The translations under genes were made by a program, and so were the position numbers. The notes beneath the pieces are model-generated. The model was not told the DNA's origin. It did not search any database and was given only the letters and a program-made list of their open reading frames with translations. A stretch of DNA of 64,000 nucleotides from Lama guanicoe. Taxonomy: Eukaryota. The stretch covers positions 1,186,829 through 1,250,828 of the forward strand of contig MU054925.1 of assembly GCA_013239625.1 (NCBI GenBank). Reading direction: 5' to 3'. Shown here one piece after another: positions 1 through 64,000 of this stretch (positions are counted from its first letter, which is position 1; the number at the start of each line of letters is the position of its first letter).

Positions 1-469
1 TCTTGCCATCTCACCTCTCCCCTGGAACCTTGGGTGTTCCCTATGGTGCTATCAACTTGGAAAACTGGAAATGCCTGGGCTATCCACTGAGAAGGGGATG
101 CCTGAGTCAACATTGCCTGTGTGCTTCACACACACTGGGTGGCAGGAGGAATAACACAGATCTCTGGGAACCAACATGGATATATCTCCAAGGCATTCCA
201 GGGAGTCTTATTTTAAAGTTATAGAGTGACAGCAAAGCATCCAGAAAACACCTAAAATCAAATACCCAACTGCCTCCCACAATACTTTGAATGTCTATAG
301 GATCTTCATCTGTAGTGAAGCAGAGGTCTCAGAGGGCGCCCATCAAGCTGGTGACCTGGTACCCCTGGGCTGGAGTGCAGGCTCGAGGAACCATCTCACA
401 GGTAACCAGATGAAAATCAGAGGTGTGCACCAGTCCCACCAGAGCGATCTTTCTCAAGTATCCCGATAG

Positions 470-635
470 TTTCCATTGTTCTTAGGATAAAAATCTGCAC
501 TCCATGGCTGGCCTGTGAAACTCTGCAGATTTGGCTTGTCTGCCGCTGGCCCGACTCCTCGAAGCATATCCAACTCAGTCCTGCCTCAGGGCCTTTGCAC
601 TTGCCATTCTCTCTGCCTGGACTGCTCTTCCTTTG
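470..635 (+). mobile_element. L2 fragment
   Basis: CCTGCCTCAGGGCCTTTGCACTTGCCATTCTCTCTGCCTGGA is a typical L2 motif. Confidence 0.55.
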
Positions 636-1907
636 GATTTGAATGTTGGTTACAGGAATATGCCTTTACATTGCAATATGTCAGGAAAGCCTAAGACTCC
701 TTTCAGACCCACATAGCAACCTGTCAGCTGCCATAGGAAAGGTAGAGACAGGGTTTTTGAGGGGACTTTCAGTTTTGAGGGTCGTCATCAGAGCACAAAG
801 ATGGGGCAAAGCTGCTACTGAAGATTCAACAACTATTTTTGAGAGCTTGGGTCCCTAAAAAAGACCCTGAATTTAGAACATATTGTGTCTAGTTCAAAGA
901 AGGGCTAATACAAAAAGCACAGACCTGCCACCCTAATTTTCATGCCCAGAGAAATACTGGAGAAAAAGGAATGACGTCAGCTTGCAAACAGCTTGATGGG
1001 AAGCCCAGCTCAGTTTTGTACAGATGTAGGCTTATCAGATGTGGTATTCTGCTCGCTTGAAAGACAGGAGAGACCAGAGAAGTTCCCTCTGTACCAAGGT
1101 GGGCTGCAGGCCCTGACCCAAGGCTTACTCAGAATGAAGTGGGCTCAATCCCAACTGGGAGCTATAGACCAAATCCCATGATGTGGTGTGTGGCCAGTGG
1201 GCTCAGGGCTTGGTTATTGAACCCCCTAGCTTGTCTATCCTATTGAAACACAAGTTGCAAGAGGACAGGGAGGGCCTGGTATGCAGCAAGAACTCAATAA
1301 AGACCTGTTGTAGAAGTCTAGACCTTAGAGAAGCCTCGAGTGGTAAAGAAAGTAAGCAAAAGCAGGTATGCAAAGTCCCTGGGCATCTAGAGGCAGCCTG
1401 TGTGCTTGTGGGTCCTTTACTGTGGATGCTGGACACAGAGGACAAGTGCACGGAAACATGGAGGCCCATGGAATGGAAAGTGGAAGGGAGCACCATGAGG
1501 AGCTTGCAGATGGCACCCTTGAGTGATATCCTAGAAAAAGGATTTTTACTTTTTGCCTTGAGCAGCTTGGGTTCTAAAGGTTTGTCCACATGAGATGGTC
1601 ACTGAGACTATTAGCTCCCTGAGGGTGGGTACTATACCTGCCAATCTCCTGGCAGAGCCCTCATGTTACTGAGGCTTCTAAGGTGGCCAGGCCGATGGGC
1701 TCTGAGAGTAGAGTTGGCAGGAGGGACCAGCAAAGAGCTTAGTTTGTCAAAATCAACCACAGGCTGAACCTCACAGAGTCCTGTGCCCCTCACACTCCCA
1801 CAGCCCTTCCTCAGTCCAACCTACACTGGGGCAGCCAGACAACTCTAACTCCATAAAGAGACTGGAGGACCCAAAGAAAGACAGGGAAGAGTAAGACTGA
1901 GGAATTA

Positions 1908-2032
1908 GTGGGGTGGGGGGTATAGCTCAGTGGTGGAGTGCGTCTGGCATGCACAAGATTCTGGATTCAACTACCAGTGCCTCCATTAAGGAGAAAAATT
2001 AAAATAAATATATGCTAAAAAAAAAGAAAAAA
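1908..2032 (+). mobile_element. tRNA-derived SINE, camelid Vic-1-like
   Basis: GGGGTATAGCTCAGTGGT A-box head, B-box-like GATTCAA, A-rich tail, TSD TGAGGAATTA (1898-1907 / 2033-2042). Confidence 0.85.
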
Positions 2033-2556
2033 TGAGGAATTACAGGTACAAGAATGAAAGGAAACTGGCCTATATGCATTCACTCCCCCTGTGACGTTGA
2101 CCAAGTACTACATGCAGGGAAAGCACTATGTGTGTAAGGAAGTCAGTGGTGAGGGACGCAGATTAGGATGTGGCTTCCAGTCTACGGGTGGCTGGGCGTG
2201 TATGCAGTGGGTGGACCATGCTCCAGCCAGACTCTAGAGCACCTCTGTGGCCCCTGGCTCCTGACACAGCATCTGAATAAGAAGCTACCTATGCAGAGGA
2301 CAGTGAGCTTATTTCTGCTGAGGAGACTAGGGAAGGCTCGGCAGGGCAGCTAACTCTTCAGTATGGAGAAGAGCACAGGCACAGAAAGGAATAGGAGCAG
2401 GAAGGCAAGGAAGGGGTGCTCTGCTGTGTCTGACAGTGTGATGTGGCTAAAGGCTGAAGATCCACCGCAGCCCACAAGGAGGCTCCACAAGTGCCTCAGG
2501 CACAGTGCAAAGGGTCCCCAGAAGTGTTCTGGCAAGGGAGCGGCACGATGCCCAGA

Positions 2557-2631
2557 GCTGAACAGATAGGAGGGGTGGAAGCATGGATCAGCTCAGGGCT
2601 GAACAGATAGGAGGGGTGGAAGCATGGATCA
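2557..2631. repeat. Perfect 34-bp direct repeat (two copies, 7-bp spacer)
   Basis: GCTGAACAGATAGGAGGGGTGGAAGCATGGATCA at 2557-2590 and 2598-2631. Confidence 0.95.
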
Positions 2632-3319
2632 CAAGCCTCATGTGGAGGCACTAGCAAGGGAAAGGGTCAGGAAGGAACCACCGAAGTTAGGTGGGCAGGC
2701 TCTAACAACTGACTGGATGTGGGGAAGAAGGAGCATAATGATTTTCCAACCTTGAAAAATGGCTCAAATGAAAATGGCTGGACCACTGAGCTGTGTGTTT
2801 TCTGTCTAGACCATCAGCTGGGCAGCTAAGCAGGAGATAGCCCTGAGGATGCTCTCAGCCTGTTTCTGTGAAACACTCAGGAAAAGGAATGGGTGGCTAC
2901 ACCAGGCAGGGACACCCGTCCCTCAGCCTCTTGGCTCCCTCTGCTGGCAGCTTTAATGCGCACATTACTGGGACCAGAAGCAAGTTATTCTGCTGGTTTC
3001 ATGTTTGAGAATCTGGGGCAGACAGATGTATTAGGTGAGCCATTCCATAAACAAATGCCCTGGCACAGAGAATGCTCCTGCCCTTTCTCTGACCATTCTT
3101 AGTTCCTTTCTGGCCTACCCTGGCCTCCCCTTGTCAGAGTCCAGACTTTACCTCAAAGCTGCTTTCCAGCTAAATCTTGGTTGTCTCCCACTATAAGAGG
3201 TCCATAGCCTCCAGGCCCATATGGGCCACCCCCACTCCACAAAGCCAAGATGAGTGAAGACCCTTACCGGGGAGCTCCTCCAGCTTATGGCCCCTGCATA
3301 CCCCAGATATTCAACAAAC

Positions 3320-6300
3320 CTCTCAAAAACCAGGCGGTTGACAGTCTCACTGTCTACTGGCGGCAGGTTCAGGGTTTCCTGCAGCACCGTTAGCTTTTTT
3401 TTCAGGCTCTTGGGGAAGGAAAGAGAAAAGTGTGAAAGAGAGGCTGAGACATCAAGTCCAGAACAACTCCTAAGGACATAGCAACATATGCACAAGGGGC
3501 AAGCCCACTGGTAACAGAACAAGGCCTGAAACCCAAATATCAGGCTCAGGAGGCCAGGACTACTGGATCTCAGAACCCCTCTCTGAGCCCCTCCTCTGGT
3601 AACCTCAAGGATGTAGGCATAAGACAAACTGTGAGGAAGACCCAGGCTCCAGACCAAGGGCCAAGGTACATGTCCTGACCCAGGAGGATTCAGGGAGCCC
3701 AGAGGCACCAGTGCTGACTAGTGCGAGGTCCCCGGGCAGAGCTACCCCAGACCTGCTCTTAGAGAGCACACAAGTCACCCCTCATTCCCACCTGGCCAGG
3801 GATGTCCCTCACCACAATTTCCTTGTCAGCGCTCTGTAAGTCCTTCTGGGCCGACTTTAGCTCCAACTTGGCCTGGTCCAGTTCAGAGCAGACTGTCTGC
3901 AACTACACGAGAAGTATAAGGAGTAAAGGACAAACCAAGGGGTGGCCATGTGCCCTGCCCCAACCTGCCGCTACACAAACTCATGGAAGCCTGGAGCCCA
4001 GAAGAGTTTGGGCACATGGTGGGAGACCTGAGCTCTATGGGGCTGGACCATAGTCCGGCAATGTCCATCTGGAGCTGCCCAGGAGCAAGGGCTGCTTCCC
4101 ATACCCTGCAGCTTGTGGATGCACCATGCCCAGAAATAAAAGCAGCTGTGCTGACTGAACCAAGTTCCAAGAGGCCTCCTACTCTGGGCCTGGTACAAAA
4201 ACAGACTCCTGCAGCTGTCACTTGTGGGACCTGTGTGCTCCAGTCAGCTGAGAGGTACCCAGGGGCCAGGAAGAGCATAAGTGTGCAGGTGGTGGGGGGA
4301 TACTTGCATGATCTGCCACCCTAAGAGGACAAGCCACGTGGCCAGAGTTGATGCCCAGTAAGGACCAGAAACCAGTCTCTGTGAGTCATCCAACAGCCAG
4401 TCACATGAAGCCAGCTGCACCATCAGGCCCCATGACCTTGCTTAGGAGACATGAATGAGCAAGACAAAAGGACAGCCACCTCACCCCTCACCTTCTGCTC
4501 CCCACTAAGTTACCTTGTTTCTGGAAGAAAACAAGTCCTTCTTCAGCTTGTCAGTTAGCTCTCCTGAAGCCTTCCTTGCCTCTTTTAGATTCTCATACTC
4601 TCTATAAAGGGGCCATGGAAAGAGATGTCAGCACCAGATACCTGCTGCTCAGACTGAGCCATAGCACCACCCAAACACAAAGCTAGATCCGACCCTCAGC
4701 ATTTCTCATTCCTACTCTGACACCTGAGCCCAACAGGGACCAAGTGGTGCTGTGGAGGGTCCTGTACCCAATGCAAAGAAAGTTGATGAGTCTCTGCACC
4801 CTGCCTGTCTTGTAGGCACTGGTGATTTAAAAGGGTGTACAGGGTGGAGGAGGATAAAAGCTCAATGGTAGAGCGCATGCTTAGCATGCATGAGGTCCTC
4901 AGTGCAATCCCCAGTACCGTTATTAAAAAAGGGAGTGTACAGGAAGCCCCAGCCTCACTAGGAGGCCTTCTACACCACCTGCCCCTACAGGAGGCATCTG
5001 GGATCCTCCATGCCTGTCAGGCAAGTGACCCCTCTTCCCCAACTTCACACTCATGGTAATGGAGCATCTGAGCTAAGTTTCTGATATAAACCAGGCAGGG
5101 TCAGTAACAGTCCTGATGGGAAACAGGCTCTGGATATCACAATGGAGCTTATAGCTCAGAGAGCTGTGCCAACCTCCTTAGAAGTAACACTTATAATTCA
5201 CACTTAATTCTTTCAATAATCCTGTGAGGCAAGTTATTATTATCTCTATTCGGGAAGCTGAGGATCAGAGAGGTTAAGAAACTTGCTCCTGGCCACATGG
5301 TGAGAGGTGGGGTGAGAGTTCAAACTGAGACAGATTGGCTCTAGAGTCTGCCCCTTAACTCCACCTGCTCTGCTTTACAAGCGATGGGCAACAGATGGAG
5401 AGGCATGGCTGGGTTGCCATGACTTAGCTCCTGGATTTGGACAGAGGGACCAGAATACACACTTCTTGAGGGATACGCAGTACACAGCCAGTTGCTCCAC
5501 TGCTGACTGTCCCACACCCATGTCTCGGATCATCTCCTCCACCTCGGGCCGCTGGCTCTGGAGTAGGAGCTCAATCCTGAAAAACACCCAGCCCACGGCA
5601 TTTAAAATCTGGAGGCTGATGGGTAGATACCTAGTGCAGCTCTGCCTCCCTTTGCTGCCGTTGCTATGGTGACAGCCTGAGCTGCTAGGATGCGTTAGCA
5701 GGCAGGTCTGCCCAAAGAAAAGCCCCACAGCAGAGCTAGGCACAGCTGCAGAGATGCTGCTGGAGAAGAAGGGGTGCTGACAGAGGACCTCAAGGTCAGG
5801 GATCCCCAGAGAGAGGTTCATGGAACAGAAGCCCTGTCAGGTTGTCTGGCCACAGGCAACAGGCATAGGGAGGAGTGTGGCAAGAGGCCCCACAGAAAGT
5901 AGAGAAGCCCACAGAGGCTGAGCAAGGAGACCTGTGCCCATACCCAGCCGGCCTGCGCTTCCCACGGCCTATGGAGATTTGAGCCACAGAGATAGGCCAA
6001 CCCCTGCTGCTCCTGAGAGCTGTGCCCCTGCGGGCTGGAAGCACAAAGGTATAGGTGGGCCCCAGCTCCAAGCTCACCGCTCCATAGTCTTCATCTTGCT
6101 CCGGAGTCGGCGGGCCTCCTCCCGTGCTTGTTTGGTCTCATCCTGCTGTTGCTCCAAGTACTTCATCTGCTTCTGAAGGGCAGATGAAGGCACCTCTACA
6201 TACCTGTTGCTTGGAGGCTCCCAGGGGCCAAGGCTAAAGTCACTGCGAGAACCTACCAAGAACTGTCTGCTTTTGAAAGTGCTGATAAGCATGTGTTTCA

Positions 6301-9300
6301 ACAACCCAGAAGTAAGGCTCCTGGGCCCGACTCTGGATTGTGCTTTTTCTTCTAAGAGGCCCCAAGCCAACTGCTTCCTCACCTCTCTGCTTGCTTCCTC
6401 CTGAGACAGGTCTTGCCATAGGCATAGCCCACTGCCAGCATCGACAAGCCTGCTGGGGGTTGCCTGGATCATGTGGCCCATGCCTCATGGTACATGCTAT
6501 GCAGGAAGCTGAAGAAGCCTGAAGCACAAATCCGGGCTGCACTATCCATCTAGGGTCATGGATGGTTGCCAAGATAGGAAAGCTGAGCCTGAGGCAGCTG
6601 GCTAGGCTGCCCTCAGCACCTGGCCACTCCATCTCTGACCCGGGAATGCCATCAGACTCCTGCTCTGCAGCCAGGAGCTAGTTCACTCCTTCCCTCCCAC
6701 CGGCCAGGACACGTGATCCAGCCCAGCCACCAAGCAGGAATAGAAACAATGAGCACCCTGGGGCCCTGTCTGATCACACGGATGGCTCCCTTTCCCTTTC
6801 GAATGGCATCCAGCAAGACTGCTCCTTCCTACGAGGCCAGAATATCAATCATGAATTCAGATCAATCACCTCATGCCCCTTGGAGAGAAAGAGGCTCACC
6901 AACCCAGGCTGATACAAAATTCATCTGGGTCTAGAGCCGCTTGCTCTGCAGGCTTTGATCTGTCCAGTCAGCTCAGCACAGCCGACTTCAAAGGCCCCCT
7001 GCTCCTCCCTGGGATGCTGTTTCATCTGGCTCCAGAGAGCAGCCCAGCCAGACTAGTGTGCTAATGGAAGGTTCTTCAGGCTGGCTTTGTCAGCGGAGTA
7101 CAAACCACTTTTGGAAACACGGTTCAGTCTCACTGAGGTCTTGGCTGAGCAGCCCCTCCAAGGACTGGGAAGGGCTTGCCTCCCCAGACTACCAAGTACA
7201 AAATCCATAAGCGTAGCCAATATGACACTTTTCTTATGGGCTGGATGGGCACAGTATGGGAGGCCTGGGAAGATGGGATTTGCCTCCATTTTACAACTGA
7301 ACACACCAAGGTATTAGCCAAGAACCAAATGATACGTCCAGTAGAGTAATGAGCCCAGGACTTCAGACTATACCTCCCCACCAATCTTCGCCCCCAAGAC
7401 CCGGGGACCCACCTTGAGGGTGGAGCACAGCATCTCGGCCTTGTCTAAGGCCTTCTGCAGGGACTCCACAGTGGCGTTGCGCTCTTCCAGCGTGTCCCGC
7501 AGAGTGTCAATGATGACCTGGCTGTCTCGTTTTTCCTTCTCTGGAGCAGGGGTGAAGATGGAGGGAGAGGAGAGGCCCCTTCACCCATCCATATGAGAAC
7601 CTGGACCCTTGGGCTCCAGCACCCACCCCAGAGCCCATGAGGAACAAGTCTCAGAGCAAAGGGTTGGATGGCCCACTTCTCTTGCTGGCAGGCACCAAAC
7701 CAGGGAATCCCAGCCAGAGTTTCTTCATTCCCAGGATGAGACCCTCTTTGTGCTGCTTGAAACTACCTGAATAAAGACTTCACTAATCCCTGTTCCTGTG
7801 GCTTTAGTTAATTCCTCATCCCAGAACTCAAGGAGATTCCTGCCAAACTTGGCAGCTGAACCCTCTTTTACAAATACTCTGTCCTACCAGGTAGCCCCCT
7901 CCTACCCTGGGTCCTAGGCAAGAAGTCTCAGACAGAGAAGAGGCTCATCTGGTCCAGGTGGACAGCTTTAGTCACCTCCCTTTCCTCTCCTTTTCTGCCA
8001 ATCACAAGAGCTGATAAGACTCTTGGACAGACAAAGCAGGGAGAACCCCTGGCTCTGCCAGGAGGGAGGACTTCCTCCCAGGGTCTCTCCCTCCAGCACC
8101 CAAGTCAGGGGCTTCCCAGGGCCCCTTGGGAACTCACCTTTCTGGGAAAGCAGGGCTCTAGTATTATCCAGTTCATTCTGAAAAGCAAGATCCACAATAA
8201 GCAGCAAAAAAGCAACAGAGCTGGCTTCCACTCGGCCTCCCATAAGGCTTGTGGGGAGACCCGGGAGGTGACAATGGGGCCTATAGATCCAGAGAAGCAT
8301 CTCAAGGACCCTGCTGCATCTCAAGGACAAGCTAAGTCAACAATGGAGAGAGAAGCCTTGCTTTATCTCTTTGTGCCTTTTTAAAAAGTAGAAAAGATGA
8401 ATGGAAATAATCTCAGGTATAAGACCCCAGGGCAGGAAAAGAGGCACAACAGGGCAAAGTAAGTGGATCTGGACCTGTGTGGTCAGTCTCATGGCAGAGG
8501 CTTCCATTGGTTCCCTGGGCCTTTGCTGGCCCTCACCCTCTCTGGCATTAGCTGCTCTCACTGGGGACACAGAGCTGGGATGGCCAACCACTCCTTGTCT
8601 CCACCCTGGGTTCTGCCTGCTTCATGTTCTAACCATTTCCAAGCTCTAAGCTGGTTCTGTGTACCATGAATCTTCCAGGCCCATTACGGTAGGTGAGCCA
8701 GGACAACTCTGCCCCACTGAGTGAAATGTCACATGTGCTAGACTGTGAGGGTTAAATGAACCTCTCAAAGTTCATGCATGTTCCAAATCCACTGCTGCAG
8801 AACCACTGAGAGGCTGGAGCAGAACTGAGCTGAGCTCCCATCCAGGAGTTCCACGCACTCAACATCCCTATGGGCAAGAGAGGTGTCTACTCCATAAGCA
8901 GGAAAACCAGACTTGGCAGACCCGAAAGGTTTGGCCAAGGGTCCAGGGTGGTAGCTGGATGCAATCCAGACAAATCCTCCTCCAGATCACCCTTCCTAGG
9001 TCAACACAAGATACAGAATATCACATGTGACCAATAATAAGGCCCAGCCCAAGTGGGCAGATAAGCCCCTGCTGTCAAACTCTCCACCCAGGACTCTGGG
9101 GCAGGAGCTGTTGGTGGCTGAGCTGGTCAGCGTAGGCTGGACATCTGGGGTGGAAGTGGTGGATAGAGAAGGGCATGCATGGGCTGCCTGAGAGTGGCTG
9201 TCAGTCCAAAGCTACTGCTAGCTCTCTGGCTCCTTCCACATCTAAGCAGGGTGCCTTCCAAGCTCTTGCTCCAAACTACTTAAGATTTTGCCTCCCTGTC

Positions 9301-12300
9301 TCCTAGAATTGGCTTTGAAAGCCGGAAAGAAATGAAGCTGCTTTTGTTGCCTTTATCACAGGGAGGACACAGCTTAAAACTGGGAGCAGTTACCATGACG
9401 ATGAACATGTTGGCTTTAAGCACAAAAGCTCCACATTCTTGAAGCTGTGAGGTTCCAAGGACATCACGGCACCCTGGGGCTGGGGCCAAATGAATCCTGA
9501 TCTGACAGATGCCCAGCAAATTCCCAGCAAATTAACCCTCAGAGTCCAGGTTCACTTGCAAACCTCAATCCCACTTCCTTGAGAGGTTTCTGCCAATACA
9601 ACCCCTTTGTGCACAAAGAAAGCTAAATCTTAGACTTGGAGGGGAAGCAGCAGAAGTGTAGGAGGGAATCCACCCATCCTCCCCTGCAGTGTGGGTTTCT
9701 ATCCTGGCTGCACATCTTGATTCCAGGGGCTCTGCCCTCCATTCTTGGTCTGGAAAGACTCAGGACCCTGGGTATATACCAAGCTCCCCAGGCAGTTTTG
9801 AGGCACAGGCAGGTTTGTGAAGTGGGTCTACACATCTTCTCTGGCTGAGGACTGGAAGCGTTTTCTGATCTGTCTCTAACTGTCCAAGCAGCAAAGTGGG
9901 CTGAGAAGGATAGCTGTAGATCTGACTTGTGGTCAGAGTTGCTCTGAAATCCCCAGGGAAGTGCTCACAACCAAGTAGCTCCCTTCCTTCCTACAGCCTA
10001 TTTCTCCAATGACTGTATCACCATCAGTTGCCCTCTGCTCTCATTGCCTCTGCCTTTAAATCTCTACCAAGTCTCCCCTCTAGATCTCCATCTCCATACT
10101 CCAGCTACCCTCCCTTGGTAGGAGCAGAAACTGAACTCTCAGAGGGCTTGGGGCTCAGTAGAATGAGACAAATTCTGGATACCTTTAAGAATTCTGCATC
10201 TAAGACACTCTCCTCCTCTTGGGCAAGGTCAAAGAAGAGCTTATTGATAATGGTTCTTTTGCCGACCTGGATGGGAGAACAAGATATAGCATGACTGCAC
10301 AGCTGGGTCATGGGCAAGGAGGACAGGGATACACAAGTAGCCTAACATGCACCTAAGCCTGTTCTCAGGCCTAACCTTTCATAGCACATCCCGTGGAGTC
10401 AGACAATCTCTGCAACGCTGTAGATATCCCAAGCTGGTGCCACTAGCTTGGTGGTTACTGAAGTCATGTCACTGCAGACCACCCATGTGGTAACTGCTCA
10501 AAAGATACCCCAACTCTAGGTGTTAGGCATTGAGAAAATGGGGAAAGGCAGGGAAGGAAGCCAAATCTACTCGGATGAGGACTGGTCCAGGCAACAAGTC
10601 CATCTGTCAGCTACCCCTGGGCATAGGCAGACCTCCCAAGCCAGTCGAAAGCACAAGTAAGGCTCAATCAGCCTCAAACCATGAGGGTCCAAATAGGTCA
10701 AAGATACTCCTTAGCTTGAGAGATCTTTCCTCTTTCCTGCTCCCTGGCAAGGAGATGTCGTTAGCTGAGGTTTTTTTCACCCCACCACCCTCACCTGGAT
10801 TCGGCACTGTGGGCAGGTCCGACTTGGTGCTGTCTCAAACCACTGAATTAGGCTGGAAGAGAAGCAGAAAAACAGACTGGTGAGCCCTGGCTTGGGGGGA
10901 GACACAAAGACCAGGTAGCCACCCTCACCATAATGGCATCTGTCCTGTTTCTCCTCCACCCAATGCCTGCCCACAAGGAGGGCAGCGCCACAGGCAGTGA
11001 TAGTACATCCCACAAGCCTGGCTGGTAGAAACACTCCAACCAGCTGGCCCTTCTTTTGGCCCTGTTGGCTTGGCCTTCCCTACCTCTGAGCTGAAATTCT
11101 GTCAACCTTCTAGGCTTTGACTGGGGGGTGGGGGGACAACACTCAAAGCCAGGGTCACTTAGAGATGGGGATTATAATAATATCCTCATTTAAGCTGGGA
11201 CTCCAAAGGGCTATACTTTCAAAGTAAGGGTAAACTAGAGGTAAAAGCAAGTAGCAGTAAAAGCAAAACACAGCTCAGCTATGCACCATCTATGTGCCTT
11301 AAACTTTAATTAGTCTCCCACTAAGAGATTCTCCTACCCCTAGGACCAAGGAGGAACAGTCCTTTCAGGAAGATGATACTATCATCTTAGGTCTCAATTT
11401 TTTTAATAAACAATTTTTCGAATACTATATACAACATATAATCAGAGTTAACCATGAATAATGGAATATCACACAGCAATGAGACAAACGAGTCTACAAC
11501 TAAGAACAAAATTATGGATGAATTACATAAATATAACATAGAGGAGGAGAAGCCAGATACAAAAAAAGCTATATTGTGCATAACTCCACTTACATAAAGT
11601 AAAGTAGGCAAGACTCATCTATGTTGCTGGAAGTCAAAACAGTAGTTATTCTTATGTGTGGGGGAAAGGTGGGCTGAGGGGTGGGTGTAACTGGAAGAGG
11701 GCATGAGTGTTACTGACCTGGGTTCCTGAACTCTTTAATCAATAGAAATTGGTAAGAGGCTGGATGAGAAATTCAGGCAAGACCTTATTGGGACTCGAGC
11801 TGCAGCACAGGAAGCAAAAACAAGCAACAGGAGCACTTAAATGGGGTGAGGATAAAGGTGGATGGGTGCACTGGACTGGAGGGGTGGCTTAGGGGGTCTG
11901 CCCACTCCTTTGGTGGTACTGGGTGCAGGGATCATGCCTAGTACCTTGATTTTGCTCCCAACATCTCAGAAGTGGCAGTTGAGCCGTTTTATATTTTATT
12001 GTTCATAATTTGCCCCAACTGCACATGTGTGCAGTTATTTTTAGTCCCTTATAACGTCTTTGTATTCTGTTGCTCCAGGAAGATGTTTATCCAGGTGCAA
12101 GTGTAAACACTCTGGTAGTGTCCCAGGTCCCAGTCTCTCACTAAGAGGTTTCTGAAGTGCTAATATCTAGTTTCTTGATCTGAATTCTGGTTGCACGAGT
12201 ATGTTCAGTTTGTGAAAATTCTGCAAGCCATACACTTATTCTTTGTGTACTATTATGTAATATATCATATTCCAATAAAACGTTTTGGTTTTTTAAAAAA

Positions 12301-15300
12301 GCAAACAGTTACACAGGGAGAAAAGCACTACAAGTGCAAACCAGAACATATCCACAAAGGATTCAGACATTGGAACGGTCAGACACAGAGCATAATAAAC
12401 ACATTATACTGAATAAATATAAATTAAGATTGAAAATATCAGTAGAGAATTAGATAATAAAAGGTGACATAACAGAGTTTAGTAAGAACCCAACAGAAAT
12501 TCTAAAACTGAAAAAAAGGCCAAAATTAAGAATTCAATGGATGAGTTTAATAGCAGTTTAGACACAGGATTGAAGAATTAGTACACTGAAAGATAGGTCA
12601 GAGGAAATACTAAGAATTAGAAAGACGGAAAATGTACAAGAGATGATAAGAGATACAGAAGATACTGTGAGAAGGTCTAGCACACATATAATTAGGAGTT
12701 ACAAAAAGAAAGCGTTAGGTTGAATAACGCCCTCCCCTCCAGAAGTCTATGTCCTAATTTCTAAAACCTGCGAATATGTTACCTTATATGACAAGAGCAA
12801 TCGTGCAGATGTGATTGAGTTAAGGAGATAGGGGGAGATTATCCAGGTGTGTCCCATGGGTCACAAGGGTCCTCATAAGTGAGGCAGGAGTGTCAGAGTC
12901 ATACAGAGAGATGAGAAGTTGTAAAACTGCTAACTTTGAAGATGGAGAAAGGGGCCAGGAGCCAAAGAAAGCACAGCCCCACTTCCACCCTGATTTTTAC
13001 CAAGTAAGACCCATTTTGGACTTCTGACATCCAGAATTATAAAATAATAAATCTGCATTGTTTTAAGCCACTAAGTTAGTAGTAATTTGTTACAGCAGAA
13101 ATGAGAAACTAGCATAGAAAGAAAAGAGATAGTGGAATAGAGGCAATACATGAAGAGTTAATGGCTGATAATTTTTCAGAACTGATTAAAGAAATTGTTC
13201 TGCAAGTTAAACCTAATGAATCCCAAGCAGAATAAATAAACATAATAACAAAAAGAGAATTGAGGTAACTATATTGTTGTCAGACAAAATAGACTTTGAG
13301 TCAAAAAAGGTTACAAAAGACAAAGAAGGACTTTACATATTGATAAATTTCCACTCTAACAAGAAGTAACAATTGCAAACATATATGCACCTAACAAAAT
13401 ATATATGAAAGAAAACCGTACAGAACTGAAGGGAGAAACAGCTCTACAATAAAAGATGGAGATGTCAATACCCTACAATTTTAACAATGGATAGAATAAT
13501 CAGACAGATGATCAATAAGGAAATAGAGGACTCGAACAATACTTTAAACCAACTAGACTTAACAGACATATGCTCCCTCCAACAACAGCAGAACACACAT
13601 TTTTCTCAAGTGCTTNNNNNNNNNNNNNNNNNNNNNNNNNNNNNNNNNNNNNNNNNNNNNNNNNNNNNNNNNNNNNNNNNNNNNNNNNNNNNNNNNNNNN
13701 NNNNNNNNNNNNNNNNNNNNNNNNNNNNNNNNNNNNNNNNNNNNNNNNNNNNNNNNNNNNNNNNNNNNNNNNNNNNNNNNNNNNNNNNNNNNNNNNNNNN
13801 NNNNNNNNNNNNNNNNNNNNNNNNNNNNNNNNNNNNNNNNNAAATGAAAACATCATACCAAACAACAAACTGTGGAATACAGCAAAACCAGTACTGAGAG
13901 GGAACCTGATAGCTTTAAACACATGCAGTAAAAGAGAAGATACCCATTAGGATGGCTGTTATTAAAAAAAAAAAAAGAAAATAACAAGTGTTGGCAAGGA
14001 TGTGGAAAAATTGGAACCCTTGTGCATCGCAGATGAGAATGTAAAATAGTGCAGCTGATGTGGAAAACAGAAAGACAGCTTCTTAAAAATTAAACATAGA
14101 ATTACCGTATGATCCAGCTATTCCACCTCTGGGTATAACCCAAAAGAAAGGAAAACAGGAACAGATACTTATACACCAATGCTCATAGTAACATTACAGC
14201 AGCCAAAACATGGAAACAACCAAGGTCCATTAACAGATGAAGGGATAAACAAAATATGGTATTTCCATACAATGAACATTACTTAGTCATAAAAAGGCAG
14301 AAAATTCTGAAATGTGCTACAACATGAATAAAAACATTATGCTTAGTGAAATAAGCCAGAGCAAATATTGTGCAATTCCACTTACGTGAGTTACCTAGCA
14401 TAGGAAAATTCAAAGAGAGACAGAAAGTAAAATAGAGGTTTCCAGGGGAGGGAAGAATGGAAAGTTACTGTTTAAAGGGTACAGTGCTGTTTGGAATGAT
14501 GGAAAAGTTTTGTAAATAGATAGTGGTGATGGTTATACAACATTGTGAATGTACTTAATGCCACTGAACTGTACACTTAAAAACAGCTAAAATGGAAGGC
14601 ATCTTTGAGCTCACTGAGCAAACACCATCCTGAACTAAAAAACTGTACGAAGATGTTTTCATTGAAATTAAATGGAGGCAGACATGACCAAGGAATATAG
14701 TAAGAATTTGATCTCTTTATGTATCCTGTGATAGATGAATGTGTGGAGACAGCAACTAGTGGGCAACAGAACAATACTAAAAGGGTGGTAATATGAGGAA
14801 ATAATATCATCATGTTAGAAGCCTTGGAAGAAGTATAAAAAATGGCTGTGTTCACCAGAGAAATCAACTGGTTCCACATGTCCCCTTTTCAAAGGGCTTG
14901 TTTTACTATGACATAAAAATCAGGTCCTGTACATTTTCATAATGAACTTTTTTGTTAAGTAAAGTTTTGTAAAAGTGAAAAGTTAAAATGGTAAATATTA
15001 TATATTTTTACTACAATAAAATGATGTATAGTAAAAAAAAAAGAAATGGTTGAAATGGTAAATTTGGTTACGCATATTTCATCACAATTGAAAAAGGAGC
15101 TCCGAATCAGCCTGTCCACAGCTGCTAGGGGAACCTTCCCACCAGCTGTACACTCGACAGTATGGTCCTACGGGTCAACAGAAACGCTTGATTAGCGAGG
15201 ACCTCCTTGCCCTCCAATATTAACTTGAGTCACCTAGGGTCTGTGAATATACTGGGGTGTTTAAACAACGAAATGACTCTGGACAGAATCATTCCAAAAC

Positions 15301-15777
15301 GTCAAGCAAACCACAACAAATCGGGTAGCCATAAGTGTAACAGGTCTCAAAGAAACAAACGGGCTCGCTAATGTGGCAAAAGTTCATCTCCCCCCGGGTT
15401 ACTGATTTTGAAATCACGTTTCTTTGCAAGTCTATCAAGGAAACCACTACTCTGTCTTCATTAAACCAACCCCGACCCTTGCCGGCCTCAGCTCAGGTAT
15501 CACCTCCTCCGGGAAGCCTGCCATGACCGGCTTCTGCCCAGGTTGGGAACCTCTCGTGGGGTACCGTCTAAGGACGTCCTCATCACCAGTCTGGGCTCAG
15601 CGGACCGGTCGCCCGGACACCCCACAGTCCTGTAGAGGTACCAGAGCGAGTGCCCAGCCCCCAAACAGCGGTCACTCACCACTGCAAGTGGAAGGTATGG
15701 CCGCAGTGGATGGCGGCCACGTCACGGGAGTGGTCGAAGAAGTCGGAGCAGATGGTGCATAGCGCACGAATGGGCAT
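3320..15777 (-). CDS. TRAIP: TRAF-interacting protein, RING E3 ubiquitin ligase; coding exons 1-10 (3' exons lie beyond the left edge)
   Basis: Exons (minus): 15680-15777 ([37 protein letters not shown]), 10795-10852, 10183-10266, 8138-8177, 7413-7540, 6078-6172, 5463-5576, 4514-4601, 3813-3902, 3320-3408. All are GT-AG with frame continuity (884 nt). The RING + coiled-coil sequence matches recalled TRAIP. Confidence 0.96.
4842..4930 (+). mobile_element. tRNA-derived SINE, Vic-1-like (short tail)
   Basis: AGCTCAATGGTAGAGCGCATGCTTAGCATGCATGAGGTCC...CCCCAGTACC, flanked by imperfect AAAAGGG(A)GTGTACAGG repeats. Confidence 0.8.
5190..5360 (-). mobile_element. MIR SINE
   Basis: CAATAATCCTGTGAGG...GGAAGCTGAGGATCAGAGAGGTTAAGAAACTTGC core. 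Confidence 0.7.
11400..12290 (+). mobile_element. Old L1 3' end (L1M-type), interrupted by an LTR
   Basis: Typical L1M 3' phrases (ATAATGGAATATCACACAGCAATG, TTTCTTGATCTG, TTTGTGAAAATT...CAATAAAA). Boundaries approximate. Confidence 0.6.
11708..12140 (-). mobile_element. Probable solo ERV LTR
   Basis: TG...CA termini. The 433-bp block splits an otherwise continuous L1 sequence. TATA-like and ATTAAA signals on the minus strand. Confidence 0.6.
12713..13115 (+). mobile_element. MaLR LTR (MLT1-like)
   Basis: Hallmarks GAATATGTTACCTTATATG, GATGTGATTGAGTTAAGG, AATAAATCTGCATTGTTTTAAGCCACTAAG, TTTGTTACAGCAG. Confidence 0.8.
13616..13841. other. Assembly gap (226 N)
   Basis: Run of N inside the L1. 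Confidence 0.99.
14596..14977 (+). pseudogene. SNRPG: Processed pseudogene of snRNP Sm protein G, antisense in TRAIP intron 1
   Basis: Decayed, intronless coding sequence ...[31 protein letters not shown]...[14 protein letters not shown] with TAA at 14836-14838, followed by 3'UTR. ATG is changed to CTG (14614) and there are in-frame TAG/TAA/TGA stops. Flanked by near-identical 14-bp TSDs at 14582-14595 and 14978-14991. Confidence 0.9.
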
Positions 15778-15859
15778 GATGACTGATCTCAACAGGAGCA
15801 GGTATCCAAGGAAGCCGCGACCGGTCCAGCTTCGTGGCTGCGCCTAGGCGTCTCCGTTT

Positions 15860-16260
15860 GCTTCAAATTTGGCTCCACTGAGCGACTTCCGGAACGGATC
15901 GGAAGTGGCCACACGGAACTTGAAGGCGCCGACTGAAGGTTGGATCCGGATTGGACGAACCCTCAGGGGCGGGGCTTAACGGCCCCGCGGCCCGTGGAGA
16001 ATCCTGGGGCGGAGCGCAGGCCCGAAACTGTCAGCGATATCTCTCCTGAGGCTCTCGGAAACACGGCCAGTACCGCAAGAGTGCAGCGTTGGCGGAGCAC
16101 CGGGAGTAGCTACTCCGCCGGCCAGGCCCCTTTCTGGGGTAAGACGGGGCGTTATGGTCCCGAGTCAGAGCTGGTGCGCGGCATACTAGGCACCGGCTCT
16201 TCAGCCCTGTTCTCTCAGTGCCGCCTTCTCTGCATTTCGGGAGAGTCGAGAAGACTGGGA
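15860..16260 (-). promoter_or_regulatory. TRAIP CpG-island promoter with CHR, ETS/GABP, CCAAT and GC boxes
   Basis: TTTGAA (minus) at 15862-15867; ACTTCCGG at 15885-15892 and CGGAAGT at 15900-15906; ATTGG at 15950-15954; GGGGCGGGGC at 15966-15975; CpG-rich, directly upstream of the TRAIP ATG. Confidence 0.75.
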
Positions 16261-17346
16261 CCGTAAGGGAATGGGACGATGTTCCCGATGGAGAGTGAGT
16301 CCCCTGGGCTTTGGGCAGTGTTCGACCATATGGTGGAAGTCCATAGCTTCCAGGCCAAAAGAATGCTCCACCCTCTCAGACCTCGGCTCTAAGTGGTCCT
16401 AGAATGATGGACACAGTTTCTAATCCTCAGGACACCCCAATCTCACCCTGGCACTGTACAAGCAAGGCTTTATGATCCCTAAGTTTGAGGTGGCAGGGTC
16501 AGTATCCTGACTTTAGCTTCTAGCTCTCAGGAAGAACAGTTTTGCCTCAGGACTGCAGTAGGGTTGGAATTTTGGAGGCCCAGATGCTTCACAGACAAGT
16601 GACTAACAAACCTTTTTTATTCCCACATCAGAGATGTTACCTTTGTGGGGGTCTTCTCTGACAAAGAGCAGCATCCCTGGAGAGTTCACCTGGGCTGATC
16701 AGGGCTGGAATAAGCCTTCCTAGGAGTTTTCGTGCTTAACTAATTTTAACAGTGTTACTCCCCTCTCCTCAGAAGAAACATTAGGTAAAGCCCCATAATA
16801 TAAGGCTGATCTATTGCACCTGAAGTAGACCCAGCATGAAGTCCTTGGGGCCTATGCAGAAAGCAAAGGTTTGGTTCATAGAAAGGAGGAATCAACACAA
16901 AGGGCAGAATAGAATCTTTGTGTGATGCCCATCCTGCACCCACTCGGCAATCCAGGGAAGCCCACTTTGGCCACGGGCAACGTTTCTCCCTATGGCCCTT
17001 GGTGGGTTCTAGGTCTATGCCTAAGTCAAGACAAGGGCTCCTTGTTCAATAGGACTTGTCGGAACAGCAGCCCAGAGGTTATTCCTTGGCGTAAGCCCAG
17101 CACAGGACCCACCACCCACATGGATTTCTAGAGTCCAGAGGATCACCCCTCCACCATCAAGGAATATACTGTGGTGAGGATGATCTGTTCTCTCAGCCCA
17201 AGCAGTCCACATGGCATTGAGCACAGACCACTACCTGTGGACTTACTCCTGGCTTCTCCCCTCCCCACTGCCTTCCAGGGGCCCTTCCCCAGTAATATAT
17301 AGGAAGCAAAGGCAAGAGGGTGGCCAGAGGCTTTGGCAGAGTGACA

Positions 17347-17352
17347 TTTATT
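17347..17352 (-). terminator. CAMKV distal poly(A) signal AATAAA
   Basis: TTTATT on plus, about 1.3 kb after the CAMKV stop. A second AATAAA lies at 17544-17549. Confidence 0.6.
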
Positions 17353-18674
17353 TGCCAGGTTCAGCAGGCACACAGCCCACCAACCTTCATACACCAGCGC
17401 AGACCCACAGGCATGCAGGGAGAAGGGCAGGACTACCCCCGAGTGCCAAGCAAGGGCTGGGACCAGTATGGCTGCCCGTCCAGGCTGTAGTGGGGTCTGA
17501 CAAAGGGCACCTGCCAGGAACCTCCATCATGAAACTGGGGAGCTTTATTCTACTCCCTCATCCCAGCAAAAGCAACTCAGCATGGTTCAGAGGCACCTGG
17601 GCCTCTCTCCAAGCCTTGATAGAAGGGGAAGTGGGTCATAGACATAGAGTGTTCCTCTCTATTTTGTTGTTGAATTGGGAGAGCAGAAAATCTGCCCCTG
17701 TGAAGGGCAGACCCCTAAATAAGACTGCAGGACACTGCCATGCAGCAGGCCCCCCAGGATGGAGAGAATGGTGGACTGAGCCTGAGGGGGGCCATCTGGG
17801 AAGAGCCAGGAGATGTTAACTTTCCTTCTTTGGCCCATGGTAAGGACCCAGCTAGACTGGTATACTAGGTGCTGGGCCTACACTCTGCCCTCCCAGGTCT
17901 CACTGCCACATCCTAATTGCTCCTCCTCCCTCTTACAGGCTCATGAAGCTCAGGGCACAGGGCAACCCACTACAGGACCCAGGAGGGCAGGAAATAGCAC
18001 TAGGGTCTTGGGAGAGACTTCCCAGAGACAAAAATGGAAGCTTCTACCCTCTAACTCTCTTTCATTTCTGAAGACCCCCACGGCTACCAAGCAGTGCCCC
18101 CAGTCATGCGACTAGTCTTGTCTAAAAGCCTACTGCCCTAGATGATTGCATTCTCTGTACCAGCCTGTTTCCACTCCTAGAGCAGCACACATACCACAGG
18201 CACATACCTTCATGTGCAAGAGCCTAAGACCGCTGACAGGGCCTCGCTGGAGGACCAGCTCTCAGGGCAAGGCCACCCAAGTTTAGGGCCTGGGAGAGGA
18301 TGAGACCTGCAGGGCCGGCCTGGGGGAATTGTGAGGCAAAAAGGGAAGAGGGAGGGGAGCAGGGACCTCCTGAGTATCCCTAGAGCAGCATCCCACAAGG
18401 AACAGAAACTGATAAAGCTAGCAAAAGACAGAAAAGCCACAAGGAATCCATGCAGGGGCTGGGGCTGGTCCTGCTTCTGGCCTGCCCACCACTCAATGCG
18501 CATACCCACAGGAGATGAGACTGCTCTCCTGTGGCCCCCAGACATGCCCCATGCTAGGAGGCAGGGGCGGGGGGAGTGAGGGCATCATGCCAGTGACTCT
18601 ATGTACAGTGAGAAGCCCCTCATCCACTCTCCCACCCTCTTCCCCATCCCCCGCCCCCCCACCAGCCTGCCCAC

Positions 18675-21600
18675 TCAGCTGGTCTCCTCCCTCCGAGACT
18701 CCTGGGCAGAGCCAGCAGCCTCTTCCCCTTTACTAGAGGGTGGAGCCTGGCCTGTTGCGCCCCCTGGGGCTGTGCTGTCCGGCTGGGCTAAAGCCGGCCC
18801 AGGGGTGGCAGCAGCTTTGGTGGCCGGTGTGGCACTGCTTTGGGTGGTGCTCTCTTCCATGGCTGGTGTGGCTCTCCCATCAGTAGCTGGAGTAACACTT
18901 CTGTCAGTGGCTGGGGTGACACTCCCATCAGTGGCTGGAGTGATGCTCCCATCAGTGGCTGGGGTGACGCTCCCATCAGTGGCTGGGGTGGTACTGCCAT
19001 CTGTGGCTGGGGTGGCACTACGGTCTGCGGGGGCTATATTATCACTCTTTGCAGCATCACCCACTGTGGCTGGGGTGGCACTGCCCCCAAGAGCTGGGGC
19101 AGCTCCACTTGCAGCAGTGGCCCCACCTGCAGCCCCAGGAGTGGCAGTGTCTGTGGCTGGGGCAGACTGGGCTGCAGCCGTGCTGGACTGCTCCGGTGCC
19201 CTGAGCCGTTTCATGAGGGTGGTCACTCGGACAGCCTTCTGAAAGGACAGTGGATAGAGGCTCAGAGTGAAGCTTATGGAAGCTGGATCCATTCCTTCCC
19301 CAAAGGCCAAACCCAGACCATTCCATAGTGCCCTGGCTGCCTCTGACCACCCCAAGGCCAGGAACCCAGCTGCTCAGCACACCTGCTTCAGGTAGTAACA
19401 GTGGCTCCAGCTACACCTGATGGTTGAAGAAAAGCCTGTGTGTGGCTACAGGGATGTGATGCAGGCAAGAAAACTATGGCGCCAGAAGGAGCTCTTGAGA
19501 TCAAGCCAGAAAAGGGAGGCATCCAAGCCTTACCTTCCACTTAGCCCTGGCAAAGTTCTTTTCAATCTGGGCACAGACACCGTCCTTGATGTTTTTATCA
19601 GAAGCAGCATTGCCAGAAATCCTGGAAAGAGTGCAAGTGCGTCTGGATCTGAAGGAGTATGGCCTTCGTGGAGACTGTACCCAGCCCTTCCCTTGTAAGA
19701 TCAAGGGATTACCAGGCAGACCCTCTGGGCTGGCCTGAGCTCTGGGTGCCCTTCCAACCCCAACTCGAGGCCTCAAGTATGGAGGCTGCTAAGTGTGAGG
19801 AGGACAGAGGCCAAAGGAACCCTGGCCTCTCCTCCCATCCCTCCCGGGCCCTGCTCACCACTCATGGGAGATGGCTTCTTCTGCAGTGATCCGCTGGTCT
19901 TGCTCCACCTCCATCAGCCTTGTGACCAGGTCTTTGGCTGGGGACAAAACCAGAGAGAGCTAGACATGGGCACCCCATCTCACTGTCTAGAGGGGATGAT
20001 TGGGCTGGGGGTTAGGATCAGAGTCCATCAGAGAAGGCTGAGAGCAGGTCTCCTCACCAGCCTGAGAAATGTCATCCCAGTATGGAGAGTCAAACTCATA
20101 GTCGCCAGCCAGGATCTTGCGGAAGAGATTCTTATCATGGTTCTCATAGTCATCTTCCTCCACCTCCTCGTAGAAAGGTGGGTTCCCTGAAAGCCTTCAT
20201 GGAGGGCCAAGGGCAGGGTCACTGGAAGGCCATGGACCCAGACCCCCCCCACCCCATCTGGCTGCAAGCTTGTTTGCCGGCTCATCCACTTACAGGATGT
20301 ACATGATGACTCCAATGGCCCAGCAGTCCACAGGGCGTCCGTATCGCTGCCGGCCTACCACCTCCGGGGCTGCAAACAGTGTCCACCTGCTGGTCAATAT
20401 CAGGCCTGGCCAGGCCTTGTACCACTCACATCCATTTCCTGGGATGGGGACTTCCTTCCCCCCTGCCCAGAGCCACTCCTTAAAGGCTGTCTCCCACCCT
20501 GCCCTGCCCCACCCCCTGCTTGCCCAGGTACTCGGGGGTCCCACAGGGCTCCTTGATCAGGCCATTCTCTAGCTTAGCCAGGTGAAAGTCGCTGATGACG
20601 ATCTTTGAGTTCTTCAGCCGATTGTAGTAAACCAGGTTCTCCAGCTGCTCAGGCCAGGAATGGCATATGGGTGGGCAGAGGAAGACACCATGGAAATCTC
20701 AGAGGCTGGACCAAGGCCCCAAGGTACAGCCCACCCCAGCCCCAGGCCGGCTGCCTCCTGACCCTTTGACCTGGCTACTGTCCTCACCTTGAGGTTCCTG
20801 TGCACGATCTTGAGCGAGTGCAGGTAGGCCACTGCCTCCAGGACCTGCCGCACCACGTTGCTTGTGTCTCGCTCCGAGTAGTAGCCCTGGTCCAGGATCC
20901 AGTCAAACACCTCCCTCCCCGTGGCCCTGAGGGACACCAGCCCCTGAGCCCGGCGTGGGCAGAATCGGGGGTGGGGCAGGAGCATGTGGGTAGGCTGCCT
21001 ACACCAGGCAGCTGGCTGGGCAAGGCACAGAGACCTGAGACCCCAAGGATCCAGAAGGATGGGCTTTCCCTGGCTGCAGAAGGCAGAGCAGGTAAAGACC
21101 CTGGGGACTGAGTAATCCCGGAAACCCAGACCCACACTCACAGCTCCAAGAAGATAAAGTACTCCTTGCGGGTCACAAACACATCCACCAGTTGCAAGAT
21201 GTTGGGATGCTTCACCCTAGCAGCAGAGAGGAGAGCCAATAGTTAGGGCTGGGTAAACTCCTAAGAGAGGCTCTGGTTGCTACTGTGGACCACAGCAGAC
21301 TAACTAGCCAGAGGCTGGAACTGCTTGAAGCCACCAGCCCTTGAAGCCCTTACCTGCTGCCTCCCCTACCCTACCTCACCCCACCCCCAGGCCTCACACT
21401 CACATCTTGAGGATGCCTATCTCGTTCTTGGCTGCCTTCCGCACCTTGCGGCCGTCCCGCTTCTGGAATTTCTTGCAGGTGTGAAGCTTGCCTGTCGTCT
21501 TGTCCTTGGCCCGGAAGATCTCACAGAACTCCTCACTGCAGCCAGCAGGCACTCCACTCAGCATGGGCTATATTCTGTGCCACTTTCCGCAGCCCTTGCC

Positions 21601-21728
21601 TGCCCACCCTTGCCCAACAGACCCAGCACTCACGTCTTGATGACCTGTCCCAAGTCATATCTGTCGGTCACCTCCGACGGCTGGTTATAGTTCTTCTTGT
21701 CGCCGAGAGTCACACACCCAAACGGCAT
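18675..21728 (-). CDS. CAMKV: CaM kinase-like vesicle-associated protein (pseudokinase), complete CDS, 501 aa
   Basis: Coding exons (minus): 21634-21728, 21404-21535, 21142-21216, 20788-20926, 20524-20644, 20294-20369, 20058-20194, 19859-19937, 19534-19621, 18675-19238, totalling 1506 nt. Starts MPFGCVTLGDKKNY. Has HRNLK and DFH pseudokinase motifs and a TPATDGS repeat tail. Confidence 0.97.
18846..19037 (-). repeat. Coding 24-bp tandem repeat (8 degenerate units of TPATDGSV) in CAMKV
   Basis: Direct 24-nt periodicity, consensus ...CCCATCAGTGGCTGGGGT... on plus. Confidence 0.92.
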
Positions 21729-22099
21729 TGCCAGGCTCTGAGCTGGGGGCAGGTTGGGGTCTGGCTCAGCTGTACTACTCCCCACTTCTCTTCGCACACA
21801 GAGGTTGCCTTTGGGAGACCCCAACCTGATTCAGACCAGGCCAGGGGCAGAGTCTACACCAGGAAGGGCTGGAGGGTGGTCAGGCTCGGATCCTAGCCCT
21901 GCTTTTCTGGCCACACCTCCAGCCACTCAGTTTGGCTGCTCAACTGTGACAGCCCCCGCTTATGAAAAATGTATTAAACTGACATATCAGGGAATCATTT
22001 TGCATTATATGTAATCAAAAGAAGATTTATCAAATGATCTGTTTAAATTTCAGTTGTTTCCCAGATGAAAGGGACTCTAACTACTGACCCATCAGAGAG

Positions 22100-23110
22100 T
22101 CATCTCTGAAAGTCTGATGATGCCAAATGTTGGCAAAGATGTGGAGAACATGAGCACTGCTGGTGGAGGACAAGTCTCCCCTCTGCAAAACAATTTGGTA
22201 AAACTACTGAAGTCTGAAGTCAAACATACCCTATGAACCAGCAATCACACTGCTATATAGATGCCCTACAGAAACATGTCCATTTGTGCATCAGGGCATT
22301 TCATACAAGGATGTTCATGGCAGCAATTACCCCAAACTGGAAACAGCCCAAATATCTATCAACAGCAGGATGTACTGTGGTAGAGTCACACAATGAAATA
22401 TTATACAACAATGGAAATGAGGAGCTATAGCTGTAGCCAACCACATGGTCAATCTCAACAACGCTGTGGAGTGAAAAAAAAATACAAAGAGCGTGACTCT
22501 ACAGATACAGAGTTCAAAACAGGCACAACTAACCTATACTGTCTAATGTTGCAGACATACTGGTAAAACTATATATAAAGAAACACTAGGAAATAAATAC
22601 CATGAGTCCAAGAGCAAGAGAGAGGTTGTGATTGAGTCAGGTCACATGTGGGAATTCTGCAGGACCTGTTTCTGAACTTGAGTGGTGGGTTCACAGGGGT
22701 TCCCTTTACAATTTGTTAAAACCTGCTTACAAGTTTTAGGCACATTCCTAGATTTTGGTCATATTTCATAATTTAAAAATATTTGTAAAATTATGGCCAT
22801 CCATACTGAAGAATACTTGGTAGCTACTAAAAAGAATTAAATAGATCTAAATGTGCTTCTGTAGGACAGTCTCTGTGATATGTAATAAATGAAAAACCAG
22901 GGAACAGAATGGTGGGTAAAAGGTGCTGCATTTGGGTAAATTTTTTTTAATTTATATACTGGTGTTTACTCACCAACTCTTTTCTGGAAAGACACCTAAG
23001 AAAATAAGAGTTCTCTTTGGGGTGAAGAATTGGATGTCAGAGAAGCAGGTTTATATCTATCACTTTTTAATTTTGTTGGATTTTCACTGTGATTACTTTG
23101 ATCTGATAAA
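22100..23110 (+). mobile_element. Old L1 3' fragments (L1M-type) in CAMKV intron 1
   Basis: AT-rich island with AAATGTTGGCAAAGATGTGGAG, CATACCCTATGAACCAGCAAT and CCCAAACTGGAAACAGCCC. Confidence 0.7.
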
Positions 23111-26100
23111 TATCACATTCAGGCACAGTGCTTGGGGGATCTCTCAGAGGGAGAACCCCTATCTGGGGAGAGAAGTGAGGAAAGGCTTTAGGGAAGAAGC
23201 AGCATTAGGGCTGGGCCTTAGAGGGAAAGGATTTGCCAGCAGGTGTGCAGGGGTAATGGTCCGGAAAAGCAAGACAAGCCTGCCTAGTGCCTGACTGCGA
23301 GGGTCCATAGGAAACCTGAGCAGTGAGGTCCAGGGGAAAGGCCCAGGCCAGGGGTGGGTGTCCCAGGTAGAAAAGTGATCACACACAGCTGACTGCAGTA
23401 GGTTCCGGGCACTCTGGCACCTGGAGCATGGCGCCCCACGGGTCCACAACCCTGCCAGCCCAATCCTCACCTGCGGTGCTGAATGGACTGGCTCCAGCAC
23501 CCAAAGGAAAAGGCACTCACAGCCCTTGCTCAGAAGTAAACTTCATAAGGGGAGTTGGTGACAGTGTCTGGACCTTTGCAGACCTGACCTAGAGTCTGCC
23601 TCCATAATAGCTGGTCAGTGTGACAGTGGGGTGGCAACAAGCTTCACACTGAGGCTGCATTCAAACTGCTCTGCCTCTGCTGACTGTGCAGGCTCCATCC
23701 ATCCTGATTAGCACCTGCTGTGCAAAGGGCTTGGGCTAGGGCTTTGGCTACCTAGATGTCCCCCTACCTGAGTGACTCTGGAGTGACTCACAGCCACAAG
23801 GTAGTTGGGGAGAGAGGAAGCCACCACCAGAGGAAGCAGCTTGCTCAGAGGGTCTCTGCCAGCCATGATCAAAGGCCAGGACCCACACAACCCCCTGGCC
23901 AGCCCTGGCTGCTGCTTGCTTCCTCCCAGTGGGAAGTGACCACTTCCCAGGGGTCACAGTCCTGAAAGTTCTCCCTCAAATTTGCCCTCCTCATTAGGGA
24001 ATAAATTCCATCATTCCCTGATCCAGGTTCTTTGGGCTCAGGGAACACAAATGCATTTCATCAGCGTGATTCAAGCCAGGGCTTAAGCCATCTTGTGAGG
24101 CACTGCGGAGGCAAACAAGAGAAGCTTTGAAGATCATCCCCGGCTGCGTATCTTTGCCGCCATGGTCACAGCCCTGCTCCTGCATCTGCCAGGGAGTAGC
24201 ATGTGGTTAGAATCCCACTCTCACAGCTGAGAACAGAGGCACGGCCACCCACCACTGCCGGCCACCCATCTCTATGGCCCTAACAATCCAGGGGAGGGGG
24301 CTGGCATCAGTCTCCTCAATGGCTCTTATGTGCAGCGTTTCTCTTCCCAGGCTGCGATCCAAGGGCCGTATACTGGGCAAGAGAGTGGTACCTTAGCCCA
24401 CAGATCCTCCAGGAGGACCGGGAGGGGCCTGTGTCCCAGCTCTGTTACTCTGATTACACCACTGCCTCTGGCAGGAATGCCCTTCCCCCAAAGCCTCCCA
24501 TCAGTATCCTATTTGTCATGGTACAGTTATTTATAACATAAAAAAATCAGCAACTACCTAAACAATCAACAACAGGTAACTCGCCAGCTCAACTGTGTCC
24601 ACTCAACGGCAGGAAGTATGGGCACTGGCAAGGCACTGCCCACTTGGGCCTCCCTGTGAAGCAACCTCCACACAGGCTAGGTGCCGAGACCAGGGCTAAA
24701 TCTCTTCTTTCGTTGTGCTATCTGACATAATAAGGTTGTTTGTGCCACAGATTGTCTACAACAATCCTGAAGCTCTTGAATCAAAATGGCCCTTCCCTGA
24801 GATAACTTCCACAACCTCCACCTCCCCCTACCCCACGCCAACAGCTCCCTGCTCAGCCGCGTGGCGTGGGAGGTTTTGTATATGCCTGTCCCTGATCCTG
24901 GCCCAGCTTTCGGCAGTGCATATGCACTCATGCCCACAGGGACCCAGGGCTGGTCTTGGGGGTTTGTCTCCCCGACAGAAATTTGGGCCTCTGCTCATTC
25001 ACATCAGTCTGGAGCTAGACCCTAAAACCTTATGGCAGGGGGTGGGGTGGATCTGCCTTCCCCCTACCACGGTTGCACTGATCTCAGCCAGTGACTGCTT
25101 CTCCTCACCAGCATCACTGCACTCACTTTTGCCTCCACCTCCAACCTGGCCCCAGGGCAAAGAGAGGAGAAAGGAGGGCTGCTTCCAATTAGTATCTTGG
25201 TCTCCTCCACCCCCACCCACTTTACCATCTGCTACCCACCGCTGCTGCCTGGGAGGCTTCCAGTGTGGTGTACGTACCAAGCCCCTGACACCTGCTTGCA
25301 ACAAGGGGGTCCCTGGCCCCAAAGTTGGGAGTAACAGCTGAGGGACAGCTTTAAGAACAGTAGAAGGCCAGACAGAAAGGGGGTTTGCATTTCTCACCCC
25401 CATGGCCTGAACAGCACAGATTCCACATCCAACAGTAGAGTGCTCTCCTCCCATGACACAGGACCTGGGCTAGGCCTCAGTCCCACAGTGGGACATGGGA
25501 GGGCACAGAAGCCCCATAGCACTGTTTCCCTAGAGACATGGTTCCTTCCATCCTCTGCAGAGAAACTGAGAAATTGAATGTTGTGCACAGGGGGCTGTCC
25601 AAAGGGAGCTTGGGGGAAGTGCAGGGCCTGGGGGAGCCTCTAAGGGAGTCTGAGGGCCAAGCATTCCCTAGCCACTGCCTGATTCTCAGGTCAGACCCCT
25701 CAGACAATGCTGAGGGAGTCTCTGCCTGCTGGTGCCTTGGTAATAAATGGTCCCCTAGGGGCCCTACTGCAGCCTAAGGCAAGCAGGGCCCAGGGGGAGC
25801 TGGAATGGGACAGAGGCCAGCTCCAGAGGCCAAAGGGTCCCACATTAGAGTCCTAGCCCCTCCTGCACTGGGTTCAGCCTGGTTCAGGCTGTAGCTTTCG
25901 TAGCCATAATCAGGAGTTTCCTGCCACCCTGGTCCTCTCCATGTGGGGCTCCAGGCCTTGCAGCAAATCTAGAGAGGCCTGGAGGGGCCCAGGAGGCCTC
26001 CGGTTGCCTCCCAACAACTAACTGTGGGCAACACCTCCTGATTTAGTGGTAGCTGTGAACACCAGTCTGCAAGCACCCGCTCCCCTTCCCTGCTCTCCTC

Positions 26101-28559
26101 TCAGGGACCGGGCCTCGGCTTCCTGCTGTAATAGACATGCCTAGGCCCAAGCCCTGCGCAGGCGACAGCCAAGTCTTCAGCAACAAGACAGGCAGAATCA
26201 GAGACTTCACTCTTAGTGTTTAGTGTCACAAGACAGAGTCCAGCTTCCTGCCCACTATCCAATTGCTTTGGGTAACTGGGCAGGGTGTTGCCCTGGCTGG
26301 GCCTCAGGCTCTAGCTAAACCATGGTCCATAGTTCCTACTGACTCTCTCCTGTCTAATGAGGGAGGATGTGGGGGTTGGGTGCTCTCTAGTCTCAGGGGT
26401 GGCACACAATCCAGTGCTGCCTCCAGAAAGTTCAGCCTTCAATATGCAGGCAGAGCCAAGAGCCAACTGGCCCCTTCCAGGCACCTGGAGTTCCAATCTT
26501 TGAGCCCCTGAAGGACAATCCACTAGGGGCCCTGCTTCCCTGTGGGTGGAGGAGGGGAAATGCAGGGAAGGCCCCAGAGTAAAGGGTTGCTATGGTGATG
26601 GAAGTTTTTAAAAAGGGGAGGGGAGGGGAGAGACGTTGTTTAAACCCTTTCTCCAAGAATTCCCTGAGACTTTGGCCTGATTCCTTCCCCATGGGTTCTG
26701 TGACCCTGGTCCCTATGAAGAAAGGGGCAGTGGGGAGCTGCGAGACTTTAGAAAAGAGAGAGGGGGCAGGGACACAGAGAGACAAAGGCAGAACCTGCAA
26801 TGGAAGGGGAGCAAAGAGGCGACAGAGTAAAAAGGACACAGGCACAAGGACACAGGAGGGAAGGGGGGCAGGGGGGTTGAAGGGGCCCATGGGTGCCCAG
26901 CAGGGCCCTAAGGCCTCCATGACCATGTGCTCTGAACACCTGGGCCAGGAGCTGCCCCTGGTGCCTGGACCTTTGAGAAGGAACCCTCCTGTATCCCCCT
27001 AGACATGCACTGAACGTGGTGTGGGACAGCAGTAGCCCTGGGGAAGAGGCCAGCTGTTGCAGTCCCCTCAGTTGGAACAGTTCCTCAGCCCCTCTCCCTG
27101 TCATCACGGCAGCTTAAGTAAGGCAGGTCCACCATGTCGAAGGCACAGGCATGGGGGATGGAAATGAAGCTTGGAGACCTAGCTGTTTCACTTTACAGCC
27201 CCTCCTCTTAGCTGACCCAGCTATGCCTAGACTCCCTAGCCACCCCCAACCCGATCCCGCTGTCCTCTAGAGGCCTTGGGTCCCCAGGGCCTCTCTTGCA
27301 GCTCAGCCTAATTCCCTGTCACTGCCATCCCCCTCCCTGACAATGGATTCTGTCTGAGGGCCAGAAACAGCACCCTGAGCAACCTAGAAATAGGATAACA
27401 ACTACACAGCATTCCCCCTCCCACTCGGCCTCAGTTTCCCTGGATGGAGATCACTGACTCTGTGGCCTTCTCCCAGGGCAAGGACTGCCCACCTGCTAGT
27501 GAGTGGTGGCCAGCACAAGGGCTGCTGAGAAGGGCCAGTAGCTGATACAGGAAAGGCAGCCTATGGCACCTGAGGGCCCACACCAAATGCTGTAAAAGGG
27601 AAAGGAGCCTCTACTCCACCCCAGGGCCAGCCTGACACTGAGGGGAGTGGAGACATCAATTCCCCACTTGAGGAAACTGGGGCCCAGCAGGTGCCCAAAG
27701 CTGATAGGACTCAGTTGTGGGTGAGGGCACCAGGTCACCACAGGCGGTCCTTTGGGGGCTCAAAGCCTGGGCCTTGGAGGAGGGTCAGAACAGGGGCTGG
27801 ACTGCTGCAGACTGAGGTTTTGGTGAGGGACAGAGAGCCCAGCTCCCTACGAGGGAACCTGGTGGAGCAAGCTCTGCCTAGGGGGTGCGGACAAAAGCAG
27901 TTTGGTAGAGCTATGGGGGACTGGGAGAGCCTAGGGTCTCTGCCAGACACCACAGGCTGGGGAAGGCAGAAACTCAGTGGCTCATTGTTCACCCAGCCAG
28001 CCAGGGGCCCTGCTCCCCATCGTGCTGCCACCCTGACCCCCTTCCCCAGTGCTGCTGACTCGCCCCCGCTGGCACAGCAACACACATGCGGAAGGCACAC
28101 GTGTGAGCACCAAGCCCGCACCTCCCAGCAGAAACATGTGCGCCCCCCACCCCCACTGCGCAGCTCTGGGTGGGTGCCCTGGACACCCGGCAGGCCCCCG
28201 TGTTAAGGCTCGGAAGCTGGATCTTGGCTTGGGGGCTGCTGGTCCTCAGGGGCTTGAGCCTGCTCCCCCACCCCGCAGCAGCCCCGCCCAGCCCCCTTCA
28301 GGTTGTCGCCCATAAAGAACTCTCCGTTGTCATGGAAATTAGTGACTGCTTCGCGGGAGGGAGGGGGCAGGGGGCAGTTGGGAGGGGCAGGAGGCGGCTC
28401 TGGGAGTCCGGAGGGGCAGCTGAGCCCTCGGCCCCTACCGCCAAGGGGCACCACGAATGTTGGAGGGTTAATGTTTTCACAATTAGGAGCCCAGCGAGAC
28501 GGGGGGTAGGATGGGGAACAAGCAGGGGAGACTGGCCTAGACTTGAGTCTTAGAGGTTT

Positions 28560-29160
28560 CCCCTGGGACCCCTGAGCCGTCCGAGGTGACGGGGAACTTT
28601 AGCCCAACCCCGCAAGCCGAACCCCGGATCTGCAGAGCCCGCGTGCTCTGCCCCCGCCAGGACCCCAAGCCCTCGCAGCACCCCCGCGCACTTGGCTACC
28701 CGAACCTCGAGCCAAAGACCCAATCCCCTAAGACCCCACAATATGCGTTCGGGGGGCGCCCCCTCTTCCTGGCTCACCCCTCACCTGCAGCGCTGGTCTG
28801 TCACAGAGAGGAAGCGATCGCGGGTTCAGAGGGGCTCCGAGGGCTCCGGGGGCGGCGGGCAGAATCCGCTCCGGGCACGCGGGGCAGACGCGGCGCCAGC
28901 TGCAGCCACTTCGGCTTGCGAACCTCCAGCATCTCCCGCCGCTCGCCTGCATCGGATTCGCACCCCGGGCCGGGGGCGGGCTGGGGGCGGGGCCTCCCTC
29001 AGCATGCTCCGCCCCGACCCTGGAGGAGCTTGAGGCTGGAATCCCACTCGAAAGCCAGCTGATGAGGGGTAGCAGAAGTCGGTGAATACTAGCCTGCCGG
29101 ACCGGGGCTAGGCTCTCAAAGGCTCTCCTAGGCCCTCGGACTGACGGGGAAACGGGGACC
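28560..29160 (-). promoter_or_regulatory. CAMKV CpG-island promoter
   Basis: High CpG density with tandem GGGGCGGG (Sp/KLF) boxes at 28972-28992. Confidence 0.7.
28785..28960 (-). other. CAMKV: CAMKV non-coding exon 1 (TSS approximate)
   Basis: CpG island with a CAG|GTGAGG donor at 28785/28784. GC boxes lie at 28968-28992. Coding exon 2 begins at 21742, 14 nt before the ATG. Confidence 0.7.
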
Positions 29161-31936
29161 TGAGGGGCCTTCATATGCCCATTGTAGAAGGTGTGGGGAA
29201 AGCCTGAGTCCTGGAGCTGCATAGGAGTGTCTTGGCAGGTAGCAGTCCCTAAGCAAGCGGAGCTCACAGCTCCCAAAACCTGACTCAAAGAGCAGAACCC
29301 ACTTAGAAGAACCAAGTGGGCAGTCGCTAGGGCAAGCTGCACTGCAGACTGCCCCCGCCCAGCTAATAAACACACGGGGAGGGGAGTACAAGTGAGGGCT
29401 CCACACCTTGGTTGGCAGTGTCCTTCCCTACACTACCCTCCACTCCTGAAAGGTCAAAGCCTTTCCCTTCCCCATGTCCCAGCCAGGGTGGCTGACTGAG
29501 TCTGCCCCCTCCTGTGTGGCACTGAATTTCCCAAGCTATAAATGTTACCTATGACATGGTGTAGACTCTGCTTTCTTTCCGGTTTAATCCCCCTTGAACG
29601 TTGCATTAGTGGCATCCCTATTGGTGGTCTGGGCTGGCATATGGGGATACAGGAAAACAACAGCACCAAGGAGCCCCACCAACCTGGCCCCTGATGGGAG
29701 GAGGCTGAGAATTGCCAGGAAGTCCTAGGCCATTTCTCTGTCCCTTGTCAGGGAGGCATAGGGACCTAATGCTTGCCCTGCCACCTTCACAAACCTTGAG
29801 GCCACTTTTTGAAGGTCAGACTTAGGCTTCTCTATGCCTGGAGTCGGGTGCCAGCCGGCACGAACCCGCTCAGTGAGCCTCCTGACCTCATCCTGGGTGG
29901 GATCGTCTCCAAGCCCTTGGCCATGTTGAATAAGTCTCCCCTGCATAGTTCCCCATAGCTGCTGATAGGAGCAACTACCCAAGTGAGGAAGTTAGGGCTG
30001 GGGCTGTGGCTAGAAGTCTAGTCTGGGAGATGACTGCCCAAACAGGATCCCTTCAATATCTATCTACAAAGTGGGTGTTGAGGAGGAGTCCTTCACATCC
30101 TTCCCTGGCTTTGGGTCACCTCTTCCAGGCCAGGCTCCCTGGGCTCTGGGTGGTCTGAATCATGGCACCAACTCCACCCGTGGGTAGGAATCTCCTGGCA
30201 AGCTGGACACCTTGTGCCCAGAGCTAAAGGCACAAGAGCCTGTGTGGCATCTCAGTATGCTCAGTTCGTGTCTGCAGAATGAATAAATGGCCTGGCTCTC
30301 AGTCCTACCTGCTGTCTGCCCACTGTCATTGAAACAGTGATTCTCTGAGTTCTCTGGTACAGCTGAACCATGGCCTGCTGACCCCACACACGTCACACAC
30401 ATTTTCTGCTTTTCCTGAAGGTCACGACCATCCAGGCACAGAGAAGCTGGGCCAAAGAGAAGCTGAAATGTGGGGGATTTAGAGGCAAGGAAGAGGTAGC
30501 TTGCGAGAGCCCTGCCTACTGCTGGCAGTGCTCCACCTCTTCTTGGTCCCGTGCACACTCCATGTGCCTGTGGGTGAAAGCACGTGGCAGGGTGTATGTG
30601 CACACGTGTGAGTACATCTGTGTGTGTGTGTGCTCTTATGCCATGGGAGATGGCAAGAGCACAGTGTGTGTGGTGGTGCCTAGGGGCACGTGTGTTTGCA
30701 TTCTGTGTGCACCCAGGCATGCCTGCTCGCGTAGGCACATAGACGCTGTAGCTAGTCCCTAGAGCCATGGGTCCCCTTCCTGCCTGACACAGGCCTCAGG
30801 ATTGTGGAGGCTGACTCAGGGTGTGACAGCAGGACATAGGAAGAGGGTGGACCATGCCCAAGGGTGGACAGGCGCTGGGGTGACCCTATATCATTGGCTA
30901 TTTCTAGGGCAGCCCCTCACTCTCAGATGTGTGTGGGTGTAGCCGGGTCTTTGCCCTTTGTGGCAAGGGCAACCTAAAAACAAGAACCCAGGGTTGGGAC
31001 AGGGGTATGGCTTGTCTCTCAGCTCCCAGCCAGAGGGGCACAGGCCAGGTAGGGTTTCAGTGTTTTGGCTTCAACCTGCAGCTGCCCTCCAGGCAGGAAG
31101 TAGCAACACCAGCTGAATGCCTTCTCTCAGCTCTTCCAGGCCAGGGACTGGGCTGACACAGAGCTTTATTACTCACTGTACTCTTTAGAGCCAGACAAGT
31201 TCAGGGGCCATGATTTCTAGCCACCTGCATGGCCAGAAGGAGGGCGGGAGGTCCTTCAGCACAGGGTGGAGTTGAGGACAGGAGCAGGGGCAGTTGGCAT
31301 TGGCACTGGCATTGCCCCATAGTCTCTATGAGGGTCTCCTGAGGAGGCCTGCACCCCAGCCTCCTTGTGGGCAGGGGCTGCATGGGTTGGGAGGCTGAAG
31401 AGGAGAAGGGAGCCCAAAGTGAACAGTTCCAGCTCCCAATGGAGCTAGATAGAGACAAGATTAGGTGTGAGCCTCCATACCTAGAGACTACAAAGCAGGC
31501 CAGAGCCTCCTCCCCCAGCTCAGGTTGTACCTCCCACCCAAGTTCCAGGATTTATCTGCACCACTACCTGGATTTCCTGTCCCAGGACACCAGAAGCCAG
31601 CACTCCTATACCTTCAAATTCTGACTGGCTGCTATAGCCCCTGCCAACCCAGCATGGAGCTCCAGCCAAGCTTCAGAATTATGTGGTAACTGCATTACCA
31701 GGCCAGCTCCCCAAGAAGTCCAGACTCTGACAGGTATCCTCCCTTGGGGGCAACAAATGCTCCCAGCCATCTGTGGAACCCTTTGGCTGTTGTCAAGTTT
31801 CCTGGCCTCAGCCCCTTATAGAGGGCCCAAGGTGGGGGAAGGCAAGCAGTCTTTTCTTCTGGAGCTAGGGGAGGGGGCTGTTCCCCCCACTTCATGACTC
31901 ACTCCAGGCTGTGTGGGTTATTACATTATGTTTGAA

Positions 31937-31992
31937 ATTGCCATGGCAACCAGCTGGCAATCAAGGGTAATTGAGCTTGTCACCAGGGCAAC
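31937..31992. promoter_or_regulatory. Paired RFX X-boxes downstream of ACTL11
   Basis: ATTGCCATGGCAAC at 31937-31950 and GTCACCAGGGCAAC at 31979-31992, with a TAATTG between them. Confidence 0.65.
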
Positions 31993-32272
31993 AGGGCAAA
32001 ACCCACAGCAGCCACTCTCTGTAGTTGCCCTTGGGGTGCAGTAAAGGTCAGGTTAGACCAGGGCCAGTGCCAGGCAAGGGGCTCTGGGGCTCTGGAAGGG
32101 ATAGGCTTGCCAAGGCCCCTGGAATTCCAGTGTGTGGAAGCAGGGGGTGCCTTGAGAGTGCCAAGCCCTCCATCTCTGACCCCATGCCTGGACTCCTGCC
32201 CTTCCCTCCACCACCCTCTGCCTAAAATGTGCCACAGTGGTCAAAGTAAGCAGAACCAGAACTTTTATGTGC

Positions 32273-35200
32273 TCACAGATGGTACTTGTAGATGGCCCAA
32301 GGGCCCTCCTCCTCGTACTCATGGCGGCTGAGCCACAGGCTCTGGAAGGAGTCTCGGGACACCATGATGGAGCCTCCGAGCCAAGCAGCAACAGCACGGT
32401 GCGGAGAGCCCAGTACAGTGGCACAAGGGCCCAGTTCCTGTCTCAGGCGTTCAGGAAAGCCATTCAACAGGGTGCTACCACCATCCAGCACCACATTAGC
32501 CAGCAGCTGCTCCTGCTGCTTGGCCTCCAGACGGCTGATACTTAGGAGGGCTAGTTGTGGGAGGCCTGGCTGATTGAAGCCTAGCAGATTGGGCTGGAAG
32601 AGGGCCTCGGGGCAGCAGAAGCGCTCAGAGCCCAGCGTGATGACCTGCTTGTCTGGAAGCACAAAGTCCACCCGGGCCTGGGCCTGGGCACGGGCCATCT
32701 CGGCTGTCATGTCCATGGCCACATAGCAGCAAGCCTCTTTAATCTGGTTGACCAGCTCTGCCTTGGGCGGTGAGTGGCCACTTGCCAACAACAGCTGAGC
32801 CAGGTATTCAGTGAGGTCAGCACCAGCCACATCCAGCCGGTAGGTGTCCAGTGGGGCCAGATCCCCGGTGATGATGGGCGCCACATAGGAAGTGCCATGG
32901 CCACTGCCCAGCACCAGCCCAGTGGTGCGCCCATAAGCATAGAGCGCCAGCAGGGCCTGATGCACCGTCTGCATGGCTGGCACATGGAAACGCTCAAAGA
33001 GTATTTCAGCTACCTTTTCTCGGTTGGTGCGCGGTGAGATGGGTGAGTCAGCTACCAGCACCGCCAGCTCCTCGGGCCGCACACCCAGCCTGCAGTAGAA
33101 CAGGTGCTGCCACAGCACCTCCAGCGCATCCCAGTCGGAGACCACTCCTCGATTCAGCACTGAGTAAGAGCCCTCTCGTTTCTCAGGCACTGCATACCTG
33201 GGCTGGCCCTGAACCGGGTGCTGGAGCAGCTGTACGCGTGAGGGCACTACACTCAGGACATGGTCTTCTCCAGCCAGTCCACACTTGGTGAAGCCTGTGC
33301 CTGTGTCGATCACCACAGCTGCCATGTCCTGGTAGGGGCCCAGAGTGTGGCGGCAGAGCACTGGGGACTGCACTGGCAGGGTGTTCATGGTGGGCACCAG
33401 CTCATAGCAGGCCCCTCGGAGCAGACCAAGGTGTGCGACCACTTGTGAGTGTGTAATGTCCTCAGCTGTCAGCTTGAACCGGGGACCCTGGGGCTCAGGG
33501 CCCACCATGGCCATGGGCAAGACCTTGCAACCAGTGCCAGATGTGGTGAATGGGATCAGGGACAGCTGCGCCTCTTGGGCCCTGGGAGAGCAGCCAGGTT
33601 GCCAGGATGAGAGCTGATGTGTGCTGGAGCTTTGAGTAGCACTGGCACCAACTTTTTCTCTGTTCACAGAGACACAGGTCTCCTCGGGGGGCAGGGGCAC
33701 CCGAACCACCCCCACGTGGGTACGTTGGCCCAAGGGCTCATGTTCCTGGCACAAGGTGGAGGCCTGACCAGGTTCCCTAGTGGCAGGGGGCCCTCGTGAG
33801 AGGGTAGGCACAGTGGAGATGGGAGGCACTTGGGAAAAGGGAGGCTGCAAAGTGAGAGAAAGCTGCCTGCCATTAGGTGTCCCAGGAAGAGGGGGCTGAC
33901 CAAGAAGGCAAGTCTGCTTGGTGGAGGGGGCCTGCTCAGCTAGGGGTGGCTGTCCCGAAAGGTAGGTCTGCCTGGTGTGGGGACAGTGCTCTGCAGAAGG
34001 AGGCTGACTGGTTGAAGGGGGCTGTCTGGCGAGGGTACACTTCTCGGCTAGTGGGGGCTGACCACCGAGGGGACCCTGCCCAGCATCTTGGACCTGAGGG
34101 TGGTCAGGATGAGGAGTAATGACCTCTTTCTGACCGTTGCTGCCTACATCCTTCTGGAGCTGGGGTCTGGGCACATCCTGGGTTTTGGCTGGTGGTACAT
34201 GCTCTGGGCTCTGCTCTGAGTTCATCCACTGCAATTTCTTGGCCTGGACCATAGAGGTATTCTGCATCCTGGAGGCATCCAGCATCCAGATGGTGCGACT
34301 AGCTTCATTTTTTTCAGCATCAGGTTTGGACCAGCCAGGACCATGGGCATGGCTAAGTGTCCTCTCTCCAAATTGGAGGGGCATCCCCAGTGGAATGGGC
34401 CCAGTGAGCATCCCCATCCTGATGGGTGTCTCAGTACCAGGGGAGTCCACTGACTCCAGGTTGACCCTGGCCTCCTTGGGAACCAGGGCCACCTCTCGGT
34501 AGCTTCCAGATGAAAGGCTAGAGGGCACAGGGCTGGACACCATGGGCGTGGTAGACCAGAGGCTGGAGCGATTGCTGTCAGGGGAGAGAATGGGCATGGC
34601 TAATGGCCGGGTAGACAGCGTATTTTCAGAGGCACGGATGGATGAGTGGCTGGGCATGAGGCCCACCAGCACTGCGCGTGAGCCCATGGGGTCGTGGCAC
34701 AGTAGCCCCATCCTGGTATTGCCTGTGGCCATATCAAACACCAGCACACGGTCTTCTACAGCATCCTGGAGCTGACAGGTAGGGGCACTGGAGAGGGGTA
34801 TCTGCATGGCTTCCCTGGGAGTCTCTGCCGGGGACTGCTTGTGGTAGTTTACTTGGTGGGCAGACAGGGGCACTTTGGAGCAGGTGTTGTCGCAAACATT
34901 GAAGGGCTGCTGATCTGGCTGAGAGCTGCAGATCTCCTGGCTACCCCTCTGGGACTTGGGGGTCCCTGGGGGCCCTGAGCCTGGTTTTGGGCTGCTTGGC
35001 CTGGAGGTACAGACCAGGGGCTTCTCCAGTTGGTTTTCAGGCTGCTTGGGTAACACAAGCCTTCTGGCAACCTCGAGCTCCTGGGCCTGGTCTGGGGACT
35101 GATTTGGAGTGGGTGCTGGGGTGGGAGGCTCATCCTGAGAATGGAAATTCACTTTGTCCTGGCAGGATGTGACCCCTTTGGAAGACTCCGAGTAGATTGA

Positions 35201-36025
35201 CCATTGATTGCCATGATTCCTGGGAAAGAGGTCTTGGGACAGGCCCTTGGTGATGGCATTAGTATTAGTCAGGGGGTCGAGGTTGCAGGTGTAAGTTTCA
35301 ACTGCTACTGATATTGGGGTTGTATCCAGAGCTGGAATATTTGCCTGAGTTGAAGCTGGAGGAGCCTGAGTTGGACATGGACACTTGTCCTGGCCCTGAT
35401 CTTGCACTGGGGCCAGAAGAGGAACTTGGGCTGCAGCTGAGCCATCCTCCCCTGGAAGAAAACAGGGTAGCCACCGGCTCTTTCTAATGCCCATTGGGGC
35501 TATCTGATCAGGGCTGCAGGGGCCTCTGCCCCAGCCTACTAGAACTTTAGCTGGAGCCTTGCCCTCCCCCGAAATCTGCACCTGAAGCCGGGAGCAGCAG
35601 AGTCCGTGCTGGGCCATGTCACTGGTACCGTCACTGCGCGTGCACACAGGTAAGGCCAGGGTCCTGTTCTCCATGTTGAGATGTGTTTGGGCTCCCACGA
35701 CGGGGCTTGGAAACGGGCTAGTGGAGGAGAGGGTCAGGGCATCCTGGGAGGCCTGCTCACAGCCACATTGGGAGCTAACCTCAGCAGGGTCCTGGAGTTG
35801 CTGGTGAGTGGGCTTGAGGGTGTGGGTCTGGGAGGCTGGGCCATAGGCCCCATCAGTGATGGCCTTGGTGGACAGTGACAAGCCCTGCCTCAAGTATACA
35901 GATCCTGAGTTTATCCAGGGTCCCTGGGACCCTCTAAGGCCACCCCCCAGCTGCTGGCTACCAGCCAAGGGGTGGCCCTGGGGGCCTGATGGATCAGGGT
36001 CCCCCACTTTCTTGTTGACTTCCAT
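32273..36025 (-). CDS. ACTL11: Actin-like protein 11, single exon, 1250 aa (long low-complexity N-terminus plus C-terminal actin fold at aa ~901-1250)
   Basis: Uninterrupted 3753-nt ORF with strong Kozak (ACTATGG). Actin motifs VVIDTGTGFTKCG, QALLALYAYGRTTGLV, ERFCCPEALFQP, NVVLDGGST, WLGGSI, EYEEEGP. Position between CAMKV and MST1R matches the recalled Actl11/ACTL11P locus. Confidence 0.9.
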   Translation of the reverse strand: MEVNKKVGDPDPSGPQGHPLAGSQQLGGGLRGSQGPWINSGSVYLRQGLSLSTKAITDGAYGPASQTHTLKPTHQQLQDPAEVSSQCGCEQASQDALTLSSTSPFPSPVVGAQTHLNMENRTLALPVCTRSDGTSDMAQHGLCCSRLQVQISGEGKAPAKVLVGWGRGPCSPDQIAPMGIRKSRWLPCFLPGEDGSAAAQVPLLAPVQDQGQDKCPCPTQAPPASTQANIPALDTTPISVAVETYTCNLDPLTNTNAITKGLSQDLFPRNHGNQWSIYSESSKGVTSCQDKVNFHSQDEPPTPAPTPNQSPDQAQELEVARRLVLPKQPENQLEKPLVCTSRPSSPKPGSGPPGTPKSQRGSQEICSSQPDQQPFNVCDNTCSKVPLSAHQVNYHKQSPAETPREAMQIPLSSAPTCQLQDAVEDRVLVFDMATGNTRMGLLCHDPMGSRAVLVGLMPSHSSIRASENTLSTRPLAMPILSPDSNRSSLWSTTPMVSSPVPSSLSSGSYREVALVPKEARVNLESVDSPGTETPIRMGMLTGPIPLGMPLQFGERTLSHAHGPGWSKPDAEKNEASRTIWMLDASRMQNTSMVQAKKLQWMNSEQSPEHVPPAKTQDVPRPQLQKDVGSNGQKEVITPHPDHPQVQDAGQGPLGGQPPLAEKCTLARQPPSTSQPPSAEHCPHTRQTYLSGQPPLAEQAPSTKQTCLLGQPPLPGTPNGRQLSLTLQPPFSQVPPISTVPTLSRGPPATREPGQASTLCQEHEPLGQRTHVGVVRVPLPPEETCVSVNREKVGASATQSSSTHQLSSWQPGCSPRAQEAQLSLIPFTTSGTGCKVLPMAMVGPEPQGPRFKLTAEDITHSQVVAHLGLLRGACYELVPTMNTLPVQSPVLCRHTLGPYQDMAAVVIDTGTGFTKCGLAGEDHVLSVVPSRVQLLQHPVQGQPRYAVPEKREGSYSVLNRGVVSDWDALEVLWQHLFYCRLGVRPEELAVLVADSPISPRTNREKVAEILFERFHVPAMQTVHQALLALYAYGRTTGLVLGSGHGTSYVAPIITGDLAPLDTYRLDVAGADLTEYLAQLLLASGHSPPKAELVNQIKEACCYVAMDMTAEMARAQAQARVDFVLPDKQVITLGSERFCCPEALFQPNLLGFNQPGLPQLALLSISRLEAKQQEQLLANVVLDGGSTLLNGFPERLRQELGPCATVLGSPHRAVAAWLGGSIMVSRDSFQSLWLSRHEYEEEGPWAIYKYHL

Positions 36026-36063
36026 AGTCCTGCTCCATGCCCTAGGTGCCCTGCCCCCACTTC

Positions 36064-36077
36064 ATTGCCATGGCAAC
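36064..36077. promoter_or_regulatory. RFX X-box in the ACTL11 proximal promoter
   Basis: ATTGCCATGGCAAC, 13/14 match to the palindromic X-box GTTGCCATGGCAAC, 39-52 bp upstream of the ATG. Confidence 0.75.
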
Positions 36078-38134
36078 TCCACACATCACAGCCCCCAGTG
36101 ACCTGGGGGAGGGTGATAGAGTGTGGGAAACCAGGGGCCCCACCCCCCTGAGGAGTGGGGGCCTGCCCATGGAACCCTGGGGGACAGAAAGGCCAAGGGA
36201 TGCCAGTGGCCATCCACTGGACTGGCCAACTCTGGACTGGCCTCCTCTCTCCTTGCCAGCCAGGTGGCCACTCGGCCCAGGCCAGCCCTTGCGTGAGGGC
36301 AGTGCTCCTGGAGGTGGGAGTGTGTATAAGGCCAAGGGAGAAAGGTAGGCAGAGGAGATGCTGAGGAAGCCCCTGCGTTCCCAGTCTACCTCAGATGCCA
36401 GACTTACTCTTTCTGCCCAGTTCCCAAGTGGCAACTTGAGACTTAAACCCTGACCCAGGGATGCAGTTCCAAGTGTGTGACATGAGGCCCTTTGGGGGTC
36501 CAAAGCTCCTTCACCACTCAGTCCTAAGAGGCAGAAGTGGGTGAGGGGCCCAGGCTCAGGCCCAAACTCCCCTCCCCCATGTTCCCCGGCTCCCACTCCA
36601 GGGACAGCAGCTCCTTGGCAGTCTTTCTGCTCCAGATGGTTCTCCTCTGCCTGTGCCTCCCAGAGCCCCCTCCCCAGAGCCACATGTCCTTGAGGCCCAG
36701 GACCAGTATCTCACAGGGGTGGGGATGGGCACAACTTGGACGGGGGTGGGGCCTCTGCTCAGAATCCTCAAGTCAGAATGTTCTAGCCTTTGTCACATTG
36801 TGTCAATTTCACCTTGGCCAGAAGGAGGCTAGAACACTGGGCATAGGCCTAGGCCACAGTGGACACTGGGCCAGTCAAGTCACAATTACAGGATGGGGCA
36901 TAGTGGGGATACAGTGGTTACAGGGCCATTCTCACAGTGGGCAGAGGGCTCGCTACACAATGGGGGTATGGTGGGTGTGGGACTGGACACACAGTGGGCA
37001 CAGCTGCATACATAGGGAGGACAAGCTGGACAAAGGAATAAACTTGGAGAGGCATACAGGAAAGGAAGCTGTCAGACCAGGTGGGCAGTTCCACCCTCCA
37101 TTTCTTAGATGGGCAAACTGAGGGTCAGGGAGGAGTAGGACCTGCCTGGCCCACCATCCCAGGCCCAGATGTGCCCTGCAGCCACAGAGGACAGGCCTAG
37201 TTTGGGGTACCACCTATTTCCACAGGCCTGGCTCTGGAGTTCTGCCTGGGGCAGGGTCAGACCCTCCACCCTCCCTCAGCTATGAGCTCTGGGTCTCCTC
37301 CCTCTGTTGTCCAGGGCTGGCCTCTCAGGCCTCAGTCTTTCCACCTAGGAAACAGGTCTGTGGAGAATGCAGCTGTAGGCTTGTCTTCTGAAGCAGTGTG
37401 TTTTCACAGGAGTTAAAAATAGTGCTTACAGTTGGGCTGTGGGGTGTGAAGCGATGTGACCAGGGACCAAGGCTAGCACTGAGCTCTATCTGCACATTCC
37501 TGACTTGGGATTGGGCACAGCCTGACTCAGTCATGTCTCAGGCCCCCCGGGACCCCTCTCCCTTCCCCAGATGCTGCCTTCAGTTCCAAATGAGGACAGA
37601 TGCCTCTGCTTACCACACACCCAGGAAGGTGGCAGAACCCCAGGGTCTGTGGCTTGCACGTGTGTGCATACGCACACATACTTGCTGAGCACTGTTAACT
37701 TCGTTAATCTCTTGCCTGGAGCAAACTGTTTTTTTATATTTTGTTTTGTTTTTCCCCACAAGAGAGATACTAGTAGCAGCCTCTGATGCTCTTGCAGCCC
37801 TTCAGCTGGGCTGCACCTGGGAGGGCTGGGGAGGCATGGAGGGAGGACCTGAAAGCTCCTGCCTGTCTGACCACTGAGCCATCCCCAACATCCTGCGGAA
37901 ATGAGGCGTAATCATCCTTTCCAGGGCTGGATCCTTGTGAACTACTGACCTGAGAAGGGTGTGGCCTGTGAAGGAGGGACCAAAGAAGGCAGTCTGGAGA
38001 GAGGAGAAGGCTCTTCCTACCTGGAAAGCAAACACCCTTGAGAGCAACAAGAAGAGTGACAACTACTGACTGGGTCCTTCCCTGGGCCAGGCAGCGCTGA
38101 GCATTGTAACCCAGCTTCACAGCAGTTCAGTGAG

Positions 38135-38265
38135 CCGGAGACAATCATCCTTATTTTACAAACGAGGAAATCAAGGTACAGAGGGGAGAGAACTCACAGA
38201 GGTCGCAGCTAATGAGTTGTCGAGCCAGAATCCAAAGCCAGGCCACCAGGCTCTAGATACCACAC
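38135..38265 (-). mobile_element. MIR SINE
   Basis: ATTTTACAAACGAGGAAATCAAGGTACAGAG core. Confidence 0.55.
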
Positions 38266-38774
38266 TTCAGGAACCTATGGTGCCACCACTGGGTGCCTGC
38301 CCAGGGCCATGTAGGCACGGACCCTCCTGGAGGGGAGCCAACATGCCTTGCTTCTGAGTGCTGCCTCCCCAAACTCCAACCCACATGGACCTGCTCCTCT
38401 TCCCAACAGCTTAGCAGGTGGGCATTTTTAGGAGGGGAGCATTTTTTCCTTTTCGTGCCACTAAATCAGTGCCCTCCCAGGAACCTGGCGGTGCTGAGTA
38501 GGGGCTAGTTACATACCTGGGGGACCAAGCTGAGTCCTTTGTAGTCAGAATTCTTGGCTGGCTGAAGCCCCTTCCGTTTCATCCAGCCGAGGGGAGGGGC
38601 AGCAGGGCAGTTTAGAGAGGCTCCCAAGCTGGGCCTCTTCTGCCCAGCCCCCTGGGATCAGGCAGGGACATTGCCCCTGTACCCCTCCCCCCAACATGTT
38701 TTTAAATAGTCTCTCACCAGGAAGAAGGGCATCCAATTCTATTTCTGATTCTGGAAAGTGAGGAGGGCCAACAT

Positions 38775-38788
38775 GTTACCATGGAAAC
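38775..38788. promoter_or_regulatory. RFX X-box
   Basis: GTTACCATGGAAAC. Confidence 0.6.
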
Positions 38789-41700
38789 CTGGAGAGCCCC
38801 TCCCCCAGGCTGAGCCCATTCCCCAGGCTGAGAGCTGTCTGGGATGAAGGGGCCCAGAAGCAACAGGAAGGAGTTCAGTCTGAGGGCAAGGCCAGGCAGA
38901 GGCTCCTCTGTGAGGGCAGATTCCAGCATTGCCTCCCTTCACACTTCACCTGACCCCTTCCAGGCAGGCCTAGAGAGAGGGGGAAGGCCCCTGTGGAGAG
39001 GGTCAGACTTCAGGAGATGGGGTGAGTCACCTCACTCTGAGAAACCCTCCTTCCCTGTGGATCAGGCTGGAATCCTCCCACCAAGGAGGCCTGGAGGATG
39101 GTGGGTAGGAAGGGCATCAAGAGGAGAGGCATAGGAGCTCCATTCTACCCAGAGCTCCGTGACCAGCCGAGTCTTCCAGACCTGCTTCTCCCACACAGAC
39201 GTATTTTTGGCTCTGTTGTGTTCTCAGGAGTCAGCTCTGTCAAGTCCCTGGCCCTGCACTCTTCCAGTCTACCTGCCTTCCCCTCCTGGGACTCTGGGAA
39301 GACTCTAAACATCTCCAAAAACCTAGGATCAAAAGGAGGCTGAGAGGGCTCCCAGTGCAGCCAACCACTTGATAATGGAGTGAAAATCAATGCCTGTTTC
39401 CCCAAACATTCATCCCTGCCCACTGTCCAGGGGCTCACACACCAGCCCTTCTATCCCAGAGGCTGTACATGGGTAGCATTTAGATCTGTGGAGGGAGGGC
39501 ACCCCAGATAGGGGAACAGCCCAGGCAAAGGCAGGCTTTTGAAGAGACCCAGAAGGACATTGTGATCAACCCTCTCTAGGTACTGATGGGAAACCAAAGC
39601 CCCCGAGGACAAAGGCTGCACTCTTGGTCTCTCAGCTCTATACACAGCACTCTGCGTTTTCCTCTCCTCCCTGTGAACCCTAACTTCCTGCTTCCCTGGC
39701 AGTCTCTCCTGGTCAGTGTACCCATTCCTTGGAGGCAACACCATGTTTGAAGGAGCTGGCACACCTTCTCTCTGCCCACCCACCTGGCCCCAAAGGAACG
39801 CAGTCACGGTGCAGGGAACCCCAGTCCTAGAGGAAGCTATGGCAAGATGAGGGGTGATAATCCACTCCTCGTCTGGGATGTGAAAGGCAAAACCCAAGAG
39901 TGCAGGAGGACGTGGCTCTTGAGCTCTAAGGCACGGAGAAATTCAAATAACAACTGTTTAAACAACGTTCCCTGCAAGCCATGGTGCAGTGACCCCTCTG
40001 CTGTGATGTGTTACAGCTTAAAAATAGCCCACAATGAACCGCTCTGAGCTCCAATTGACTCAAGCTTACGTAACTCTGCGTGAAAGATGGCCAGCTGCAC
40101 CAGCCAGGAGGGAGGACCACAGCACAGCCACCCTGACAGCTGTCCACAGCTGGCTTAGGGACTGGAGCGAGCGCCTTACCCTCCCTGGGAGTAGGAACCA
40201 GCAAAGGATGAGGGGAAGGAATTGCTGTCAGAACATGCAGGACTTCATGACTGCCAAGAAGAGACCTCCGAGCACACCTGCAAAGGGGGTGTGAGGAGAG
40301 CTGCCCTCCCTCAGGGTCCCTGAGGAACCCAGGCTCAGTGGAGGATGGGGGTGACTAAGAACTGCTGGCTGGGTTAGAGAGACCAGGGTGGGCACTCACG
40401 AGGGCAGAGTGACTGGGGCCACCCAAGGAATTCCTTTTCCTTTGGAGAGGGGGCTCCCCAGAAACATGTCAGCAGGACCGATGCCAGGTCATCATCTTTA
40501 GACCTGAAGAACCCAGGCCACCCAGGAGGCCACCATAGCCAGAGATGAATGTGGTAGCTGTCCAGGCTCTCTTGGCCTCTAGGCTTGTTGGGTTAAAAAT
40601 CTAGACTTGAATAAGCCTCAAAAGAATGAAGGGAGAGACTGAGGCTCAGCTGGCCCCTCTGTGCCAGATGGGAAATGTTGGGGGTGGTTCAGCAACCACC
40701 TCCTGGCTGGTTGGACTCTCACATGGGCAAAGCATAGGCTTGGGGTGAAGAGATGCTCAGTTCCTGAGGTCTTCAAGGAGAAATTTTCCAGCCCAGCATG
40801 AGTAAAAGGAGCCTGGCAGATCCCAGACCAGGGCTCAGCTTCTGATTCCCAGGGCTGCTTCTCTCCAGGCTGAGGCAGTAAGTGCAAGAGATGTGTCCTG
40901 GGCCTTCCAAAGCCTCAGAAACTTGCAGCTGCCCCCATGTCCCCTGACCCTACCTGGCACTGAGGGGTCCTGCTCTCTCCTAGAAGTGAAGGGAGTCAGT
41001 TCCTGAAATGGCAGCAGAGGTGGACCCGGGACCTCATGGGCTGCACCAAGGGAGTGACTGATGAAGCTGCTATTTCAGGAAGGTCTCAGAGTTGAAATGA
41101 GGCTATGCCTGGAGCCCTCAGGTGTGACCCCCAGAGCGCCTTGGGGTCTCTGAGGAAACTCTCTGAAAGGCTAAGGCTTTGGCATAAGGGGAATCTCAGA
41201 CCAGACTCATGGGCCCCCGTCAAAGCAGGTGGGTCTACCCTGTGCATGCCCTCCAGGTGCCAGACAACATGACACCCATGGGCAGTCAGGAGGGTGTGAG
41301 TCATCTGCTGCCACCTCAGCCCCGGCTCCCATCCTGGCCTTCCTCCAGCCTTTACTGGCAACTGCTTGCCCCCCAGCCTCTCTGAAATTGAGGCAGAGGA
41401 GCTGATACTTGCTGTCTACAACTCATGATGGGAAGACTGGACTCCCAGAGCCCTAGAGAAAAACCCGTCCTCACCCCATCCCACCCTCATGGCAGGCCTA
41501 GGCCCACCATGTCCACCAACAACTTTCCTCTTGCTCCAGCCACTACTCAGTACCCCCCCCAGGAGAAAGGCAGCCCAGCCTTCACTAGCCCTGGAAGCCA
41601 TTCAGAAAACTCCTGGTCCCCCCAGCCCATCTGGGGGCCTAGATATAACCCTCCCTTCCTCTCCTCCCTGGTGGCCCGGTCAGGAATCTGAAGCCCTGAA

Positions 41701-43020
41701 GCAGTTCCAGCTCCTAACACTCCAGATGGACTCAGGACTATCAAGTGGCTTTGAGAACAGTTAGGTGATTGGGGGCTGCAGCATTATGGGGAGGAGATGC
41801 AGCTGTGCCAAGCCCCTGCTTAACTGTGTCCTCTCCCTGGAGACTCCTGGGCCTGGAGACCCTTGGCCCAGAAACAGGCCCAAAGTCCCACATTCTGGCT
41901 GCACAGGAAACCTGATACCCCTTGAGCGTCTTCCATCTTCCTTCTCCCAGACTCCTCTCCTTTCTAAGCTTCCCTCCCATCCAGAGACCCCCTTCTTCTC
42001 TGAGCCCCTCTCTTACGAACAGGTAAGCTAGAGGTCCATAAGCTGCAGAGGCTCAGTGGAGAAGGAACCTCAGACCAGCTTCAGAGAAGCCTCTGAACCT
42101 TCTCCTCACTCCCCACCCAGGGCTTGGGGCTTGGATGACCCTTAGATGCCCAGGATGAGGTTAGGGCACGAGGACTGCACCTTGGAAGGCTGGAGACGGT
42201 CCTTTCCAACAAGTATGGGGACCACAGCTCTGGAATACTCCAGCACTGTGGGAGTACAGTCCAGTCTCCTCTCTCCCAGCCTCAGGGGTGACATGATAGG
42301 TGGGAGCCCAGGGGTCTCTGGAAGAGCATGTAGGGCTACCATCTCCTCTGTGCCTGCACTCTTGGGCATTAGAGGTGCAGTCAAACAGGTAGAGACTGAG
42401 TCAGCCTCTACCCTTCACCAGCTCATAGGGCCCTGACCTTCAGACCCCTGCGCTTGAGTGGAGAAGTCTTTTACCTACCTGTCCTCAGGGTCCTTAGGCT
42501 CCCCATAGCTGGGCCTCCCTGTGGCCTGAGGTGAGAGTATGGGTAGAAAACAGCTGGCCAGCTCCAGCCCCAAGGAGACCCAGGGTTCCACAGATGACAA
42601 GGCAAAGAGCTGCGGACCCAAAGGAGAGGCAGTCTACTCCCCTTTGGGTGTGGTGGGGTCTCCCAGCTGGTGGGATAGAGGCCATGGGGATCTGGAGCAA
42701 GAGAGAGGAACCACCAGGGTGCATGTGTTGGGCCCAGTCACCCTGATACCCCAGCTATCTACACCAGCAGGGCCCAGATGCCCCCTCAGCATTGGGGGCG
42801 TGGGGGAGGGGTGGGACCAGAAGGAAGTTGTTCTCCTTCTCCAGTGGAGTCTGCCCCTCCAGTGGGTGTTGTACAGTGGCCTTGATGCGTATAAACAGCC
42901 TGAGCAGTCTGCACCTCGACGCTGGTGAGCCAGCCTTGCTACTGGCTCATCTCTCTCAAGGTTGCAAGAGCAATGTTGTCAGGGATGGGGTGGAGGGAAG
43001 CAAGTCTCCACACCTTGACA

Positions 43021-43091
43021 GTGTGCGCGTGAGTGTGTGTGTGCACGTGTATGCGTGCGTGTGTGCACGTGTGTGTGTGTGTGTGTGTGTG
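43021..43091. repeat. Imperfect (GT)n/(GC) microsatellite
   Basis: About 70 bp of alternating purine-pyrimidine sequence. Confidence 0.9.
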
Positions 43092-43319
43092 GTAGGAGGG
43101 GGTGTTGGGGGAAGATAGCAGGTAGAGCAGGGAGCCCTGGAGAGGAACTGGGGCCTGGAAAATGGGACAGGCAGACTGGGCAGTGGGAGAAGCCACCCTG
43201 ACTGCTACATGTCTGGGTACTCAACCTACCCCTCCTGGTTCCATCCAAAAGTCCCCAGGGCCCTAGATCTGGGCCTTGCCTACCCTTCCTGTTCTCTGGA
43301 GCCTTCTTGCTGACTCAAA

Positions 43320-43645
43320 CCCTTTCCAGCCTCAGGGTCTTTTCATGCGCTGTTCACTCTGCCCAAAACTCTCTTCCCTCAACTGCTTCTGGCACAGTTC
43401 CCACTGACAAAGTCTCAGAAAAAAATGTCACCTCCTGGGGTGGCTTCCCACACCTTTCTATTCATCTCGATATCTAAAGCTGCCCTCCATTCCCTCAAAA
43501 CAGCCTGTCTGTTTCTTTCACAGCATTTATCACAATTTGAACTTGAATACTCATTTATTCATTTACTGATTCAAGGGCCAGTGGTCACCATTGAGTCCCC
43601 TGTGCCCAGCAGCCAGGCACACAGCAGACATTCCATAAATACTGC
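43320..43645 (+). mobile_element. L2 3' fragment overlapping the MST1R 3' end
   Basis: CCTCAGGGTCTTTTCATGCGCTGTT...GGCACACAGCAGACATTCCATAAATA resembles the L2 3' terminus. Confidence 0.5.
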
Positions 43646-43820
43646 ATCAAGGATCCCCTCACTGGTTCCCTCTGTGGAGTGAGAGGCCATTGTGCCTTGC
43701 ACCTTCCTATGCCCCTGAAGGCTGAGAGGCAGGGACCGGCAGAGGCCAGCCCAGAGGCAGCTTGGGTTAACTCCCACCATTACACAGGTCCGATCCCTCG
43801 GGTCCTGCCTGGGGCTGAGG

Positions 43821-46800
43821 TCACGTGGGCCTTGGTGGCTCTGAGAGGGGCCGGGGCCGCCCTGTGCTCCTGTGCACTGATGGGGACGGCGACTGTTCCG
43901 ATGACAGGTTTGCCTTGTCAGAGGTGCCAGGGCCCACGTTCACATAGGCCACGGGCAGCTGCACGTAGTGGTCTCCTCGCAGTGTGGCCACCATGCGCTC
44001 CACTTCCCCTGCCAGCACTCCAAAGGTGGGTCTTGCTGCAGGATCTGCAGCCCAGCAGTGCTGCATCACTGCATACCTACCAAGTGGAGGAAAACGTCAG
44101 AGGCATGGTGCACTGCACCCAGAGACTCCGGGCCATCTGCCTGCTGTTACCACCCGGCAGGCCACACAGGGGTGAGGGCAGGTGACAGGACCTGGTGCCT
44201 CACATCGCCCAATTAGGGGCAGCTCTTCTCCTTCCCAACTTGGCAAGGTTGAATTGCATCAGGGAGCTAAGAGGTTGGGCTCCTGTGCCCTGTGACCTGG
44301 GCTATGTGATCTTGAGCAAGTTCCTTAACTCTGTGCCTCTGGATCCTTCTCTGATCACAGAGGTATTGGGGCATAAGGTGAGAGGATGCCTGTGCAGTTC
44401 TTAGCTTAGGGCCCAACTCACAAGCTATCATGGTTATCATCACATATCTTCCAGGAAGGAAGCCCAGATCTGGGGATTAAAAGGCCTGAGATGTGTGGGG
44501 CAGCACATGGCACAATGGTTCCCAAGCAAGTGTCTCTGGGTTTGTCGGGTGAGTTCTAATACATCCGCCTTTATCTTGGAAATATTATCCCTGCCTTAAA
44601 TGATACTAAAACTGCCCTACACACAATAATCTCATATACTTTTTAGACCCTCTGAAGGTGGGACTGTTATCATTCCAACTTTCCAGATGAGAAAAACTGA
44701 GGCCCAGAGAGAAGGGACTTGCCCTGAAATAGAGGATGCTGTGGTATGCCACCCAGATACCCCCCCTTTATTCTGCCTGTGGCTGCTGATGGCTCTTGGC
44801 TGAGGCCCTGACTAGGAATTGCCCTAGGCAGAAAAGAAATGCCTCCTACAAGTTCACACTCCTTCCTCAGGGACAGCTGTGACCAGTGACTGACTAATGT
44901 CTGGTGCAAACAGCTGGGCCCCTTGATCTCAATTTCAGAAAACTCCGAAGGGCCTTTCCAGTGTCAGAGGTTTCCAGGGCATAGGCTGTAGCTTCTGTTG
45001 CATCTGCATCACAGGCCAACTTCTTCCCCTGCCTAGTCCTGCTTCTCTCACCCCCAGTCTACCAATAAACCCTCTGCACGTAAATCTCCATCTCAGAGTC
45101 TGTTTAGGGAGACTGCAATATAGGCAAATAGACAGTGAAGTTAATTTCCTTTACTTTGTTTTTTGTTTGGTTTTGTTTTGCAGGGGGAGGGAATTAGGTT
45201 TATTTATTTATTTTAAGTGGACGTACTAGAAATTGAACCCAGGACCTCGTGCATGCTAAACACACACTCTACCACTGAGATATACCCTCCCCCTAATTTC
45301 CCTTACTTTGAATCAGACGCATTAGTGATGTAAATAATAAAGAGCAAACCCAAGGCAGGCAGGGCAGTGAGGAAGGATTACTCATACCCTTCTGGAACAC
45401 AGATTGGATAGGACTCATCAACCACCTTTACCTGTGTTCTTCCTGTTCTGACCAGAGACTTCAGCACAGCTGAGGCATGTGTGCTGCTTATGAAGCTGAA
45501 CCTGGGCACCAAAACCACCCATCAGGCACTGATGAAACACAGCGGCCGTCATACCTCTGGGAACAGGCAATCTAAAACTATACCCAGTGGAAAAAAAAAT
45601 CTGATCTGCTGATGGGGGGGAGGGGCTAGTGTGGGAGCTAATGGAACATTTCCTTGAGGTTAAGAAAGAGGAAAAGATGGAAAACAGCCCCCCTTGGTGG
45701 GGGTGGGTGGAGAGGAGTGCTGGGAAATCAAATCACTGGCCTCAATCCAGACTGAGTTAGGAAATGCTGTTACCATGGCAACTGTGATATTCTTCCAGCA
45801 CCCAGCCCGGAATAGGGGTGGAACCAATCCGCAGATGAGGAAACTGAGGCCCAGAGAGGGTCCCTTTCCAGGTCAGCCAGAGAATCAGTCAAAGAATCAG
45901 GCAAGGACTCTGTCTCCAGCCTCTTTCTTGTCTCTGGGGCCTAGCTCACTCCCCATCACCACTTCCACATACTCACAGAGAATCGGGGCAATACTCAGGC
46001 TGGGGCAGGCGGCGACCCTGGGCCAGGAAGTGAGCGAGGTCAAAAGGGTCAATGTGGGAGTATGGTGGGGCACCCCGTGTCAGCAGCTCCCATAACAGCA
46101 CACCAAATGACCACTGTGGGAGGAGAGAGGTGAAGGGACTGAACTCTTACCCCAAATTTGGAGACAGGTGGGTCCCCCCAGCTCCTCTACCTCTCAGAGC
46201 CCTCTAGCTGGAATGGAGGGGCTTGACCCCCCAATCAGAGCCCATTCCTCAAAACCTCACCAGCTTCTTCCCTCTGTCCCCACCCACCACTCGAGCCTGC
46301 CCAGAGTTGGTGTTGGGCAGGGCCCAGATTGTCTGGAGTTCATAGCCTTCTCTTGCCCTGACATCTGCCCAGAGGTGGGCAAATGGGCTGGGGGTGCTGC
46401 CCAGCTAGGGAATTCCCTGGACTCAGATCATCATCCGGAGCTAATGGGCAAGTCCAGGCTGAGTGTCCTCCCAGGACGCTGAAGCAATGTGGGCCCTGGG
46501 GCAGGTGGGGCCTTACTACATCAGACTTGGTGGTGAATCTGTAAGTCTGTAGGCTCTCGAGAGCCATCCATTTGACAGGTAGGCGAGCGTGGCGGTGCTG
46601 TTGGACACTGTAGTATTCCTTGTCCAGGACGTCGCGGGCCAGACCAAAATCAGCCACTTTGACCGTGAATGACTCATCCAGCCTGGAAAGGGAATCACTC
46701 TCAGGACTGGCCCCTACCAGGCCCTGAACCCACCTGTCCCGGCCCGAACAGGGTTTCTGAGCCACAATGTCCAATCCAAGACTGCACAGGGTAGACAGGA

Positions 46801-49800
46801 AAACAGACCCAGAGACAGGAGGACATGTCCAGGGCTGCACAGCAAGGGCTGGAGCGTGGGCCCCTTCCTGAGGTGCAGCTTAGCTGCAGGCCCTGATGCT
46901 CTGCCCCCTTGCTTATCCCCAGCTGCTCTGGCAGCTCACATGCAGTTCCGAGCAGCCAGGTCCCTGTGCACAAACTTCTGCTCTGCCAGGTACTCCATGC
47001 CGCGGGCCACCTGCAGGCCGAAGCTGATGAGGTCCTTCACCGTGGGGTTCTAGGGGCACAGGTGGGTCAGTAGGTGAGGGCAGAGCAGCTCCATCCTCAG
47101 CTGCTGCCCAAGCCCCTGACCCAGGGCCCACTGAGCACTGACCCGCTGGGGTGAGCGGATGAACTGGAGCAGGTCTCCGTGGCGCATGTAGGGCAGCAGC
47201 ACACGAGGCAGCCCTTCAGGCGGAAGCATGATCCCAATGAGAGCCAGCACGTTTGGGTGGTGCAGACCCCGCATGAGCAGCCCCTCGCGCAGGAAGGCCT
47301 CCACCTCCTGCACTTCTGTGATGCCTGCAGAGCGGCTTGAGTCAGGCCCAGGGCAGGGAGCCAAGGGTCAGACAGGGAAATGGAGAAGAAAGTTCTCCTG
47401 CTCAGGGTCGCTCAGTGAGGTGGTTGCACAGCAGGGACGGAGACCCTCCCAGCCTCTGTCCCACTTACGACTCAGCGACTTGATAGCACAGTGGACTCGA
47501 TTCTGGGCCTCGTCTATGTATTCTCCATGGTAGACGACTCCAAAATGGCCTATGAGGGAGAGATGGTGAGAGGAGCCCCAGTGCCCAGGGCTCCACCACA
47601 CCCTCTCATTGGCACCTAGACCTCAGAGCACCAACTGGCCAATCTGACATTAAAGACGAGCGGCAGCCTCCGGATGGCAGAGCCTGCAGCCTTCCTAGGC
47701 CCACTTAATCTGCACCAGAACCCAGTGAGGACAGAATTTCTGTTTCCCAGATGAGCAAATGGAGGCTCAGAGAGGTTACACAGTATGCCTCAGGTCACAC
47801 AGGTTGGTGAGGCCAGAGCAGAGGCCTGCCTAACTGTTCCTTGAGCCCATGTCATCTCAGGACTCCATCTCTGTCCCAGTCCCAGCTGGCCTGGCCCCCA
47901 TACCTTTGCCAATGACTCGGTCAGTGTGGGTGAGCACCCGTTCATGGGGAATCAGCACATCCTTAACCTCGGCCAGGAGCGTGGGGTTCAGGTCCCCAAG
48001 TTGAATGGACTCTTTCCTCAGCAGTGGGACATGGGATCCGACCCCACTGTCTGAGAAGGATGCTCTGCGGATCCGAGTGGTAGAACCCAGGTCACTGATG
48101 GCAGGGGATGCTGTGGAGGACAGGGAGTGAGGGACTTGTGGCACAGAGGGCATGGCCCCAGCTTCTAGTACTGCCACCATCTCACCGAGGCCATTTCTGT
48201 AGTCAGAGCCTGAGCGGAGAATAGGCAGAGGTAAGTCTCCAGTGGTCCTGTCCAGGGATGCCAAATCATCCAGATTCGGAGAAAGGACTGTGGAAAAATG
48301 GCCCCTAGTGGCCAGCCATTCCAAGCTCCTAGAGGCTAACCCCTACCCAGGAGGCATGGGCAGACCGAGGATATAGGGGCTTGGAGGTGTCACTGTTTTG
48401 GGGTAGGGGCTGAGTCAGGATGGGAGTGGAGAGCTCACCTAGCTGTTTCCTCCGGTAGTAACTGAAGACCAGTATGGCGGCCAGTACACCCACAAGCAGG
48501 AGCAGGGCCAGCAGGACACCGAGGAGCGTGCTCTGGGGGACCCCTTCCAGACCTGGCCGCACTACCCTGCCCAGGATGTGACACCCACCATCCACGCAGA
48601 CCTGGGGGCAGGTGGCAGCTCAGGCCCAGCCTGTAGGCCCTCAACCCATGTCTCCTGCAGAAGGCCTGCTGAGCTGCCTACCTGCAGTGGAGCACCATCC
48701 TTGCCAAGTTGCAGGGAGAGGGGCAGGGGGCAGACGACCACATCCCCTCGGAGCTCATGCCGGCAGCTCTCACCTCCCACGGTCACGTTCACATCCACAC
48801 AGTCAGCCACAGCACCCAGCCCAATATACTGCAGAGACAGTCATGAGGACTGGCCAGTGCCCCCATCTCCTTTGGGCAGGCTTCAGCCCCAACCCTCCAC
48901 TGTCCCAGCCCCTCATCCCCCACACTTACCTCAAACTTAATGGCATGCTCCTCAGGCTTCAGTGGGGCCAGGTCTGTGCTGGGTGGGTAGGGTGGGGGCA
49001 GGAAGCGAAAGCCAGGCAGTGTGAAGCCAGGAGCCCCATCCCCCTGGACACTCAGGTTCCCCATCACCCACCCCTGAGGGCCTCGGACCACGTATTCAGG
49101 CAGGCGGCACCAGTGCTGCTCCGGGAGCTGCCCTTCACACTGCTGGACCCATGCGAGAGTGGTTAGCCAGGTATCCTACCTATGGCCACCCCAGTCCCCC
49201 AGCTCAGCACAGGGTAGGGCTGGAACTCAGGGGACTGGTGTGGCCTTCCTCCCTCCTGGCCAGTGCCCACTTTGCAGCTGCCAGCACCCGCTCACCCTGT
49301 TCTCCACTGCCTTAAACCCATCATGGAATGACACCACGAGGTGCTGCACTGAAGTCAGGTGCTGGCCACGGATGGTCACATAGGAGCCACTGTGGAGGAG
49401 AGTGGGGTGGCGAGCTTGGGGTGCTCTCCAAGACTGGATCCTTCGTTCTTAGGAGACCAGAGTGGGCAAGGAGGTGGCACTTACGTGTAGCCACAGTTGG
49501 GGCTGATGCCCAGCATGATGGGGTCTTCCTTGTAGTGGAAGTTCCAGGAGCCAGGCACCTTGGCACCCCCTACCTGCAGGCGAATGGGAACGCTGGCAGT
49601 AGCGGCCCCTGGGGGTGTGGTACATAAAAGCTGCCCCTCGTTGACCCTGCAGAACAGGTGGATTGGGCTCAGAGGCACCCTCCACGTGATGGTCAGGCCC
49701 AACTCCTCCAGAGGCCTGCCGATCCCTCCCAGTTCCTCTGCTGGTCATCCCCTCAACCTGCCCTACTCCGTGGCTCTGTCTGAAGGTAGGGTGGTCCCAG

Positions 49801-52800
49801 TAAGTCCTCCAAGAAGACAAGGAGGGAACAGGTTCCCCACAACATTGGCTGGAGCCATTGGACTCTAGGTCTAGAGGCAGTGGACTCTCCTGACATCCCC
49901 AAACCACCTCTGAGCTGGAGAAAGCAACAGACCCTTCTTCCTGGACCTGTTCCTTACACTGACCATGTGACTGAGCCCTCCTCCTTCTGCCCTGACAGGG
50001 ATCCAAGCCCCACGTGGTGAGGGCTCCCCTGTGTGGGACCCTGTGGATTCCCATCCCCTTTCCTGATGGAACTTACCGTTTCAGCGGGCACTCAGTCCCA
50101 TTGATGAACACAGCCCGGCTGGTACCTACAGACAGGTCTTGGCCTTCAAGGGTGAGGGAGGTTCCCCCTGCCCGTGGGCCAAAGAGGGGTTGTACTGTTC
50201 TCAGCACCGGCTCCTGAGAGGGCATGGAGGTGGCTTAGCTTGCAGTAGGAGGCCCTCTACCCAAACCCTTCCCTGCCCGAATTGCCCAGCAGGCCAAGAG
50301 AATAGACAAGGCAAGGTGGCCTCACCACAAAAGAGAAGCCTTGAAGCATGGAGGTGCCATCCACCCGGAAATGCCTGCCCAGTGGCACGTTGGACACGGT
50401 GAGGCTGACGTTGGCAGGCCCAGCTACCTGCGTGACCAAGGGCTCCAGCTCACACTCAAGCTCCTCTACAAAGTACTTCCGGGGCACTTGGCTGGGACAC
50501 CAGGGGAACTCAAAGTCAGCCAGGGGCCACCTTGGCTGGTTGCCTGCCCACTACAAATCACAGGTCTCCTCTGAGCTTTTCTTCCCCCAGGTAGGGCAGG
50601 ATCTGGCAGAGCAGAGACTAACCTTGCCAGGCCAGGACTCAACAGACAGGTAGGGCACATGCAGGCTCAAGAAGGGACAGAGATGTCTCCCCAGACACAA
50701 AGCCACAAAGCCATTGCAACTTACCCCATACCACTATGCCCCACACAAGCAGAAGACAGGGTCTCACAGGGACGGGGCTGCTTGGTTACTCCCATCAGGG
50801 ATCAAAAGGGTAGAGACCAGGTTGTACCTGAGGTTTGAGCTGTCCTTATGCAGCAGTCGGCAGGGACTTTGACCCACGGTGACCTGATGGGTGTCTTTAG
50901 GCACCAGGCCAGTAGGGTGTAGGTTGAAGTTGGAGCCACACAGGGTTAGCCTTGTGCTGCCCCTCAGGGGTCCACTCTGGGGGTGGAACTGAGGGGAGAG
51001 GAGGAGATGGCCTGAGTCCCCTGCTGGGTCAGGACTCCCAGCCTCGTCTGCTTTCCCCGAAGTTTTCTGCCATACTCCTTGCCTGTCTCACACTTCATCG
51101 TTCTAGGTCTCTTACTAGTCCTCACTCAAAACTTTTCTGCCTCTAAGTCTTTGCATGTGCCATCCTCTCTGCCAAGAATGCCCTCCTTGTAGATACTGAG
51201 GTCAGCTCAGGCCTGAGGAAGATCATGGTCAAGAGCTGCTGACCCCCACCTCAGGCCCAGCTTGCCCCGCCCTTACCTGTGTCCTGCCAGGCAAGCCATA
51301 CCTCAGTAAGCTCTGGTGGGCAATGGTCCTGTTGCCAGGAGCCAGGACACTCCTTCTGCCGGCCACACATGCCCCCACACCATCCACAGCCCATGAAACG
51401 CTGTGCCCGCAGGCAACGCCAACAGGTGAGGAAGTGGCGGCAGCCAGGGCCCCGGACAGGTACCTGGAAGACCTTGGACAGACAGGTGGCTCAGGGGTGG
51501 CTAAAGGTGGTGGGGGCACCAGGTCCCTTAGACCCCCTGGTCCCAGTGTAAACCAGGGAGGTGAGACCTGTGTGTCAGTGCCTCCCTGGATCAAATGGGG
51601 TGGCTGTGCTCCCACAGCACAGTCCCAGGCCCTGCCCTGCCCCACCTTACCTTGTCCCCAGAGGCAAAGAGAAGGTGGTCCCCAAGGCGACTGATATCCC
51701 GATGCACAGGCTGCCCATTGCTGCCCAGTGAGAAGTTGGACACGTACAGCAAGTAGTTGAGAGACCTGGCCAGTTCCACCTGGGACAGGTCAGCTGTGAG
51801 CAAAATGGGGATGAGGGTTTGGGGACAAGGGGCTGTGGAGATGAGGAACCTACCTGCAGGATGCGCCCATCAGCTGTGCCCATGTGGGCCAATGTGACAT
51901 TGTTGAGGCGTGTCACGTGCAATGCAGTGACTTGCACTGGCCCTAACAGCCCATTGAAGAGGTCCACACGTGAGAAGCTGCTGCTGACCAGCAGAGGGAA
52001 GTGGCGGCAACTGGTGTTGGGGCTGAGAGCCTCCAGGCCAGGCTGGGGAGGGTCAGGGAAGGAGTCAGGGCTCATCTCCATGCACTGACCCCTTGGGAAC
52101 TCTGTCAGTGACCACCACAGCCCAAACTCCCACCCCTCACCTGCCCTGGCTGCAGAAGGTCCCAGGCCTGCCAGTTTCCCCACCCCCTCCATGGGGCTCT
52201 CAGAAGTAGCAAGGCCAGGGAAGAAGGCCAAGGCTGGAAGTCTGGCTCAGCTCCCCCTGCACGTCCATTCTGATAACGAGTCTTACAGAGTTAACCCCAT
52301 TCTGTCCTCACAGCCTTGCTGTAGAGTGGGTACTCTCACCACCCCCATATTACAGAGAAGGAAACTGGCTCACAGAGGTTTGCTCACCTGTCAAAGGCCT
52401 TATAGCTACTCCTCTCCTCAGGAGAGGAGCCAGGTTGGAAGTCTGAGTTCTTGATCAGAGTCCTCTCCTGCCCCCTGCTGGTTCCTCCCTGCACTTCACA
52501 AACCCTGTTCCCTCTTAAGGCTTCGGTTTCTACACCTGCGTAAGGGCCTGAACGCTGAGGTTAATTGGCCAGCACAGGGTTAGTAACATGGTCCTTCTCC
52601 CTGAGACACCACAGGTCTTCCTGAATCTCCAGCTGCTACCTGTACCTCCTTCAGGGTACAAAAGGGATAAACCAAAGCCTGAGGGTCTGTATACCAGACT
52701 AGGCCCTGGGGCTGGGAAACAGTAATTTCTCCCCTGCTCTTAGCAGGAGGGTGTTTGGGGTTGAGTGCCCAGGGCAAGGCTGTGGAAGCCTCTGGGACAC

Positions 52801-55800
52801 CAGGAAGTGAGAGTGTGAGTGTAGGGTATCGAGCTGGGCTCAAGGTGTAGCCAGGGCTCTGTAGCCTTAGCTGCTCGGAACCCTCCCTTACCAGCCCTAA
52901 GGGTGGTCCCCAAGGCTGACAGAAGGCCCCTATTAGACTAAGTATGCTTAACCCAGTCCTGATTGAAAGTCTTGGGAGCAAGAGTAGGTCTCGAGCTGGG
53001 CCCTGAAACTCCACACACTGGATCTGTAGCCTGGGTCGGTGGGGACTAGGACTCTGTCCTCACTGGAGGTGGGTAAGAGACTTGAACCTAGCAGGAAGCC
53101 AGCCAGGTGATTTCAGTATGACTCAGCGACAGGTGGGGCTGTGGGGTGGAAAAGAGGCCCTATCCCAGTCAGAGCCACACCCGTGCCTGTTGGCCCCTGG
53201 GCTCCAGGGCCTTAGCTCTGGGTTCCCAGGCCTGTCTAGAGGCCTCTGGTTCTGGAAAACACTTAAACATCCAATGCCCCATAGTGGAAGGTGACCCCCC
53301 CAGACTCAAACCCTGTCTGAACTCATGGTGGGCAGGTCCCAGCTCTGAGCCCCTCAGGCTTCATGAGGGCAGCCACAATGAGCACACAGTGGGTGTCTTC
53401 CTGGAGGTTGCAGGCCCAGTCACAGGACACTGTGCAGGCTGGTCCACACAAGGCCTGGCTAGCCTATAGGCAGGGCTTGAGCCTGGCACCACCAAGTTGT
53501 GCTGGGTTTCTTCTGATCCCCTGACCACTAGCCAAGTCAGGGAGAGGTTCCGACTCCCTGAAGGAGAGGAGGCCAGGCAGGGCCACCCAGCTCAGACTAG
53601 GGATCCCAACCCCTAAGGCCTCCTCAACCCATATGGAGTCAGCAGAGGGTAGAAGCTGAAGACTCCCTACCCTTCATTGTGTATAAATTCTCCTCCCAGC
53701 ACTGCGGCATCAGTCAGAGCAAAAGGAGTTAGTGGAGAATGTCATAGCAGGGCTAGGGCCACAGGGCAGCCAAAGACTCAGAGAGCAGTGACTGTGGGTC
53801 AGCTTGCTAAAAGGCCACTTGTCCAATGCCATTTGTTCATTCATTCCATTGCCCTGGGTTAGTCTCTTGTATGGTGGAACTGTTTCAATGGCTTCAAGGG
53901 ATCAGTTTTGGTTTTGTCCTCAGGGAAGTATTTTAAGGAATTTCCTTTTTGTCTCTTCTCCAGATCCCTGGCACTTATGCTGGAGAGAACCTGGGTAGGA
54001 TCTGCTGGAAGGCATCCCCAGTTAAGCATGGGCTGGGAGACCTCCTTCCTGGGGTGAGAAGGGGGACTGAGGCAGGGCCCCAACTATGGTGAAAGAAAGT
54101 ATGGGATTCCTGCATGGTGAACCAATTCTAATCAGCCTCTCCTAGGCCTTTACTCATCCCCAGATGTTTATAGTTGATTGCACAAGACTGGAGTGAGCCT
54201 TCTGGAATCTACCAGAGCCAAGCCTCCTTCCCACTACATCCTGAATCCTCTCCCAATCACCCAACGGAGAACAATCAGGAATGAGTGGATCAGTAAAGCC
54301 CAAGGCATGCAGGCTCCCTGACAAGCCCCCAACTTCCAAGGCCCAGGAGGCTCTCTAGAGGGGGAGGCATTCTCTGACAATCCCTGACCCACCCTCCTTG
54401 GAAAGCAGAGCAAAACAACTGTTCCTACAGGGAAAGCAAAACAGTGTTGGTGAGCAGCTATGAGTCTGGATGAATCTGTGAGCATCTGCCTGTGTGGAGG
54501 GCACTGCTTTTCTGTGCATGTCCCTAAGGTTATATGTCGTGAGCAGATGGGAAGGGACACCCATCATTCTACCCAGCATTTGGAAGTGTGCCTGGCAGAG
54601 AGACAGTTATGCAGTCTGGTTTTCACATGGCCAGGGAAACTACCTAAAAAATCAAGAGGCCAGGGTGAGAGGGTTAAAGAGCAAAATGGCATAGCAACAG
54701 GGTCCAGCCTGGCCAGGAGATGAGCCTCCAGTGTGGCCTTTGGCTGATTCCCTCACTACCCTAAAGAATAGGGTGGAAGAGAAAACTTGCCCCCAACTGC
54801 CCTCCCCCTTCCAGATCCCCTCGGTACCGGAAGAGAGGCAGCTGGAAGGGAAGCATGCACACAATGCTCACAAGTGAGGGCCCCTTCTTTCTGCTCACCG
54901 GGTGAGGGCAGAAACTGGGCAATTGAAAGAAGTCAAGGTCTCGGCGGAGGCCAGGGTGGACTGGAGGCTCACAGCAGCGCTCTACTCCCTGATCAATGAG
55001 AGTGTTCAGCAGATCAACTGGGAAGGCACAGACGACAGAGCTGGGATCCACAACTGACTTGCTGTCCCTGCTAGCCGAGAAGACCCCAAATAGCACTTCC
55101 TGGCCCTCGGCGATGCTCAGTTCAGCAGCCAATCTGCTGCCCACAGGAGCGGCATGGGCTGCCCTCAGCACCGGGTAGGGATGCCCTCCCTCATGGGCCG
55201 CGCGACGCCGGCGTTTAGGCTCAAAACTGCAGTCAAGGACCATCTCGCGGTAGTTGCCCAGGTCGGTCTCTACAGCACTGAGCCGTGCCACACGTGTGTG
55301 TAAGGCACCAGGAGCGGCTGCCACGTTGGCTGGCTGCACCATCAGAAAGTAGACAAAGGCTCCCGCGCGGAAACTGTACACATATTCGATGCGGTAGGAA
55401 GCGAGGTGCTCGGGCAGCACTGATAGTGCTGCAAAGCCTGGTGCAAATCCTGAGGCGTCAGCCTTGAGGCGCCGGATGGACACTGAGCCGGGGCTAAAGC
55501 TGGCGGCCACTGTTGAGTTCAGCGAGGATGCCACGTAGAAGTAGGAGGCATGGCCCTGCTCAACCACGGTCACAAGGGTGCCCAGAGGGCTGGCCACACA
55601 GTCGGGACAGTCCTCGGGCCGATTGTGGTGTGCAGAGAAAAGGCAGGCTGGTGGTGCCAGGTGCAGGGCTGCCCCTTGGGGCTCTAGCTCATGCAGGAAG
55701 CAGCGACCATGAAGGCTGGAGCCACAACTGATCAATGCGGGCAGCGCCGGCTCCAGCACTAGCACCTGCGCATCTGTATCCTCCCGCGGGCCGTGGGGGC

Positions 55801-56131
55801 CCGGGCCACAGGCCGCACACGTCCGGCAGTCTGGGTCCCCGACAGGGCCCGTGGCCAGGCTCTCAATTGGTTGGAAGTCAGGCCCAAGCACGTTCAGGCG
55901 ATTGCGTATGGCCACAAACACGGCACTCTCTTCCCCGCCGCCCTCATAGGTCGCCACGGCCTGTACCGGACCGCCGGCGGAGAAACTGGGCACCAAGTAC
56001 TCCACTTCAAAGTCGCGGGAAGCAGCGTAGGGGACGCGCGGGCACTGCCAGGACCCAACCATCTCGGGCACCGCCGGCAGCAACAGCAGTAGTAACAGGA
56101 AGGGCTGCAAAGGTGGCGGGTGGAGCTCCAT
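43821..56131 (-). CDS. MST1R: Macrophage-stimulating protein receptor RON, receptor tyrosine kinase, complete CDS, 20 exons, 1400 aa
   Basis: Exons (minus): 54899-56131, 51854-52042, 51651-51779, 51302-51472, 50828-50988, 50326-50491, 50077-50213, 49485-49646, 49296-49389, 48930-49139, 48682-48828, 48439-48601, 48186-48287, 47904-48110, 47469-47549, 47143-47324, 46940-47049, 46517-46682, 45977-46113, 43821-44076, totalling 4203 nt. Signal peptide, Sema domain, KRRRR furin site, PSI/IPT domains, TM segment, kinase ([22 protein letters not shown]) and YVQL..YVNV tail. Confidence 0.97.
44630..44730 (-). mobile_element. MIR SINE fragment
   Basis: TTCCAGATGAGAAAAACTGAGGCCCAGAGAG core. Confidence 0.6.
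44740..45118 (+). mobile_element. Probable ERVL LTR (LTR16-like)
   Basis: TGTGG start and AATAAACCCTCTGCACGTAAATCTCCATCTCAGAGTCTG near the end. Confidence 0.5.
45158..45293 (-). mobile_element. tRNA-derived SINE, Vic-1-like
   Basis: Full head and tail in reverse orientation, with a 16-bp TSD TAATTTCC(T/C)TTACTTT at 45142-45157 / 45294-45309. Confidence 0.88.
45769..45782. promoter_or_regulatory. RFX X-box in MST1R intron 19
   Basis: GTTACCATGGCAAC. Confidence 0.65.
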
Positions 56132-56720
56132 CGAGGCCCAGAAGGAGCCCCGCGAGGTTCCTGCAGGCCCGGGCCCGGCTGGGAGCCGACTAGAATCCTG
56201 TGTTGGGACCAGTGGGGAGTGCCGGTCCTGAGAGCCCTCCGGCAGCTGACCCCGCCAGGGCTTCTGAGATGCCCACCGCTCGCCCCCGCCCTTGGGTCTG
56301 AGCACCTGACGCGGGCAGACACACTCACCGACAGGGAACAGAAAAGCTGCCTCACCTGCTGCTCCAGCTGCCGCTCCCAGCTGGCGCTTGGAGCAAAGTC
56401 TGTCGGAGCGCCCCGGGCGGGGCTTGCCGGGCCGGGGTATGGGGGCGGGGCTGTGGGCTGGGCCCGCTGTAGGCCTGGCCTATCCCCGCCCCTCTGCCCG
56501 TCCGACTCTCCTGGTTCTCGAAAGCCTGGGTCCTACACCTACTCTTGGGCGCCTTTTTTTTCCCCTCAGTGGCCTGTGGGTGGGTGTGCGTGGAGTGGTC
56601 TGGAGAGAGGTTACACAGATCTGAGCCGTCCCGACCCGCCGCCAAAGACTGGGCAGAGATGAGGAAGGACCAGGGCTGCCCCAGCGCGTTTGAGGACCAC
56701 TCGGCTTCTTTATTCTCTTG
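55900..56720 (-). promoter_or_regulatory. MST1R CpG-island promoter / 5' leader
   Basis: CpG-rich, with several GGGCGG boxes (56414-56490) and CACCTG E-boxes at 56303-56308 and 56353-56358. Confidence 0.7.
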
Positions 56721-58299
56721 GAGCCAGGATACAGCAACATCCTCAGACGCTGGTTTCCGGGCAGGGCCTGAGAGACCCACCATGTGGGGAACAGAGACCA
56801 GGAATGTGTGGAGGACCAGAGGGGAGGTGTGGAGAGATCCCAGGAGTGACACTACCCTCTGTGGGCAGGGACTATCCTTCTGTGGGCCTGCCCCGGGCTG
56901 TTAGCGACAGGATGGTGTCAGAGGATGGACCATTGCAGCCTGCCCACCCATGGCAGTAGGAGTTATAAGTTGGGGCTAGCCCTGCTGGCTGGACGTTAGA
57001 CTCAAAAGAGAAGCTGCTTATTAGGCCCAACCCTAGCTCACTTTGTCCACTGCTGCTTCAGTAGGTGACAGCTGTAAGTTGGGGACAACAAAACATCACA
57101 ATGCTGGCCTTCCTTCCTGGCTCTGCTCCAGTGCCCCCCTGATATGGGAGAAACATGGGCTTTTGGCTCTGAGGGCAACTCTAACCTTCACTGTTAGCCA
57201 TGCTGGGCCTCAGCCTCTCAGTCTCTGGAATGAGGACATAGTTCTAACTGGGTGGTTGCCCAGAGTCCTCTCTCCAGGCTGTGATATGTGTGGGGCAGGG
57301 GTAGGGGAGGCAACCTAGGTCTGCTCTTGCCATCTCTCACCAGGGCCCCCCTAACACTGGAGGGGATCCTGGGGGACATCCTCAACCTGACAGTCCCTTC
57401 AGCCAGGTGGGCCTGGAGGAAGGGAAAGCTTCACAGGGTGGTCCTGGGCTGAGGTCTGAGGGATCTGTGAACTGTGAGTCCCAGAGCTTTGGAGGGTGAG
57501 GTGGCTGGTAGGGAGAGTTGCCCTCAGCCCCACAAGATTCAGCCTGACCCTAAGTGTTTTTCTTCTACTTGCCGCCCAGCCCATATTCCTTGTTCCTCCT
57601 TCCAGGAGCACCCTTTTCCCTTTCTTCTCTTGTAGCTTAGGTGGCATCTCCTCCAGGAAGCCTACCTGGTCCAGGCAGTGCCAGGTCCATTTTGTGGATC
57701 CCAGAGACCCTGTGCTACACCTACCTGAGCACAGTTCACTCTGGACACCTGACTCCCCCTTCCCCCATTCCTAATGCTAGACTCCCCTACCTCTCTAGGC
57801 TGGAGCTCAATGAGCACCTGGTGACAGAAGGGAAACAGCACCGGGTGGCCACACCTAGTGCTGGGAGATACCGTGCCTCGGGCAACATAAAAGGCACTCC
57901 CTTCTCTAACCAGAATTGGCCCGGAAATGAATAAACATCCATCAGAAATTATGGCACCATTCCTGTTCCACAGTCAACACGTCTAAAGACAGTCATGCAG
58001 GACAAAACTGAAATGAACTATTCCCTGCCTAGTGCCATGACATAGGTTCTTGTGACAACCATCCCGCCTCAGGTTACTGGGACAGAGACTTCTGGGGCTT
58101 GGGAAGAAACTTCAAGGGTCCTCCTTGATCACCCCAGCCATTGGAGGTGGGAGGGTGCAGCAGTCAAAGTTGGTTCTCTGCTGCCACCGTGTGGTCAAGC
58201 TGCAGACTGCCCCAGGTGGGCATCTCAGGCAGCCTCAGTCCTTGACAGAGGGCGTCCCAAGAGTGCCCTTCCTCCTTCCTTAGCCGCTTTGTCTGCAGG

Positions 58300-58790
58300 A
58301 GGGAGGCAGGCAAGCCACATGGGGGAGGTCAGCTGCCTTGCGGTGCCGGTGCCGAGTACAAGGGCTCCCCCAAGGTGAACTTCCAAGGCTCGGCCCATGT
58401 TTAGCTTAGGACCTTTTCAATTGCCCTTTCATTTGTCACCTTGAAGGAGTGTTAGCCCTCTTGCCCTCTTCGGGCTCTCACCCCCCTCTAAACACTATTC
58501 CATAGAAGTAGTGCCAGCCTCTTTCTCCAAACCAGAGAGATCATCTTTGTGGCTGCAGGGGGAATCTCTCTAACCACAATGTAACCACATCACTCTACAG
58601 CTTTAAAACATTCAATGGCTCCCCACTGCCAGATTTTTACCTGGAGTCTAAAAACCCTAGGCCTTAAAGACTCCTCCAGCTTCACTGTAAACTAGTCATG
58701 CTAGGTTCTTTACCCCATCAGGTTTCATACCAGGTTCATCTGTTTCCGCATGCTGTTTCCTCCACTAGGAACACCTTCTCTGTTTGCCTG
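58300..58790 (+). mobile_element. Degenerate L2 fragment
   Basis: TTTAAAACATTCAATGGCTCCCCACTGCC and CATGCTGTTTCCTCCACTAGGAACAC are L2-like phrases. Confidence 0.45.
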
Positions 58791-60344
58791 TTATCCCTTC
58801 CTTGCTCCCCAAGCAAGTAAACCCCACACTCCTGGGTGCCCACTGTTCTAGGTATACACACTCATCTAATTGAGACTGCCCCTTCCCACCCCCACCCCCA
58901 GAATAGGAGCTGAATGCAGAAAAGCTGAGAGCCCTACAGGAATCTGGGCAGCTAACAGGGACACCTAAGGGCTGACCGCTGACCAGAACACCAGTAGCAG
59001 TCAGAGACAGCTGGCCCAGAATCACCCTGGCCCCAGAGCCAGTGGTTTGGTGTCCTGGCCAGGAGCAAGGGAAGGAATAGAAGCAGGAAGAAGACAGAAA
59101 AGTGACACAGGGCACGTGTGCAGCAGAAGCAGCACCCACCAAGCCTGTGGCTGCTCGACAGGAGCTTTAGGGGTCCGGCAGATGGCCTGCTACCATACCC
59201 ATTTCCTGGGACAGCCATTCCAGTCCACACTTGGCTCATGCCACCCACAAGTATTGCCCAACAAGGGTTGGTTTTAGTGGCAGAGTATCTTGGCCCAGCA
59301 CTCGGAGACTGCATGAGGGTGATTCACTCTAGTCTGAGGACCATATTCAATGGACACTCTTCTCCCATAAATACTCCCTAGGCCTTTTGCTCCCCTGGCC
59401 AGTGGGATGGTTAAGTTGTGGCAGAATTGTGAGAGCCCCCCAGCAGTAAGGTAGAGGCTTTCTGCACTGTGCCTTGGGCTCTGTTCAAAGAACATCTCAT
59501 GGTAGGGTTAATGGGGCTGGGCCTTCACTGCCGAGCCTCCTGGGATGTCCATGGTGACCCACGTAGGCTGGGCCATGCCAGGGAACAGAGTGACTGAAGA
59601 GATCCCAGTCTACCTAGTGACAACACCCCTTCTTAAAGCAGGGTCCACTCCTACCTTAGAGGTCAGCTGGGTCTTCCTTCAGGCCCTCCAGCTCACTCCT
59701 GGGGGCCACTCTGAGGAAGGTGCTGGCTGGAGGTAGGGGAACTGAGGTGGACAGCCCTTCATGAGGAAGCCTAAGCTGGGACAATTTCCCCAGAGGCTGG
59801 ACTCAGAATTTGTCTGTGCTGAACACTAGGCCGCCTCACCAAGGGCTCCTACCTATGCCCGGGCTCAGACTCTCCCCACCTGAGTGTCCCCATCTTACTC
59901 AGCTCAGCCTCTGCTGAACTGCAGCAGCCCAAGAGCAGAGCCACAGCTAGGGTTCTCAAATAGTTGGGTGGTCCTTCAGGGCATGCAGCTGGGGGGTCCC
60001 ACCTAGGAGTAAGGAGGAGGCACTAGGGGTTCAGACCGAGTATGGAGATGGGGCTTCACACGGGTGGGGGGCAGCACTGCCAGTGGGGTACTGGCAAACA
60101 CTTTGCATGTGGGAGACTTCAGCTAAATGAAAACAGCCCCAGCCTAGGGGTCATCTCTGAGCACATGCGGCCTGAGCACATGCTGTGCAAGGGAGGGAGA
60201 AGAGAGGCTCAATTGTGCATGTGCCCTGTGCATGGGGAAGCCTGGGCGGGGCCTAGGGAGGAGGATGCAGTGTCTGTATGTGAGGGAGAGTAGGTGAGTG
60301 CAGGAACCAGTGACAAGGTCCAAGAAGTATCTTTCCCAAAGCAC

Positions 60345-60350
60345 TTTAAT
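60345..60350 (-). terminator. MON1A poly(A) signal ATTAAA
   Basis: TTTAAT on plus, about 120 nt after the stop codon. Confidence 0.6.
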
Positions 60351-60470
60351 GCACACACCAACCCCACAGTCCTGCCTGCTGCCTGGGCAAGAGAGGCCAG
60401 CCCCACCAGGAGGCTCCCATCGCTTCCACAGCCCAGTGTGCTTAGGAGGGCTGAGCCCCACACATTCTCA

Positions 60471-63432
60471 TCAGTAGGTGAGGGGTGTGAGGATGAAGAG
60501 GCGGTCTTCTTCTTTGCGGATCCAGCGCATCAGTTTATGGATGGCACTGACGGCCGACGCCTTGGTCCCCAGGGGGCTGTAGCACATGTAGAGCTCAAAG
60601 GCACCTGTCACCTGGAAGAGGGGCACAGGGTGGTCATCCTATTAGACACCATTTGTGGCTCTTGCCCAGGACCCTGATGTAGCCCATCCCATCCCAGGGC
60701 CACCTTACCCAGGCCAGGAGGTTCTCGTTGGGGCCCGTGTAGTAGATGGTCTTGAGTGGGCGGGAGGCATTGTGGGCACGGCTATGCAGGTACTGGTAGA
60801 GGCCCAGCAGCCGCTCCTGCTCCTCTTCACTGGTGTATGGGGCCTCAATCTCAGGGCTGGAGATGGGGGAGTGGGTTCGCAAAGGAGTGACTTCCACTGG
60901 CTTCTCTAGAGATCCAGAAACACCTATTCCTAGCCAGGGAGACTCTGCCATGTGTCCTACCCTCCAAATGCTCCCCCAGCACAAGGTATTGTTTCCCCAC
61001 CTCTGAAGTCTCCCCAGGATAGGGCTGGGCACACTCAGACTGGAACCCTGTTCTCCCATCTCCCTCAAGTTCATGACATCTTTGGTGATACTCTCCTGGA
61101 GAGGCCAGTCTGAATTTAGGTGTCCAAGACAGAGTGACAGGTCTAAAGTAGAGGAATAGTAAGCTGGGAACCCCCTGGACCAAAAGGGGTAAAGGGAGGA
61201 TAGAAGTTGCCACATCTGGCTCCAGCCCCTCTGTTGAAAGAAGTAGAGGAAGAGTTCTACATCCTGGGCTAGACCAAAATGACCTTATCTTAAGAAAGAG
61301 CAGCTCCAGGCCAAAAAACCCAGGAGACCTCTGTTCCAGCTTCCTTCCCTGGGTATACTCGGTATTTTGAGGCTTTGTGGGCAATGAATGAAATAGAGGA
61401 TATGCTAGTAGGAAGTAGGGTAGAGTGACAGGGAGTCTGGTTCCCAGATGTCAGAGTCAAACAAACAGCATGTTGGTCTATTCCCAGAGGGGTCGTCAGC
61501 TTCAGGACTCAGGCCCAACCAGCTCCCCCTCCCCACACTCTTGTCCACCTCAAGCAAGGCACCAAGGCCTTCCCTCACCTGGTGAAGAGTCCGGAGCTCT
61601 TTGATTTGTAGAGGAAGTGGCGCAGGTCGGGGATGCCCACTTGGGCAACACTGTAATATGGCGTGCGTAGTGCCTCCCGCAGTGCCAGGTGGGCACCGCG
61701 CTTCCGCAGGCGCTCCTGAAAACGGCGGCGGCAGTCAGAGACTGCAAAGAAGTCCTCGCGGTCGGTGGAGACTAGAAGCAGGCAGAGATCCGTGTCAGGC
61801 TCCAGGTAAGAGATGTGTGCGTGGAAGAAGCCGGCTGCGTTGAATTTGGGCAGGCAAACTGGAGTCCAAGCCTCGCCCTCGCGGAAGGATGAGGAGGAAC
61901 TTATGAGGTTGAAGAGCAGGTGCAGGTCGATGGGGTGCAGGAACTGGTCCTTGCGGCGCACGAGCGCCACGAGTTGGTTGCGCGCCAGCAGGATGGAGAA
62001 GACGAGGCTGCGCGCACGCGCCTGCTGCAGGCTGGCACTCACGACATCGCGCACGGCCGCCGCCAGGGGCAGGCAGCGCGCAGCCCCCATCAGGAAACTG
62101 GGGTCTCGCGCCATGAGCTGCAGCAGGTTGTCGGTGATGCGCTCCGAGCCCGAGAGCAGACGCCGCAGGTCGTAGTTCTGCTTCTGCTGGAAGATGTGGC
62201 TCAGCTGCGCGCCAGTAAGGAGGCTCAGGATCTGGTAGTAGATGTAGAGCAGCTCTTGTGCCAGTTCCTGCGCTGACTGCCGCGTGCGGGCCACTGCCAC
62301 CAGCACGAGTGGGCTCCGGCGCACGAACACTACCTTGTAGCCATCTGATGGGGGGATTGGGGGTGGTGTCAGCTTCAGCCCCTCTCTGGGAAGCCCTCTG
62401 GGATTGGCCTGGCCAGGCAACCTCAGAGCCCTGCCTTCCTATGCAGCATGTCGCCTTCCACATTCTCTCCACCCTCCCTCAGAGCTTGCACACAGTGGGG
62501 GCTTCAGGATGATGAAAAGAAAAACAGAAGCCCAAGGGCCCCCTTTCCCCGAGGGCCCCAGGCCTGTTCCTGCCACTTGCTTCACAGACTGGGGCCAGTT
62601 TCAAAAAAACTCAGGAAGCACTTCAGAAAAACAAACATTCTTGGGCTGTGGCAAGAGCTGGGTGGGGCTCACAATCTGGGATGTTTTGGTCACTTCCCCA
62701 GGCTTCTCACCCTCTCCAAGGGCAAAGCCCATGTGCCAGCCACCTTTGGCCCTCACAACAGCCCTATGAGGCAGTCAGTGTTGTACCTCATGTTCAGATG
62801 AGGACCTGGGGCTCAGAGAGGTGGAGGGACTGCCCTCGGTCACATAGCTCATCCGAGCCCTCTAGTTCCTGGGAGTCCAAAACCTGCTACGAATTAACCT
62901 CGCCAGGGACACCTCCCAGAACAGAACCCCCCTCCAGGTGGCTCACCTGCATGTATGGAACGGATGGCATTCTTGTCAGCCTCCAGAAAGGACACCAGGG
63001 CCACCATGACACCCATGGTGCTGGAAAGAGCCTCCTCTGACCCATAACGAGAGTATACAGGCTTCCCCGCCTCACTCAGCACGAAGACGTGCTTCTGGTG
63101 CAGTCGCCATGCCTCGGCAGCCTCCTCCTCATCCCCTTCACCAATGCCCTCCCTTGGGGGCTCTGTGGCTGGTCTCCCGGCTGCCCCTGGGGACTCCGGC
63201 CAGTCTTCAGAACTTCCTGGAAGCATCTCCTCCTGCAGGTCTCGGGCGACACCTGTCAGCTGGGTGCTCAGCTCACTGAAGTCCTGGCTGATCTGGCGCA
63301 TGTCTGCAGGCAGTGGTGGGGGACCCCCAGCACCCTCCTTGGGGCTGTCCCCAGAAGCCGCCCCATCCTCTGATTCAGTCAGGTCCTCGTAGGAACGGGC
63401 ATGGATGAACATGGCACCCTCCTGCCCAGCAC
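60471..63432 (-). CDS. MON1A: Vacuolar fusion protein MON1 homolog A (Rab7 GEF subunit); last four coding exons, 5' exons beyond the right edge
   Basis: Exons (minus): 62947-63432 ([18 protein letters not shown]...[18 protein letters not shown]), 61579-62344, 60709-60856, 60471-60611 (...ILTPLTY*). GT-AG with frame continuity. Confidence 0.96.
62750..62860 (-). mobile_element. MIR SINE
   Basis: CCTCACAACAGCCCTATGAGG...CAGATGAGGACCTGGGGCTCAGAGAGG. Confidence 0.65.
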
Positions 63433-63922
63433 CTGCCAGCCAAAAGCACTGGTGTTCATAGCGGTAGCTGCTGGCAGACCACCTCACCAGCAAGGTGCCC
63501 AATACAGCTCTTAAGCTTGACTGCCTGCCCTGATAAGGCAAGCCACCATTCCCTCCTGCTACTGTCTGCTGCAAATCATGTCTCTCTGAGACTTACAGCA
63601 CCAGTCTTCTCCCATCACAATGGGAATAAGATCCGGACCCCTCCAGGCTGCAGCGGCGGCTGGTATCTGCCTGCCTCTCTCACTCTCATCTCACAGGCCT
63701 TGCCCATCTCAGTCACACTGGCCTTCGCCCACCTGCTCTTTGGATGCCCTCAACACACCCCCACCTATCTCAGAACCTCTGCATCTCCTGTTCCCTCACC
63801 CTGGAAGACGCTCCCACCCCCTTGCAGGCCGGCTCCCTGTCACACTTCAGCTCTCAGCAAAGATGTTAGTTGCCCCCATCCCCTGACCACCAACCCTCAG
63901 CACTCTATCATATCCTAACCCG

Positions 63923-64000
63923 TTTTTTTTTTTTTTTTGGAGGGGGAGGTAATTAGGTTTACTTTTTTTTTTTTCAAGGAGGTACTGGGGATTGAACCCA
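63923..64000 (-). mobile_element. tRNA-derived SINE, Vic-1-like, cut by the window edge
   Basis: Poly-T followed by GGGGGAGGTAATTAGGTTT...GGTACTGGGGATTGAACCCA, the same family as 45158-45293. Confidence 0.85.

What the first reader, a model, noticed from the sequence alone, without database searches (positions are those of the whole stretch)
34661..34750. Second, degenerate actin phosphate-1 hairpin in the ACTL11 N-terminal extension
Seen: within the otherwise Pro/Ser/Gln-rich N-terminus, aa ~426-455 read RVLVFDMATGNTRMGLLCHDPMGSRAVLVG. This aligns without gaps to the protein's own actin-domain start (AVVIDTGTGFTKCGL; D, TG, T and GL are identical). It also aligns to the conventional actin N-terminus [24 protein letters not shown], including the RAV that the C-terminal domain has lost. 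Inference: this is a relic of a duplicated actin fold, or a retained beta-hairpin module that could domain-swap into, or mimic, actin subdomain 1. I am not aware of it having been described.
Basis: partly seen in the sequence, partly recalled or inferred. Interest (0 to 1): 0.75.

Follow-up and report, generated by a model that had tools for sequence, protein, structure and literature searches.

The report
Conserved actin-like beta-sheet island in ACTL11
A 34-residue stretch in the long, floppy front part of the sperm protein ACTL11 is conserved about as well as its actin domain, is predicted to fold into a small three-stranded sheet, and is probably a leftover copy of the first three strands of the actin fold.

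Summary
The peptide is aa 426-455 of a single-exon 1250-aa minus-strand ORF, a camelid ACTL11 orthologue.

- **Conservation.** Among 57 full-length placental orthologues the island (aa 423-458) is the best-conserved 36-aa window of the N-terminal extension, rank 1 of 864. Its mean column conservation is 0.90, against 0.68 for the rest of the extension and 0.92 for the actin domain.
- **Age.** A diverged version lies about 35 aa from the annotated start of 5 marsupial proteins. Non-mammal orthologues of about 400 aa lack the extension.
- **Similarity to the actin start.** It is modest but above controls. hhalign gives P 0.002-0.008, and 0-3 of 300 column shuffles reach the observed score. Island tiles score 25-27, against at most 18 for 36 other tiles.
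- **Database searches.** Pfam and PDB sequence searches do not find actin.
- **Structure prediction.** AlphaFold2 makes the island the only folded element of aa 401-900: three strands, pLDDT 76-89. It gives no sign of docking on the actin domain.

Best reading, at about 0.55: a relic of an internal duplication of the actin N-terminus, kept as a small beta-sheet docking module.

The parts
32273..36025 (-). ACTL11 open reading frame, 1250 aa, one uninterrupted exon
   Evidence: It is 97% identical over the extension to Camelus ferus LOC102519592. The horse orthologue is named ACTL11 by its source.
34655..34756 (-). Conserved island, aa 424-457 (E D R VLVFDMATGNTRMGLLCHDPMGSRAVLVGLM)
   Evidence: It is the best-conserved 36-aa window of the extension, rank 1 of 864, with mean conservation 0.90. 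It holds 14 of the 32 extension positions that are at least 98% identical. D431, T434, G440 and C443 are invariant in placentals plus marsupials.
34733..34753 (-). Predicted strand 1 (aa 425-431), ending in D431
   Evidence: AlphaFold2 of aa 401-900: strand at model residues 25-31, block pLDDT 76-89. It aligns to the first strand of the actin domain.
34694..34720 (-). Predicted strand 2 (aa 436-444). The turn M432-A433-T434-G435 lies between strands 1 and 2.
   Evidence: The turn aligns to the phosphate-1 loop TGTG of the protein's own domain.
34658..34675 (-). Predicted strand 3 (aa 451-456, AVLVGL)
   Evidence: With a 2-residue gap it aligns to the RSV...VG segment of non-mammal orthologues.
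34610..34747 (-). Full span of the profile match to the actin start (aa 427-472)
   Evidence: hhalign against 22 non-mammal orthologues: 44 columns, score 24.7, P 0.003. None of 300 shuffles reach this score.
33275..33319 (-). The protein's own phosphate-1 hairpin (aa 903-917, AVVIDTGTGFTKCGL)
32288..33328 (-). Actin domain (aa 900-1246)
   Evidence: Pfam PF00022, E 1.2e-81, profile positions 3-406 of 410.
33650..33718 (-). Weak second actin-like stretch (aa 770-792, HVGV..PEE..V.V/NREKV). Membership in the finding is uncertain.
   Evidence: My own profile Smith-Waterman against non-mammal orthologues: 7 of 400 shuffles reach the score. hhalign is not significant, P 0.07-0.38. NREK is absent in marsupials.

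Best explanation
Aa 424-457 of ACTL11 form a small three-stranded antiparallel beta-sheet that folds on its own. It sits in an N-terminal extension that is otherwise disordered and, in boar sperm, heavily phosphorylated.

Origin: it is most likely the surviving copy of the first three strands of the actin fold (strand 1, phosphate-1 turn, strand 2, strand 3). This copy would have arisen by an internal duplication of the 5' part of the gene before marsupials and placentals split. It then diverged and became fixed in placentals.

Function: without the rest of the fold it cannot be a nucleotide site. The conserved D, T and G residues more probably hold the tight turn. I infer that the island is a docking piece that pairs an exposed sheet edge with a partner in the sperm head cytoskeleton. 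The invariant C443 is a possible disulfide point.

Status of each step:
- Shown: location, conservation, presence in marsupials, above-shuffle similarity.
- Predicted: the three-strand fold.
- Inferred: origin by duplication and the docking role.
For: - **Conservation.** 0.90 against 0.68 for the flanks and 0.92 for the actin domain; rank 1 of 864 windows; 14 of the 32 near-invariant extension positions lie in the island.
- **Age.** The island is present, diverged, in 5 of 5 marsupial proteins found. The same D, T, G and C are kept, and the marsupial extension is collinear with placental aa 400-900. The 22 non-mammal orthologues used have 370-420 aa. In the 7 whose starts I printed, only about 35-65 aa precede the actin domain.
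- **Similarity to the actin start.** hhalign P 0.0077, 0.003 and 0.0022. Shuffles reaching the score: 3, 0 and 1 of 300. In a scan of 42 tiles, the three tiles that hold the island score 24.9-27.5. The 36 tiles away from it have mean 12.3-13.0 and maximum 18.0. The upstream control, aa 1-409, shows nothing: 134 of 400 shuffles reach its score.
- **Marsupial register.** The top hit of the marsupial-only alignment falls in the same register.
- **Language-model search.** 27 of 30 hits are actin clusters, best score 0.93.
- **AlphaFold2.** Strands at aa 425-431, 436-444 and 451-456 with pLDDT 76-89. Almost all of the rest of aa 401-900 is below 50.
- **Expression.** Boar sperm phosphosites run from Ser85 to Ser822, so the extension is made as protein (PMC8322956, passages).
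Against: - The similarity is short and weak. Pfam finds no Actin in 0 of 15 island sequences or in the 120-aa piece.
- PDB sequence searches give 0 hits for the single sequence. The profile gives only 3 APC chains at E about 1.
- The marsupial-only score is not above shuffles: 46 of 200 and 65 of 200 reach it.
- The first Gly of the turn is Ala in placentals and Cys or His in marsupials.
- The fold search gives only generic three-strand matches: 13 of 48161 chains reach Z of 2 or more, the best is 2.5, and none is actin.
- The language-model features may have been computed with the whole protein in view, and 168 shared features is just under the tool's 170 mark.
- The rest of a duplicated domain is not demonstrable.
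- No partner is known, and no codon data were available for dN/dS.
Confidence: 0.55

Rival explanations
1. The island is an unrelated, newly evolved conserved beta-sheet or binding motif. Its likeness to the actin phosphate-1 hairpin is chance or convergence, since hydrophobic strand, D..TG turn, hydrophobic strand is a common hairpin pattern.
For: - No database-level hit to actin.
- The marsupial-only alignment is not significant.
- Structural matches are generic.
Against: - The best-matching tile is also the best-conserved one. It stands 5-6 sd above 36 other tiles of the same protein.
- The match extends to 44 columns against the non-mammal orthologues.
- Marsupial and placental versions hit the same register.
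- 27 of 30 language-model hits are actin fragments.
Confidence: 0.3
2. The island swaps into, or mimics, subdomain 1 of ACTL11's own actin domain or that of another sperm actin-like protein, competing with the genuine first three strands.
For: - The island corresponds to exactly the strands that form the start of subdomain 1.
- In the joint model of aa 401-1250 the first ~120 and last ~40 residues of the actin domain are oddly uncertain, with block pLDDT 36-54 and 27-35. This is a hint at most.
Against: - The island is more confident without the actin domain (76-89) than with it (50-54).
- The joint model is poor overall, mean pLDDT 40.6 and pTM 0.31, and no contact map was available.
- Replacing core strands of a folded domain is energetically unlikely (inference).
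Confidence: 0.1
3. The conservation is at the DNA or RNA level, from an overlapping regulatory element or RNA structure, rather than on the peptide.
For: None found. It could not be excluded, because no orthologous DNA was available.
Against: - Substitutions seen among orthologues are conservative at the amino-acid level: M/I/L/V, R/K/S, N/S/K/D.
- Marsupial and placental versions keep the hydrophobic pattern at about 20-25% identity.
- A confident fold is predicted.
Confidence: 0.03

Closest known systems
First three strands of the actin/ASKHA fold (strand 1, phosphate-1 loop, strand 2, strand 3), as at aa 903-930 of this protein
   Same: - Same order and similar lengths of predicted strands.
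- The D, T, G, basic residue and G are in the same register.
- The similarity continues to the segment after strand 3 in non-mammal orthologues.
   Different: - It stands alone, with no helices, no second half of the fold and no adenosine pocket.
- The first Gly of the loop is replaced.
- There is a 2-residue insertion before strand 3, and a further 5 residues in marsupials.
- It does not reach any family threshold.
Disordered N-terminal domains of testis actin-like proteins ACTL7A and ACTL7B (about 55 aa in ACTL7B; PMC10925299, passages read)
   Same: A testis or sperm actin-like protein with a lineage-specific, disordered extension in front of an actin domain.
   Different: The ACTL11 extension is about 900 aa in placentals. 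It contains a folded, strongly conserved island that resembles the actin fold itself. Nothing like this is mentioned in the passages I read.
Non-mammal ACTL11-like 'actin-3-like' proteins (P0083-P0104, reptiles, amphibians, coelacanth, sturgeon, a bird)
   Same: Their actin domain is 43-53% identical to the window's. In the 7 starts printed, a leader of about 35-65 aa precedes ..VVIDTGTG... The marsupial leader of about 35 aa precedes the island in the same way.
   Different: They have one actin start only, with no long extension.

Membership tests
ACTL11 orthologue group (the gene as a whole) | Full-length collinear similarity, extension included, to proteins that their sources name ACTL11 / actin-like 11 | tested here: met
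   97% identity to a Camelus ferus protein and 75% to Equus caballus 'ACTL11' over aa 1-900. 80 hits have E of 0.001 or less among 2130 candidates.
Actin family, Pfam PF00022 (asked of the island alone) | Match to the family profile at or near threshold | tested here: not met
   No Actin hit at E up to 10 for the 120-aa piece, nor for any of 15 island sequences. HMMER's filters drop most weak matches, so this shows only that the match is weak.
Actin family, Pfam PF00022 (asked of the island alone) | Complete two-lobed fold with a nucleotide cleft | tested here: not met
   AlphaFold2 of aa 401-900 gives three strands only, and almost all of the remainder has pLDDT under 50.
Actin family, Pfam PF00022 (asked of the island alone) | Phosphate-1 loop residues (Asp, then Gly-Ser/Thr-Gly, then Lys, then Gly; recalled definition) | tested here: inconclusive
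   D431, T434, G435, R438 and G440 are in register. The first Gly is A433 in placentals and Cys or His in marsupials, and G435 is not kept in marsupials.
Actin family, Pfam PF00022 (asked of the island alone) | Binds ATP/ADP | not testable with these tools
   This needs a binding assay. It is judged unlikely for three strands alone (inference).
Internal-duplication relic of the actin N-terminus | Sequence similarity to the parent segment above matched controls | tested here: met
   3, 0 and 1 of 300 shuffles reach the score. Island tiles score 24.9-27.5 against at most 18.0 for 36 other tiles. The effect is modest, and the marsupial-only test is not significant.
Internal-duplication relic of the actin N-terminus | Same secondary-structure order as the parent segment | tested here: met
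   Three consecutive strands at aa 425-431, 436-444 and 451-456. They map onto the aligned actin strands (the actin strand positions are recalled). This is a prediction only.
Internal-duplication relic of the actin N-terminus | Further collinear remains of the duplicated unit downstream | tested here: inconclusive
   Aa 770-792 against the PEE...NREK segment: 7 of 400 shuffles reach the score in my Smith-Waterman, but hhalign gives P 0.07-0.38. The stretch is predicted disordered.

The most novel reading that the evidence does not exclude
ACTL11 of therian mammals may descend from a protein with two actin units in tandem. On this reading the whole stretch from the island to the present domain (placental aa 426-902) is the wreck of a duplicated actin domain, or of its N-terminal half. 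Only the first three strands still fold and stay under strong selection.

Hints:
- A second weak collinear match at aa 770-792 to the PEE...NREK segment, reached by 7 of 400 shuffles.
- Further by-eye matches (LPxA, D-I/L-T, ELV) in order.
- In marsupials the two Asp positions are about 396 residues apart, close to the ~400-aa length of the non-mammal protein.

The last two hints pull against each other, because the aa 770-792 match would need large compensating insertions and deletions.
Probability: 0.2. Interest if true: 0.65.

Novelty: new variant of a known kind. Interest (0 to 1): 0.5.

Why it matters
ACTL11 is an almost unstudied sperm protein. In the library searched it is only named in passing: 5 papers hold 'ACTL11' (4 were listed; I read passages of one), and 1 holds 'actin-like 11'.

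The island gives the first concrete handle on its 900-aa extension. It is a defined peptide of about 34 residues, predicted to fold, conserved across placentals and recognisable in marsupials. It can be expressed, deleted or used as bait.

If the duplication origin holds, it is an unusual case. A fragment of the actin fold, the three-strand start, would have been kept for more than 100 million years (divergence date recalled) without the rest of the domain. That bears on how pieces of old folds are reused as interaction modules.

It is not a new kind of system. The homology rests on weak statistics.

Tried and rejected
- **Pfam.** I scanned the whole protein, the extension and a 120-aa piece. 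Only the C-terminal Actin domain was found, plus sub-threshold Cementoin, Ndc1_Nup and Erythro_esteras hits, which I treat as noise.
- **PDB sequence search.** Nothing for the single sequence. The profile found only APC armadillo chains at E about 1, which I reject as chance.
- **Fold search.** The aa 401-900 model gave only generic matches at Z of 2.5 or less, so it is uninformative.
- **Whole linker as a decayed actin domain.** hhalign of aa 400-900 adds almost nothing beyond the island: score 28.3 against 24.7-27.5. Block aa 762-900 gives P 0.2, 0.066 and 0.38. I keep this only as the novel case.
- **A 'phosphate-2-like' reading.** By eye, MGMLTGP in placentals and IGLLSGH in marsupials look like the second phosphate loop. 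No alignment tool reported it, so I dropped it.
- **DNA tandem repeats in the ORF.** None found.
- **dN/dS.** Not possible, since no orthologous mammalian DNA is reachable with these tools.
- **Rows dropped.** For the conservation profile I used 57 of the 80 hits, those of 1150-1300 aa. The 23 shorter models were left out. One kept row (P0043) has only gaps at the island.
- **Supplements.** The supplementary data of PMC8322956 (phosphosite tables) are closed and may hold more detail.
Full report
**What is there.** The window holds a 3753-base uninterrupted ORF on the minus strand (32273..36025) that encodes 1250 aa. The protein's actin motif AVVIDTGTGFTKCGL starts at aa 903. Pfam finds one Actin domain, aa 900-1246, E 1.2e-81. 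A search with aa 1-900 returned 80 proteins with E of 0.001 or less among 2130 candidates; 5870 sample-only candidates were left out by the tool. The best hit is 97% identical (Camelus ferus). The horse, dog, Nannospalax and Jaculus entries are named ACTL11 / actin-like 11 by their sources. The gene is therefore a camelid ACTL11 orthologue.

**Is the island conserved?** Yes. I aligned the window's protein with the 57 hits of 1150-1300 aa, dropping 23 shorter models.
- The segment E-D-x-VLVFDMATGNTRMGLLCHDPMGSRAVLVG is nearly invariant from xenarthrans and afrotherians to rodents and bats.
- Mean column conservation is 0.903 for aa 423-458, 0.684 for the rest of the extension and 0.923 for the actin domain.
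- The window starting at aa 423 ranks 1 of 864 36-aa windows. It holds 14 of the 32 extension positions that are at least 98% identical.

**How old is it?** A search with the actin domain (after a frame slip) found non-mammal orthologues in turtles, squamates, alligator, frogs, salamanders, caecilian, coelacanth and sturgeon, and one bird. They have 370-420 aa. In the 7 starts I printed, about 35-65 aa precede ..VVIDTGTG...

A wombat protein and four further marsupial proteins carry an extension collinear with placental aa 400-900. About 35 aa from their annotated start lies a diverged island...KESMIVDICTCQTKFGVVCEG...RPIYVMDNV.... It is only 18-25% identical to the window's island, but the hydrophobic pattern is the same. 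D431, T434, G440 and C443 are invariant across all 62 rows. The island therefore predates the marsupial-placental split. Placentals have about 400 further residues in front of it. Gene models may be incomplete, and I could not check the DNA.

**Is the likeness to actin more than chance?**

| Test | Result |
|---|---|
| hhalign, island against 22 non-mammal orthologues | 44 columns, from the first strand through ...R-S-V...V-G-V-P... to ...P-L-Y-Y-I-G..., three gaps, score 24.7, P 0.003; 0 of 300 shuffles |
| hhalign, island against 57 diverse actins | score 25.05, P 0.0022; 1 of 300 shuffles |
| 42 tiles of 71 aa across the extension | the three tiles holding the island score 24.9-27.5 and 25.5-27.1; 36 tiles away from it have mean 12.3/13.0, sd 2.4/2.7, maximum 18.0/17.7 |
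| My own BLOSUM profile Smith-Waterman | island 4 of 400; upstream control aa 1-409, 134 of 400 |
| Single sequence against an actin HMM | 9-10 of 1000 for the window's island; 23-36 of 1000 for a marsupial one |

In the single-sequence HMM test, 10 and 11 of the 12 printed sequences landed on the phosphate-1 region with the two HMMs. P0168 landed elsewhere with both, and P0167 gave no hit with one.

Results against the actin reading:
- The marsupial-only alignment hits the same register, but its score is ordinary: 46 of 200 and 65 of 200 shuffles reach it.
- Pfam gives no Actin hit for any of 15 island sequences or for the 120-aa piece.
- PDB sequence searches give nothing, or APC at E about 1.

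One further lead: a protein-language-model search of aa 416-476 returned actin clusters, short actin fragments, for 27 of 30 hits. The best score was 0.93 with 168 of 256 shared features. The tool says its calibration was not measured for parts of proteins. I cannot exclude that the actin domain of the same protein coloured the features.

**Does it fold?** AlphaFold2 on aa 401-900, with 62 aligned sequences, made the island the only structured element. Strands lie at aa 425-431, 436-444 and 451-456, with block pLDDT 76, 89, 78 and 77. Almost everything else is under 50. This is the strand, tight turn, strand, loop, strand order of the start of the actin fold (actin strand positions recalled).

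With the actin domain included (aa 401-1250, 83 sequences) the model was poor, mean pLDDT 40.6. The same three strands appeared at pLDDT 50-54. There is thus no sign that the island needs or docks on the domain. No contact map is returned, so docking is untested.

A structure search of the model gave 13 of 48161 chains with Z of 2 or more. The best was 2.5 and none was actin. A three-strand sheet is too generic for that test.

**Is the rest of a second actin domain there?** This is not demonstrable.
- hhalign of aa 400-900 adds little beyond the island.
- Block aa 762-900 gives P 0.2, 0.066 and 0.38.
- My Smith-Waterman finds aa 770-792 (consensus HVGVLRVPLAPEETCVYV/NREKV) against HIFYTELSVCPEELAVLV[9 residues]NREKM of the non-mammal consensus. 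Seven of 400 shuffles reach that score.
- Marsupials lack the NREK, and the stretch is predicted disordered.

I keep this only as the novel case.

**Is it expressed?** A boar sperm phosphoproteome lists ACTL11 with sites from Ser85 to Ser822 and counts it among the most multiply phosphorylated sperm proteins (PMC8322956, passages read; supplements closed). The extension is therefore translated and present in sperm. Eight RNA runs of 3 studies, labelled reproductive system or one coded organism, hold 49-64% of the ORF's sampled words.

**Mechanism.**
- Shown: a strongly constrained island of about 34 aa, present in both therian branches, with a modest but reproducible likeness to the first three strands of the actin fold.
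- Predicted: an autonomous three-stranded sheet.
- Inferred: origin by internal duplication of the gene's 5' part in the therian stem. The nucleotide role was lost, since the cleft needs the whole fold, and the first loop Gly is replaced. The D..TG turn was kept for structural reasons. The present role would be an edge-strand docking element in a disordered, phosphorylated sperm-head protein, with invariant C443 as a possible cross-link point.

I give the origin-plus-module reading about 0.55, an unrelated conserved module 0.3, self-mimicry or domain swap 0.1, and a DNA-level constraint 0.03.

**Comparison with what is known.** Testis actin-like proteins with disordered N-terminal domains are known, for example ACTL7B Met1-Asp55 (PMC10925299, passages read). 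Other papers on ACTL7A, ACTL9 and ACTRT were seen only as a search listing. A folded, actin-like island inside such an extension was not mentioned in what I read. 'ACTL11' occurs in 5 papers of the library (4 listed; I read passages of one) and 'actin-like 11' in 1. The island fails family membership in Actin as a domain. The claim is common descent of a fragment, not membership.

**Verdict.** This is a new feature of a known gene family, of moderate interest.

Noticed in passing
window 34451-34558 (minus), aa 490-525: This is a second conserved island in the extension...SSPVPSSLSSGSYREVALVPKEAR..., with mean conservation 0.85. P499, P501, S502, S505, Y509, L514 and K517 are at least 98% identical. 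It is predicted disordered and recognisable but diverged in marsupials. It may be a phospho-regulated linear motif.
   Followed up: partly
window 35510-35560 (minus), about aa 156-172: This is a third conserved motif, K160-V-L-x-G-W-G166, nearly invariant in placentals. It lies in the part of the extension that the annotated marsupial proteins lack.
   Followed up: no
window about 33860-34090 (minus), aa 646-720: These are degenerate P/Q-rich peptide repeats (GQPPLAE..., QPPS...). They are the least conserved part of the protein, 0.23-0.59, and their length varies between species. There is a sub-threshold Pfam Cementoin hit at E 0.036. No DNA tandem repeat was found at score 40.
   Followed up: partly
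window 33650-33718 (minus), aa 770-792: This is a weak collinear likeness to the actin PEE...NREK segment, with a 9-residue gap. Seven of 400 shuffles reach the score, and hhalign is not significant.
   Followed up: yes
whole gene; proteins P0082-P0104 and P0165-P0168: The extension seems to have grown in steps. The non-mammal proteins have 370-420 aa, with about 35-65 aa before the domain in the 7 starts printed. Marsupials have about 430 aa, beginning just before the island. Placentals have about 900 aa. This rests on gene models only.
   Followed up: partly
model of aa 401-1250 (window 32276-34825): In the joint AlphaFold2 model the first ~120 and last ~40 residues of the actin domain (roughly subdomains 1 and 2) have block pLDDT 36-54 and 27-35. 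The middle reaches 64-89. The cause is unexplained. It may just be a shallow alignment and a long disordered chain.
   Followed up: no
window 13616-13841: This is a run of 226 N, an assembly gap or masked stretch. It was left untouched.
   Followed up: no
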